DNA of 54,055 nt, filler included, from Limisphaerales bacterium (lineage in GTDB: Bacteria > Verrucomicrobiota > Verrucomicrobiia > Limisphaerales > SIBE01): assembly GCA_044225505.1 (NCBI GenBank). It is 2 parts of 2 records of this genome, joined end to end, with 100 filler letters (N's around TTAATTAATTAA, not from the genome) between each part and the next. Parts side by side here need not be neighbours in the genome. Positions count along the whole stretch, not along the records: positions 1 to 27,022 come from JBGAIN010000112.1; 1 more part is not named here. The stretch is one strand, 5' to 3'. Shown piece after piece: positions 1-54,055 of the stretch. Below the pieces are notes generated by a model. That model searched no databases. It worked only from the letters and a program-made list of their open reading frames with translations, and was not told the DNA's origin. The first letter of the stretch is position 1. The number at the start of each line of letters is the position of its first letter. The position numbers and the translations under genes were made by a program.

Positions 1-50
1 GGACCTCCGAGGCCCTCCAGACGATACCCAAAAATGAGAACCAACAGAAC

Positions 51-143
51 GCCCAACAAGCCAGATGCAGTGAACCCGGCGATAGCGCTCTGGTTGACAA
101 TCGAGTGCTAGGCGCGCCGGGTCACTGATCTGGATCGTTAGGC
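51..143 (+). other. attC recombination site (integron cassette)
   Basis: R'' GCCCAAC (51-57) and R' GTTAGGC (137-143). Arms CCAGATgCAGTGaACCCGGCG and CGCCGGGTCACTGATCTGG pair with two extrahelical bases on the R''-proximal arm. Confidence 0.9.
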
Positions 144-169
144 CGCTTCCATTCACCCATTTAAAGCTT

Positions 170-685
170 ATGCAGGACATCCAGAGACTCACAGCAGAAG
201 AGGCGCGGGGCGTTTTGCCTCAGCTTGTCGCTTTGCTTCAGGACGCGGTGCATGACGGTGCATCCATCGGCTTCACCCAGCCTCTGCCCGCCGATGTCGC
301 CGAGCGATATTGGCAGGATGTTTTTCGTGAGGTTGGGCACGGTTCTCGCATCTTGCTCGTGACCCGGCGTGAGGAGGTGGTCGTAGGCAGCGTGCAGTTG
401 GGACTTTGCACCCGCCCGAACGGACTGCACCGGGCAGAGGTGCAGAAGCTATTTGTCCACACTCGATGGCGGCGTCAGGGTATTGCCAAGGCATTGATGG
501 CGGCCATCGAGCAAGAGGCACGGTCCGCGCGGCGGTCGTTGCTCTACCTCGACACCGAGCCGCATAAGCCAGCCGCAGCAATGTATGAGCAGACGGGCTG
601 GATTCGGGTTGGCGAGATACCGGGCTATGCTTGCAGTCCCGACGGACATCTGCACGGCACGGCATTTTACTATCGGATGATTTGA
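170..685 (+). CDS. GNAT acetyltransferase, tabtoxin-resistance (Ttr)-like; gene cassette
   Basis: NGLHRAEVQKLFVH motif and acetyl-CoA motif RRQGIA; starts 27 nt after an R' box and ends 10 nt before R'' ACCTAAC. Confidence 0.85.
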   Translation: MQDIQRLTAEEARGVLPQLVALLQDAVHDGASIGFTQPLPADVAERYWQDVFREVGHGSRILLVTRREEVVVGSVQLGLCTRPNGLHRAEVQKLFVHTRWRRQGIAKALMAAIEQEARSARRSLLYLDTEPHKPAAAMYEQTGWIRVGEIPGYACSPDGHLHGTAFYYRMI

Positions 686-695
686 GCATGACGCG

Positions 696-802
696 ACCTA
701 ACCCTGAAGGGTGTATTGCTGCGGAGCGCGCCGGGAGAGAAGATCAAAGTGGCAAGTGAGGTGGCGGGCGCGCGGAGCCAGCAAATACGCCCCTGGTTGA
801 AC
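696..802 (-). other. attC-like hairpin in inverted orientation at the left end of the recombinase/transposase element
   Basis: Minus strand reads GTTCAAC(R'')..GGGCGTATtTGCTGgCTCCGCGCGCC...GGCGCGCTCCGCAGCAATACACCC..GTTAGGT(R'). The two extra bases lie on the GTTCAAC-proximal arm, i.e. opposite polarity to the other attCs. Confidence 0.7.
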
Positions 803-816
803 AAGCCGCTGTCGCG

Positions 817-862
817 CCGTCAGATTCCCGATATAGCGAAGTCCGTCAGCTCCCGATATGGC
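817..862 (+). repeat. Imperfect direct repeat pair just inside the left inverted repeat
   Basis: CCGTCAGATTCCCGATATAGC (817-837) and CCGTCAGCTCCCGATATGGC (843-862). Confidence 0.7.
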
Positions 863-1099
863 AGTTGTATTTTGCTTGAAACAGCCAGCATGATGAGTTG
901 GCTATAGTTTTCGACGCCAAAAGTGGCCGACAAAGGGGAGGCGGCGTGCGTTGGGGGGGGTGGAGACGTTTCCTTAAGGAGGTGAGCCAAGCTTCTGTGT
1001 GCTCTGGGCACGCGTTTGGAGGGTGGAAAAGGCCGCTGGCATCGCCGCCGACAAAAGAGGTGCGTGCGCGTGAGAGAGTGACTTTGTAACACGCGGTAT

Positions 1100-2233
1100 T
1101 CATGCGGCAGTGGAGGTGGACGGCGTCACTCTGCGCGGAGGTGGCGGGCCCCGTGTCTTGTGCCAAGGACTAATCGAAAAGAGCAAGCGGGTGGCCCGGC
1201 CGCACTTAAAACAGAGCGGAGTCGAGCAGGTGGTGGCCGGAGCGGCCGGTTCGGTGGCTCCGAAGTTGACGGTTCTTCCGGAGTGCAGTTGCACGCGCAG
1301 GCGCTTGGCTTTGGCGGTGGGATGGCAAAAGCCGTAGTAGCGGACGGAGCGCAATCCGCGGGGCAGGACGTGTCGGAGATAATAGGAGGCAAACTCCACA
1401 CCGGGCAGAGTCTTGATCTTCCAGCGGTTGTTCTCGGACCGATCCTTCCAGCGGAAAGTGACGGAGTCCTGAGTGACCGCGAGGATGCGCGCGTCGTTGA
1501 TGGCGGTGCGCGCGACGTAAGTGCTGAGGTATTTGACCGCCGGAGCTCCGCTGCCCACCGGTCGAATGTGGACACCCCAGTCTTTACTCCAGACGGCGGG
1601 GTCCACTTGCCAGCCGTGCTCTTTAAAGAGCTGATAGAGGTGCTGGCGGAAGGCGCTTTGCAGGTGCTCCAAATAGACCAGGAACTCATGATTCTTCACC
1701 CGCACAAAGTTGCCGTGGGGATCCAGTCCGGCTCCGGGCACCAGGCAGTGAATGTGAGGATGGAAGTGGAGCTGTTGGTTCCAGGTATGAAGGACGGCAG
1801 TAAACCCGTTGATGAAGGCGCGGAGGTTTTTGTCCGCGGCGAGCTTCTCACTCAGAGCGCGGGAGACCGCGGTGAAGAACAGGTCGAAGGCTTGCTTGGC
1901 GAAACGGCCAAAGAAGCAGCCGCGTAACTCCGCGGGCAGAGTGAAGGTGACCAGGAAATAAGGGGCGTTGACGAGCTTACGTAACTCGCGTTGGACCCAG
2001 TTGCGTGTGGCCATGGCGCCGCATTGGGGACAGGCCTTGTGGTTACAGGAGTGATAAGCGAAGTGGAGTTGGCCGCAGTCGCAGCCAAAGGCGTTCCCGC
2101 CCAAGGCCGCGGTGCGGCAATGAGTGATGGCCCAGATGGCGCGGCGTTGCTGCGGTGAGAGCCGAGGACCCGTTTTCAGGAACTCGGGCAGAAACCGCCG
2201 CAACGCCCCCAAAACGGTGGGGCGATCGGACAC
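1100..2233 (-). CDS. IS91-family rolling-circle (Y2) transposase with N-terminal Zn-binding domain
   Basis: HCRT..CDCG..HSCNHKACPQC Zn domain, HUH motif HFHPHIH, YxxxY motif YLSTY, and HVLPRGLRSVRYYG. Confidence 0.92.
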   Translation of the reverse strand: MSDRPTVLGALRRFLPEFLKTGPRLSPQQRRAIWAITHCRTAALGGNAFGCDCGQLHFAYHSCNHKACPQCGAMATRNWVQRELRKLVNAPYFLVTFTLPAELRGCFFGRFAKQAFDLFFTAVSRALSEKLAADKNLRAFINGFTAVLHTWNQQLHFHPHIHCLVPGAGLDPHGNFVRVKNHEFLVYLEHLQSAFRQHLYQLFKEHGWQVDPAVWSKDWGVHIRPVGSGAPAVKYLSTYVARTAINDARILAVTQDSVTFRWKDRSENNRWKIKTLPGVEFASYYLRHVLPRGLRSVRYYGFCHPTAKAKRLRVQLHSGRTVNFGATEPAAPATTCSTPLCFKCGRATRLLFSISPWHKTRGPPPPRRVTPSTSTAA

Positions 2234-2255
2234 GGTTGCTGGACAGAAGCGCCGG

Positions 2256-3311
2256 TTAGCGCGGCAAGCCTCGGCAGAGCTGGTCCATGAGGCGCAAGGC
2301 GTCCTGCGTGCTCTGGTGCGTCAAGTGCACGTAAACCATCGTGGTGGTGATCTGTGCATGACCCAGCAGCTGTTGGATGGTGCGGAGGTGGGCGCCAGCC
2401 TCAAGGAGGTGCGTCGCGAAACTATGGCGAAGTGAATGCGGTGACGCGGCAGGAATATTCAGCTCTTTGCGAGCCAGGACCAACAGCCGCTGCAAAGAAC
2501 TATGGGGCATCGGACGAGTGGCCTGGCGCATGCGCTCTGCCAGCGCCTTTGGGTCGTGGTCGCCCCGGCCCACATTGGGAAAGATTAACAAGGGGTGATG
2601 ATGGAAACGCCAATAGCGTTGGAGCTCCTGATACATCGCGGTGGGCAGCGGAACGACTCTATCCTTGTGGCCCTTGCTCTGGCGGATGATGAGTTTGTTT
2701 TCCTTGCCGAGAATATCGTGGATGGTCAGGCCCAGACACTCGCTTAAGCGCAGGCCGCAACAGTAGATGAGCTTGAGGGGCGTGCGGTAGCGGCGCAGGC
2801 GAATGTGCGCGAGCAGATCGTGGACTTGCTGGCGCGTCAGGACGGCCGGAAGGGTGTCGTGATCTTTGGTCCGAATCTGGGAAAAGAGCGTCCAGTCCGG
2901 TTTACCCAGCAGATCGACAAAGCACATTTTAGCGGCAGCCAGCGCCTGTCGAATGGTCTTGGGCTTCCAACCCTTCTTGAGTTTGACGAAAAGGAAATAC
3001 TCGCGGAGCTGGGCTTCGGTGATGGTGACGGGGTCACAACCCAAGTGTTCGTGCATTAGCCGCACCTGGCGATAGTAAGCGTGGCGGGTGCGATTAGCGT
3101 CGTAGCGCAGCGCCAAGAAATCGGCGAAGCGGGCCATCGACTCGTAAGGATGCTCGTAATCGACGGGATTGGCGTAAACTTGAGCTGAGGTCCGAATCTC
3201 TGCGAGTGCAGGAGCCTGAGAGCCGTGCTTAGGTGCGATCGGCTTTGTTTTGCCGCCTGGAGCTTGCTTGGTGTTGGGGTTGCCGGTGGATGAATGATTG
3301 GTGTTTTCCAT
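2256..3311 (-). CDS. Tyrosine recombinase (phage-integrase family, not IntI)
   Basis: Catalytic set GLRLSE, KGHKDR, HSLRHSFATH, LLGH, TTMVY. Lacks the IntI-specific ALxRKYP insertion. Start taken at MENTNH and is uncertain. Confidence 0.92.
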   Translation of the reverse strand: MENTNHSSTGNPNTKQAPGGKTKPIAPKHGSQAPALAEIRTSAQVYANPVDYEHPYESMARFADFLALRYDANRTRHAYYRQVRLMHEHLGCDPVTITEAQLREYFLFVKLKKGWKPKTIRQALAAAKMCFVDLLGKPDWTLFSQIRTKDHDTLPAVLTRQQVHDLLAHIRLRRYRTPLKLIYCCGLRLSECLGLTIHDILGKENKLIIRQSKGHKDRVVPLPTAMYQELQRYWRFHHHPLLIFPNVGRGDHDPKALAERMRQATRPMPHSSLQRLLVLARKELNIPAASPHSLRHSFATHLLEAGAHLRTIQQLLGHAQITTTMVYVHLTHQSTQDALRLMDQLCRGLPR

Positions 3312-3398
3312 ACACCGCGATGATAGTAGGATTCCCCTATGACGCCGCCTCGCGATGAGCACCACCGTGGTCGAAGCCCATCGCCGCGCAGCGGCTTA

Positions 3399-3491
3399 GT
3401 TCAACCATGCGCTGCAGCGAACCCGGCGTGAGCGTCGCGGTTGCAATCATTGCGTCCCGTGCGCCGGCTCGCTGAGCTTGGGGCGTTAGGC
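3399..3491 (+). other. attC site (body probably belongs to the GNAT cassette)
   Basis: GTTCAAC (3399-3405) ... GCTgCAGCGAaCCCGGCG / CGCCGGCTCGCTGAGC arms ... GTTAGGC (3485-3491); same family as the 51-143 site. Confidence 0.88.
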
Positions 3492-3493
3492 AC

Positions 3494-4375
3494 ATGAGTT
3501 CTGCGATTCGCCACTTGTCAGTGTGTGACGGAGATCCTCAGTTTGCCGCGGGGGAGTTTGAAAAGGTTGTTCACATCTATCGGTTCCGGAAGACCGCGCC
3601 TGAGACAACCATCTACACACATTTTGATTTTGGCGGGACTCGTCTGCAAATTGTCCCGCGAGATAACGTGCTTGTGACCGGGGCGTATAGCGTTTACGGG
3701 ATTGAGGGCTACAGCCTGCCGTCCGGGCGGCGTCTTTGGCAGCGTCGCGACTTGAAAAAGGTGCAGTCGATACAGTGGAATCCATCGGACAGCACGGTTT
3801 GTTGCTTTTTCGCGGACAGAGAATGTCTCGTTCTTGATCCTTGCACTGGTAAAGAGTTGTCGTTCTACCCAGCAGAGCTGGAGGATGGGCGTTATAACTC
3901 AGATGGACGAATGGTACTCCAAGACCGGCGTTCGAGGTATCTCGTTGTTCGCAACGAGACCACTCTGTTTTCGGTAGAGATGGAGTCGTTCGGAATGCTG
4001 GATGCGGCATTCTCCGAGGATTGCGTCGCTATTACCGAACCGTGCGGTTCGGTTCGATTCTATGAACTGACCACTGGGGAGCCGACGGGCCGATACATTC
4101 CGCCCTCTGGTTACCACGTCCTAAGCTTGGCCTTTCAGGCCAGCATCGGTGCGTTCGTCGGAGTATTGTGGGGGTATGAATCGACGGGAGACCACTATCT
4201 CGTACAGCTACGTCCGAGCGGCAAAGAAACGCGGCGCTTTGGGCTGGTCGATGCCCATACTTCGACCTTCCTCAATTCCGGTCAAACGATTCTTCTGGCC
4301 TCAGGTCAAGAGCTTTGTACCGAGACAGGTCGAGAGGTGTTTCGCTATGACTTTCCGGAACGTAGTGATGCCTAA
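3494..4375 (+). CDS. Hypothetical beta-rich (WD40/propeller-like) cassette protein
   Basis: 293-aa ORF starts 2 nt after R' and its stop codon lies inside R'' GCCTAAC; repeated 'TGE/TGK/TGR' turn motifs suggest a propeller fold. Confidence 0.7.
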   Translation: MSSAIRHLSVCDGDPQFAAGEFEKVVHIYRFRKTAPETTIYTHFDFGGTRLQIVPRDNVLVTGAYSVYGIEGYSLPSGRRLWQRRDLKKVQSIQWNPSDSTVCCFFADRECLVLDPCTGKELSFYPAELEDGRYNSDGRMVLQDRRSRYLVVRNETTLFSVEMESFGMLDAAFSEDCVAITEPCGSVRFYELTTGEPTGRYIPPSGYHVLSLAFQASIGAFVGVLWGYESTGDHYLVQLRPSGKETRRFGLVDAHTSTFLNSGQTILLASGQELCTETGREVFRYDFPERSDA

Positions 4376-4462
4376 CGAGGTCCCTGCACCGAGCGCCGGG
4401 GTTGCGCCACGCCTTAAAATCGTGCGCCATCGGCCCGGCGTCCCTCAGCCGGATCGTTCGCC
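4370..4462 (+). other. attC site (somewhat degenerate)
   Basis: R'' GCCTAAC (4370-4376), R' GTTCGCC (4456-4462), central CGCCGGG/CCCGGCG arms. Confidence 0.75.
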
Positions 4463-4470
4463 AAAGATCG

Positions 4471-4498
4471 TTGCGGTGGCCGACGGTTGGTTTATGTT
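4471..4498 (+). promoter_or_regulatory. Possible sigma70 promoter inside the TA cassette
   Basis: TTGCGG-16 bp-TATGTT ending 8 nt before the antitoxin ATG; TA cassettes usually carry their own promoter. Confidence 0.35.
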
Positions 4499-4506
4499 TC
4501 GGACGT

Positions 4507-4719
4507 ATGAACGTAGATTTGAATGGCCTCTCACGCGAGGAGAAGCTCAGGGTGATGCACGAGCTTTGGGAGGATTTGGCCCGGGATGAAGCTGCGATCG
4601 AATCTCCATCTTGGCACGCGGATGCGCTGCGCGAGACCGAAGAGAGAGTCCAGGCTGGAATCGAAGGTGTTCACGACTGGGAACAGGCCAAGAAGGAATT
4701 GCGAAGGCGCATGGAGTGA
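4507..4719 (+). CDS. Addiction-module antitoxin (TIGR02574-like)
   Basis: LSREEKLRVMHELWEDL...SPSWH..AL.E.E..V..G....DWEQAKKEL pattern; GTGA overlap with the toxin gene. Confidence 0.8.
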   Translation: MNVDLNGLSREEKLRVMHELWEDLARDEAAIESPSWHADALRETEERVQAGIEGVHDWEQAKKELRRRME

Positions 4720-5012
4720 AACTCCGGCTGCTCAATTCAGCCCTCGAGGACCTTGACCGAGGCAGGAGCTTTTATGAGCGGCAGGCAGAAGGTTTGGGCG
4801 CTTACTTCCTGGACAGCCTCTTTTCTGAGATCGATTCGTTGGTCCTGTTCGGTGGCATTCATCGGAAGGTGTTTGGCTATCACCGAGTCATTGCGCGACG
4901 ATTTCCCTATGCCGTTTATTACAGGGTCGAAGTGGATCGGGTTGTCGTTGTCTGGCGAGTGCTGGACCTCCGCCAGTCGCCGGTGAGCATCCGTCGCGAA
5001 CTGCGAAAATGA
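4716..5012 (+). CDS. RelE/ParE-family toxin
   Basis: SALEDL...FYERQAEGLG.YF..SL..EIDSL...RRFPYAVYY...VWRVLDLRQSP pattern. Confidence 0.85.
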   Translation: MKLRLLNSALEDLDRGRSFYERQAEGLGAYFLDSLFSEIDSLVLFGGIHRKVFGYHRVIARRFPYAVYYRVEVDRVVVVWRVLDLRQSPVSIRRELRK

Positions 5013-5018
5013 TGGCGA

Positions 5019-5190
5019 ATCGGGTCGCCGGGAGGATTGACTTCCGGCTCCCACACCACCTGACATGCGGGTCCGCATCAGGCGGTTCCGGTTAGATTAA
5101 CGGAGGCAGGATCAAACTTTTGATTTTGCTTTCCGTAATGCATTTCAACCCATTGTTGCGTCAAGTTGGGCACTCCCTGTTCGGCTAACC
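5019..5190 (-). mobile_element. 3' remnant of a group IIC-attC intron (domains V-VI plus the maturase C-terminus)
   Basis: Minus strand GAACCGCCTGATGCGGACCCGCATGTCAGGTGGTGTGGGAG...CCCGGCGACCCGAT ends inside R'' (GGCGA|AT). The upstream minus frame reads LAEQGVPNLTQQWVEMHYG..., like the C-termini of IIC intron-encoded proteins. Confidence 0.85.
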
Positions 5191-5290
5191 GATACTTCCA
5201 AGATGCAGCGGTCTGGAATGAGGACGCCATCCGCGCTCGTGGTCAGAAGCTTTTTGAAATCGCTCTCCAGGTCTGGCCGTATGGCTCCTT
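5187..5290 (+). pseudogene. C-terminal remnant of a DUF262/DUF1524 (GmrSD-like) gene
   Basis: NRYFQDAAVWNEDAIRARGQKLFEIALQVWP resembles the typical DUF1524 C-terminus; no N-terminal part is present. Confidence 0.55.
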
Positions 5291-5292
5291 TA

Positions 5293-5322
5293 ACCTGCCG
5301 GGACCTGCCGGGACCTGCCGGG
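5293..5322 (+). repeat. Tandem repeat (ACCTGCCGGG)x3
   Basis: Three exact 10-bp copies read directly. Confidence 0.9.
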
Positions 5323-5458
5323 ATGATCTTCGCGAGATGGACCCATGCTTAGTCGATCTAACGCTCAGGCTATTCGCGCTGGAGGACAGAATTGGGTCGG
5401 GGCACGCACGCCTGCACTGTTCAATCTCACGAAGACTTGATAGGCTCCCGTCACGTTG

Positions 5459-6043
5459 ATGCCAAAAGAGCTGTCAAAGAAAGAGCTCAGCGAGCGCGAC
5501 ATCTGCACGAAATTCATTACTCCGGCGCTGGTGGATGGAGCCAAGTGGGATTCGATGGGCCAGATTCGGGAGGAGGTTTCATTCACGAAGGGGCGGGTCA
5601 TTGTTCGCGGCCAGGTTTCCGTCCGTGGAGAGCCAAAGCGCGCCGATTACGTGCTTTCCTACAAGCCCGGGCTTCCGCTGGCCATTGTTGAGGCCAAGGA
5701 CAACAATCACAGCGTCGGAGCTGGCATGCAGCAGGCGCTGGAGTACAGCGACATTTTGGATGTGCGATTCGTTTTCAGCTCCAACGGCGACGCTTTCCTG
5801 TTCCACGATAAGACTGGCCAATCGGATCCGGTGGAGCGGGAAATTGCGCTGGATGAGTTTCCCTCGGCGGATGATCTTTGGCGGCGCTACTCAGTCTGGA
5901 AGGGACTGACCCCAGCCCAGGAGGTTGTCGTCAGCCAGCCGTACTTCCCACAAGCGCCGGACAAAGCGCCCCGGTATTACCAGGAAATCGCGATCAATCG
6001 CGCCATCGAGGCGATTGCCAAAGGTGAGAAGCGCATCCTGCTG
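5459..6043 (+). pseudogene. hsdR: Truncated type I restriction subunit R (EcoAI-like), N-terminal nuclease domain only
   Basis: SERDICTKFITPAL, RADYVL, AIVEAK, QQALEY, FSSNG, PRYYQ.IAINRAIEAI..G.KRILL; homology stops just before the helicase Walker A motif. Confidence 0.85.
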
Positions 6044-6137
6044 TCCGAAAACGCCGTCACGCGTCTCAGACGGGCCGGATACTCATCGAGTTCTCGCGCA
6101 TGTAGTCGCTCATCGTCGAAATCCGGACAGGTATCAA

Positions 6138-6917
6138 ATGAGTACCGACCAGCCTACAAATGAGAGTTGGGGAAAGTTAGCAAAGGCTCCTATCGTCGAA
6201 GCCGTGCTGGACATCGACTGCGCCCTGCCGCCCGGGCGGCCGGTTGCTGACCTGGAGCGCGCGGCACGCGAGGCCTATGGCGATCGATATCCCAAGTCAA
6301 GGGTTCAACTCATCCAACAGCAGCGGTTGGAAACTCACGGGGGCGCTCCGCCACAACTTACGGTGCAGCAAGGGATTCAGGCATTCCAGTTCCTGCACCA
6401 GGACGAGCGTCAACTGGTGCAGGTCCGCGTCCAAGGTTACTCTTTCAACCGCCTCGCTCCGTACACCACCCTGGACGACTACTTGCCGGAAATCCAACGA
6501 ACCTGGGAGTTGTTCGTGCGGATCGCCTCTCCGGTCGAGGTGCGAGGGATTCGCTTGCGCTACATCAACCGAATTGTCCTTCCGATGGAAGGCGGCCGAG
6601 TCGACTTGGACCAATACCTCAGGACTGGACCCCGCCTACCCGACGAAGAATCACTCATGCTTGCCGGATTTCTATCCCAAAACGCGGCTATCGAGCGTAA
6701 TACAGGGAACCATTTAATCACGGTTTTGACGCACGAACTCCAACAACTGGAGACCTTGCCGATTATCTTGGACATCACAGCCAAGTCTGCCGTGCAGCCC
6801 CTGAACCCCACAAATTTGGCCGAGATTCTCACCCGAGTCCAGTCGCTTAGAGACTTGAAGAATCGTGCTTTCCGAAATACCCTGACCTCGCGATGCTTGA
6901 AATTATTTCAACCGTAG
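6138..6917 (+). CDS. TIGR04255-family protein
   Basis: LAKAPIVEAVLDI, FNRLAPY, RIRLRYINRI-type motif (GIRLRYINRI), IILDI, LRDLKNRAF; start taken at MSTDQP. Confidence 0.8.
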   Translation: MSTDQPTNESWGKLAKAPIVEAVLDIDCALPPGRPVADLERAAREAYGDRYPKSRVQLIQQQRLETHGGAPPQLTVQQGIQAFQFLHQDERQLVQVRVQGYSFNRLAPYTTLDDYLPEIQRTWELFVRIASPVEVRGIRLRYINRIVLPMEGGRVDLDQYLRTGPRLPDEESLMLAGFLSQNAAIERNTGNHLITVLTHELQQLETLPIILDITAKSAVQPLNPTNLAEILTRVQSLRDLKNRAFRNTLTSRCLKLFQP

Positions 6918-7435
6918 GGTTTGTGGTGGGGTATCCCGCTCTCCAAACCTTGGCGCGCGGCGGCACCGCCATTTCGCCGGAAGCTGACACAGTCCGTAAT
7001 GCCGCGATAGAACTGGTCCAGGCGGTGGAGTTGTCGCAGGCCTTGTTCGGTGTGAAAGCGGAGGCGATTTCGAGCCTGCGCAAGTTGGCCATGGAACACG
7101 GGCAGCCCGGTTGGGATGGTGGAGATGCGGCGGTGCTATCTCCGGTTGCGCTATTCACGGCGGAAAGCTTTGTTCGAGCTTTGCCAGATGGCATACCGAT
7201 GCCAGAGTTGGCCGCCGAACCGGACGGCTCCATTTCCTTGGATTGGATTCAGTCTCGGCAGCGCCTGTTCACCTTGACAGTGGGAAACACGAGCCGTTTG
7301 GCGTACGCTTGGGTGGATGGCACGGACCGAGGGCACGCCGTTGCCTTATTCGACGGAGCATCTGCTCCACCCAGAATCGTTGAAGGGATCAAATCTATCC
7401 TAAGCCCAGCCTATGCTTCCCTCAGGGCTGCCTGA
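6893..7435 (+). CDS. Hypothetical protein (WDG...P.PE...EPDG.I.L.W type), TIGR04255-operon partner
   Basis: Overlaps both neighbours; motifs GWDGGDA and PMPELAAEPDGSISLDW. Confidence 0.7.
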   Translation: MLEIISTVGFVVGYPALQTLARGGTAISPEADTVRNAAIELVQAVELSQALFGVKAEAISSLRKLAMEHGQPGWDGGDAAVLSPVALFTAESFVRALPDGIPMPELAAEPDGSISLDWIQSRQRLFTLTVGNTSRLAYAWVDGTDRGHAVALFDGASAPPRIVEGIKSILSPAYASLRAA

Positions 7436-7826
7436 CCAGGTTGCAGACAAGGAAAATCTCGCTCGATTCATCACTTCATCGAGCCAATTCAATTCGCTGA
7501 TGGCGAAGCCGGCCGCTTTCCTGCCCAATCCAAAGCACAAGAACACTTCCGTCTTTCGACATGATGCCGATTGGGACGGTCTGAAGAAGGTTTGGGATTC
7601 CGTTTCCAACGGTGAACGAAACTTGCATTCCGTCGCCGTCTTCCGGGCAGCAGTGGTCCGGGCCGCAGAATTGGACGTCCGCCCAGAAGAGCCGCCTGCG
7701 CGCCACGCGAACATCGTAAACTGGCCTTGGCTTCCTCAGGATCCGGAGCTTCAGAAGGCCAAGCAGAAGGAATGCGCTGCCGTCATCGCCCAAGCGGCCC
7801 AACTTCTGACCCAAGCGACTCCGTAG
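7413..7826 (+). CDS. Hypothetical protein, possibly ADP-ribosyltransferase-like toxin
   Basis: E.LARF...AFLP....TSVFR...EEPPARHANIVNWP; overlaps the upstream gene. The ART assignment is inference only. Confidence 0.6.
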   Translation: MLPSGLPDQVADKENLARFITSSSQFNSLMAKPAAFLPNPKHKNTSVFRHDADWDGLKKVWDSVSNGERNLHSVAVFRAAVVRAAELDVRPEEPPARHANIVNWPWLPQDPELQKAKQKECAAVIAQAAQLLTQATP

Positions 7827-8186
7827 GCCGTCGCGAGCCGCAGTCTCCGAGGCGTCGCTCGTGTTCAGGTGGGCACCGGTGGAATTTCGGCTGACTTTTT
7901 TCCAAAACGGCTTTTTCCGGTTAACTGCTTTTCACTTCGGCTAACTATTTTTCAGGAACAAATGCATCGAACGCAGCCCCGGCCGCAATCATACGTGTAG
8001 GTACAAATCGGTTGCCAAATAGCTGGGGCTAAACGATAGTGGCCCGGCAGAATTGGCTTGACCAAGCGAAGGTTGCACCCAGTTCCTGGCTTGATGAATT
8101 CTAGCAATATAACAATTTGGCACGACGTTCGAACGTCCCGCACCCGGACACCCCGGACGCAACGCTGTTTTCTCGTTCACGACCGC

Positions 8187-9353
8187 GTGTCCCGAACGCC
8201 ATCCTCGATCCCCGCAGTGGCCCGAATTGTATTTGCCGCCACGATTCTAGCCTCGGCCCTGGCCGCAAACGCGGCCGAGCCAAGCAAAGGAGCCTGGCCC
8301 ATGTTCCGCGGAAGTCCCGGCCTCGCGGGCGTCGCCGCAGGCACTCTGCCAGAAACCCTGGCACTCCAATGGACCTTCAAAACCGAAGGTCCGGTCAAAT
8401 CCTCGGCCGCCATCGTGGGTGACCGGGTCTTCGTCGGATCGGATGATGGCAATCTCTACGCCTTGGAACTTAGCACTGGCAAAAAGGTCTGGTCCTTCAA
8501 GACAGGCGGCCCGGTGGAATCGTCGCCTTTGGTGCTGGATGAGCGCGTCTTTTTCGGTTCCACCGACGCCAATCTCTATGCGGTCGATGCCAAGACCGGC
8601 AGCCAGGTCTGGAAATACGAGACGGGCGACAAGATCTTGAGCGGACCGAACTGGTTTCAACCGACCAATTCCGCAGCTCCCTGGATCCTGGTAGGCAGTT
8701 ACGATTACAAGCTTCATTGCGTCGATTGGGGGACCGGGAAGACCAATTGGACCTACGAAACGGGCAATTACATTAACGGCTCCCCAGCCATTGGGAATGG
8801 CCGCACGGTCTTCGGCGGGTGCGACGCCGTCGTACACGTGATCTCTCTCCAGGACGGCAAGAAGGTCAAGGAAATCGAAGCTGGCGCCTACATTGCCGTG
8901 TCTGTCGCGGTGGCGGATAACCGGGCTTACTTCGGCCATTACGAGAACGAGTTTCTATGCATCGACCTGGAAGCTGGCAATGTCGCGTGGCGGTTTAAAG
9001 ATCGCCCGTTCCCCTTCTTTTCTTCGCCCGCCGTGGTTGAAAACAAAGTCTTAGTGGGCGGACGGGACAAACGATTGCATTGTTTACAAAAGCAAGACGG
9101 CAAAGAAATCTGGTCGTTCAGCGCCCGAGGCAAAGTCGATAGTTCCCCGGTCGTCTGTGGAGACAAAGTGGTCGTGGGATCGGACGACGGCCGGCTTTAC
9201 CTGGTCGCGCTCGCGACCGGCAAAGAAATCTGGAACTACGAAATTGGTCGCCCGATTTCCGCCTCGCCCGCGGTGGTGGATGGCCGGGTGATTATTGGAT
9301 CGGAAGACGGGTCAGTCTATGCCTTCGGCGCCAAAAGCACCGCCCGGAAATAA
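8187..9353 (+). CDS. Secreted PQQ-like/BamB-like beta-propeller repeat protein
   Basis: Signal peptide, WPMFRG, and repeated SSPAV..G.V.VGS.DG.LYA...TGK..W.F units; start uncertain. Confidence 0.9.
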   Translation: MSRTPSSIPAVARIVFAATILASALAANAAEPSKGAWPMFRGSPGLAGVAAGTLPETLALQWTFKTEGPVKSSAAIVGDRVFVGSDDGNLYALELSTGKKVWSFKTGGPVESSPLVLDERVFFGSTDANLYAVDAKTGSQVWKYETGDKILSGPNWFQPTNSAAPWILVGSYDYKLHCVDWGTGKTNWTYETGNYINGSPAIGNGRTVFGGCDAVVHVISLQDGKKVKEIEAGAYIAVSVAVADNRAYFGHYENEFLCIDLEAGNVAWRFKDRPFPFFSSPAVVENKVLVGGRDKRLHCLQKQDGKEIWSFSARGKVDSSPVVCGDKVVVGSDDGRLYLVALATGKEIWNYEIGRPISASPAVVDGRVIIGSEDGSVYAFGAKSTARK

Positions 9354-9372
9354 AGAGAAAGCATCACTTGGC

Positions 9373-10725
9373 ATGAGCACGAGCAGCCTCCCCAACACCG
9401 CCACTCCCAGCGCGGACCCGTCCCAGGCCAAGGCCACGACCGCTGGCAATTACTTCGTCTCGAACTACCCGCCTTTCTCGTTCTGGAAACCTGAACGAAC
9501 CGACGAATTGGCCGCCGCTGTTGAACGGCCGCCCAAGCCAGATACCGATCTCGGCGTTTACCTGCACATTCCGTTCTGCCGAAAACGCTGTCACTTTTGT
9601 TACTTCAAGGTTTATACGGACAAGGATTCGACCGCGATTCGAGCCTATATCGAAGGCGCGCTCAAGGAGCTCCGTTTATATTCCAGCAAGCCGTTCATTG
9701 GCGGGCGCCGGCCGAGCTTTGTCTATTTCGGCGGCGGCACACCGTCCTATCTGTCAGTCGATCAGCTGCGTCATCTGACCGACGGGATGAAGGAGATGTT
9801 GCCGTGGGATCGAGTGGAGGAGGTGACCTTCGAGTGTGAACCCGGCACCTTGACCGACCACAAGCTAAAGGCCATCCGCGAAATGGGCGTCACGCGCCTG
9901 AGTTTGGGCGTAGAGAATTTCAACGATCACATTCTCGAGATCAACGGCCGAGCCCATCATTCCAAGGAAATCGCCCGCGCCTACGGTTACGCTCGAGAAC
10001 TGGGTTTCCCCCAGATCAATATTGATCTGATCGCTGGGATGGTGGAAGAGACCGAAGAGAACTGGCGCGATTGCATTCAAAAGACGATCGAGATGTCGCC
10101 GGACAGCGTCACGATCTACCAGATGGAAGTGCCTTACAACACGACCATCTATAAGCAGATGAAGGCGGAAGGCAAACTCGTGGCGCCTGTGGCTGATTGG
10201 GAAGTCAAACGCCACTGGGTGGAAGAAGCGTTCGCCGAGCTCGAGAAAGCCGGCTATATCGTCGCCAGCGCCTATACCGCAGTCAAAGACAAGGCCCGCA
10301 CCCGGTTCCTTTATCGCGACCGGCTTTGGGCCGGGGCCGACCTGTTAGGCCTGGGCGTGGCTTCCTTCGGGCACATTGGAGGAACGCATTACCAGAATCA
10401 GCACGAGTTTGAGCCATACATCAACGCCCTGACCGATGGCAAACTACCCGTCTATCGCGCGCTCACACCGTCCGCGGACGAGCGGTTGATCCGGGAATTC
10501 ATCCTGCAACTGAAGCTCGGTCGCACCAGCCGAGAGTACTTCCGCCACAAGTTCGGGATCGAAGTTAAAGACCGGTTCGCTGCGCCGCTCCAAACTTTGA
10601 CGGACTGGGGTTACCTGACATTGGAAGGGGACACTATCCGGCTGAATCGAGACGGGCTGCTGCAGATCGACCGCCTTTTGCACGAGTTCTTCCTGCCGGA
10701 ACATCAGCACGCGCGCTATGCCTGA
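9373..10725 (+). CDS. HemN-like radical SAM enzyme
   Basis: YLHIPFCRKRCHFCY (CxxxCxxC), YFGGGTPS, RLSLGVE, INIDLIAG. Confidence 0.92.
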   Translation: MSTSSLPNTATPSADPSQAKATTAGNYFVSNYPPFSFWKPERTDELAAAVERPPKPDTDLGVYLHIPFCRKRCHFCYFKVYTDKDSTAIRAYIEGALKELRLYSSKPFIGGRRPSFVYFGGGTPSYLSVDQLRHLTDGMKEMLPWDRVEEVTFECEPGTLTDHKLKAIREMGVTRLSLGVENFNDHILEINGRAHHSKEIARAYGYARELGFPQINIDLIAGMVEETEENWRDCIQKTIEMSPDSVTIYQMEVPYNTTIYKQMKAEGKLVAPVADWEVKRHWVEEAFAELEKAGYIVASAYTAVKDKARTRFLYRDRLWAGADLLGLGVASFGHIGGTHYQNQHEFEPYINALTDGKLPVYRALTPSADERLIREFILQLKLGRTSREYFRHKFGIEVKDRFAAPLQTLTDWGYLTLEGDTIRLNRDGLLQIDRLLHEFFLPEHQHARYA

Positions 10726-11380
10726 TCGACGTGTTCCCGGAGACAACCAACGCACCGCGCAAGCCGCCGGCATCGTGGCTGAATCCGATCCTAAGCGGCC
10801 GACCGCACTGCCGATTGCGTATCCGTTGGATGATTTTTACGCGCGCGCGGGACTGGCTCTGCCCAAGGTGGAGACCATCCAAGCCGAAGAGATGCCCGAG
10901 CCGTACCGCTCGCTCCTCGCGCATAACAACGACATGACGCCAACGTTGTCGGCGTTCCATGCCCAGATCATTCATCTGCGAGTGCTAAGCCGCCAGTATC
11001 GGGATGACTTTTACTTCCGCGAGGTGGTCTTGTTCACCGAACGAAACAGCCAGCCCGTGGAGTTCGGCGCGATTCGAATCAACCTGGCCTTATTCGCCCC
11101 GAACGTTCGTCGGCATATCCTGGATGAGCGCGTGCCCCTTGGACAACTGCTGCGCGTGCACGCCGTGCCCCATTCCAGCCGGCCCAAAGCCTATTTCCGA
11201 TTGCAGGCAGACGCCCTGATGTGCCAAGCCCTGGACCTTGCCGAACCCCAACCTTTATACGGTAGGCGCAACACGCTGTCCGACTCCGTGCAGCGGCCAT
11301 TGGCCGAAGTGGTGGAGATCCTGCCTCCGGTCGCGCCCACGCCAGACGGTTACCTCTCGAAACCTGACGTAAACTCATGA
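10718..11380 (+). CDS. Chorismate-lyase/UTRA-fold protein
   Basis: MPEPYRSLL.H..DMT.TL, YFREVVL, PVEFG.I.I, PLG.LL, YGRRN.L, PLAEVVEILPP. Confidence 0.65.
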   Translation: MPDRRVPGDNQRTAQAAGIVAESDPKRPTALPIAYPLDDFYARAGLALPKVETIQAEEMPEPYRSLLAHNNDMTPTLSAFHAQIIHLRVLSRQYRDDFYFREVVLFTERNSQPVEFGAIRINLALFAPNVRRHILDERVPLGQLLRVHAVPHSSRPKAYFRLQADALMCQALDLAEPQPLYGRRNTLSDSVQRPLAEVVEILPPVAPTPDGYLSKPDVNS

Positions 11381-12669
11381 AGTACCCCCCAGCATACGAT
11401 GCCATCGTGATCGGAGGCGGCCCAGCCGGCTCCGCCACGGCCGCGATTCTAGCCGAATACGGGCACCGCGTGGTTGTTTTAGAAAAAGAGAAATTCCCGC
11501 GTTACCATATCGGCGAATCGCTCTTGCCTTTTACGTTCTACCCCCTGCAACGGCTTGGCTTGATCGAACAAATGCGCAAATCCGCGTTTGTTAAGAAGTA
11601 CAGCGTGCAGTTCGTGTCCCCGTCCGGCAAAGCGTCGCAGCCGTTCTATTTCTTTAATCGCTACAGCCAGGACGTCGCGCAAACGTGGCAAGTGTTGCGG
11701 TCCGATCTGGATGAACTGCTCTTGACCAATGCGCGCGCGAAGGGCGCTGAGGTTCGTGAGCAAACACGGGTCACCGAACTGATCAAACAGGACCACCGCG
11801 TGGTGGGCGTAAAAGCACAAGGCCCTGACGATCAGGTCATAGAATTCCGTGCCCCGATCACCATCGACTGTTCCGGGCGCGACGCGTTTGCCGCCGTGCG
11901 GCATCAGTGGCGCATTGGAGATCCGCAATTGCACAAGGTCGCTGTGTGGACGTATTACGAAGGGGCCAAGCGCGACCCAGGCATTGACGCCGGCGCCACA
12001 ACCGTGGCTTTTGTCCCGGAGAAGGGCTGGTTCTGGTACATTCCGTTGCACAACGATCGGGTGAGCGTCGGCGTCGTGGCGGAAGGCAGTTACCTCAGCC
12101 GCGACGGGGTCAAAATTCCTCAACAGATGTTCGAACGTGAAGTTGAGCAGAATCTTTGGATTAAAGAACACCTCGCTTGTGGGCGTCAGACCGGACCCTA
12201 CTTTATCACCGGGGAGTATTCCTATCATTCACGCCATTGCAGCAGCGACGGCCTGGTGCTCGCTGGGGATGCCTTTTGCTTCTTGGATCCCGTCTTTTCC
12301 TCAGGCTTGATGCTCGCATTAAAAAGCGGCGTTCTCGCGGCCGACGCCGTGCACGAAGCGCTCGTGGCCGGCGATGTTTCGGCTGCCCGCTTTCGCGCCT
12401 ACGGCCAGGCTTTGCGCATCGGCATCGAGAATATGCGCAAACTCGTTTACGCCTTTTACAACCCCAACTTCAGCTTCCGGCAGCTCACCGACAAATACCC
12501 GGACTTGGCCAATGACATTACCGATTGCTTGTCCGGGGATGTGGACAAGGATTACTCGCGCCTTTATACCGCCGTGGCAGAATTCGCCGAAGTCCCGGAA
12601 TCGTTGCCTTACGGCGATCCTTACGTTCAAGCCCCTAATTCAGGGACGCTCGTTTCAAACGCCGCTTAA
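11377..12669 (+). CDS. FAD-dependent oxidoreductase, flavin-halogenase-like
   Basis: IGGGPAG, FPRYHIGESL, WxWxIP motif (GWFWYIP), GDAFCFLDPVFSSG; ATGA overlap with the upstream gene. Confidence 0.88.
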   Translation: MKYPPAYDAIVIGGGPAGSATAAILAEYGHRVVVLEKEKFPRYHIGESLLPFTFYPLQRLGLIEQMRKSAFVKKYSVQFVSPSGKASQPFYFFNRYSQDVAQTWQVLRSDLDELLLTNARAKGAEVREQTRVTELIKQDHRVVGVKAQGPDDQVIEFRAPITIDCSGRDAFAAVRHQWRIGDPQLHKVAVWTYYEGAKRDPGIDAGATTVAFVPEKGWFWYIPLHNDRVSVGVVAEGSYLSRDGVKIPQQMFEREVEQNLWIKEHLACGRQTGPYFITGEYSYHSRHCSSDGLVLAGDAFCFLDPVFSSGLMLALKSGVLAADAVHEALVAGDVSAARFRAYGQALRIGIENMRKLVYAFYNPNFSFRQLTDKYPDLANDITDCLSGDVDKDYSRLYTAVAEFAEVPESLPYGDPYVQAPNSGTLVSNAA

Positions 12670-12783
12670 CGGAGGCCTGGATTTGCTTGAAACAACCAGA
12701 GTGATAAAGCTGAACAGGTCTGAAGCATCGCCTCGCTAGGAGAATTCTGGCCAAGCCCCTGCCCCGCTTGATACGCTCAACGG

Positions 12784-13740
12784 GTGAACTTTTTAGTTAC
12801 GGGCGGAGCCGGCTTTATCGGCTCGCATGTGTGTGAGCGACTGCTGCAGGATGGCCATCGCGTCACTGTGTTCGATGACTTGAACGATTTTTACGATCCG
12901 GCGTTCAAGCGTAAGAACCTCCAGGAACTCGGCGCCGCGGGCGAGCGATTCAAGTTTGCCCCAGGCGACCTCGTGGATGCGGCTGCGGTCGGCCGTGTGA
13001 TGCAGGAAGGTCGTTATGACCAAATAATTCATTTGGCGGCGCGGGCTGGCGTCCGGCCAAGTTTGGAACAACCGGCCCTTTACCAGCGGGTCAATGTGGA
13101 AGGCACCGTCAACGTCTTGGAAGCCGCTCGCCAGGCGGGCGTTTCCAAAGTCACGATCGCGTCATCGTCCTCTGTCTACGGAGTAAACTCGAAGGTGCCT
13201 TTCTCTGAAAGCGATCCGATCTTCTCGGCCATTTCCCCTTACGCCGCCAGCAAACTGGCTTGCGAAGCACTCGGTCATGTGTATCACCACGTTTATGGTT
13301 TGGACATCGCGATGCTCCGCTTCTTCACGGTCTATGGCCCGCGCCAGCGGCCGGACCTCGCGATTTTCAAGTTTGCTCGATTGATGACCCAAGGCCGGCC
13401 TATCCCTGTTTTTGGCGACGGCTCGACCGCACGTGACTACACCTACGTGAGCGACACCGTCGACGGCATCCTGGCCTGCACGCGGCAGAAATTTGGCTTT
13501 GAAGTGTTCAACCTGGGCGAGTCCCAGACCGTCACCCTCAGCCAACTGATCGCCCTGCTGGAAACCGCTCTTGGCATCCGAGCGCAGATCGACCGTCAAC
13601 CCGTGCAACCGGGCGACGTTCCCATCACGTTCGCCGATATCTCCAAAGCCCAAGCGAAGCTCGGATACCATCCCAAGATCAAGATCGAGGAGGGAATTCC
13701 GCGGTTTGCCGAATGGTTCCGCCGCGCTTTTCCAAAATAA
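12784..13740 (+). CDS. NAD-dependent nucleotide-sugar epimerase (UDP-glucuronate 4-epimerase-like)
   Basis: TGGAGFIG, HLAARAGVRPS, YAASK, RFFTVYGPRQRPD. Confidence 0.92.
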   Translation: MNFLVTGGAGFIGSHVCERLLQDGHRVTVFDDLNDFYDPAFKRKNLQELGAAGERFKFAPGDLVDAAAVGRVMQEGRYDQIIHLAARAGVRPSLEQPALYQRVNVEGTVNVLEAARQAGVSKVTIASSSSVYGVNSKVPFSESDPIFSAISPYAASKLACEALGHVYHHVYGLDIAMLRFFTVYGPRQRPDLAIFKFARLMTQGRPIPVFGDGSTARDYTYVSDTVDGILACTRQKFGFEVFNLGESQTVTLSQLIALLETALGIRAQIDRQPVQPGDVPITFADISKAQAKLGYHPKIKIEEGIPRFAEWFRRAFPK

Positions 13741-13983
13741 AAGCTGGCGCCTCATCTCGCTCCGATCCGCCACATCCAAACAGCCGCCGTCCGACTTCGG
13801 GGCGCGGCTGTATCCGCAGGATCAGCCGCAGTCTACGGGGTGCAATCCGCCCCACCAAAGAGACCAAAGTCCTTCGACGGATGCGTCGCACACAGCCGCG
13901 TTCCTCAATCTCAATCGTTCTTGACCGCGCCACAGCCGACGCATGCTCGACAGCGCCCTGGGAAGGACCTACGTTACGCACGA

Positions 13984-15135
13984 TTGAACACGACTCGCTT
14001 AACACCTTCCCAACGCCTGCTTTGCGAGCTCATCGGGATTCCCAGTGTCAACCCGGCGTTTGTCTTTGGAACCGAGGCTTATGCCGGTGAGCAGAGCGTC
14101 GCGGATTTCCTGGCCGGGGCCGCCGCCACGGCCGGCCTTCCCGTCGAGTTGCAGGAAGTGTTGCCAGGCCGGATGAATCTCATCGTCCGTTTATCCCCCG
14201 GGAAACGACCCCGCCAGCGAGTCTTGCTCGCCCCGCACCTCGACACCGTTGGCGCCCCGGGAGACTGGGGCAGAATGTTCAGCCCCACTTTGAAGAGCGG
14301 CCGAATTTACGGCCGCGGCGCGTGCGACACCAAAGGAAGCGTCGCCGCCATGTTCACCGCCTTGACCCGTCTCACCCAAACCGGCCCGCGCCCAGCGCAG
14401 ACCGAAATCGTCTTTGTCGGGCTGGTCGATGAAGAGAACGCACAGTCCGGCTCGCGGGCGATTGCGCAGAGCGGGCTTCGCGCAGACTTGGCCATTGTCG
14501 GAGAACCGACCCGGCTCCAGATTGTCACGGCACACAAAGGCGATGTCTGGCTGCGGCTTGATACTCATGGTAAATCGGCCCATGGCGCCCGTCCGGAACT
14601 CGGCAAGAATGCCGTGCATGAGATGGCCAAGATCGTCGATTTATTGGAGACGCAATACGCACAGGGACTCGCGCACCGGCGGCATCCTGTGCTGGGCCGT
14701 GCCACCGTAAACGTCGGATCGATCTGCGGTGGCACTCAGCCGAACATCGTGCCGGCCAACTGTTCCATCACCGTTGACCGGCGCACGTTACCCGGCGAAA
14801 CCGAATCGAGCGTGCGTCGCGAGATCGGGAAACTTCTGCGCCAGCACGGATTGCGCGCCACACTGGGCAGCGCTCGCAACGCCCCATGCATCGCGTTGGA
14901 AACCAATCCCAAATTGCCGCTGGTCCAGGAGTTCTTTCGCGTTGCCGGTCAAACCGATCCGGTAGGAGTAGACTATTTCTGCGACGCCGCGGTCCTGGCG
15001 AATGGAGGCATTCCCAGCGTCGTTTTCGGTCCCGGAGACATTGCCCAGGCGCATACAGCGGAGGAATGGATTTCCACGCGCAGCCTGGAAATGGCGACCG
15101 ATCTCCTGGAGCGTTATTTGCGTTCGTTGCCGTAA
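13984..15135 (+). CDS. M20 peptidase/deacylase (ArgE/DapE-like)
   Basis: HLDTV, YGRGACDTKG, DEE, GEPT, FGPGDIAQAHT; start uncertain. Confidence 0.9.
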   Translation: MNTTRLTPSQRLLCELIGIPSVNPAFVFGTEAYAGEQSVADFLAGAAATAGLPVELQEVLPGRMNLIVRLSPGKRPRQRVLLAPHLDTVGAPGDWGRMFSPTLKSGRIYGRGACDTKGSVAAMFTALTRLTQTGPRPAQTEIVFVGLVDEENAQSGSRAIAQSGLRADLAIVGEPTRLQIVTAHKGDVWLRLDTHGKSAHGARPELGKNAVHEMAKIVDLLETQYAQGLAHRRHPVLGRATVNVGSICGGTQPNIVPANCSITVDRRTLPGETESSVRREIGKLLRQHGLRATLGSARNAPCIALETNPKLPLVQEFFRVAGQTDPVGVDYFCDAAVLANGGIPSVVFGPGDIAQAHTAEEWISTRSLEMATDLLERYLRSLP

Positions 15136-15179
15136 AACAGCCCTAGCCTGGGTAGTCCCAGGCGGAGCTGCGATCGAAC

Positions 15180-16385
15180 ATGAGAGTTGCGTTCATCACT
15201 CACGAACCTTTCTTTCCACCGAGCGGCGGCGGCTCGGCGGAGGCGGTCTATCTGGTGCAGGAATTCGTGCGGCGTGGCCACGAGGTGCACATCTTTTGTC
15301 CGACGGTCAAAGATCCTGCAGCGGTGGAGAAAGAGTTCACGGTAAAGTTGCATCTTTTTACCCGCTGGCAGATGGGACGCTACACCTCCTTTCGCAATTT
15401 CAAGTATCTCCTGTATCCGAACGCCATTGCGAAGGAAGTCGAACGGGCCGCCAAGTCCCTTTCTTTTGATCTCCTGTTTTCGCAGCACGCCATTTCCGCG
15501 GTCGCAGCGGGTCAGCTCAAAGGCCGTCTAAGCGTTCCCGTGGTGATGAATTTTCTCGATTACCTCACCGGCTTCATGGAGACGTGGCCCGCGTATAAAG
15601 CGCCACCCCAACTCGTGCAGCGGTTGATGACGTATGAACTCTCCCTCCCCAGCCGCTTCAGCGCCGATGGCGTGCTGACCGTTTCCGACACCCTGGCGGA
15701 TTATCTCAGCGCCAAGGGTTACCCGCGCGGCCGGATTTTGCCGATCTACTACGGGTTCGATGCCGACCTCTTCCCTTTGAGACCCGCGATTGATCCCGCG
15801 CCTGCCCAGGACGCTCCCACCATCGTGATGCACGGATCGCTCGATCACCATCATTTGCGCCGCATCGCCCTCGATGCCATGGCCATGGTCGTGCATAACC
15901 GCCCGGACGCCGTCTTTAAGTTTATCGGCCGTGAAACCGGCGCTCTCAAAAGTTTCCTAAAATCCGCGGGACGTCGTGTTCCCGGAGCCCTGGTGGAATG
16001 CACTGGATTCGTGCCTTACAATGAAATCTCCCAGCACCTCGCCCAGGCCACCGTCGGCATTGTGCCGTATGAAGAATCGGTCGGGACCCACTGCGCCTTC
16101 GTCGCCAAGATCGTTGAGTATCTCGGCGTTGGCCTGCCTGTGGTGAGCACTCCGCTCCGCAGTGCAACAGCCTATTTCGGAGAGGAACCGATGGTGCGCT
16201 TCTCGGAGTTTGATGGCGCGAGCTTTGGACGCAAAATCCTCAGTTTGCTGGTGGATGCTCCGGTCTTGCGGCAGCAGTTCGCCAAAGCCGCCAGTGATAA
16301 AGTGCGAACCGAACTGGATTGGCGTGTGATCAGCGCCCGCGCCCTCGACTTCGTAGAGTCGATGGCGTCGCCGCCGCGAAGATAG
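15180..16385 (+). CDS. Glycosyltransferase family 4
   Basis: GGGS.E...L...F.RRGHEVHIF, KIVEYLGVGLPVVST, and C-terminal LDW. Confidence 0.85.
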   Translation: MRVAFITHEPFFPPSGGGSAEAVYLVQEFVRRGHEVHIFCPTVKDPAAVEKEFTVKLHLFTRWQMGRYTSFRNFKYLLYPNAIAKEVERAAKSLSFDLLFSQHAISAVAAGQLKGRLSVPVVMNFLDYLTGFMETWPAYKAPPQLVQRLMTYELSLPSRFSADGVLTVSDTLADYLSAKGYPRGRILPIYYGFDADLFPLRPAIDPAPAQDAPTIVMHGSLDHHHLRRIALDAMAMVVHNRPDAVFKFIGRETGALKSFLKSAGRRVPGALVECTGFVPYNEISQHLAQATVGIVPYEESVGTHCAFVAKIVEYLGVGLPVVSTPLRSATAYFGEEPMVRFSEFDGASFGRKILSLLVDAPVLRQQFAKAASDKVRTELDWRVISARALDFVESMASPPRR

Positions 16386-16485
16386 CGGAGTCTCCCACGA
16401 GGAAGGGGGGCCGCCAACCCACGGCCGTTCGGGCAGGTTTTGGCAGACGTTGCCAACCGGAATTCGCACGAAGGGCGAGAAAGGA

Positions 16486-16609
16486 GGATTACGAGGAGGA
16501 GGACGACAATTACGAGTAAGAGCAGGATCAAGATTACGATTAGGATTAGGATTAGGATTAGGATTGGGATTGGGATTGGGATTGGGATTTAGAGCAGGAT
16601 TACGATTAG
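16486..16609. repeat. Hexamer simple-sequence tract (GATTAG/GATTGG/GATTAC) containing (GGGATT)3GGG
   Basis: Read directly; lies between the convergent GT4 and ArsR stop codons. Confidence 0.9.
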
Positions 16610-16618
16610 TCCCTCACG

Positions 16619-16978
16619 CTAAGCGGCCCCCGAACTAAAGAGGCTCGCGGCGTCGGCATGTTGTTGCAGCCGCTTGCGAATACTTCCACAAACATGTTCA
16701 CACAGCGCGAAAACATGGGCATCAGCGATGGAGTAGTAAGCGGTCACCCCTTCCTTGCGTCGGTTCACCAATCCGGCGTCGGCCAAGGTCTGAAGATGCC
16801 TTGAAACACCGGATTGCGTTGCAGCTGTCGCTTTGGCCAGTTCCGTCACGTTCTTCTCGCCCTGTTCCAGCGCAATTAACAGCCTCAGGCGAGCAGGCTC
16901 ACTGAGGACCTTGAAGCGCGATGCAATCAGGTCGATCGCCTCGTCCGAGAGATCTCTGGCTCTAAGCTTTTTCGGCAT
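16619..16978 (-). CDS. ArsR/SmtB-family transcriptional regulator
   Basis: FKVLSEPARLRLL, NVTELA, QSGVSRHL..L..AGLV.RRKEG..AYY, and C-terminal LCEHVC. Confidence 0.92.
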   Translation of the reverse strand: MPKKLRARDLSDEAIDLIASRFKVLSEPARLRLLIALEQGEKNVTELAKATAATQSGVSRHLQTLADAGLVNRRKEGVTAYYSIADAHVFALCEHVCGSIRKRLQQHADAASLFSSGAA

Positions 16979-17118
16979 GCAACACGGATGACGACGCCGA
17001 GATACTGCTTTTTTTTGACAAAGGCGTCCACTCCAGAGTGCAAAATCCGCGACGGCCAAGAGGACGCGGGCCGCTGCTCCTGCAGGACCCGCGTTTGTCC
17101 TAGAAAAACCGCGTTGAG

Positions 17119-20100
17119 TTACGGCTGAATCTCCTGAACACGCAAGAACACACGCCCCTTGGCCGCGAGCTCAGCCGTCGGGATCTCGACGCCGTACCAC
17201 CAGTTCGAGCCCGTCGCCACATCGCCAACGCGCGGGCCAATCGGCGTCCATGCGCCGGACGTCAAATCGCTTGTGGCCAAAACCTGGTAAGCGCGGAGCG
17301 GTTTGGCTGACCACCGCAGGCGAAGGGTGCCTTGAGTCGTCCGAGCCGTTTCCAGGACCTCGACTTTGTCGAAAATGCCCTGCAATCGCTCGGCCCGAGC
17401 GGCTGTGAAGCCCAATGCTTTGAAGTTAAGGACGCTCTGGGAAGCGTGGCAGTCACGGCAATTCAAAGCACCGTTGCGTTTGATCGCGTGGCTAAGGCTG
17501 ATGAATGAGCCTGTCGCTTGCGTTGGATCCGCCGCCGAGTCGAAGGTAGGATCTGCCGGATTGTTCGGCAGGTCCAAGCCGAGCAGTTCTCCGCTCCACA
17601 TGGCTGATCCCATCGCGATCAAATTGGTGGCGGGCGATGCCCAGGCATCCTTCCCGCTCATCATTAATCCCAGGCGAGCCAGGCCAATACTGACAGCTTC
17701 TTTGACATTGCCGGTGTGCACGTACCATTCCTTGTCGAAAGACAGCAGATTGGGGAACTGGGTCATCGCCGCACGCTCTTTTTCGTTGAGACCTTCCGGA
17801 CGCATGAAACCCATCATCTTCATTGGTGTGGCCATTTGCTCCATGGCTGCGGCCATGGTGAATTGCGCGTTGAAATTCGATACGTACCCAAACCCTTGCC
17901 GGTCCATCACCATCCCGTTGATGATCGGACGGAACGGGTAGATTTTGGCGCCGGGCGTTTCGCCGGAAGCAATCCGGAAATCCCATGCCGAAGCGTCGTG
18001 CATGGGTTCAGCCAGCATGCTGACGTCGCCATTAAACCATCGGTAGGCCGGACGCGAGTTGTATTCGGACAGGTAAATACTGTAAGGCTCGTAAACGCCC
18101 GATTCCGGATCGAGCTTCGGAATCGACGCTTCCGGCCCCGAGGTCACGCCGTAGGTCGAATACCAGATGCGACGAGAAGCCCCGGACGTCCAGGGGATAT
18201 GGCACGTCTCACAGGCGATAACGCTGGTGTGTTCGTTGTAAGGCGCCAACTCCGGAGCTTTGTGCGGGGCGGTGCCATGGCAACGGGTGCAATCCACTTC
18301 GACATCCTGGCGTTCCCAAGCGTGCATATCGCTCACTCTGGAACCTCGCGCCATTTTGTGCCCCGCTACTTCGTGGCATTGCGTGCATCGCATCCCCGCC
18401 TTGGCATGGACATCGTGATCTGGTTTGTACGGTGTCCCGCGCTTGTAATCAGGAGCCGCTTGCCCGTGCTCGTGACAACGCAAGCAAGCCGCGACCTCCA
18501 CCGGCTTACCCACACTCTCCGCCGCGCGCAAAGAACGGTCCTGGAACCAGGATCGGCGGCCGGTCTGAGTGTCTGTTCTTAACGCGCGATGCGTGGCCTC
18601 GGCGTCCTGTTCGTCGTAGACACCGTCTCCTGTCATATCGTAATTGCCCGCGGAAGCATGGCATACCAGGCAATCCACCGCGTTCTTCTGCGCCGCGCTG
18701 AACTGCCCGGTGGCCGCATCCGGGAACGGCAAACCATCTCCAACATGGCATTTGCCGCACGCTGTCGAACCCTTGTGCGCACCCAGGTCCGCATAGTAAT
18801 TGACCATGGCACTGCTGCCAACGAGTGCGCAAAAGCGATCGATCATTCCATGCGATCCTCCTCCTGGAAATGCCAGCTTCGCGTTCGGCGTGCGCCAGGT
18901 GTAATGAACACTGCCCATCACTTCGTCCGCCTTTCCTGGATGACACCCCAAACAACTTGCCGACCCGGTGTAGCCGTTGGCAAATCGACCGGTATGGTCT
19001 TTGGTCAGAGCCGCGTCCGTCAGCTTGGCAACCTTTTCCGCGCTGTAACCCAACGCGGCAAAGTCCAGCCGCCCTCCTTCCTGAACGTGGCACTGCGCGC
19101 ATTGCAGCGCTTTCTCCTTCGGCGCCACCATGTGGTTCTGAACCCACATCATCTCCGTTTTCACGTAGCCAAATTGCCCGCTATACGGCTTGCCCATGTA
19201 AGCCATCCCCGCGGTCAATGCTTTGTTCCAGTCGTATGTCTTCCAATACGCATCGAAATCATTGGTGTTTCTCGGAAATAGATGCGGCACCGCCAACGTC
19301 TTCAACCCCGCATCATACGGTTGCACACCTGTGAAACGCTTGACCGGATAAATCCTCGCCTTCGGATCGCTCACGCTGCCTTGCAACGCTGTAATCCGCA
19401 GGACTTGCGCCGGATCGAATGGCTCGTCGATCGTCACATAGTTCACATCCCCGTTAAACCACACATACTCAGGCACGACATTGGCCTGCCAGGTGAAGGT
19501 GCCTTTCTGCGTATCGTAAATCGGGTTGCCCGCCGCGTCTTTGGTGATGAATGTCTTGCCGTCTGCTCCCATGGTCCCGGCGGTCGACCAGTCCCAACTC
19601 ATCTTTGTCGCTTTACCGCCACGCGCAAACGCTGGAATGTGGCACGTTTGGCATGCCACTTTGGCCGTATGCTGATTCAAACGGGGATTGCTCTTGTGCG
19701 GAGCCTCGGTATGACAGCGCGCACACGAAAGAATGTCGGCCGTGTCCGCTTGAGTATAATGCGACCCGATAAAGCTATGGTGGCCCTCGCCTAAAGCGTC
19801 CTTGGGCACGTGGCAAAAACTGCAGTCCTGATTGAGCCCGTCCGTTCCCATGTGCACGTCCAAATCCCGAGTCGGGTTAGCCAACGTCGAGTCCAAATCT
19901 CCGTGCTTCACCGCGTCGCCGCCGCCGCCGTAGAAGTGGCAAGCGCCACACGTCGTGCGACTGGTCGGACCGACGTTCTTCGCCACCTCAACCAAGTCCG
20001 GCGGCGCCCACATCACCCCGCTGCCCGCGGGGAACTCCTTCGGCACGGTCCCATAGACCGGATGACCCGAGCCGGTCGGGAACTTCTTGTAAGTCCCGGT

Positions 20101-20454
20101 TGTATCGTGGCATACGAGACAATCCACTGCCGCCGAATTCGAGAAATCGAACGTCTTGTCGGCATAGCCCAGCCCGACGTGGCAACTCGTGCAGCGCGGC
20201 TCATTCGATGCCACCGCAATGCAGAAGCTATTGATCACGTTGTTTTTTCCGAGCTTCTTGCCGTTCTTGGGATCGGTGTATTCCCAGGTCCAATGCAACG
20301 TGTCCATGACTTCTTGGGCCGCGGTGTCATGGCACTTAAGACAGGTCGTGGCATTGGTGTAACTGTTGATCCACGGATGCGAGGCCGCGCGCGCTGTGGC
20401 GCCCAGCGACAGGAAGAAGAACCCGGCGAGGAGGGAGACGGTGAGGCGTTTCAT
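17119..20454 (-). CDS. 16-heme cytochrome c: two tandem octaheme tetrathionate reductase (OTR)-like domains plus a C-terminal beta domain
   Basis: Signal peptide and 16 CxxCH motifs (8+8). OTR signatures HWTW, GK.N.INSFC, CTSCHVG, CGACHFYGGGGDAVKHGDLD, ACQTCHIP, NHMVAPKE.AL.C. Confidence 0.9.
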   Translation of the reverse strand: MKRLTVSLLAGFFFLSLGATARAASHPWINSYTNATTCLKCHDTAAQEVMDTLHWTWEYTDPKNGKKLGKNNVINSFCIAVASNEPRCTSCHVGLGYADKTFDFSNSAAVDCLVCHDTTGTYKKFPTGSGHPVYGTVPKEFPAGSGVMWAPPDLVEVAKNVGPTSRTTCGACHFYGGGGDAVKHGDLDSTLANPTRDLDVHMGTDGLNQDCSFCHVPKDALGEGHHSFIGSHYTQADTADILSCARCHTEAPHKSNPRLNQHTAKVACQTCHIPAFARGGKATKMSWDWSTAGTMGADGKTFITKDAAGNPIYDTQKGTFTWQANVVPEYVWFNGDVNYVTIDEPFDPAQVLRITALQGSVSDPKARIYPVKRFTGVQPYDAGLKTLAVPHLFPRNTNDFDAYWKTYDWNKALTAGMAYMGKPYSGQFGYVKTEMMWVQNHMVAPKEKALQCAQCHVQEGGRLDFAALGYSAEKVAKLTDAALTKDHTGRFANGYTGSASCLGCHPGKADEVMGSVHYTWRTPNAKLAFPGGGSHGMIDRFCALVGSSAMVNYYADLGAHKGSTACGKCHVGDGLPFPDAATGQFSAAQKNAVDCLVCHASAGNYDMTGDGVYDEQDAEATHRALRTDTQTGRRSWFQDRSLRAAESVGKPVEVAACLRCHEHGQAAPDYKRGTPYKPDHDVHAKAGMRCTQCHEVAGHKMARGSRVSDMHAWERQDVEVDCTRCHGTAPHKAPELAPYNEHTSVIACETCHIPWTSGASRRIWYSTYGVTSGPEASIPKLDPESGVYEPYSIYLSEYNSRPAYRWFNGDVSMLAEPMHDASAWDFRIASGETPGAKIYPFRPIINGMVMDRQGFGYVSNFNAQFTMAAAMEQMATPMKMMGFMRPEGLNEKERAAMTQFPNLLSFDKEWYVHTGNVKEAVSIGLARLGLMMSGKDAWASPATNLIAMGSAMWSGELLGLDLPNNPADPTFDSAADPTQATGSFISLSHAIKRNGALNCRDCHASQSVLNFKALGFTAARAERLQGIFDKVEVLETARTTQGTLRLRWSAKPLRAYQVLATSDLTSGAWTPIGPRVGDVATGSNWWYGVEIPTAELAAKGRVFLRVQEIQP

Positions 20455-20474
20455 AGGATCAAGCGGATTGTCCA

Positions 20475-20504
20475 TGCTTATATGCATGTATAAGCAAACA
20501 TGCA
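20475..20504. promoter_or_regulatory. Overlapping inverted repeats, probable repressor operator upstream of the cytochrome gene
   Basis: TGCTTATA-N6-TATAAGCA (20475-20496) and TGCATGT-N8-ACATGCA (20483-20504), about 20-50 bp upstream of the ATG. Confidence 0.6.
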
Positions 20505-20594
20505 ACAAGAATCTTTCCTCAGTAGCTCCATGAATGACAAAAGGCCTGGTCAACGCCCTGGGCCTCAAGGGAAAGACAATGATCAGAAGCAAGC

Positions 20595-20673
20595 GCAGGA
20601 TCAGGATTACGAGGGCGATTACGATTACGATTACGATTACGATTAGGAGCAGGATTAAGACGAAGGAGGAGGA
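20595..20673. repeat. Second hexamer tract (GATTAC)n/GATTAG with GAG runs
   Basis: Same motif family and strand as 16486-16609. Confidence 0.85.
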
Positions 20674-20694
20674 GACGGCACGGAGGTGACTCGA

Positions 20695-21273
20695 TCAGCG
20701 TTTCGTTTCTTCACCCCAAACCGGGAGAGGCCCAGCCACCGTGGGCGTTTGCACAAGCCTCGGGTTTCGCGGCGTGAAGACCTCTTTCCCGAGCCATTGG
20801 TTGATCACTTGCAACGGCCAGTTTCGTTCCCGGCCCACCTCCAGCCGCAACCGCCATCTGTTGGTGACGGCCAGCCCGGTCGGCCAAGGCACCGCCGCAA
20901 TCCAACCCATCCCGGGCGGCACCAAACTTCCCCCCACACCGCGCCAATAATTGGTCGGCCAGCCGACCAGCGAAACGAATTCGATCCAGTTCGTCCCGTC
21001 CGCCCGCTCCACACCGACCGTCCGGTAGCGGAGGTAAGCAGCCGCCGTTTGATTAGTAAGGCCAAATAGCGCATAGAGCCCGTCGCCTGCGCGGGAAACA
21101 GCCAGAACGGGCAACGTCAGCCTGGGCGCATTCGTCAGCCCCAGAAAAACCATCGCCAGGTCGTTGGGCGAGCCCGATCCCTGCTTGACTTGGGAGCGCC
21201 TCGCCACCAGACCCACCCCAAGAATCGCCGCCAGGGCTAGGGCCAATCCCCATGTGACAGCGGGGGCCTTCAT
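20695..21273 (-). CDS. Hypothetical membrane-anchored protein
   Basis: N-terminal hydrophobic helix; ATGA overlap with the upstream amidase-like gene. Confidence 0.6.
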   Translation of the reverse strand: MKAPAVTWGLALALAAILGVGLVARRSQVKQGSGSPNDLAMVFLGLTNAPRLTLPVLAVSRAGDGLYALFGLTNQTAAAYLRYRTVGVERADGTNWIEFVSLVGWPTNYWRGVGGSLVPPGMGWIAAVPWPTGLAVTNRWRLRLEVGRERNWPLQVINQWLGKEVFTPRNPRLVQTPTVAGPLPVWGEETKR

Positions 21274-22706
21274 CCCGGAGCCGCAGCCACAGGTTCCGAT
21301 GGGCGCCACCCACCATGGATGCGCCGCAACGTCTCGATCGCTTCTTTCGGCGGCACAAACTGGGCCGTCCCGTCGGCTCCTTTCAAAACCAGGGTCTCGA
21401 TCTTGAATGGCACCGCGTCGAGCGAGTCGGTCTTGGCGTAATGCTCCAGGACGAGCGTGGCGATATCGTCCGCGGTGAGCGTGAAACGCCCCAGCCGCTT
21501 GATCAATGAGAAGTGGATTGGACCCCGCTTGTGATAAGACCGATAGACCAGCTCGGTGCAGACGATGCGGCTGCTGACATTAAAGTCGAACTCGAAGTCA
21601 TACGGCTTTCCGACATGCCCAAACGCCTCCCCGATCGCCGCTGCCACCCCGTCGCGCGGCAGATTGGGACGCAGCACGACCACATGATCCGCCACGAGCG
21701 AGTGGTCCAAACGATTGATCAAGACCCGCGGGCTGATCGCTTCAATCACCGCTCCGAGTTCGGCCCCTTGACGCTCCACTTCCTTCACATGCGGCCCTAC
21801 GTAGCGATGCTCTCGCAGACCCAAACGGTCCAGGTCCGACATTTGCCCGATGTAAAGCGCGGCATGCGCCCAAAAGCCCGGGAGCAAGGCCGAGGTGAGT
21901 TTCTCTTCCGCCCGAATCAGGAGCACGTCTCCGGGCTGTAAACTCGGCACCAGCCGCGCGCAGACGGAAGGCGCCAACGCGGGCCGATAATTGAGGCTCA
22001 AGCGGAGTCCGGCGCACGCACCTCCGATCAACGATTGCACCCCGTAGCGGGTGCGGTGCACCGGCTGGAACGTCGTCTGCCAGAGGGCTCGCCAGTCGTA
22101 ACGCAAGCGGCAGAGCAAAACGTTCCCTAACCGGCGTCGAATACAGCTCCGCTCCGCCCGCACCACCTCGAGCAACCAGCGGCAGTCGTCCCCCTGCGCC
22201 AGTTTCTGAATGGCGCGGCGATGCCGTTGCCAGAACCAAATCCCGCGAATCAATTCCCGGTAATGCCGCAGCGAACTGTAACTGCGCAGCACATGATCGA
22301 AAAACCCGGCCTCGATCTCGAACTTGGCGTCGGGTTCATTAAGCTTCTGGCGCACGAGCGGTTCGTGTTCATACGCCTGGATCAGTTTGAGCGACTTCGC
22401 ATAGAGCGTCAGGCCGGCCGCCAACCCCAGCAAAAATCCGCGCAAACGCGATTCGACGTCCGGGATCTCGCGATAGTTCCAGTAGCGAAGGATGATCTCG
22501 TAGAGCGCCAACCGGTAGTTGCGGTAGCTCAAGAGCATCTGCCGCACCCAATCATCTTCATCCGGCGTGAAATAGCCCCGCTGGCGCGCTGCCACATTAG
22601 CCTGCGCCTGGCGCCATTGCCCCTCGAGCTTTGTCAACCCGTCGCACAGCAGCCGCAAGGTCTCCGCATCGCGCTGCAACTGAAGTTTGAGCTCAGCCTC
22701 TGGCAT
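21270..22706 (-). CDS. Permuted papain-like NlpC/P60 (YiiX/YebB-like) amidase
   Basis: LQPGDVLL, PGFWAHAALYIG, VIEA, GKPYDFEFDF, IVCTELVY. Confidence 0.85.
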   Translation of the reverse strand: MPEAELKLQLQRDAETLRLLCDGLTKLEGQWRQAQANVAARQRGYFTPDEDDWVRQMLLSYRNYRLALYEIILRYWNYREIPDVESRLRGFLLGLAAGLTLYAKSLKLIQAYEHEPLVRQKLNEPDAKFEIEAGFFDHVLRSYSSLRHYRELIRGIWFWQRHRRAIQKLAQGDDCRWLLEVVRAERSCIRRRLGNVLLCRLRYDWRALWQTTFQPVHRTRYGVQSLIGGACAGLRLSLNYRPALAPSVCARLVPSLQPGDVLLIRAEEKLTSALLPGFWAHAALYIGQMSDLDRLGLREHRYVGPHVKEVERQGAELGAVIEAISPRVLINRLDHSLVADHVVVLRPNLPRDGVAAAIGEAFGHVGKPYDFEFDFNVSSRIVCTELVYRSYHKRGPIHFSLIKRLGRFTLTADDIATLVLEHYAKTDSLDAVPFKIETLVLKGADGTAQFVPPKEAIETLRRIHGGWRPSEPVAAAPG

Positions 22707-23280
22707 GATAGAAACCACGGTGACCACCCCAGCCTACCTCAGCGGCCGCGAATTGAAAACCAGTATTCAAACCCTGGTTCAAACGGACCACGGTTGTATC
22801 CGTAAGGATCAACCGCAGTTTCAGCGTGCCGTCGCCGGCCGCCGTCCGAGTCCCCACGATTTCAAGGATCGCGGGTTTCAACCCGCAGGAACACCCGCCT
22901 CGGATGGAACGACGCTTTATTTCGAACCGCTCTTCGCCAAGCGCAGCTTCCTGCGCAATAAATCCCACGTTCCAATGAACCTGAAGCCCCGTGGACGATG
23001 CCGAGGCCATCATCGCCAGTGAGTCGGCTGCCAACTGCAAGCTGGGAAAGGAGAGCCGGAATCCGTCCGAGCCGAGACATCGATTGCGCCGAAGGCAAGG
23101 GAAACCCAGGAAGTCTCAGGATTGACTTCACCCGGTTCCTGGCTAACTTCCGATCCAGGTGCGTCCCGTAGCGCTCAAACGGTTGGTCGCTTCGATCCCA
23201 TAACTGAAAAGCCCGGTCGCTCGTCGGTGACCGCTTTCGCCGATAAAAAATCTGCCGCTCTTTGTTACGAAAGCCGATTT

Positions 23281-24114
23281 ATGAAACACCCCTTTTCCCT
23301 GGCGCTCGCCCTCACCGCGACGCTCGTTGCCACCCTGCACCTTCACGCTGCGGACCACGCCCATCTCAATGCCGGCGCCGTGGGCACCAAACAAAACGAT
23401 AAACTCACCTTCGATAATGGCGGCGATTTCAAGGTCGATGCGAATTACGTCAAAACTCTCGCCTACACGGACACCACCACCTACGCCGGATATTATCAGG
23501 GCAACATCACCCTCACCGCGCTCGCCCAAACAGCGGCCAATGGCGGTCCCGCCCCGAACGCCCCAGCGCCAGGATCGTTCATCCAAGCGCGGCTCGTCTC
23601 CGTGGAAGGGCCCGCGGGAGGCGCGTTCGCCTTCTGGAACACCGGCGCGACCAACCCCACCCTCAGCTTGCTCAACGGCGAGACCGGCACGAACCTGTTC
23701 GCTTTGACCCAGAGCGACGGATCGCCTGGCGCCGATCCCTTTGGCCATATCCACGGCCGGCGTTTCACCGCCACCTTGCCAGGCATCTACAAGGTCGGGT
23801 TTCAACTGTTCGACACCTCCACCAACGGCGTCGGCGGCGGCCCTATCCACACTCCGTCCGACGTGCTCTACGTCGCTTTCGAAGCGGGCGTGAACCTGGA
23901 CACCGTCCTTCCCGACGAGGACCATGCGCATGTCCGGTTCGCCGCGCCGTTCGGGAGCAATTGGCAATTGGAAGTGTCCGACACCTTGGGATCCAAGAGT
24001 TCCTGGACAAGCGTCGGGGATCCGGTCGTCGGCGATGATCTCTTTCACGAATTGGAAGACGAACACCCCGTCACTGGCACGCGGTTCTATCGCGTCCGAG
24101 ACGTGACGCCGTAA
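23281..24114 (+). CDS. Secreted His-rich protein with C-terminal sorting-like domain
   Basis: Signal peptide; DHAHLNAG, DPFGHIHGRRF and DEDHAH motifs; ends WQLEVSDTL..W...RFYRV. Confidence 0.75.
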   Translation: MKHPFSLALALTATLVATLHLHAADHAHLNAGAVGTKQNDKLTFDNGGDFKVDANYVKTLAYTDTTTYAGYYQGNITLTALAQTAANGGPAPNAPAPGSFIQARLVSVEGPAGGAFAFWNTGATNPTLSLLNGETGTNLFALTQSDGSPGADPFGHIHGRRFTATLPGIYKVGFQLFDTSTNGVGGGPIHTPSDVLYVAFEAGVNLDTVLPDEDHAHVRFAAPFGSNWQLEVSDTLGSKSSWTSVGDPVVGDDLFHELEDEHPVTGTRFYRVRDVTP

Positions 24115-24605
24115 CGTCGGCACGCCGTTGGGCTCGCGGCCATCACCGCTTCCATTCCTCATCGGTCGGACCGCGGCTGTGTCGTCAGACCCGCCGCAGA
24201 GCTCTCTGGCTTCCGTTTCCTTTAACCACGGGATCTACCGCCCGCACGGCAGAGGATCCTTCGGGCGCAACCACGCCCGAGCCCGCCAGGAGCGAATTCC
24301 TCCGCACCGGCAGGTTCCATTCGACAGCGTCCGCCCTTTGCCTTAAGACACCAGAACGCCACCGCGCTCGCCGCGGGGCCAAGGAGGGGTTCGAGATCCG
24401 ATGCGCAGTCCGCTGCCGATCCTGTCGTTGCTCTACGCTTCCGGGGTGTTGTTGGGATATTACTGGCAACCGCCCGGGACGATCCTCTGGACTTTGGCAC
24501 TGGGCGCACTGCAATTTCAGGGTTAAACCGGGGAGATTCTAGAAATGCAGAGTCTGTCTCCATGGCTCAACCAATGCAAACTCCCCAGTCGCTCCAGCCT
24601 CCGCG

Positions 24606-26567
24606 CTACAGGCTTTCGACGAATTTGCGAACCTGAGCGACCTCCTCTGGTATCGCGAGGTCGTTCGCTTTCCAAGCCTGGAGAATTTCAGACTCGAAGG
24701 TGTCCGATGCCCTATATCCCAAGTCCAATGTCAGTTTGCGCAAGACCTCCTTGCCCATGCAGTCTCGCCACAGCGCAGGGCTCTGCCGAACTTTCTCGTA
24801 AAACTCGACGCTTTTGATTGCCGCGTCTAAAAATTCCTTTTGATGGACAGGGTCAATCTCGGGTTCGGTCTGAACCAGCCGCCGAAGCTCAACCTCAGCC
24901 CCTTGGCCAAAATCGGTCCAGGTGGATTTCCAAAAAGCTCCTTTGAGTGGCCTACAAGGTTTCCGCAACTGTTCATTTAGCGCAACAGTTCGGGAAAAAA
25001 TCCACGCCCCAGCGTACCGATCACTTGCTTGCAGGATCAACTCATCCGCTGATCCTGGGCGACCTAGTCGCTCCAGTCTAAACGCGATGCACGTTGGATG
25101 CAGAAAAAGGTTCTCCACCTCATGGCAAGGCAGGATGAAAAGGCGCAACTCCTGCGGCTCGATCTCACCCAACTCCGATTCACTTCGAAAATCTCGGTCG
25201 ATCATTCCACCGACGCGAAGCGGACTGCCCGACACATCGGTCAGATTGCGAACCGCTTCGACTGCCGATTCAACAGACGTGCAACCACCAGCCTCCAGAA
25301 ACTTGTTTTCCGGCGCATTGCCGCAAATCTTATGGAATCGATCTCTTTCGCCCTTGCCCCGTTCTCCTTCAATGAAGATGAACCGTGACTTTGTCAGCGA
25401 GAAAGCCGGTGACCCGAGAGCCCCAGATAGGACGCTAAACGCTGGTTTGTCGACGAGCGGTTCGATCCGTTCAACCCGTCGGCTTGTCTCCGAGCGTTGC
25501 AGAAGGAAGGTGCAGCTGAGGCCTGCAACCTCTACTGCTTCCAACGAATGAGTTGCGATCCACGTCTGACCGTCCTCAACCGAGTCGCGCAGGAACGATA
25601 TCCAAGTGCGAAGCAGACTTGAATTCAGGTGTAGTTCTGGCTCGTCGACTAGGAAGAGTCCGCGCTTAAGTTGAAAGCGCTCTATCTGGCCAACCAGAAA
25701 GCAGATTTCGCGCTCGCCGCCGCTGAGTTGGTTGAACGTGAGCGGATTCCCCGCATCGAAAACGAGAGTCCGCTTTTCGGTGTCTACCCCTGAGAACCGT
25801 AGATGGGGCAAAACCGTCTTAATTGCTTTTCCGAACTCTTGAAAGGGATCTTCAAATGCCGGACGAGCGATCTTCCAGTGGTCCGCCTCTCGCTCCATTT
25901 GGTAGTGTTTCGCGGCGCGTTGGCCTTCCCTTGAAATGCAGTAATTCAAGAAATCCTCGTAAAGTTGATTTGGGGGAAGTGTTGACCTATTCTTCCGAAA
26001 TTGAGTTGAATCCCAATTCCGGCCCATACCATCCGCCAAGGCATGAAGGTTAGCTTCGGCAGGCGGGTAGGCACGATCCGAATTAAGAAAAAGGCAAAAC
26101 GTATCCGCTCGGACTCGCAGCCAACCGGTGAGGTGCTTCACAAAATCGTGCCCAAAGGCTCCGGATATTCCTCCGGCCGTGATTCTGAGCTCGGGTGGCT
26201 TTTCCCTGCGAACGCTGAAGAGAGTAAGAGTTCCATCCCACTGAGCCATCAGTTCGTCGGGTTTGATGTTCGAAACGCGCGGCATCCGTAAAACAAATGT
26301 TGTGTCGCCGAAAAGCTCAGTTTGGAATATCTTGGAGAACTCGACCGTAAGTTCCAGCTCATGCTCTTCGTCAAACGCGTTTCCACGACCATGAAATTCA
26401 GGAGCCATGCCCAATTGGTTAGCTGCTGCCGAGACTAGCTCCAGGAGGTTGCTCTTCCCCGTCCCGTTTTCTCCTACAAGGCACACGAGTTTTGAATCGC
26501 GAGAAATCTCCATCTCTACATCGTGAAAATTTCGCCAGCAGCTGATTTTAATTGATCGAATTCGCAT
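24606..26567 (-). CDS. ABC/AAA_21 ATPase fused to a Toprim/DUF4435-like domain (OLD/PARIS-like)
   Basis: GENGTGKS, LSGGE, LVDEPELHL, ATHS; C-terminal FIEGE..D, IDRD and HEVENLFL. Confidence 0.8.
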   Translation of the reverse strand: MRIRSIKISCWRNFHDVEMEISRDSKLVCLVGENGTGKSNLLELVSAAANQLGMAPEFHGRGNAFDEEHELELTVEFSKIFQTELFGDTTFVLRMPRVSNIKPDELMAQWDGTLTLFSVRREKPPELRITAGGISGAFGHDFVKHLTGWLRVRADTFCLFLNSDRAYPPAEANLHALADGMGRNWDSTQFRKNRSTLPPNQLYEDFLNYCISREGQRAAKHYQMEREADHWKIARPAFEDPFQEFGKAIKTVLPHLRFSGVDTEKRTLVFDAGNPLTFNQLSGGEREICFLVGQIERFQLKRGLFLVDEPELHLNSSLLRTWISFLRDSVEDGQTWIATHSLEAVEVAGLSCTFLLQRSETSRRVERIEPLVDKPAFSVLSGALGSPAFSLTKSRFIFIEGERGKGERDRFHKICGNAPENKFLEAGGCTSVESAVEAVRNLTDVSGSPLRVGGMIDRDFRSESELGEIEPQELRLFILPCHEVENLFLHPTCIAFRLERLGRPGSADELILQASDRYAGAWIFSRTVALNEQLRKPCRPLKGAFWKSTWTDFGQGAEVELRRLVQTEPEIDPVHQKEFLDAAIKSVEFYEKVRQSPALWRDCMGKEVLRKLTLDLGYRASDTFESEILQAWKANDLAIPEEVAQVRKFVESL

Positions 26568-26692
26568 CGGAAGTGTTGCCAAGGAAACCGCTGTTGGCGC
26601 GCAGAGTCAAGGTGTTCAACGCCACTGTAAGTTTGCCCTTCCTATGAAGGAAGTCGGATATTGAAAAGTGGTCCTTTGAGGAATAGCGTCGC

Positions 26693-27022
26693 ATGATGAT
26701 CCGTGGCATTAAGAGTGAAAACTTTCCACCGTTCGGCAGATTCACAATCGAATTTCCTCCGATTCCCAACAAGCCGCCTGGTCTTTCAGAAGTTCATCTC
26801 TTTACAGGGACGAACGGGACCGGGAAGACGCGACTACTCGCGGCACTTGCTGCGTTGCTAGGTTGTGACGCTGCACTAAGAAAACGACTTAAGGGCGAGG
26901 AAAATGTCTTGCTTCATTTCACGGACGCAATAGGGGACGCGTCAGCTCCATGGCTTGCTGCAGTCACTATGCACCGCGACCGTGCTACAGTGAATGCCGG
27001 TACACATGGCAAGATTGCCTTT
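26693..27022 (+). CDS. ABC/AAA ATPase, N-terminal part cut by the contig end
   Basis: IRGIKSENFPPF...LFTGTNGTGKTRLL Walker A; runs into the Ns. Confidence 0.7.
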
Positions 27023-27122
27023 NNNNNNNNNNNNNNNNNNNNNNNNNNNNNNNNNNNNNNNNNNNNTTAATTAATTAANNNNNNNNNNNNNNNNNNNNNN
27101 NNNNNNNNNNNNNNNNNNNNNN
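27023..27122. other. Artificial contig spacer (N44-TTAATTAATTAA-N44)
   Basis: 100-nt N run with a symmetric six-frame stop linker at 27067-27078. Confidence 0.97.
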
Positions 27123-27323
27123 GTCGGAAGGGGCTGGATCATTCTGGCCGAAGTGGTCAATGCCGAACAAGGTTTAGGCTACCTGATCTCGATCTCCGAA
27201 CGGCGCGGACATACCGCGGCTATCTTTGCCATTATCATTGTGATCGTCGTGATTGCGATCGCCTGCGATCAAGCCTGGCGCCTCGTCGGACGCATCCTTT
27301 TCCCTTACCGCCACTCGTCCTGA
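27123..27323 (+). CDS. NitT/TauT-type ABC permease, C-terminal fragment (not in ORF track)
   Basis: Frame from 27123 reads VGRGWIILAEVVNAEQGLGYLISISERRG...IACDQAWRLVGRILFPYRHSS*. Confidence 0.8.
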   Translation, partial: VGRGWIILAEVVNAEQGLGYLISISERRGHTAAIFAIIIVIVVIAIACDQAWRLVGRILFPYRHSS

Positions 27324-27325
27324 CC

Positions 27326-28228
27326 ATGGATGCTCCGTCTCCTGCAACACCTCAACCGACCGCACCGGCCTCAACCCCCGAGAAATCGGCCGTGGCAACG
27401 GCTGTGCCGCAACAGGCGCCCGACGTCGCCGTTTTCCGCAACGTCACCAAACGGTTCGGCGACCGGGTGGCGATCGAAGACGTCTCGTTTGCGATTGAGG
27501 ATCTTCCGGGAAAAGGCGAGCTCATCTCGATCGTCGGCCCGTCCGGCTGCGGCAAATCGACCGTCTTGCGTATCCTCGCCGGACTTCGGCCTCACTTTCC
27601 GGCAAGCTCGGGCGAAACGCTTGTGTGCGGCCGGCCGATTGTGGGTCCCGGAGCGGATCGCGGCTTGGTCGACCAAAAGTACTCCTTACTCCCGCACCTT
27701 ACGGTCTTGGACAATGTCGCCTTTGGGTTAAAACTTCGTGGTGTCTCGCGCAAAGAGCGTCGCGACCGCGCTCGAGACTGGGTCAAGAAGGTCGGCCTCG
27801 AATCCTCCGAAGATAAGTACCCGTCAGAACTTTCCGGCGGAATGCAGCAGCGGGTCGCGATTGCTGCGACGTTGATTCTGGGCCCACGCATCTTGCTCAT
27901 GGACGAACCGTTTGGCGCGCTGGACCCGCGCATTCGCCTGCGCATGCAGGAGCTCTTGATTCAACTTTGGAATGAGCAGCAAGGTACGGTCTTCCTGGTC
28001 ACCCATTCGGTTGAGGAGGCCGTTTATTTGGGGGATCGAATCTTTCGCATGGCCGCTGGCCCAGGGCGACTGGTCGAGATCTTGCCAATCCCTCGTCCGG
28101 ATGAACCGCCCGAAGCCTGGCGCCAGAAAAAGTGGTTTGCCGATGCAACCCGGGAGCTTTTGCGACGCCTGGAAACCGATGCTCCAGCGTCCGGTAGCTT
28201 AACAGACCGTTCCGGGCCGGGGCGTTAA
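27326..28228 (+). CDS. NitT/TauT-type ABC ATP-binding protein
   Basis: GPSGCGKS, LSGGMQQR, LLMDEPFGALD, VTHSVEEA. Confidence 0.93.
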   Translation: MDAPSPATPQPTAPASTPEKSAVATAVPQQAPDVAVFRNVTKRFGDRVAIEDVSFAIEDLPGKGELISIVGPSGCGKSTVLRILAGLRPHFPASSGETLVCGRPIVGPGADRGLVDQKYSLLPHLTVLDNVAFGLKLRGVSRKERRDRARDWVKKVGLESSEDKYPSELSGGMQQRVAIAATLILGPRILLMDEPFGALDPRIRLRMQELLIQLWNEQQGTVFLVTHSVEEAVYLGDRIFRMAAGPGRLVEILPIPRPDEPPEAWRQKKWFADATRELLRRLETDAPASGSLTDRSGPGR

Positions 28229-28325
28229 CGAACCAACCGCCACTGAACCAAGCGTAGTGACTAGCAGGTTCCGGACTGCGCGCATTGCTAAACGTGGCGG
28301 GGTCCAGTAGGATCAACCAAGTCGC

Positions 28326-29282
28326 ATGGACGAGCAGCAGCCTAAATATCATGCGGAATTCTTGAAGAGCCCACACCATATTTGGCTTGGGCTCCTCACG
28401 CTGGGCGCCGGTTTTCTCCTGGCCAGTCCTTTGCCGCTTATCGCTGGCGCCACCGCGTATGCCCTTGGCTGGATTTACATGCCCGACATGCCGCTGTTCA
28501 AGAACTGGGTCCAACGTCGCGGCGACTCCGAACGTCGTGCTGCAGCCTTGGCCCAGGTGGAAGACTTCTTAAAGCGTCGTGAAACGCTCCTGTCGGCCCT
28601 CACTTCCAGCCGGCGAACCCGTTACATGGAACTCGCGACGGTCTGCCGGGACATCGAGTCCGCGACTACCGAAGGCCAAATGTCGAACTCAGAGCCAGCG
28701 ACGGATCCGCGCTTGCGCAAGCTCGACGAATTGATGTGGACCTACCTTCGGCTCCTCGGGATTGAAGAATCCCTCGAGCGGTTCCTCGAAACAGAAAGGC
28801 GCGAAGATCTCCCGTTGGTCGTGCAAGAAGCGGAGGGAGAAGTCAATTTGCTCTCCCAGGAAATTGAAGCGCTCAAAGCCAAGGGCCCCAGCGCGACCTT
28901 GGATTCAAAGCAACGACTATTGAGTTCCCGCATGGAGCGGTTGGGCGTCCTGCGCAAGCGCGTCGAACGAGTCAACACCGCGGGCGATAACCTGGCCTTA
29001 GTGCGTTCCGAACAAGAACGCCTGGTAGAACAAATCAAGCTTGTTCGAGCGGACGCAGTAGCGGCTAAGAACGCGGAGACTCTCACCGCTCGCATTGACG
29101 CCACGGTGGAGCACTTGGACCAAACCAATAAATGGATTTCAGAGATGGATGAGTTCAAGGACCTCGTCGGCGATATGCCTTCCACCGACTTCCGGATCGG
29201 CTACGGCACCGCGCCGGTCGCTGCACCGTCGATGCCTATCCCCCCTCGAATCGATCGACGAACCGTCAAGGAAAGAAACTAA
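28326..29282 (+). CDS. Two-TM, coiled-coil hypothetical protein
   Basis: Two N-terminal hydrophobic helices followed by a long heptad-rich helical region. Confidence 0.75.
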   Translation: MDEQQPKYHAEFLKSPHHIWLGLLTLGAGFLLASPLPLIAGATAYALGWIYMPDMPLFKNWVQRRGDSERRAAALAQVEDFLKRRETLLSALTSSRRTRYMELATVCRDIESATTEGQMSNSEPATDPRLRKLDELMWTYLRLLGIEESLERFLETERREDLPLVVQEAEGEVNLLSQEIEALKAKGPSATLDSKQRLLSSRMERLGVLRKRVERVNTAGDNLALVRSEQERLVEQIKLVRADAVAAKNAETLTARIDATVEHLDQTNKWISEMDEFKDLVGDMPSTDFRIGYGTAPVAAPSMPIPPRIDRRTVKERN

Positions 29283-29285
29283 CTC

Positions 29286-31109
29286 ATGGCCGCGCCGTCG
29301 CCCTCCTCTACCACGGATCCCGTTCCTTCGAAATCGCGTGCGGCCAACCGGGAGAGGCTACCGCTCCAAGGTTGGGCGCTGGATCTGGCGCGGCGATGGA
29401 ACAGCGAAGCTTATTCGCTCTTTCTCTTGCAAGGAAATATCTTTGACGTTTTCCCGACTCAAGAAGCTGATGGTGTCCAGTATGTCCCACTAAAAGCCTA
29501 TCTCGCCAGGCGCATTTTCGCTGAGCGTTCATTCCTGTTATTCTACGATATCGGCGACGGACTTTCCTTCGGCTCCGCCGGGATGCAGAAGCGCTTCTTC
29601 GAATGGCTCGAGCTTTTCGACCAGGTCGAAAATACCAATTTCCATCAACAAGGTCCGCCTCGTGAGTTTAACCGCCTGGTCCCGCTGCTACGCCGGTTCT
29701 TCCTGCGTGCCGCGGACGAAAAAGGGGATCGGCGCGGCGTGACGCTTATCATCGACTTTCCGGAGAAAATCGTCCCGGCCTGCGAAGAAGCGAGCATGAG
29801 CGTGGACGAGCGGATCGCCTTGGTCAGCTTGCTCAAATGGGCGTCTTCCCCGGAGATGCGGCAAACGGACGTGGGCGTTCTGCTCGTCACCGAAACGGCG
29901 GGCGACCTGCATCCGGATCTCCTCCAGAACCCGCACATTGCGCAACTCAAGATTGAATTGCCGAACGCCGACGAACGGATGGCCTTTCTCGAGTCGGGTT
30001 GGGTCGAAGCCCTCGCGGGCAAGCGTGAGCTTAAGGAGTGGAGCGATCTGCCGTTGCCTGAACTCGCCGTTCGCACGGCCGGATTGAGCCTCCTACGCAT
30101 TCAGCACCTGCTTTCGGAAGCAGTCCGCAACGGCATCCGCGTCAGCTTTGAACAGGTCGCCGCGGGCAAGAAGCGTCTCATCGAAGAGTTTTGCCAGGGA
30201 CTCGTGCGCTTCAAGGATCCCAAACCTGGGACGAGCCTGGACCGGGTGGCCACGCATCGCGCCGCCAAAGCCAAGCTCCGAGAATTGGCGTGGTTGATTA
30301 AGAACAATAAGACGGACGTTCTCGAAAGAGGCGTTCTGCTGCCGGGCCGAGTCGGTGTGGGAAAATCGTTTCTGGTCGATTGCTTTGCCAGCGAGTGTGG
30401 TCTGCCCGTTCTGGAAATGGGCGATTTCCGTTCGAAGTGGGTCGGCGATACGGAACGTCAACAGACCCGGATCCTGATGACCATCCGCGCGCTCGGTCCG
30501 GTCATTGTTGTGGTCGACGAGGCCGACGCCGTCTTTGGCACGCGCGAGGCCGACGGCGATAGCGGCGTGTCTGGCCGAGTTTTTGCCGCGTTCGCGGCAC
30601 ACATTGGAGATTCGACGTTGCGTGGTCGGGAACTGTGGATAGCGATGACATCACGTCCAGACCTCCTGGCGATTGATATGAAACGCCAAGGGCGCTTTGG
30701 ACTGTGCGTTCCGTTGTTCCCTGCCCAAGGTCCCGACGATGTCATTGAGCTATTCTCCACCATCGCTCGCGCCAAGAAGATTGAGTTGAGCGACGCTATC
30801 CAAGCTTTTGTCCGAACGGAATTAGGACCACGCCCGCTGACGGGCAGCGATGTCGAAGCGATTGTCATTCGAGCGAAGGAAAGAGCGGTCTTGGCGCAAC
30901 GCGATCAGGACGTGCAATTGGAAGATATCCAAGAGGCAGTGCGATCATTTATTGACCCGCTCGATCCTAATCTCCTGACGTTGCAGGAGCTAGCCGCAGT
31001 GCTGGCGTGTTCCGATACGCGTTACTTGCCGGACCAATACCGGGCCGCAGATCGCGGACTTCTCCTGCAGCAGTTCGCCATGGCCAAGGCACGCGCTGGT
31101 TTGCGTTGA
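29286..31109 (+). CDS. AAA+ ATPase with degenerate N-terminal AAA module (Ycf46-like architecture)
   Basis: GRVGVGKS, FRSKWVG, VVVDEAD, TSRPDLL..DMKRQGRF. Confidence 0.88.
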   Translation: MAAPSPSSTTDPVPSKSRAANRERLPLQGWALDLARRWNSEAYSLFLLQGNIFDVFPTQEADGVQYVPLKAYLARRIFAERSFLLFYDIGDGLSFGSAGMQKRFFEWLELFDQVENTNFHQQGPPREFNRLVPLLRRFFLRAADEKGDRRGVTLIIDFPEKIVPACEEASMSVDERIALVSLLKWASSPEMRQTDVGVLLVTETAGDLHPDLLQNPHIAQLKIELPNADERMAFLESGWVEALAGKRELKEWSDLPLPELAVRTAGLSLLRIQHLLSEAVRNGIRVSFEQVAAGKKRLIEEFCQGLVRFKDPKPGTSLDRVATHRAAKAKLRELAWLIKNNKTDVLERGVLLPGRVGVGKSFLVDCFASECGLPVLEMGDFRSKWVGDTERQQTRILMTIRALGPVIVVVDEADAVFGTREADGDSGVSGRVFAAFAAHIGDSTLRGRELWIAMTSRPDLLAIDMKRQGRFGLCVPLFPAQGPDDVIELFSTIARAKKIELSDAIQAFVRTELGPRPLTGSDVEAIVIRAKERAVLAQRDQDVQLEDIQEAVRSFIDPLDPNLLTLQELAAVLACSDTRYLPDQYRAADRGLLLQQFAMAKARAGLR

Positions 31110-31194
31110 GCTTGTCGATTCTGGCCGAACCTTTTCAGGGCCGCGCTAAGGACAATACCCGGTCAATAGACTTCCCTCGCCCTCTGAGGAGCCG

Positions 31195-34029
31195 TCAACG
31201 AAGGTAAGCCGCTTCATTCGCGAGAAGTAACCCGTGCCCATATTGCTGCCACGCGCCCGCGCGCGCAGTTCGGGAGCGAACCTCTTCGAAGGCCCCGGCT
31301 TGGTTCGGTAGGCTCCGGTCACCAGTTGCCTCGCGCACCTTGACCTCACGGACAAACGCCAATCCCAGCCTGGTTTCCTCAGTCGTTGGCTCACGCTGGT
31401 AAAAGAGCTCATAGAGGTATCGAATCCGCGCTTCATCGGATCTTTCAGCACGAAATCGCTCACCTTCGACAATGGAGCGGACCTGGTCCAGCACGACCGC
31501 GCTATTCATCAGATAGAGAGCTTGCTGCGGCACCGTCGTCTCGTGCCTTCGGCCGATAGGGGAGTCCGGACTGGCAAAGTCAAACGTATTTAGATCCTCG
31601 AGAGGGTCCGCGCGATCGATGAATCCGTAAACAGCTCGACGCGATTTGGACGCCAGTAAGTGTGACTCAGCTCCTTTCGGGATCCGACCGCGGAGACGGC
31701 GCGACGGGCGCCGCCCCTGACTGAGGTCGACGGCATGCCCACCTACGGTTAGATCCAAGTTCCCTCCGAAACAGAAGATCGAATCTCGCAATGGCTCGAA
31801 CTCCAATCGCCGTACATTCGCTCGCCAGAGCCAACGGTTGGCAGGGTCTTGGGAGGCCGCAGGTGCAAGGACTTCGCTGCTGCGTTGATAAACAGCGGAG
31901 AGCATGATGAGTTTGTGCAGTCGCTTCGTAGACCACCCCTCCCTCATGAACCGAGCGGCCAGATAGTCCAAAAGGTCCAGATGCACCGGATCTTCCGTTT
32001 GCATCCCAAAATCGTCCGGCGTGCTGACCAAGCCCTCGCCAAAGTGGTGCAACCAGATTCGGTTCACCCAAACACGGGCCGTCATTGGATTGGTCGGGCT
32101 GGCAATAGCCTGCGCCAACTCCAATCGACCACTGCCCTTTCGAAAGGGCGCCCGCTCTGGTCCGCCAATCACCTGCAAAAAGCGCCGCGGCACCACGGCG
32201 CCACGGCTCTCCGACTCACCTCGAATGAAAATCGGCGAATTCTTAGGGACAGGGCTGTCCACCAGGATGGGCGCGCGCGCGGGAGCCCCAGGATGCGACA
32301 ATTCCAACCGGTCGCTCTGTTCGCGCAGGGCAAAAACGCGGGCCCGTTCTCGATTGGGGAGAAATCGCAACGCCGCGTCGCTGAGCACCGCGGTCATCGT
32401 CGCTTGCCAGGCCGGATCCTGGCTCGAGAAGAGCACACCATAGATCGCAGCCACCTCGCCAAGCGTCCGGAAAGATTTGTCCTTAAAAGCGTCCAACACG
32501 AATGGATGAATCGGCTCCGGGCGATCGAGATTGCGACCAAGGTTTTGCAATGCGCGCCCCGCCTGGCGGGCGAAACGATCCTCGGGAATACGACTGAGAA
32601 CATTCCAGACGCCAAAAACACTCCGGGCTTGCCGGCCGCCACCCCGGGCGAGCTGCTGCCAGGCTTTTACCAGGTTCGTGCTTCCCCCCATCTTGAGCAC
32701 GTAGGCAGTTCTTTCGCTTTCCGGCAATCGGGTGGCGAAAAGGTAAACGCCTGCTAAGCGCTGATAATCTCCATAGACGGTGGCCAGCTGTTGGGTGCGA
32801 ACCCCGTAAAGTCGTGCGTCCAGGTCTCGACGCTTGGCCAGATAGTCCTTGTAATCCGGGTTGCTGGTGAAGTCGGAGATCTCAGGTTTCAGCAGCGGTT
32901 CGACGCTGCTCGCGAAAATTCCATGCAGCGAATAGTAATCCGCCTGCGGGATGGGATCGAACTTATGGTCATGACACCGCGCGCAGGACACCGTGAGCCC
33001 GAGAAAAGCCTTGGTTGTGACGTCTATGCGGTCGTTGATGATATCGTTCGGGTTGCCGCTGAAATGATCGCCCAGAGTGAGGAAACCTAGCGCGGCCAAC
33101 GTCGCGCGATTGGTCGCGCCGGTTAACTGATCCGCCGCCAGTTGTTCGAGAACAAAACGGTCATAGGGAATGTCCTGGTTGAACGCCGCGATAACGTAGT
33201 CGCGGTAGGTCCAGGCGTAAGGATAGATGGAGCTTTCTCGACGACGATCGTATTGACCTTTGGAATCCGAATAACGCGCCACGTCTAACCAATGGCGTCC
33301 CCACCGTTCGCCATAATGGGGCGAAGCCAGCAAATGATCGACGACCTTTTCGAACGCCTGCGGCGATGAGTCGGCGATGAACTTCTGCACGTCCTCCAAC
33401 GAAGGAGGCAAGCCAATCAGATCATAGTAAGCTCGCCGGATCAGAGTTCGCTTTTCCGCTGGTGGATTTGGCGTCACCCCGTGTGCTTCGAGTTGAGCCA
33501 GCACGAATGCATCAAGTTCGTTCTTCACCAGCGCCCCAGCACGGGCTGGCGAAGGGACGTCCGGATGTGAAAGGGGTAGAAACGCCCAATGCCGATCTGC
33601 CCTTGGCCCCTCGTGCACGACGCTTTTTTCGCGTGCGAGGCGAGGATCGGGTGCGCCGAACTCCACCCAGCGGGCCAAATCAGTGACCTGCGCTGGCGTC
33701 AACCTCCGGCCATTGGGTGGCATCTGCAATTCGGGATCATCGTAGCGGACAGCACGGACCAACCGGCTCTGATCTGGGTGCCCTGGGACGATTACGGGGC
33801 CGGAGTCGCCGCCCTTTTCCCATCCGCCTTTCCAGTCCAATTCCAAGCCGCCCTTGATCTTGCCGCGGCTGCCGCTGTGGCACGAATAGCAATGCTCTAC
33901 CAGGATCGGACGGATGCGCGTCTCGAAGAACTCTAATGCGGCCGGTGAACTCTCCCAAGGTGCGGCCGTGAGCGGAGCTCCGCAGCGCAACGCGACGACT
34001 CCAAGGCTTAACCAATAGGCCCGCTTCAT
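31195..34029 (-). CDS. Planctomycete-type cytochrome c / DUF1549 / DUF1553 (PSD1) protein
   Basis: FFETRIRPIL..HCYSCH, YGERWGRHWLD, CARCHDHKFDPI, NPMTARVWVNRIW, PQQALYLMN. Confidence 0.93.
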   Translation of the reverse strand: MKRAYWLSLGVVALRCGAPLTAAPWESSPAALEFFETRIRPILVEHCYSCHSGSRGKIKGGLELDWKGGWEKGGDSGPVIVPGHPDQSRLVRAVRYDDPELQMPPNGRRLTPAQVTDLARWVEFGAPDPRLAREKSVVHEGPRADRHWAFLPLSHPDVPSPARAGALVKNELDAFVLAQLEAHGVTPNPPAEKRTLIRRAYYDLIGLPPSLEDVQKFIADSSPQAFEKVVDHLLASPHYGERWGRHWLDVARYSDSKGQYDRRRESSIYPYAWTYRDYVIAAFNQDIPYDRFVLEQLAADQLTGATNRATLAALGFLTLGDHFSGNPNDIINDRIDVTTKAFLGLTVSCARCHDHKFDPIPQADYYSLHGIFASSVEPLLKPEISDFTSNPDYKDYLAKRRDLDARLYGVRTQQLATVYGDYQRLAGVYLFATRLPESERTAYVLKMGGSTNLVKAWQQLARGGGRQARSVFGVWNVLSRIPEDRFARQAGRALQNLGRNLDRPEPIHPFVLDAFKDKSFRTLGEVAAIYGVLFSSQDPAWQATMTAVLSDAALRFLPNRERARVFALREQSDRLELSHPGAPARAPILVDSPVPKNSPIFIRGESESRGAVVPRRFLQVIGGPERAPFRKGSGRLELAQAIASPTNPMTARVWVNRIWLHHFGEGLVSTPDDFGMQTEDPVHLDLLDYLAARFMREGWSTKRLHKLIMLSAVYQRSSEVLAPAASQDPANRWLWRANVRRLEFEPLRDSIFCFGGNLDLTVGGHAVDLSQGRRPSRRLRGRIPKGAESHLLASKSRRAVYGFIDRADPLEDLNTFDFASPDSPIGRRHETTVPQQALYLMNSAVVLDQVRSIVEGERFRAERSDEARIRYLYELFYQREPTTEETRLGLAFVREVKVREATGDRSLPNQAGAFEEVRSRTARAGAWQQYGHGLLLANEAAYLR

Positions 34030-35402
34030 ACTCGCGCCAGGATTCCCTGCACCACCGACCCGGCCGTGTCCGTGAGACGAAAGTCACGGCCGCTATAACG
34101 ATAGGTCAGTCGCTCATGATCGAAGCCGAGCAAGTGCAATATCGTTGCGTGTAAATCATGAACATGGACTGGATTCTCGACGGCCCGCGCTCCGAATTCG
34201 TCCGTCTTACCGTAAACGGTCCCGCCTCGCACACCGCCGCCAGCAAGCCAGACGGAAAATGCGCGGTGATTATGATCTCGGCCAGGATCGTCATTCCCAT
34301 TTCGGTCTCGAGTCACGGTCCGACCGAATTCGCCTCCCCAAACGACCAAGGTTCGGTCGAGTAAACCGCGTTGCTTGAGATCGGTCAGTAATGCGGCGGC
34401 CGGTTGGTCTATCTCGCGCGCACTCGCAGGCAGACGTTCCTCTAAATCTTGGTGATGATCCCATCCACCAGCCCAGACCTGAACGAAACGCACGCCCCGT
34501 TCCACAAGACGCCTCGCAATGAGCAACTGGCGTCCTTGCTTTGAATCACCGTAGAGCGCTCGAACGCTGGGAGGTTCTCTCCCAACGTCAAATGCATCAG
34601 TCGCTTCCATCTGCATCCGATACGCCATCTCGAACGCTTGAATGCGCGCCTCCAGACTCGGATCATTCCGTGTGGTTTCCGCAGCATTGAGCTTCCGCAC
34701 AAGGTCCAATTGGCGCCTTTGGGCTTCACGGGTGTAAGCCTCGTTACGCAAGTTGGGAATGAGGCCATCGGAGGTGGTCGCGGAGCTGTTGATGCTCGTC
34801 GCTTGGAATTGCCCTGGCAAAAAGGATGCCCCCCAGTTTACCGGTCCGCCAGGAGGAGTTCCGCCTCCTGCGCGCAGCGAGATATACCCAGGCATATTCT
34901 CATTGGCGCTCCCCAAGCCATAGAGGCTCCATGCGCCCAGACTCGGTCTCGCCGATCGGAGCGATCCGGTGTTCATAAAAACGGTCGCCAAATCATGGGC
35001 CGGCACGTCCGTATGCATGGACCGAATCACGGCCATGTCGTCAACCTTTTCACGCAGCGCCGCGAACACTTCGCTCACTTCAATCCCCGATTGGCCACAT
35101 GGCCGGAATTGGAATGGTGATGGCATGGCTACCCCTCGAAGCCCCGGTAAACTTCGGTCTCGATAATTTGCCAACACGGGCTTCGGATCCCAAGTGTCGA
35201 CCTGAGAAGGCGCACCTTGGGCAAAGATGTGGATGACATGCTTCGCGCGTGCCGGAAAATGCGGCCCTGGCGCAGACCGGCCCGGTTCCTCGGCCGACGC
35301 CGACCTGGCCAGCAGGGTCGCCAGCCCCAGCGTGCCGAAACCCATGCCGAACCGCGCCAGGAACTCGCGCCGAGACAACGGAAGAGATTGGAGATCACTC
35401 AT
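34026..35402 (-). CDS. DUF1501 family protein (Tat signal)
   Basis: SRREFL, AKHVIHIF..GAPSQVDTWDPKP, ARRLVERGVRFVQ, WGGEFGRT, HDLHATILHLLG. Confidence 0.93.
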   Translation of the reverse strand: MSDLQSLPLSRREFLARFGMGFGTLGLATLLARSASAEEPGRSAPGPHFPARAKHVIHIFAQGAPSQVDTWDPKPVLANYRDRSLPGLRGVAMPSPFQFRPCGQSGIEVSEVFAALREKVDDMAVIRSMHTDVPAHDLATVFMNTGSLRSARPSLGAWSLYGLGSANENMPGYISLRAGGGTPPGGPVNWGASFLPGQFQATSINSSATTSDGLIPNLRNEAYTREAQRRQLDLVRKLNAAETTRNDPSLEARIQAFEMAYRMQMEATDAFDVGREPPSVRALYGDSKQGRQLLIARRLVERGVRFVQVWAGGWDHHQDLEERLPASAREIDQPAAALLTDLKQRGLLDRTLVVWGGEFGRTVTRDRNGNDDPGRDHNHRAFSVWLAGGGVRGGTVYGKTDEFGARAVENPVHVHDLHATILHLLGFDHERLTYRYSGRDFRLTDTAGSVVQGILARV

Positions 35403-35546
35403 AACCAAGCGGCGCCAAAAGCACCGCGCGCTGCTTGCACTCCGGAATCGCGAACTGGCACACCTCCAAACTAGACGAAATCAACAGGAAAAGGTAACGC
35501 AGAAGTTTGCCGTGACCAACACCGCCCCTGATTCTACACTCACCCA

Positions 35547-36047
35547 GTGTCAACGCCTTCTGTCCCAGCGCCCATCCTCCTGCGCCGCGCCGCGAAAGCG
35601 GACGCTGCCGCGCTCATCAAACTCATCATCGCCCTGGCGGATTTTGAGAAACTGACGCCCCCGGACGCCGCCGCTCAGGCGCGTTTAGTCGAGCATGGAT
35701 TTGGTCCACGGCCACGTTATGAAGCGTGGCTGGCCTACTGGGCGGATCGCCAGGATCCTGTAGCTTACGCCATGGTCTTCGAAACCTATTCGAGTTTTGA
35801 AGCCGCCCCTACCCTTTACCTCGAGGACATATTCGTACTTCCCGAGTTTCGAGGGCGCGGCGTTGGATCGGCCTTGCTGCAGCTCTGCATCCAAACCGCT
35901 CACGACCGGGGTTGTGCTCGCATGGAGTGGACTTGTTTGGATTGGAATACACGCGCCCAGGATACTTACGCCCGGCTCGGCGCGCAAAAGCTCTCGAATT
36001 GGTTGCTCTACCGGCTGCCAATCCGGGCGACCAATCCTTCTCCCTGA
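35547..36047 (+). CDS. GNAT acetyltransferase (SSAT-like)
   Basis: LADFEKL, LYLEDIFVLPEFRGRGVG, RMEWTCLDWN. Confidence 0.88.
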   Translation: MSTPSVPAPILLRRAAKADAAALIKLIIALADFEKLTPPDAAAQARLVEHGFGPRPRYEAWLAYWADRQDPVAYAMVFETYSSFEAAPTLYLEDIFVLPEFRGRGVGSALLQLCIQTAHDRGCARMEWTCLDWNTRAQDTYARLGAQKLSNWLLYRLPIRATNPSP

Positions 36048-36107
36048 GCTTGGAACCTGACGACGAGGGCGTTCCTATCAGTTCTGAAGGCCGGCTCGAG
36101 CGGAACG

Positions 36108-39100
36108 TTAGCTCACCTTGATCTCGGCCAGAGACTTGGCTGCAGGACCTGGCCCTTTGCGCGCTCGTGGCGAAACCAGAATGTAGACCACTGGCACAAT
36201 GAATAGGGTGAGGAACGTGGAGGTTAACATGCCCGACACGACGGCCACACCGAGCGGTCGACGGCCTCCAGACGCTTCTCCCAAGCCGAGCGCCACGGGC
36301 AAAATGCCGATAATGGTCGAGAACGCCGTCATGAGAATCGGGCGGAGACGAACCCGCCCCGCGTCGAGCATGGCCTGCGTCGCTCCCATGCCCTGGGCCA
36401 CTCGCTGATTGGCGAACTCAACCAGCAGAATCGAGTTCTTGGTGACTAATCCGAGCAAGAGCACAATGCCGATAAGGCTATAGACGTTGAGCGTCATGGA
36501 CGGGATTTCGGGCAGATGGGTCGTCAGCCACGCCAAAGGTTTTGGCAGTTGATCCAGCGGGGCATAAGACTTGATCACAGCGAGCCCGTTGATGAATCCG
36601 CCAAACCAAAGCCCACCAAAAGCGCCAAAAAGGGCCAAAGGCAAGGCCAACATGATGACGAAGGGATGGCGCAAGCTCTCGAACTGCGCTGCCAGGATCA
36701 TATAGACAACCAGCATGGCGAGGATGAGCACCTTCAATGATTCTTTCGAACCTTCCTTGATTTCGTCCGCCTCGCCAGCCCAGCGGTAGGCAACGTCATT
36801 CGGTAATAGGCGCGCCAAAATCGCCTCGGTGCGGTCAATGGCAACTCCAAGCGGTACTCCCTGGACCTGGGCGGAAATCGTGACGGCGCGCTGCCGTCCG
36901 AAGCGGTTAATAGCGTTCGGCGAGCCTTGTTCTTTAGGCAACAACACGGATGAAGCCGGAACGAGACGACCGTTGCCGGCCCGCACATAGACGTCTGACA
37001 GGCTCAAGGGAACCAATCGCCCAGATCGCTCCAGTTGCGCGATGACCTTATATTCCTTGCCCCGTTGATTGTAGCGCGCCACATCGAGACCACCCCAAAG
37101 CAATTGCAGCGCCTCAGACGCTTCGCGCACGCTAATCCCCAAACTGGACGCCAAATCACGATCCAGTTGCACAGCGAGTTGGGGCTGTTCGAAGTTCAAG
37201 TTGATACGCGGTTGAGCGAGAATCCCTTCCTTGCCCAGTTCGGCCCGGGCTTCGTTGGCAATCTTTTCCAAACGCTCCAGATCAGGCCCTTGCAGAACGA
37301 GTTGAAACTGCTCCCCGAAGTCCGCCGCTTTCGGGAGGATGGTGATCGCCTGCACGCCTTTGATCTCTGTAAGCATGCGCATAAAGATCGAGTCGCGAGC
37401 GCCGGGACGCGCCAACTGCATCGCGGAGCGCCGCGCGCCTTCTTTTAGCTGCACGAACATGATGCCAAAGTCCGATTCGCCCGGAGCACCTCGCGCGAGA
37501 GCAACCGCCGAAAACATGCTCTGGGTGTCCGGAAACTCTTTGACGATCCTTTCTGCCTGGCGGACAAATTGATCGGTGTATTCACTCGTGGCTCCTTCAG
37601 GAGCGAACATAATCATGAACACGTACCCTTTATCCTCGTCCGGAAGGAACTCACGAGGCAACAGGCGAAAGAGCCCGAAGGTTGTCGCTAAGGCCACCAC
37701 GCCTACGATCACAACAATGGCTTTGCGACGAACCGCCCATCCAAGAGACTTCTCATAGCGACGTTCCCAATTACTGAAGAAGTTTTCCAACCATTGGTAG
37801 ATCCTGCCGTGCTTTTCGGGTTCGTGACGTAGAATCCGGGCGCATAGGGTCGGGGTCAGCGTCAAGGCGACAAACGCGGAGATCACGACGGCGCCAGCTG
37901 TCGCGACTGCAAACTCGCGGAAGAGCACACCGGTGGTTCCCGATTGAAAGGCGATCGGGAGGAAAACCGCCACGAGCGCAACGGTAATGGCAATAACCGC
38001 CGTCGTGATCTCTTTTACGCCCTTAAGCGCCGCGTCCATGGGTTCCATTCCATCCTCGATATGGCGGAAAATATTCTCGAGAACGACGATGGCATCATCG
38101 ACCACCACACCGACAGCAAGGACCATCGCGAGCAGCGTCAGAATATTGATGCTGTATCCCATGACGTTGAGAACCAGGAATGTTCCCACCAAGGAGACCG
38201 GGACCGCCATCATCGGGATGAGCGTCGAGCGCAAGTTCCTGAGAAAAGCCAGCATGATGAGCAGCACCAGGATGAAGGCGATGACGATCGTCTCCTGAAC
38301 TTCCTTGATCGCGCGGCGGACATAGGTGGACGAGTCAAACGCCACGCTCACTTGAATATCCTTGGGCAACAGTGGCTTAATTTTTGCGACCTCCAGTTTG
38401 ACCCGTTCCGCAACATCGACCGCATTCGCCTCTGATTGTTTCACGATCCCCAACCCAACCGCAGGCCGCCCGTCGTACCGGGCCACCGTGTGCTCCTCTT
38501 CCACGCCCAACTCGACCCGAGCAATCTCTCGCAGTCGAACGGGCGCCTGGTTGCGATAGGCCACGACCAGATTGTCGAACTGTTCTGGAGTGCTCAGTTT
38601 TCCCAACGTGCGCACTGTCATCTCACGTTCATAATTCTCGAGACTGCCCGAGGGCAGTTCGATACTATTGTTGCGAAATGCGAGGATGAGTTCTCCCGCG
38701 GTGATCTCGTGCGCAGCCATTTTAGTGGCATCAAGCCGGACGCGGATCGCCGGTCGTTTCTCTCCGCCGAAGTTCACGCCGCCGACCCCCGGGATCGTTT
38801 GGAGCCGATCCTTAAACTGGCGTTCTCCGATTTCCGTCAACTCCAGCGTTGAACGCTGAGAACTGTAGAGCGCGATCCACATGACCTCTTGTGCATTGGC
38901 GTCCTGTTTGGCGACGACCGGCTCCTCAATATCTTCCGGCATGAGCCGCCGGGCGCGTGCGATGCGATCGCGGACATCCTGCGCAGCCACGTCCACTTGA
39001 CGATCCAGATTGAACCGGACGGTGATGATGCTGACTTCATCCCGCGAAATGGACGTAAGGGTTTTAATCCCTGGAATCGTGTTGACCTCCTGCTCGATCC

Positions 39101-39296
39101 GTTCCGTCACTTCCGCTTCCATGACTTCGGAGCTCGCGCCCCGGTAAACCGTGGTGACAGTCACGATCGGAGGATCCACGTCGGGCAACTCACGGACGGG
39201 CAAGCGCAAATAACCAACGACACCGAACAGCACGATCAGCAAATTGAGCATGATCGCGAAGACCGGTCGGCGAATACAAATTTCGGGTAGTGACAT
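36108..39296 (-). CDS. RND efflux permease (AcrB-like)
   Basis: CIRRPVFA, LPVRELPDVD, GVVVDDAIVVLENI, RLRPILMT. Confidence 0.95.
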   Translation of the reverse strand: MSLPEICIRRPVFAIMLNLLIVLFGVVGYLRLPVRELPDVDPPIVTVTTVYRGASSEVMEAEVTERIEQEVNTIPGIKTLTSISRDEVSIITVRFNLDRQVDVAAQDVRDRIARARRLMPEDIEEPVVAKQDANAQEVMWIALYSSQRSTLELTEIGERQFKDRLQTIPGVGGVNFGGEKRPAIRVRLDATKMAAHEITAGELILAFRNNSIELPSGSLENYEREMTVRTLGKLSTPEQFDNLVVAYRNQAPVRLREIARVELGVEEEHTVARYDGRPAVGLGIVKQSEANAVDVAERVKLEVAKIKPLLPKDIQVSVAFDSSTYVRRAIKEVQETIVIAFILVLLIMLAFLRNLRSTLIPMMAVPVSLVGTFLVLNVMGYSINILTLLAMVLAVGVVVDDAIVVLENIFRHIEDGMEPMDAALKGVKEITTAVIAITVALVAVFLPIAFQSGTTGVLFREFAVATAGAVVISAFVALTLTPTLCARILRHEPEKHGRIYQWLENFFSNWERRYEKSLGWAVRRKAIVVIVGVVALATTFGLFRLLPREFLPDEDKGYVFMIMFAPEGATSEYTDQFVRQAERIVKEFPDTQSMFSAVALARGAPGESDFGIMFVQLKEGARRSAMQLARPGARDSIFMRMLTEIKGVQAITILPKAADFGEQFQLVLQGPDLERLEKIANEARAELGKEGILAQPRINLNFEQPQLAVQLDRDLASSLGISVREASEALQLLWGGLDVARYNQRGKEYKVIAQLERSGRLVPLSLSDVYVRAGNGRLVPASSVLLPKEQGSPNAINRFGRQRAVTISAQVQGVPLGVAIDRTEAILARLLPNDVAYRWAGEADEIKEGSKESLKVLILAMLVVYMILAAQFESLRHPFVIMLALPLALFGAFGGLWFGGFINGLAVIKSYAPLDQLPKPLAWLTTHLPEIPSMTLNVYSLIGIVLLLGLVTKNSILLVEFANQRVAQGMGATQAMLDAGRVRLRPILMTAFSTIIGILPVALGLGEASGGRRPLGVAVVSGMLTSTFLTLFIVPVVYILVSPRARKGPGPAAKSLAEIKVS

Positions 39297-39313
39297 AGGC
39301 GGTTGCCCTGGAA

Positions 39314-40382
39314 TTATCCGGTGGGTTTCTCCGCAGGGGCTACCATCTGGTGGGTGGTCACCTTCATTCCATCGACGAGTTTCTGCGTGCCACTCACGAC
39401 AAACTCCTGGTCAGCCACCAGCCCTTGCCGGATTTCAACCTTCCCTGGCAACCGGACCCCCAGCTTAACCGGGGTCAGCTTCGCACGGCCGTTTTCCACC
39501 ACGTAGACCGAGAAATGGTCCAGCGACGGCACCAGAGCGCCTTCCGGCAAAACCACCGCCTGTTCACGGACGTTGACGACCAATTCGACCCGGGCGAACA
39601 TCCCGGGCTTGAGCAGGTTTTTCCTCGTTGGGCACAACCAACCGCACCTCGGCGGTGCGCGTGTTCTGATCGACTTCGGGATTGATCAGATCGACGATCC
39701 CATTGAACGGTTGATCCACATAAGCGCCCACCCTCAGCCGACCGGCCTGCCCCAGACGCACCTGCGCCAACTCCCGTTCGGGAATTCGAAACCGGACCTT
39801 GACACGAGAAGCATCCACCAAGGTCACGAGCGGTGTTCCCGCCGTCACGTATTGTCCCGGGCTGATGAGCCGTGGTCCCAACACCCCATCAAACGAAGCG
39901 ACGATCCGCCGGTCCGTCAGATGTTCCTTTTCCAGTTGTTGCAGGGCAGCTTTGACCGCGACCTGGCTCTCCAACTGTTCCAGTTCCTGCTGTGAAATCG
40001 CTTTCGTTCCCATCAAGGTCCGCGCTCGCGAAACATTCGCGCGCGCCAGCTTTTCCTCCGCTTCAGCCTGCGCGAGACCCGCCGTTTCTTTGCGCGAATC
40101 GAGTTCAAAGAGAACGTCGCCCTTCTTAACTCTCTCACCCTCTTTGAAGTGGACGGACTCAATTAATCCTGAAACCTCCGGCTTCACTTCCACGCGTTCG
40201 TTGGCTTCCACCGTACCAAGGGCAACCACCGTATCTTCGACGCGCGCCAAGGCAGCTTTTTCAATGACGACGTCTGTCGGCATCTCCGGGGGCGCTCCGC
40301 CGCCTGAACTCTTGGAGCAGCCCGCCAAGGCGACAGCCGCCACTAAAGCAAGGACCGAACTGCAGATGTGTGACCCATTCAT
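39314..40382 (-). pseudogene. RND membrane fusion protein, frameshifted at T5 run 39618-39622 (possible sequencing error)
   Basis: Lipoprotein signal LAGC and MFP domain in one frame up to VVPNEE; LLKPGMFARV...GTQKLVDG continues in another frame. Deleting one base restores a single ORF. Confidence 0.85.
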
Positions 40383-40389
40383 GAAACTC

Positions 40390-41865
40390 CTATTTCCAGC
40401 CACCACCCAGCGCTTTGATCAGCCGCACGGTGGCGAGTAATTGGTCGTTGGTAATCCGAACTTGCGCGAGCTCGTTAATCAGCCGCACGTTCTCCGAATC
40501 GACGACTTCCAAGAAGTTGATGGCGCCCGCACGGTAACGCTCCAGCGAAAGCCGGGCTGCTTGACGCGCGGCATTGGCTGCCCGGCGCCGTGCACTCGCC
40601 TCGTCCTGCAGAAACCGGAGCGCCGCGAGGCTATCTTCAGTCTCTTTAAACGCCACAAGAACCTTTTGTCGGTAAACCGCAACGCCTTCTTCGTAAGCAG
40701 CTCGGGCTCGTTCTAAGGCGGCTCGGTTTCGCCCCCCCTGGAAAATTGGCAAGGTGATGCTCGGCCCAAGCGCCCAAGTCCGGCTGTCCCATAAGAATAG
40801 ATCCGAGATTTCGCCACTGAGGAACCCGCCCCGCGCAGTCAAATGGACTGCTGGGAAAAAGGCGGCTTGCGCCACGCCGATCTGCGCCAGACGCGAAGCT
40901 AACTCGCGTTCCGCCTGCGCGACATCGGGACGCCGTTCCAACAGCGAGGCGGGCGCATCCGCGCCGATGACAGGAACCCTTGGTTCCGTGTCTCCTTTAA
41001 CCATAGCAAGTTCGAACTGGGACGGAGGTTTCCCGAGCAAAAGGGCCAGCGCATTCCAGTGTTCTGCGCGGCGCCGCTGAGCACTTTGCAGATCAGCCTC
41101 CGCGGAAGCCACCTCCACCCGGCCACGTTCCACCTCGAACTCCGTTCCCATGCCCGCGCCGAGCCGCTGCTCAAAGATTTGCAGCGCTTCGCGTCGGAGT
41201 TGAATAGCCTGATTCAACAATGCGACTTCGCGCTCCGATGTCTGGAGAGAAAAGTAGGTGGCCGCGACGTCGGCCTGGAGCGAGAGCAGAACTGACTCCC
41301 TCGCCGCCACCGCACTCAACGCGAGCTGCTGCGCCGATTGAAAGGAACGCCGTACCCTCCCCCACAGGTCCAACTCGTAGCTTAGATCGAACGGCACCGT
41401 CCACTCCTGTTGAGTGAAGCTCGGAATCGGAAAGCCAACTGGACTCGGAGAATTCGCCGACGTGCGATACCGGGTGAAGTTCCCCTGCGCCTGCAAGCTC
41501 GGGAAAAAGTCGGCTCGACTGATACGGGCGGCGGCTCGCGCCTGTTCCACACGTGCCAGCGCAGCCTGGAGATCGAGATTTCCAGCGGCGGCCCGCTCTT
41601 GCAGGCCGTCGAGCGAAGGGTCTTGAAACACTTGCCACCACGGTCCGCGCGCAACGTCGTCTTTGGGTTCCGCGGGTTTCCAGCGCCAGTCGACAGGCGC
41701 TGCGACTTCGGGACGCCGATAGTCCGGACCAACCTTGCACCCGACCCATCCGAGGGTCAGAATGACAGCGAACAAGGTTTCAACCGGACGCGCTCGGAGC
41801 CGCCAGGAACCAAAGCCGAGAAACGTCAGTCGTTTTAGCACGAATGGAAAATGGGGCGAATACAT
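40390..41865 (-). CDS. Outer-membrane efflux factor (NodT/TolC)
   Basis: GCKVGPDY, SYELDLWGR, LLERRPDV..AE, LIKALGGGW. Confidence 0.93.
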   Translation of the reverse strand: MYSPHFPFVLKRLTFLGFGSWRLRARPVETLFAVILTLGWVGCKVGPDYRRPEVAAPVDWRWKPAEPKDDVARGPWWQVFQDPSLDGLQERAAAGNLDLQAALARVEQARAAARISRADFFPSLQAQGNFTRYRTSANSPSPVGFPIPSFTQQEWTVPFDLSYELDLWGRVRRSFQSAQQLALSAVAARESVLLSLQADVAATYFSLQTSEREVALLNQAIQLRREALQIFEQRLGAGMGTEFEVERGRVEVASAEADLQSAQRRRAEHWNALALLLGKPPSQFELAMVKGDTEPRVPVIGADAPASLLERRPDVAQAERELASRLAQIGVAQAAFFPAVHLTARGGFLSGEISDLFLWDSRTWALGPSITLPIFQGGRNRAALERARAAYEEGVAVYRQKVLVAFKETEDSLAALRFLQDEASARRRAANAARQAARLSLERYRAGAINFLEVVDSENVRLINELAQVRITNDQLLATVRLIKALGGGWK

Positions 41866-41878
41866 ACGACCCTCCGCC

Positions 41879-42424
41879 TCAAGCGGTAGACTTAGCCAGC
41901 TCCAACAATTCATTCTGAACTTGCAACCGTTCTTCCGGCCCGATCGGCAGCGTCCGCAACAACTCGTTGAGCCAGAGGCCGTCGACCGCCAGCATAATTA
42001 ACACAGCGCGCACAGGATTTTGCTTCGATTGAACGAGTTCCTCATAGAGACCCTTTTGCCACGCCCGCACGGGATCCAACAGGCGCGGATCGTTGGCTCC
42101 GGCTGCGAGCAAAGCGGCCGATACCCGTTCTCGATCCGGGTGTTGAAGGAATCCAGCGCGGATGTGCGCTTGAAGATCTCCAGCTGGGCTGGACTGCATC
42201 TCGTTGGCAAATCTCCGGCGGTCGGCGTCCGCCGACTCCAGCAGCTTGGTGATCATGCCTTGCAACAGAAGTTCCTTGGAGCGAAAATGATACAGAAGCC
42301 CGCCTTTGCTCATCCCTGCGCGGGCGGCGACCGCTTCCAAGGTTAAATGAACCGCCCCTTGCTCAGCCACGACGGCCTGAGCAGCTTCGAGAATGACATC
42401 TCTGGAATCGGCGGGACGACTCAC
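41879..42424 (-). CDS. TetR-family regulator
   Basis: ILEAA..VV...G...LTLEAVAARAGMSKGGLLYHFRSKE. Confidence 0.93.
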   Translation of the reverse strand: MSRPADSRDVILEAAQAVVAEQGAVHLTLEAVAARAGMSKGGLLYHFRSKELLLQGMITKLLESADADRRRFANEMQSSPAGDLQAHIRAGFLQHPDRERVSAALLAAGANDPRLLDPVRAWQKGLYEELVQSKQNPVRAVLIMLAVDGLWLNELLRTLPIGPEERLQVQNELLELAKSTA

Positions 42425-42439
42425 AACGGAGGACGAGTA

Positions 42440-42455
42440 TACCGTCCGGACGGTA
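42440..42455. promoter_or_regulatory. Perfect 16-bp palindrome, probable TetR operator
   Basis: TACCGTCCGGACGGTA, 15 bp upstream of the tetR start. Confidence 0.75.
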
Positions 42456-42703
42456 CAGTCAAGCCTGGCTCGCTGGAACTCTAGCCTTCGTTCGCCGATA
42501 AGGTGGTATGGAGAGTTGCAAACGGCCCGATGATATTGAGCGATTCCGCCTCACACCAGCCGCGATGAGGACAAGGCGACCCCTTCGGCAAATGGCAACA
42601 TTCAATACCGCCGAAGCGTGAACCGTGACCTCCATTTCAGCAATCATCTGATTGACAGGCGCCCCTGAACAACCCAAAAGCAGTGCAACATCAAGTCAGC
42701 GTT

Positions 42704-43297
42704 ATGACAACTGGGCGAAATGAGCCGTGTCCTTGTGGCAGTGGGAAGAAATACAAGAGGTGTTGCTTGCTGCCGAAAGAGATTCGGGGCGGGCGTGACG
42801 CTACGCGCGGCGGGAGTTCTGAGCCCGTAGTCAGGGACACCGTGGAAGAGGCCGTTGATCGCGCCATGGAACGCGTGGAACAGGGCGAGGGCACGCAGGT
42901 TTTGGCGGAAATCATGCGGCTTTTAGAACGATTTCCAAATCACTGCATGACGAACTACGGGATGGGAGTTTACCAGGCGTTTGTCGCGAAAGCCCCGGAA
43001 CGCGCGATAGAGTTTTTCGAAAAAGCAATTGCTCTCTCCCCCTCGTTTACTGAGGCGTATTTCAATTTGGGAATGGTTGCCAGGCAAACCTTGAAGATCA
43101 CGAAGTCGGTCGAAGCATTCCGTGCGGCAGAACGATGTTCGTCAGGTGACGGCATTGCGGAATTGGCTCGCGCTGAGCTTTTGTGGTTCGAGAAGAACCT
43201 ATTGAAAGATGGGACCTTTCAGTCATTGGATGACTATCTCGCGAATGCGAGACCTTTTGATCGCCCTGGTGTCGAACGATCCGCGAACGCTGGCTAG
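42704..43297 (+). CDS. SEC-C motif + TPR protein (possibly C-terminally truncated)
   Basis: GRNEPCPCGSGKKYKRCC; TPR pattern AIEFFEKAIALSP.FTEAYFNLG. Confidence 0.8.
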   Translation: MTTGRNEPCPCGSGKKYKRCCLLPKEIRGGRDATRGGSSEPVVRDTVEEAVDRAMERVEQGEGTQVLAEIMRLLERFPNHCMTNYGMGVYQAFVAKAPERAIEFFEKAIALSPSFTEAYFNLGMVARQTLKITKSVEAFRAAERCSSGDGIAELARAELLWFEKNLLKDGTFQSLDDYLANARPFDRPGVERSANAG

Positions 43298-43354
43298 CGG
43301 CGTCCGAGGCCTAACATCCGGCATTGGACCGGAATGTCCCGACCGTCGCCCTTA

Positions 43355-44903
43355 TTACTTCGGATCGGAGCTTGGCTGTGTCCCGAACTGACGCTTCATT
43401 AGGCGGAGCATCCAAGCTCGATGGGCTTGAATGAAAGCCGGAAACTCCGCCGGTCGGCCGGGGTCAAATTGCGGTCCAGGCCAGTCGCTAAACTCGATGG
43501 GCTGAGGGGCGTCCGGCTTTCCGACAACCTCGGCTGGGGGGAAGTCCTCGTGCTGACCTTGGCAGGCATTGCCTGCCAACACCACGTTGGTGGCTGGGCT
43601 CCAGCCCGCGGCGATTTCATAGGCGCCGGTGTGGTAATTGCGCTTGGACTGATGTCCGTAACGGACGATCCCTCCCGAGTCCAAAAAGATTGTTGCTTAG
43701 TTCCAAGCCATTGACCCATCCGTCCCAGTCACTGACAAGCAGGAGTTGCACTTCTGACCTGGGCGCGGTGTAGATTGCATTCCGCCAGATTCTGGTCCGT
43801 TCTGGTGCCCCGGCCACATGGATGGCTCGCGCCTGATCATGCCGACTGATGTTGTATCGGACCAGCGTTCCGACATTTCCGCAATTCTCGAGGGAATTGC
43901 GGCGGCCTGGAGTGCAAACGAGGAGAAAGCCGCCTGCATTATCGTGGCTCAAGTTGTATTCCAGGAGAGTATTTCGCGAGTTGTAATCCGAGTCGAACCC
44001 TTGCCCGTCGAGCAGTGTTTTCACACCAGAAGCACGGTTGAGACGGATGACCGTGTTGTCCGTGGACCAAGGCCAAATGCCGGCGTTGTAAGTACCGGCC
44101 CGTTCGTTCGCCCCTTGGACGACGTTATGTTCCACGAGGCAACCGTCCGTCGCCCAGGGGGTAATTCCATCCCCGCCGATATCTCCCAGCCAATTGTCTT
44201 GAACGACTACGTGCAAGGACGGAAACCATCGGTTCCGGCGGGCATGAAAGCTTTGCGCCACAATTCCGGAGCGATCCACCCGCCAGACAATGTTTCGCTC
44301 GATGCGAAGTCCGTCGAAACGCGACGGGACTCGTTCTCCCCGAGTCGAAAAGATGATGCCGCCATTGTGCTTAAAGCGTTGGGTCCCGTTGACGTGGTGG
44401 ATGAAGCAGTCGGAGATCGTGATGTTGGTGAGGGTTCCCGCGTTGTCGGCCACAACATGGATGCCGCGCCGCGGCGGCGTGTTCGTTCCCGAACCGAGCA
44501 GCCCTTGATTGGTCACTTCGAACCCGCGGACGATCACGTGCTGCGCATTGCTGATAATCAAGGCGTCTTCAAACGATCCATCGACATCGATCCGCGGACG
44601 AGGGCCGACGCCATGCGCTTCAAAAACGATCCACTGGCCCGATTTCCCTTCCGCGTTAATTGAGAGTGGCTTGGACCAGCGACTGCCGGCAACGAAACGG
44701 ATAGAATCCCCAGGAGAATAATGCGCTGTGTTGACCTTTTCCAGCGACTGCCATGGTTTGTCCAGTGAGGTGCCCGGGTAGCTGTCATCTCCAATTTGCG
44801 AATTGACATAATAGTCAATCGCTATCGTGGTCTGGTCGCTCAGCAGCAGAGCGATGCCGATGTAAAGCATCGCCCTCAACCATTTGGGGAATCGAGAATC
44901 CAT
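43355..44903 (-). pseudogene. Secreted right-handed beta-helix protein, frameshifted at A5 run 43683-43687 (possible sequencing error)
   Basis: YYVNS..GDD...GTS...PW.SL.KVN, DIGGDGI, DGQGFDSD, LLEYNLSHDN; C-terminus DSGGIVRYGH...RQFG is in a shifted frame. Confidence 0.75.
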
Positions 44904-45254
44904 GGTATCAAATCGCTTTCCGCGATGCGGGCAACGGAACATAAAATCTCTGTGGTTATTCGACTCGCACTCGGTAAATCCTTTGGGACGGCGAGCGCAC
45001 ACATCGGACCATCCGGACCGCCACCCGGATCGAAGCCTTGATCCAAAGGCCCTGGAGATGACGGAGGCGGATTGACAATGATCGTCGCGGACAGGCTCGT
45101 TGTCGCACTGACAGGATTGCTGACTTCTACCCCGTAAGCTCCTGTTTGTTCCGGCTGTGCCTACCGAGTAAACGCAGCAAGGTCTTTTGCGCACGGCTTG
45201 GTTTAGCCGAACCAAAACGGAGGGCTCAGGGTCCAAAGTTTCGGCCGTCATCCG

Positions 45255-45965
45255 TTACCGTCCAAGGCGAAGCGTTGCGACCACGGGCCTGTGATCCGAG
45301 GCGATTGCGTCGGAAACAACGCGGGAGTCTAATGTCTGCCATGCATCTCGGGGCGAACCGAGGATGTAATCGATGCGGGACGTCGGAGCTTCCGCCGGAA
45401 TGGTCGGTGCCGCGAATCGTCCGGCAGTGTCAATCCACTTGGATCCTGAGGCCCAGAAGCACTGCATCACGCGGCTTTCGGGGGTCGCATTGAAGTCGCC
45501 GACTAGCAGGGTTGGCACTTCCTCGCCGTAGCCGGGAATGATGACATCGGCACTTACCGCGATCCTGGGCTCGTGGTCCTTCCGACCAGGCAACCGAATC
45601 ACTCGCGGGCTTTCCAACGGCCAACGACTGAGTAGCACCTGGCCATATTCACCGCCTTGAAAGGGCATAGCGGCGCCGAACCATCCATGCATCGAGGTCA
45701 ACCTGGCGTACTCGATCGACTGATCCACAGCGTGAGTTCGTTTCGCTTTCCGATCCACTTCCTGCAGGGCGACCAGATCCGGCTGCGCCGACCAGATCAC
45801 GGCCGCGATCCGGTCCAAGTCGAGCTTGCCGTCGACACCCTCGCCGTGATGCAGGTTGTAGGTCATGACTCGCAGCACCGGAGGGTTCCTTGCAACAAGT
45901 GGCTGGTTCCTACCGCAAGCCGCGAGAGCCGGCACGAGCAGACCCAAAAAAGAACGCCGATTCAT
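45255..45965 (-). CDS. Endonuclease/exonuclease/phosphatase-family lipoprotein
   Basis: RRSFL..LAAC, MTYNLHHG, DLVALQEVD, GDFNA, RIDYI, ASDHRPV. Confidence 0.88.
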   Translation of the reverse strand: MNRRSFLGLLVPALAACGRNQPLVARNPPVLRVMTYNLHHGEGVDGKLDLDRIAAVIWSAQPDLVALQEVDRKAKRTHAVDQSIEYARLTSMHGWFGAAMPFQGGEYGQVLLSRWPLESPRVIRLPGRKDHEPRIAVSADVIIPGYGEEVPTLLVGDFNATPESRVMQCFWASGSKWIDTAGRFAAPTIPAEAPTSRIDYILGSPRDAWQTLDSRVVSDAIASDHRPVVATLRLGR

Positions 45966-46238
45966 AGATTCAATCAACGGTAGACAAAGACACTCTCCAA
46001 AGACAAGCCCATGCGCAGAAAGCCTCGGACGGGGTGGCCGGGGATCGTGAACTCGCCAAAAGGCGACGGACGTGAACGATTGTGCGGAATTCCCGTCGTA
46101 GATTGGCGACCTCGTCAAGGGGCTCAATAAAAGCGAGCGTCAATTGCCAATCTCGCGGGCTGCGATGCGGAACGCGGGTTTTGCCAATTTCCCTATTCCC
46201 TCCTCGAACTCTCTGTGGCTAAATCGGCGGCGTTACCT

Positions 46239-47345
46239 ATGACCAAAACGAAAATCGCATTACTGGGTGCGGGATTTATCTCCGAGATCCACGCGGAGTC
46301 TTACGCTCGGTTCGTCCCGGACGCCGAAGTGGTCGCTGTGTTTTCGCGCAATGCGCAGCGGGCGAAAAAGTTTGCCAAGAAGCACGGGATTGCGCGGGCC
46401 TATGCCGACCTCGACCTGGCAATCCGAGAGTCGGGATGTGATGTGGTGGATGTTTGTCTTCCGAACTTCTTGCATGCACGCGCGACGTTGGCGGCGGCTG
46501 ACGCCAAGAAACACGTGATCATTGAAAAGCCATTGGCCATGACCCTGGAGGAGGCTGATGAAATGATCGGGGCCTGCGCGGCGGCGCAGCGCAAGCTCAT
46601 GTACGCGGAGGAACTTTGCTTCGCGCCGAAGTACGAACGTGTTCGAAAATTGGTAAACGAGGGGGCAGTGGGTCGCATCTATCAACTGCGCCAATGTGAA
46701 AAGCATTCCGGTCCGCACAGTGACTGGTTTTACGATGTGAATCAGTCTGGCGGGGGCGTTCTCATGGATATGGGATGCCATGGCCTGGCGTGGTTCCGCT
46801 GGATGTTAGGCGGATCAACGAAAGTGCTGAACGTCAGCGCCCATATGCAGAACGGTCTGATTCATAAAGGTCGGACGCAAGGCGAAGAGAATTCCGTGTG
46901 CATGGTTGAATTTGAGGGCGGGGCAATCGGCATCGCGGAAAACAGCTGGGCCAAGCACGGGGGAATGGACGACCGCGTGGAAGTGTATGGAACTGGCGGC
47001 GTGGTTTACGCCGACTTATTCATGGGCAACTCAGCGCTCACCTATAGCGAGAAAGGTTACGGCTACGCGATGGAAAAGGCCGGCTCAACCAAAGGATGGA
47101 CCTTTACGGTCTTTGAAGAAGCGTTCAACCAAGGGTATCCGCAAGAGCTCAAACATTTTATTGAATGCGTCCGAGAGGACAAAGAGCCAGTGACGACAGC
47201 CCAGGACGGTCGCGCCGTCCTGGAAATGATGTATGCGGCATACGCGTCCGCGCGAACGGGCGCGAAAATCACTCTCCCTTTCGCGCCAAAAATAGAAAAA
47301 CCGGTCGACCTGTGGCTTAAGGGACCGAAGACAAAGAAGAACTGA
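46239..47345 (+). CDS. Gfo/Idh/MocA oxidoreductase
   Basis: LLGAGFIS, VIIEKPLA, GGGVLMDMGCH. Confidence 0.92.
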   Translation: MTKTKIALLGAGFISEIHAESYARFVPDAEVVAVFSRNAQRAKKFAKKHGIARAYADLDLAIRESGCDVVDVCLPNFLHARATLAAADAKKHVIIEKPLAMTLEEADEMIGACAAAQRKLMYAEELCFAPKYERVRKLVNEGAVGRIYQLRQCEKHSGPHSDWFYDVNQSGGGVLMDMGCHGLAWFRWMLGGSTKVLNVSAHMQNGLIHKGRTQGEENSVCMVEFEGGAIGIAENSWAKHGGMDDRVEVYGTGGVVYADLFMGNSALTYSEKGYGYAMEKAGSTKGWTFTVFEEAFNQGYPQELKHFIECVREDKEPVTTAQDGRAVLEMMYAAYASARTGAKITLPFAPKIEKPVDLWLKGPKTKKN

Positions 47346-47352
47346 GAATTCA

Positions 47353-48069
47353 ATGAACATTTTGCATTTCGACACTGAGGAGAGTTGGCTGGCCGGAACG
47401 ATCACCTATTGGCGAGATCGACTGCGCGTCAAACCCAGCTTGAAACACTGCTTGGCGAGCGGCAACACCCCGATCCCGATCTACCGCGCCATGGCACGCG
47501 CCTGTCAGGAGAAGCAGGTTTCCTTCGCGGACGCATCGGTTTTTGCCCTGGATGAATTTGGTGGGTTGGCTTCGGACGATGCCGGGCGCTGCAGTAACAT
47601 GTTACGCCGCGATCTGGTCAATCACGTGGATTTGAAACCCGCTAATTTCCATGTCTTCAATCCCGAAGCAGCCGATCTTCAAGTTGAATGCGCGGCATTT
47701 GATCGCGCGGTTGGCGACGGTTTCAATCTTGTCATCTTGGGAATCGGGATGAATGGACATCTCGGGATGAACGAACCGGGATCCGCCGCCGACAGTCCGA
47801 CCCGCAAAACAGACCTCCACGAGAGCACGATTAGTAGTTCCGCCAAGTATCTCACTCACGATCGCCTCCCTCGCTGGGGGCTAACGGTAGGGATGAGGCA
47901 GTTCTTTGCCGCGGATGAGGTTTGGCTGGTGGCCACAGGGGAAGCCAAGGCTGAGATCATTCGCCAGGTCGTGCGGGGTGAGAGTACCGAGGCGGTGCCG
48001 GCGTCGCTAATGCGACGTCACCCGAATTGCTCCCTCTTCATCGATGACCGGGCGGCCTCGCGCCTGTAA
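47353..48069 (+). CDS. nagB: Glucosamine-6-phosphate deaminase-like protein
   Basis: LASGNTP, FALDEF, LGIGMNGHLGMNEP, VPASLMRRHP. Confidence 0.8.
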   Translation: MNILHFDTEESWLAGTITYWRDRLRVKPSLKHCLASGNTPIPIYRAMARACQEKQVSFADASVFALDEFGGLASDDAGRCSNMLRRDLVNHVDLKPANFHVFNPEAADLQVECAAFDRAVGDGFNLVILGIGMNGHLGMNEPGSAADSPTRKTDLHESTISSSAKYLTHDRLPRWGLTVGMRQFFAADEVWLVATGEAKAEIIRQVVRGESTEAVPASLMRRHPNCSLFIDDRAASRL

Positions 48070-48243
48070 GTCGTCCAAGCGAAAGTTCTTCAGGCAGGGG
48101 GCGCATCCCGTTCTTGGCACAACGCCTTCAATTCGAGCTAGCGAGGCGCTAGACCGCGAGCTCAGCCCCCGGTTCAGTTGGGGACCGCGCGTTGCCACGA
48201 AGAGGAATTGTCAAAGGCCAGTGAGGCAGATAGCATTGCAGGC

Positions 48244-49758
48244 ATGATCCCGCCGCTGCCTCTTTCAACTCGTCCGGCAACGTTGCTCGCTGTTTCCATT
48301 CTCCTCACCTTGTCCGCGGAACCTCTGAAATCGGCACCGGACTTGGGGATCTTTGACGGAGCCAACGACGTGGGGGCGGTCGGAAAGCCTGGCAGCGCGG
48401 AGTTTGACTCTCAAAAGCATCAATACAGGGTGACAGGTGGAGGCGAAAACATGTGGTTTGCCACCGACGCGCTGCACTTTGTATGGAAGCGGGCGTCGGG
48501 TGATTTGTCGCTGGCGGCAACTGTCCGGTGGGCACAAGGGGGTGGGAACGCGCATCGGAAAGCATGTTTGATCATTCGGCAAAGCCTGGACGGAGATTCG
48601 GCTTATGCTGACGCCGTTGTCCACGGGGATGGTCTCTGTTCGCTACAGTATCGGGAGAATGCGGGGGCACCCACCCGCGAGATCCAAGCGAATCTCTCCG
48701 GGCCAGACCGCTTGCGAATTGAGAAACAGGGCGACTTTCTTGCGATGTCGATTGCGCGTGCGGGTGAACCCCTGCAGTGGGCGGGCGGATCGTTCAAAAT
48801 GCAATTTCGCGAACCTTTTTATGTGGGGCTAGGTGTGTGTGCCCATGACAACCGGGTCCTTGAAACCGCGTTCTTCAGCGATGTCGAATTCACGACGGGG
48901 AACGTCAGCACCGGGACGAATGCAGTGTTGGAGAGCACGTTGGAAACCGTGGCAATCGCATCGAAAGATCGGCGCGTCGTGTATCGGACCCGCGGGCGGA
49001 TCGAAGCGCCAAACTGGTCGCCCGACGGCAACTATTTTCTATTTAACAGCAAAGGAAGAATGCATCGCATCGGGCGCACCGGAAATGACCTCCAGACGCT
49101 CGAGACTGGTTTTGCCAATCGATGCAACAATGATCATGGCATATCGCCGGATGGAAAACTCCTCGCCATTAGCCATCATGCAGAAGGCAACCGATCGATG
49201 ATCTACGTATTGCCGATTGCTGGAGGGACCCCTACGGCAGTCACTACGCAAGGGCCTTCTTACTGGCACGGTTGGTCGCCCGACGGGAAGACCTTGGCCT
49301 ATTGTGCCGAGCGGGATCGGAACTTTGATATCTACACAATCCCGGTGACGGGTGGAGCGGAGAAACGGCTGACGACAGCAGCTGGGCTCGACGACGGTCC
49401 AGATTACAGCCCGGACGGGAAATTCATCTATTTCAATTCCGAACGGACAGGACTGATGAAGATCTGGCGGATGAACGCAGATGGCTCAGAACCTGAGCAA
49501 ATTACTTCGGGCGAATCCAACGATTGGTTCCCCCACCCCTCTCCGGACGGGAAATGGCTGGTCTATCTTTCCTACGACAAGTCGGTCCAAGGTCACCCGG
49601 AGAACAAAGATGTGGTGCTGAAGCTGCGGCCAATAGCGGGGGGCGATGAACAGGTGCTGGCCAAACTCTTTGGCGGACAAGGAACGATCAATGTTCCGTC
49701 ATGGTCGCCAGACAGCAAGTCCTTGGCCTTCGTGAGTTACCGGATGGTTAGGCCCTAA
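48244..49758 (+). CDS. Secreted TolB-like (PD40 repeat) protein
   Basis: [54 protein letters not shown]. Confidence 0.9.
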
Positions 49759-49891
49759 CAAGAGCGTGCTCAGGCGCCACTGGCAGGTTTCACTTGGACC
49801 ATTGCCGCGCGAATCAATGTCCACCGGTCCGATAGACAGTGCGGGCTCGGAATACTCGGGAACCTAGGCGCCCCTTGCGGACTCCTATCTC

Positions 49892-50797
49892 GTGCGAATC
49901 AAGTTGCGACGAAGGTGGGTTGGGTTTGGGATCGGGCTTTTTCTGGGCTTAGGGCTACCAGACGGCCATCCAGAGACCGTTTCTCTCGTTCCTACCGCCG
50001 ATAATACTCTCTTCGAGACCAGCCCCGATAATAATTTAGGCGGAGATGCCCAGTTAGCTTCTGGAACCACCGCCAAAGGTCTGAAAAGCCGGGCGCTGAT
50101 TAAGTTCGACCTGGCAGGACGAATTCCATCCAATGCCGTCATCACCGCTGTCACGTTGCGTCTGCAAGTGATTAAGGAGCCAGCGTTCGGTGCGAAACCA
50201 TCCGACTTTGAGCTTCGGCGCGTTCTCCAATCGTGGGGCGAAGGGAACAAGAAAGGATCGACAGGAGGCTTAGCGTCGCCCGGGGAATCCACCTGGAAAG
50301 CCCGGTCGGCCCCAAGCGGGCTTTGGAACGAGCCGGGAGGAAGCGCGGATTTCGCGGCAACGAGTAGCGCTACCCTGGCTGTGAACGAACCAGGAACTTA
50401 CACGTTCGCCTCGACGATCGGCTTGGTGACCGACGTTCAGGATTGGCTTCGGCACGCGGAGGCGAATTTTGGCTGGGTGCTGCAAAGCCGCGCCGAAGAG
50501 TTGGCACAAACGGCTCGACGCTGGGCCTCGCGTGAGGCTGCCAGCAACCCGCCGATGCTAATCATCGATTACCAACCAAAGGTGGCCGAACTGCGGATGA
50601 CGAGCATGGTTGTTCATGGAACCAACGCGACCGTGACGTGGACTGGCAACCCGGGTCGTTATCAGCTGCAAGAAAAAGCGAACCTATCGGAGAATGCATG
50701 GAAAAACGTGGGAACGGTGCTACACGCGAATTCGACGGATGTTTCCATGGGAGAAGAGCACCGTTTTTTTCGAGTCCTACTTATTGATGGTCAGTAG
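49892..50797 (+). CDS. Secreted DNRLRE-like domain protein with C-terminal sorting-like domain
   Basis: LVPTADNTLFE, RALIKFDL..IP.NA.I..V.L.L, DVQDW...NFGW, SRE; ends YQLQEKANL...W...RFFRV. Confidence 0.75.
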   Translation: MRIKLRRRWVGFGIGLFLGLGLPDGHPETVSLVPTADNTLFETSPDNNLGGDAQLASGTTAKGLKSRALIKFDLAGRIPSNAVITAVTLRLQVIKEPAFGAKPSDFELRRVLQSWGEGNKKGSTGGLASPGESTWKARSAPSGLWNEPGGSADFAATSSATLAVNEPGTYTFASTIGLVTDVQDWLRHAEANFGWVLQSRAEELAQTARRWASREAASNPPMLIIDYQPKVAELRMTSMVVHGTNATVTWTGNPGRYQLQEKANLSENAWKNVGTVLHANSTDVSMGEEHRFFRVLLIDGQ

Positions 50798-51089
50798 CTT
50801 CAGCGGATGGTCGTCTGGTTCAAGAGTCGTCTCAGGCTCTGTATCATCCGTGTCACTGGAAAGTGACAGGCAGGTAAACTTCACCGATTTCAACGGTACG
50901 CCCGCTTTTTTACTTGCGGTACCCTAGGTGGTGACGTTAGAGCTCCATCGTCCTAGGTTGATATCCTAACTCGCATCGCCCGAAAAACCATCCGCACAAG
51001 CTCGTGCTTGGGCTAGGTTGTGTGGTCTCGAGAGCGACGCGGCTCAGGCACTTGGGATAACACCAGTGCTCATCCGAAACCCTGAAACT

Positions 51090-53352
51090 ATGACCAAAAA
51101 ACGAATAGACTGGCACTCGAAAATGCCGCTCGGTCGATGGAAGGCGAGCTCCTTGCTCGGCGCTGCCTTCGCGATTGGGATGATAGCAGCACCCCTCACG
51201 ACAAACGCGCAACGGTACTTCTTCGAAGGGTTCGACGAATTGACGCTCGGCCCGAATGTCGAAGAAGCATTGGCGGGAACGGCGGTCTGGACCAAGACCC
51301 CCCCGGCGGGCTGGACCCTTGATGACAGCAAAATGCCTGGCTTTGGCAACTCCTCCTCCAACGGCGTAACCGAGTGGGCTGGCTGGAGCTTCGCCAACAA
51401 GAACTGGTGGGTTAGCACCGCTGGTGATCAACGCCGCTCCGAATTCAGTTTCGGTTCGGGCAATGTCATGATCGCGGATCCCGACGAATGGGATGACGCA
51501 ACTCACACCCAAGGGTTGTGGGATGCCACGGCTACGGTTGTTCCGATCGGCATTACCAATGCCCCGGCCAACTCGTTGGTTCTGGCTTACGACTCCTCCT
51601 GGCGTCCAGAAGCGACCGACGATGGCGAACCCAACTTCCCGGTCGACGCGGACGGCAATCGCATCAACGACCAGACGGGCTATATCACCGCCGCCTTTGA
51701 TGGGGCTACCGCTACCGAAGTGCAGCGTTGGGATTCGATTGGGGACAGCCCTAACTACCACGATCACATGCCTAATGAATCGGTGATTGTTCCTTTGAAC
51801 AACCCGGCTGGGGCGAAGAACCTGGTGCTTAAGATCGGCATGGAGAAAGCCGCCAATGACTGGTGGTGGGCTGTGGACAACTTGGCCGTGGGCGTGCCGC
51901 CGTTTGCCGGTGGCATTGCTGCGGACGGAGTCAGCTTCACGGTGCGAATCGTGGAAGCCCTGGGCAAGAGCGTGGATCAGAGCAAAGGTGTGACCGCGAC
52001 ACTCGACGGCAAAGCGGTCACCCCAGTGACGTTGACCAAGGATGGCAATTACTTGATGGTCAAGTATTCCCAAGCTCCGGAGATCTTCGTGCCCGGTTCC
52101 AAACACTCCGTGAAGCTCAGTTACACGAGCAACGAAGGCAAAGCTCTGGAAGATACCGTAGAATTCGTGGCCCCGAGCTACACCGCCTTAGCAGTCACGC
52201 CCAACAGCGTCAAAGCCACTATTACTGAACCGGAATGGTTGAAGGTCGACGAGAGCAAAGGCATCCAGCTGAAGGTGGATGACGCCGCTGTCACGGGCAC
52301 CACTCCAGTCCGCGCGGACACTCAAGTCAGTGTTTCTTACCTCCCTGCGACAGCGTTTGCGGGCAGTTCCCAGCATTCGTTGAGCGTTACGTTCACTACG
52401 GTGGCCGGAAAACAAGTCACCGATGTGGTGAGCTTCACCATTCCAGAAATCGTCAGCATCCCGACTTCTTTGGCGACCGATCCCGGCACCGCCAGCGGTG
52501 CTGGCATGCGCTGGAAGACCTACCAGACCGCTGAAAGCCGCGGCAACACCATTGCTGAGGCCGAAAACCAACTGGCAGGCAAGGCAGGTGCGGACATTCA
52601 CGACACCACAGGCCAAGGCGCTGACGGTTACTTCGCCATTGACTACGTCAACTTCGATCAAGCCGCGGGTGAAGCCGGCAACTTCAAGGTCTCGGCTGAT
52701 GCACCGCTAAACGTGGAAGATAAGAACATTCCGGGTATTCCTGGAACAGGCGGTGGAGATGACAACATCTCCGCCCAAGCGCTGACGTTCCTGGATCTGC
52801 AACCGGGAGTCTACACCATGGCCGTCAATAGCGATGATGGATTCCAAGTCTCCGCTGGCACGACCAACAGCCCAACCCAAGTGATTCTGGGCAAGTATGA
52901 CGGTGGACGCGGAACCGCGGACAGCGAGTTCTACTTCAAGATCGACAAGGCGGGCGTTTACTTCTTCCGCTTGCTCTACTTCGAAGGCGGCAGCGGCGCC
53001 AGCGTGGAATGGTTCACGGTTAACAAAGATGGCAGCCGCGCTTTGGTGGGTGGCAGCCAAACGGGCGCCGTCAAGGCCTATCGCACCCGCACCGTCGCAG
53101 AGCCCACCGGTGGCAGCACTGGTGGCGGCACGTTGGCCAGTCAACGGTACTTCTTCGAAGGGTTCGACGAATTGACGCTCGGCCCGAATGTCGAAGAAGC
53201 ATTGGCGGGAACGGCGGTCTGGACCAAGACCCCCCCGGCGGGCTGGACCCTTGATGACAGCAATGAATGGGCCTTACACGGCGGTCAGCAATGCCACGTC
53301 GCCTTACAGTGTGGCACCGTCCGGATCTGCGTTGTTCTTCATCGCGCAGTAA
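51090..53352 (+). CDS. Large secreted protein (PA14-like module); C-terminus interrupted by a duplicated segment
   Basis: Signal peptide, NDWWWAVDN, VNSDDGF, LLYFEGG.GASVEWF. The probable native end MNGPYTAVSNATSPY...FFIAQ* (53263-53352) is out of frame after the repeat. Confidence 0.7.
51210..51331 (+). repeat. 122-bp exact direct repeat, copy 1
   Basis: Identical to 53142-53263. Confidence 0.92.
53142..53263 (+). repeat. 122-bp exact direct repeat, copy 2
   Basis: Identical to 51210-51331 (QRYFFEGFDEL...TLDDS). Confidence 0.92.
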
Positions 53353-53421
53353 TCCATCCCTGTTTCCAAACGGGGAGATCGAACATCGTTCGGTCTCCCC
53401 GTCCTTCTTCCCGTTGGGAGT

Positions 53422-54055
53422 ATGCCGTTTCCCATCCATCTTCGGCAGCGCAATGCGCAACCGATGCCTTCGTTGTGGGAATGGCTGTGCCTCGGACTTC
53501 TTGCCCTGAACACAGCGGGCGAGATCGTCCCCAACGATCCACGTCTTCCATCGCTTTCTCCGACCTCGCCCTACGTCGCTTCGCAGGCTTGCCAGGAGTG
53601 CCACCCAAAAGAACACGCCAGCTGGCGCCAGAGCTTTCATCGGACAATGACTCAAGTGGCGCACCCGGATATTGTGCGGGGCAAGTTTGATGGGAGCACC
53701 GTGCAGTCAGACGGTCTTTCCTACCGAGTTTTTCGAAAAGAAACCGAACTTGCCGCCGAAATGCCGGACCCGGACGTGATGATGTATGTCGTGCAAGGCG
53801 GGATGAAACTTTCCCCATCGGAAATCCCGCGAGTTGAAGCGCCGGTTGTCCTGGCGACAGGATCTCATCACTATCAAACGTACTGGGTAGCGAGTAAGCG
53901 CTATCCAGGCCTGTTGCAGACGCTGCCGCTGGTTTACCTTCTGGCCGACGAGCGGTGGGTTCCACGCGAAGCAGCATTCCTGCGGGGTCCTTCGGATCAC
54001 GGGCGTATTATCACTCAGTGGAATCATCATTGTATTCGTTGCCACAGTACCGCAG
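53422..54055 (+). CDS. Multiheme cytochrome c (c554-like), runs off the window (not in ORF track)
   Basis: Frame from 53422 reads ...YVASQACQECH...SW..SFHRTMTQ...TGSHHYQTYW...WNHHCIRCHSTA; two CxxCH motifs are visible. Confidence 0.82.
   Translation, partial: MPFPIHLRQRNAQPMPSLWEWLCLGLLALNTAGEIVPNDPRLPSLSPTSPYVASQACQECHPKEHASWRQSFHRTMTQVAHPDIVRGKFDGSTVQSDGLSYRVFRKETELAAEMPDPDVMMYVVQGGMKLSPSEIPRVEAPVVLATGSHHYQTYWVASKRYPGLLQTLPLVYLLADERWVPREAAFLRGPSDHGRIITQWNHHCIRCHSTA

What the first reader, a model, noticed from the sequence alone, without database searches (positions are those of the whole stretch)
696..3491. attC-targeting tyrosine recombinase + rolling-circle Y2 transposase element with its own inverted attC
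Seen: the two-gene unit is bounded by imperfect inverted repeats whose outer ends both read GTTCAAC, an R''-like box. Each end is followed outward by an attC hairpin: 3399-3491 on the plus strand and 802-696 on the minus strand, where the extrahelical bases have opposite polarity. Deleting 703-3405 restores a normal attC for the GNAT cassette, with AAC shared at both junctions. Known: IS91/HUH enzymes generate ssDNA, IntI recombines folded ssDNA attC at G/TT, and the attC invaders I know of are group IIC-attC introns and IS1111-attC. Recombinase + IS91 gene pairs are themselves catalogued. Inference: this is a self-mobile, reverse-oriented 'cassette'. The Y2 protein would supply ssDNA or copies and a non-IntI recombinase would insert them at R'' boxes, making it a possible third class of attC parasite.
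Basis: partly seen in the sequence, partly recalled or inferred. Interest (0 to 1): 0.88.

Follow-up and report, generated by a model that had tools for sequence, protein, structure and literature searches.

The report
IS91-type insertion sequence that targets attC
A 2.7-kb jumping gene carrying a rolling-circle transposase and a tyrosine recombinase sits at one exact spot inside an integron recombination site, and its relatives in many bacteria, including one on a clinical E. coli resistance plasmid, sit at the same spot.

Summary
Window 703-3405 is a 2,703-bp IS91-family element on the minus strand. It encodes a Y2/HUH transposase and a Xer/IntI-like tyrosine recombinase. It lies between the R'' box (696-702) and the rest (3406-3491) of the GNAT cassette's attC, antiparallel to the cassettes.

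The mobile unit runs AAC to AAC and includes the left hairpin, so it is not an ordinary IntI-moved cassette.
- All 11 close relatives with a readable left junction follow an AAC.
- A host-type attC model hits the right junction in 11 of 14 copies.
- 104 of 113 distinct metagenome contexts have AAC, mostly GCCTAAC-like R'' boxes.
- A 34%-identical relative on an E. coli IncC plasmid splits attC(aadA1) at the same point, and the empty allele lacks the hairpin.

The hairpin is not shown to be an attC: the host-type model misses it on both strands. The recombinase is not an IntI. Its score is below cut-off, it lacks the IntI insert, and it falls outside the IntI clade.

Two metagenome contigs show an exact ter-ori head-to-tail junction, which could be a circle or a tandem. 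The division of labour between the two enzymes is inferred. Nine literature searches found no description of this targeting.

The parts
51..143 (+). uninterrupted attC upstream of the GNAT cassette (host array)
   Evidence: fold; attC model R1 88.3 bits, (it is one of the 10 training sites)
170..685 (+). GNAT acetyltransferase cassette ORF whose attC is interrupted
   Evidence: Pfam Acetyltransf_1 E 7e-14
696..702 (+). host attC R'' box ACCTAAC; the element follows its AAC
   Evidence: complementary in 6 of 7 positions to R' at 3485-3491
703..3405 (-). the mobile element, 2,703 bp. The joint can lie anywhere within or beside the shared AAC (700-702 / 3403-3405)
   Evidence: boundaries from comparison of 11-14 diverged copies and from the filled/empty pair of a relative
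703..795 (+). ori-end region: 6-nt spacer, hairpin arms 709-721 and 779-792, and a copy-specific long loop 729-771
   Evidence: arms identical in the 75%-identical second copy; hairpin kept in 13 of 13 relatives; short-loop variants in other samples
796..811 (+). inner inverted repeat beginning with the GTTGAAC box (796-802)
   Evidence: box kept from Verrucomicrobia to Gammaproteobacteria
1100..2233 (-). IS91-family Y2/HUH transposase
   Evidence: NF033538 309 bits (cut-off 125); HUH His, two Tyr and Zn Cys invariant in 10 of 10
2256..3365 (-). tyrosine recombinase (Xer/IntI superfamily, not IntI); start codon uncertain
   Evidence: R-K-H-R-H-Y positions invariant in 10 of 10
3383..3395 (+). 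ter-end subterminal palindrome (5-bp stem, 3-nt loop)
   Evidence: kept with compensating changes in relatives
3389..3405 (+). inverted repeat ending in the GTTCAAC box (3399-3405) = ter end
3406..3491 (+). remainder of the host attC (L'', loop, L', R' GTTAGGC at 3485-3491)
   Evidence: R1 hit 3399-3491, 51.9 bits; same body behind other R'' boxes in metagenome contigs
4370..4462 (+). next uninterrupted attC of the array
   Evidence: R1 66.1 bits, (training site)

Best explanation
Window 703-3405 is an autonomous IS91-family insertion sequence. It carries a Y2/HUH rolling-circle transposase and, upstream of it, a catalytically intact tyrosine recombinase.

Shown:
- It has inserted without duplication or loss directly behind the AAC of the R'' box of the GNAT cassette's attC. 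Its genes are antiparallel to the cassettes.
- Its family does the same across Verrucomicrobia and Gammaproteobacteria.
- It has IS91-type asymmetric ends. The ter end has a small palindrome followed by ..GTTCAAC. The ori end, downstream of the transposase gene, has a hairpin followed by GTTGAAC.

Inferred, by analogy with IS91:
- The Y2 enzyme nicks at the ori end, peels off the strand antisense to its gene (the window + strand), and closes it at ter into a single-stranded circle.
- At the ter-ori joint of that circle, the two complementary 7-mers and the hairpin can fold into an attC-shaped stem.

Inferred, my preferred reading (about 0.45):
- The recombinase pairs this folded joint with a folded host attC top strand and exchanges one strand in the AAC. 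Replication then completes the insertion.

That the element is attC-targeted and mobile I hold at about 0.9.
For: Identity:
- Pfam and NCBIfam assignments.
- Catalytic residues of both proteins are invariant in 10 of 10 relatives down to 31-38% identity.

Target:
- A second copy in the same genome, 75% identical, has different flanks but the same anatomy.
- 11 of 11 close copies with a readable left junction follow AAC.
- attC model R1 hits the right junction on the array strand in 11 of 14 copies, always with the element genes antiparallel.
- In the metagenome scan, 104 of 113 distinct upstream contexts have AAC. The 7-mers are GCCTAAC 32, GCCCAAC 16, GGCTAAC 14, GCCGAAC 9.
- In 68 of 83 of those contexts a same-strand ORF ends within 45 nt of the box.

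True filled and empty alleles:
- On the E. coli IncC plasmid, a 34%-identical relative lies between GTCTAAC and AATTCG.. of attC(aadA1).
- The intact site without the hairpin is seen in another plasmid, and matching flanks are adjacent in many more records.
- Salinivibrio shows the same arrangement.

IS91 logic:
- IS91 makes no duplication, has a target tetranucleotide beside ori related to the ter cleavage site, has subterminal palindromes, and inserts a bottom-strand ss circle (PMC13181058, section 4 read).

Junction:
- An exact ter-ori head-to-tail junction occurs in two metagenome contigs. One contig is 2,778 nt long, about one element length.

Not IntI:
- TIGR02249 158.8 bits against a cut-off of 265.
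- A 30-residue gap where IntI has its extra segment.
- Outside the IntI clade in the tree.
Against: - No experiment and no raw reads were available. The head-to-tail junction could be a tandem pair, because the ter end plus the host remainder recreates a target.
- The hairpin is not recognised by the host-type attC model on either strand. It is weakly stable in this copy.
- Three of 14 close copies gave no attC hit at the right junction: own copy 2, L034 and L048.
- Some distant relatives (L043, L051, L054, L063) sit in flanks that do not look like attC.
- Nine of 113 metagenome contexts lack AAC at the expected offset.
- Nothing shows which enzyme makes the insertion joint. The shared AAC hides whether the cut is RYYY|AAC (IS91-like), AA|C (IntI-like) or AAC|.
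- The opposite-strand control was poor (44 of 83).
Confidence: 0.6

Rival explanations
1. Y2-only IS91 transposition. The transposase alone excises and inserts the single-stranded circle, cutting behind a 4-nt word (NAAC, or RYYY before AAC). The recombinase is an accessory protein that takes the place of IS91's Orf121, for example for termination control, regulation or resolving tandems. The attC preference comes from attC hairpins being exposed as single strands.
For: - The junction anatomy obeys the IS91 rules. There is no duplication, the word beside ori (TAAC/GAAC/CAAC) is related to the ter word (CAAC), and GTTC lies in the ter box as in IS801/IS1294.
- The recombinase gene occupies the position of orf121.
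- Some distant relatives sit behind AAC in flanks that are not evidently attC: L043 and L051.
Against: - A 4-nt word cannot explain the restriction to the R'' box of attC in 104 of 113 contexts, nor the single orientation.
- All six catalytic residues of the recombinase are invariant across 38-100% identity, which argues that it cuts and joins DNA.
- The two 7-mers match the IntI-type core words GTTRRRY/RYYYAAC and are kept across phyla.
Confidence: 0.3
2. The recombinase does both excision and integration on folded hairpins, as IntI does. Y2 only replicates the element or is a passenger.
For: - R-box-like 7-mers flank a hairpin.
- The joint lies within AAC, where IntI cuts its substrates.
- The best solved-structure match is VchIntIA (105.7 bits).
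Against: - The Y2 catalytic motifs are invariant.
- The pair is conserved as a unit in 24 of 79 recombinase loci and in all close copies.
- The ends are IS91-like and asymmetric.
Confidence: 0.08
3. An ordinary gene cassette (or two) moved by the host IntI. Here 696-802 is the GNAT cassette's own attC and 797-3485 is a normal cassette that happens to carry an IS.
For: - GTTGAAC fits GTTRRRY, and GTTCAAC is its exact complement, as expected for a cassette's first bases and its R'' box.
- The genome has an IntI over the cut-off (267.6 bits).
- Solo hairpins stand at normal attC positions in L046 and L266.
Against: - The left hairpin travels with the element, while the right-hand attC body differs from copy to copy.
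- The empty allele of the E. coli relative lacks the hairpin.
- The hairpin is not matched by the host attC model.
- A canonical bottom-strand IntI reaction would join at G|TT of R', not behind R''.
Confidence: 0.03

Closest known systems
IS91 family (IS91, IS801, IS1294): rolling-circle insertion sequences
   Same: - Y2/HUH transposase with an N-terminal zinc domain.
- No target duplication.
- Unequal ends: a palindrome next to the ter cleavage word containing GTTC, and a hairpin at the ori end downstream of tnpA.
- A short target word beside ori that is related to the ter word.
- A head-to-tail ter-ori junction.
   Different: - A catalytic tyrosine recombinase lies upstream of tnpA, where IS91 has orf121.
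- It has conserved GTTGAAC/GTTCAAC 7-mers.
- Its target is restricted to the R'' box of integron attC sites, in one orientation.
- IS91-family members with an integrase-like ORF are listed in ISfinder as I recall. I did not see this in any call, and I found no statement of their target.
IS1111-attC group (IS110 family)
   Same: Insertion sequences that insert specifically in attC sites. The name was seen in search listings; the properties are recalled.
   Different: A different transposase class (DEDD; recalled). No Y2 and no tyrosine recombinase. I did not check its position within attC here.
Group IIC-attC introns
   Same: They invade attC sites and split a cassette gene from its attC (PMC8876359, passages). 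One lies next to the family member on P. damselae pPHDD1.
   Different: They are retroelements with a reverse transcriptase. The element here has only a Y2 transposase and a recombinase.
Integron cassette / IntI system
   Same: - 7-mers of the GTTRRRY/RYYYAAC type flank an imperfect hairpin.
- The joint lies in AAC.
- A single-stranded folded substrate is plausible.
- The recombinase's best solved-structure match is VchIntIA.
   Different: - The recombinase is below the IntI cut-off, lacks the IntI-specific segment and lies outside the IntI clade.
- The unit runs AAC..AAC.
- It inserts behind R'' on the cassette top strand, inverted.
- The hairpin is not hit by the host attC model.
ISCR28 next to attC in sul4 modules
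   Same: [quoted passage not shown]
   Different: No partner recombinase is described there. The authors read the adjacency as passive shuffling within cassettes, and no exact insertion point is reported.

Membership tests
IS91 family | Y2_Tnp catalytic domain with HUH motif and two tyrosines, plus the zinc-binding N-terminus | tested here: met
   PF04986 E 3e-40 and PF14319 E 1.5e-25. NF033538 309 bits against a cut-off of 125. H158/H160/H162, Y235, Y239 and the Cys residues are invariant in 10 of 10.
IS91 family | no target-site duplication | tested here: met
   The filled (L132) versus empty (L133) attC(aadA1) of a relative shows nothing duplicated or lost. In the window this is inferred from flank continuity.
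IS91 family | functionally different ends with subterminal palindromes; ori downstream of tnpA | tested here: met
   ter palindrome at 3383-3395 next to the GTTCAAC box. The ori hairpin at 709-792 lies downstream of the Y2 gene. Compared with the description in PMC13181058.
IS91 family | target tetranucleotide beside ori (GTTC/CTTG type) | tested here: inconclusive
   The flank reads NAAC, or RYYY if the cut lies before AAC. It is related to the ter word but is not GTTC/CTTG.
IS91 family | rolling-circle transposition through a ter-ori circle | tested here: inconclusive
   Two contigs carry an exact ter-ori junction (L271, L291). One Logan contig has the two ends joined with 5 other letters between. 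A circle and a tandem pair cannot be told apart.
Integron integrase (IntI) | score over the curated cut-off of TIGR02249 | tested here: not met
   158.8 bits against a cut-off of 265. The match falls in two pieces that skip model positions about 178-235.
Integron integrase (IntI) | IntI-specific extra segment in the catalytic domain | tested here: not met
   A 30-residue gap opposite that segment of the genome's own IntI. The match to 2a3v is split.
Integron integrase (IntI) | placement inside the IntI clade | tested here: not met
   The IntI clade has SH-aLRT 100. Y2-linked recombinases fall in three other clades plus one lone row. This was a quick tree of 113 rows.
attC site (for hairpin 696-802) | match to an attC covariance model | tested here: not met
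   Host-type model R1, filters off, both strands: nothing spans the hairpin and the best score is under 6 bits. The general IntegronFinder model was not available.
attC site (for hairpin 696-802) | extrahelical bases on a fixed arm | tested here: inconclusive
   There is one bulge on the 3' arm in this subfamily. The side varies in relatives.
Integron gene cassette | unit bounded at G|TT of successive R' boxes and carrying its own attC at its 3' end | tested here: not met
   The conserved unit runs from behind a host AAC to its own ..GTTCAAC. The right-hand attC body varies with the site.
Group IIC-attC intron / IS1111-attC | reverse transcriptase, or DEDD transposase | tested here: not met
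   The element's only long ORFs with a family assignment are a Y2 transposase and a tyrosine recombinase.

The most novel reading that the evidence does not exclude
A two-enzyme, single-strand pathway that runs independently of the integron:
- The HUH/Y2 transposase makes a single-stranded circle.
- The ter-ori joint of that circle folds into an R-box-plus-hairpin site.
- A Xer-like recombinase that lacks the IntI-specific segment recombines this site with the folded TOP strand of attC, the strand IntI avoids.

This would be a second, separate invention (or a relative of the ancestor) of folded-ssDNA site-specific recombination. It would also be a parasite that exploits the strand of attC exposed during replication.
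Probability: 0.35. Interest if true: 0.9.

Novelty: new variant of a known kind. Interest (0 to 1): 0.8.

Why it matters
- It adds a third kind of mobile element aimed at integron attC sites. It also gives a likely job to the unexplained recombinase gene of one IS91 subgroup.
- Insertion separates a cassette gene from its attC body. It creates a hybrid attC with GTTCAAC as R'', which should change how cassettes are excised and shuffled.
- The family is widespread in soil, sludge and freshwater metagenomes. It has reached a class 1 integron on a conjugative IncC plasmid, in 1 of at least 5,000 matching plasmid records.
- If the two-enzyme reading holds, it links rolling-circle transposition with hairpin recombination. 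It would also offer a natural system that reads the attC strand IntI does not use.

Tried and rejected
- My first attC scans used too strict an energy threshold and found nothing. I loosened it.
- No true empty allele of the GNAT cassette was found. No contig in 4 of the 22 listed runs bridged 400-702 to 3406; all were Logan contigs with no raw reads. A pattern search of the own genome for the R''-to-body continuity found only the window itself, plus one unrelated 3-mismatch hit.
- The own genome holds no further Y2 copies. It holds one decayed hairpin remnant.
- The ordinary-cassette model was considered and rejected (see rivals).
- The idea that the recombinase is a diverged IntI was rejected.
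- Extrahelical-base polarity as proof of an inverted attC was rejected as inconsistent.
- Literature: 9 searches found no paper on IS91-plus-recombinase elements targeting attC. One search was a mistyped query.
- ISfinder and TnPedia could not be consulted, and no supplements were opened.
- The opposite-strand control was uninformative.
- No structure prediction, complex prediction or large protein-database search was run.
Full report
WHAT IS THERE

The first 27,022 bases of the window are one contig of a 9-Mb, 342-contig genome of the order Verrucomicrobiales. The contig starts inside an integron cassette array read on the + strand.
- Uninterrupted attC sites lie at 51-143 and 4370-4462.
- A GNAT cassette ORF lies at 170-685.
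- The genome encodes an integron integrase over the curated cut-off on another contig (267.6 bits). attC sites begin next to it at that contig's end.

Between the GNAT gene and the next cassette lie two minus-strand genes.
- The first is an IS91-family Y2 transposase at 1100-2233 (Y2_Tnp and Zn_Tnp_IS91; NF033538 309 bits against a cut-off of 125).
- The second is a tyrosine recombinase at 2256-3365 (Phage_integrase and SAM_4).

- GTTGAAC (796-802) and GTTCAAC (3399-3405) are the outer ends of an imperfect inverted repeat.
- ACCTAAC at 696-702 and GTTAGGC at 3485-3491 are a matching R''/R' pair.
- Joining 696-702 to 3406-3491 in a script gives one long attC-like hairpin.

WHERE THE MOBILE UNIT ENDS

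A second copy in the same genome is 75% identical in DNA and sits in a different cassette array. Recombinase relatives at 58-76% identity occur patchily: 14 of 201 genomes of the order, including this one, at E 1e-40 or better. I fetched their flanks and two more close copies from a scan of species genomes. Every copy repeats the same layout, in this order:
1. A host 7-mer ending in AAC.
2. Three variable bases.
3. A conserved hairpin.
4. GTTGAAC-AAGCC.
5. The two genes.
6. A small palindrome.
7. GGCTT(A/T)-GTTCAAC.
8. A host sequence that differs from copy to copy.

Counts for the close family:
- All 11 copies with a readable left junction follow AAC. Two more are cut by contig ends.
- Fourteen right junctions were readable. 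One near-identical duplicate, L041, was not counted.

The hairpin arms are identical between the two copies of this genome although their genes are only 75% alike. So the unit that moves includes the left hairpin and excludes the right-hand attC body. Its ends are AAC to AAC (window 703-3405), not G|TT to G|TT as for a cassette.

IS THE TARGET AN attC?

I built a covariance model from 10 uninterrupted attC sites of these genomes and searched 17 sources.
- It hit the right junction (GTTCAAC plus the host body) in 11 of the 14 close copies. The window's 3399-3491 scored 51.9 bits, E 1e-11.
- Hits were always on the strand of the neighbouring intact attCs, with the element's genes antiparallel.
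- It missed the genome's second copy, L034 and L048.
- A 41%-identical relative (L042) was hit. Another (L043) was not, and its flanks do not look like attC.

Contigs from other metagenomes carry the same attC body directly behind other ..CTAAC boxes. These are paralogous uninterrupted sites.

- 113 had distinct upstream 30-mers, and 104 of those have AAC at the expected offset.
- The 7-mers are the textbook R'' type: GCCTAAC 32, GCCCAAC 16, GGCTAAC 14, GCCGAAC 9.
- In 68 of 83 contexts with enough sequence, a same-strand ORF of at least 50 codons ends within 45 nt of the box. The control for this count was poor.

A TRUE FILLED AND EMPTY PAIR

A protein search of plasmids found a 34%-identical recombinase next to an IS91 transposase on an E. 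coli IncC plasmid. It lies inside a class 1 integron between aadA1 and qacEdelta1, antiparallel to the cassettes.
- The element lies between GTCTAAC and AATTCG.. of attC(aadA1).
- It has its own hairpin plus GTTGAAC at the ori end and ..GTTCAAC at the ter end.
- Another IncC plasmid has the intact site, GTCTAAC directly followed by AATTCG.., with no hairpin.
- Only 1 of at least 5,000 matching plasmid records holds the full element. The listed flank-only matches span about 215 bp, meaning the flanks are adjacent.

Further named cases:
- A Salinivibrio plasmid shows the same arrangement in a Vibrionaceae-type attC.
- A Shewanella plasmid holds a truncated ori end behind an ..GCTAAC box.

WHAT THE HAIRPIN IS AND IS NOT

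- With filters off, the host-type attC model finds nothing spanning 696-802 on either strand.
- The window copy folds no better than many shuffles (z -1.27).
- A hairpin is present at that place in 13 of 13 diverse relatives, with at least ten different self-complementary stems. It is therefore conserved as a structure.
- In the window's subfamily its single bulge is on the arm opposite to the bulges of host attCs. However, the spacer asymmetry runs the other way, and the bulge side varies across the family.

I therefore call it an ori-end hairpin flanked by R-box-like 7-mers, not an attC.

THE PROTEINS

- The six catalytic positions of the recombinase are invariant in 10 of 10 relatives down to 38% identity.
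- The HUH histidines, both tyrosines and the zinc cysteines of Y2 are invariant in 10 of 10 down to 31%.
- The recombinase scores 158.8 bits on the IntI model against a cut-off of 265, in two pieces. Xer models score about 146 bits.
- It has a 30-residue gap where the genome's own IntI has its extra segment.
- Its best solved relative is VchIntIA, followed closely by XerC-like and XerD.
- In a quick tree of 113 recombinases, the IntI clade (31 IntI plus 5 unlabelled rows) has support 100. The Y2-linked recombinases fall in three other clades plus one lone row.
- The window's protein shares a clade with support 100 with L042 and the E. coli plasmid protein.
- Of 79 loci from the species-genome scan, 24 have a Y2 gene directly downstream of the recombinase, from several phyla.

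HOW IT MOST LIKELY WORKS

The anatomy matches what is described for IS91 (PMC13181058, section 4 and passages):
- no duplication;
- a palindrome beside the ter cleavage word, with GTTC inside the ter box;
- ori downstream of tnpA;
- a short target word beside ori that is related to the ter word;
- insertion of a bottom-strand single-stranded circle.

Here the transferred strand would be the window + strand. Two metagenome contigs read the ter end directly into the ori end. One of these contigs is 2,778 nt long with the joint in its middle. One Logan contig joins the ends with five other letters between. These could be circles or tandem copies, because the ter end plus the host body recreates a target.

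In such a circle, GTTCAAC, the spacer, the hairpin and GTTGAAC can fold into an attC-shaped site.

What is not shown is which enzyme makes the insertion joint.
- The shared AAC leaves room for an IS91-type cut (RYYY|AAC or AAC|) and for an IntI-type cut (AA|C).
- A canonical IntI bottom-strand reaction is excluded by the geometry, because the joint is behind R'' on the cassette top strand.
- I favour Y2 for making the circle and the recombinase for attC-specific integration (about 0.45).
- My reasons are that a 4-nt word cannot explain the specificity, and that the recombinase has kept its full catalytic set.
- A Y2-only mechanism stays a serious rival (about 0.3).

NOVELTY

Nine full-text searches found no description of this targeting. 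The nearest statement in print is that attC sites lie right after ISCR28 in sul4 modules, which the authors read as passive carriage (PMC12772301, passages). ISfinder and TnPedia could not be consulted. That IS91 members with an integrase-like ORF are catalogued there is recalled, not seen.

Noticed in passing
L046 2851-2919 (G155:C71); also metagenome locus L266: The element-type hairpin stands alone at a normal attC position, between a host R'' and a matching GTTAGG-type R'. Its arms are fully complementary, including the spacer. In L046 it is one cassette downstream of a full element. It could be a remnant, an IntI-processed hybrid site, or the attC type from which the ori hairpin derives.
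   Followed up: partly
L132 (E. coli IncC plasmid NZ_LT985243.1), locus 3823-6141: A family member sits in attC(aadA1) of a class 1 integron between aadA1 and qacEdelta1. It is the only full copy among at least 5,000 matching plasmid records.
   Followed up: yes
metagenome loci L174/L287 and L264: These look like deletion derivatives. In L174/L287 the hairpin is followed directly by a host attC body. In L264 the hairpin is followed by GTTCAAC and then the attC body, as if the gene-bearing core alone were missing.
   Followed up: no
Read-laying run X11, window 3327-3406 joined to 698-981: One 370-nt, depth-3.4 contig joins the ter end to the ori end with five other letters between. The two element ends are 11 nt apart, ending in ..CTAAC. 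It could be two insertions in one attC or an imprecise circle.
   Followed up: no
L108, L111, L115 (one Prolixibacteraceae MAG): Three copies of a distant recombinase-Y2 element share a long conserved hairpin on the ter side ending ..CCTAC-GTTA. Their left flanks end in ..AAT rather than AAC. This may be a subfamily with other boundaries, or a homogeneous host attC.
   Followed up: partly
L129 (G000:C219:21192-21211 region): A decayed ori-end remnant behind a GCCCTAAC box in a third contig of the same genome.
   Followed up: partly
G000:C311:23515-24440: A second integron-integrase-like gene in the genome is interrupted by stop codons (176.7 and 68.8 bits).
   Followed up: no
L168 (P. damselae pPHDD1) 589-2061: A group II intron reverse transcriptase lies about 850 bp from the recombinase-Y2 pair, so two kinds of attC invader may sit side by side.
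   Followed up: no
window 27023-27122: Runs of N occur here. Only 1-27022 belong to the contig that holds the finding.
   Followed up: no
window 4402-5012: Two small overlapping + strand ORFs (105 and 133 aa) form the cassette after 4370-4462. This resembles a toxin-antitoxin pair by layout only; it was not tested.
   Followed up: no
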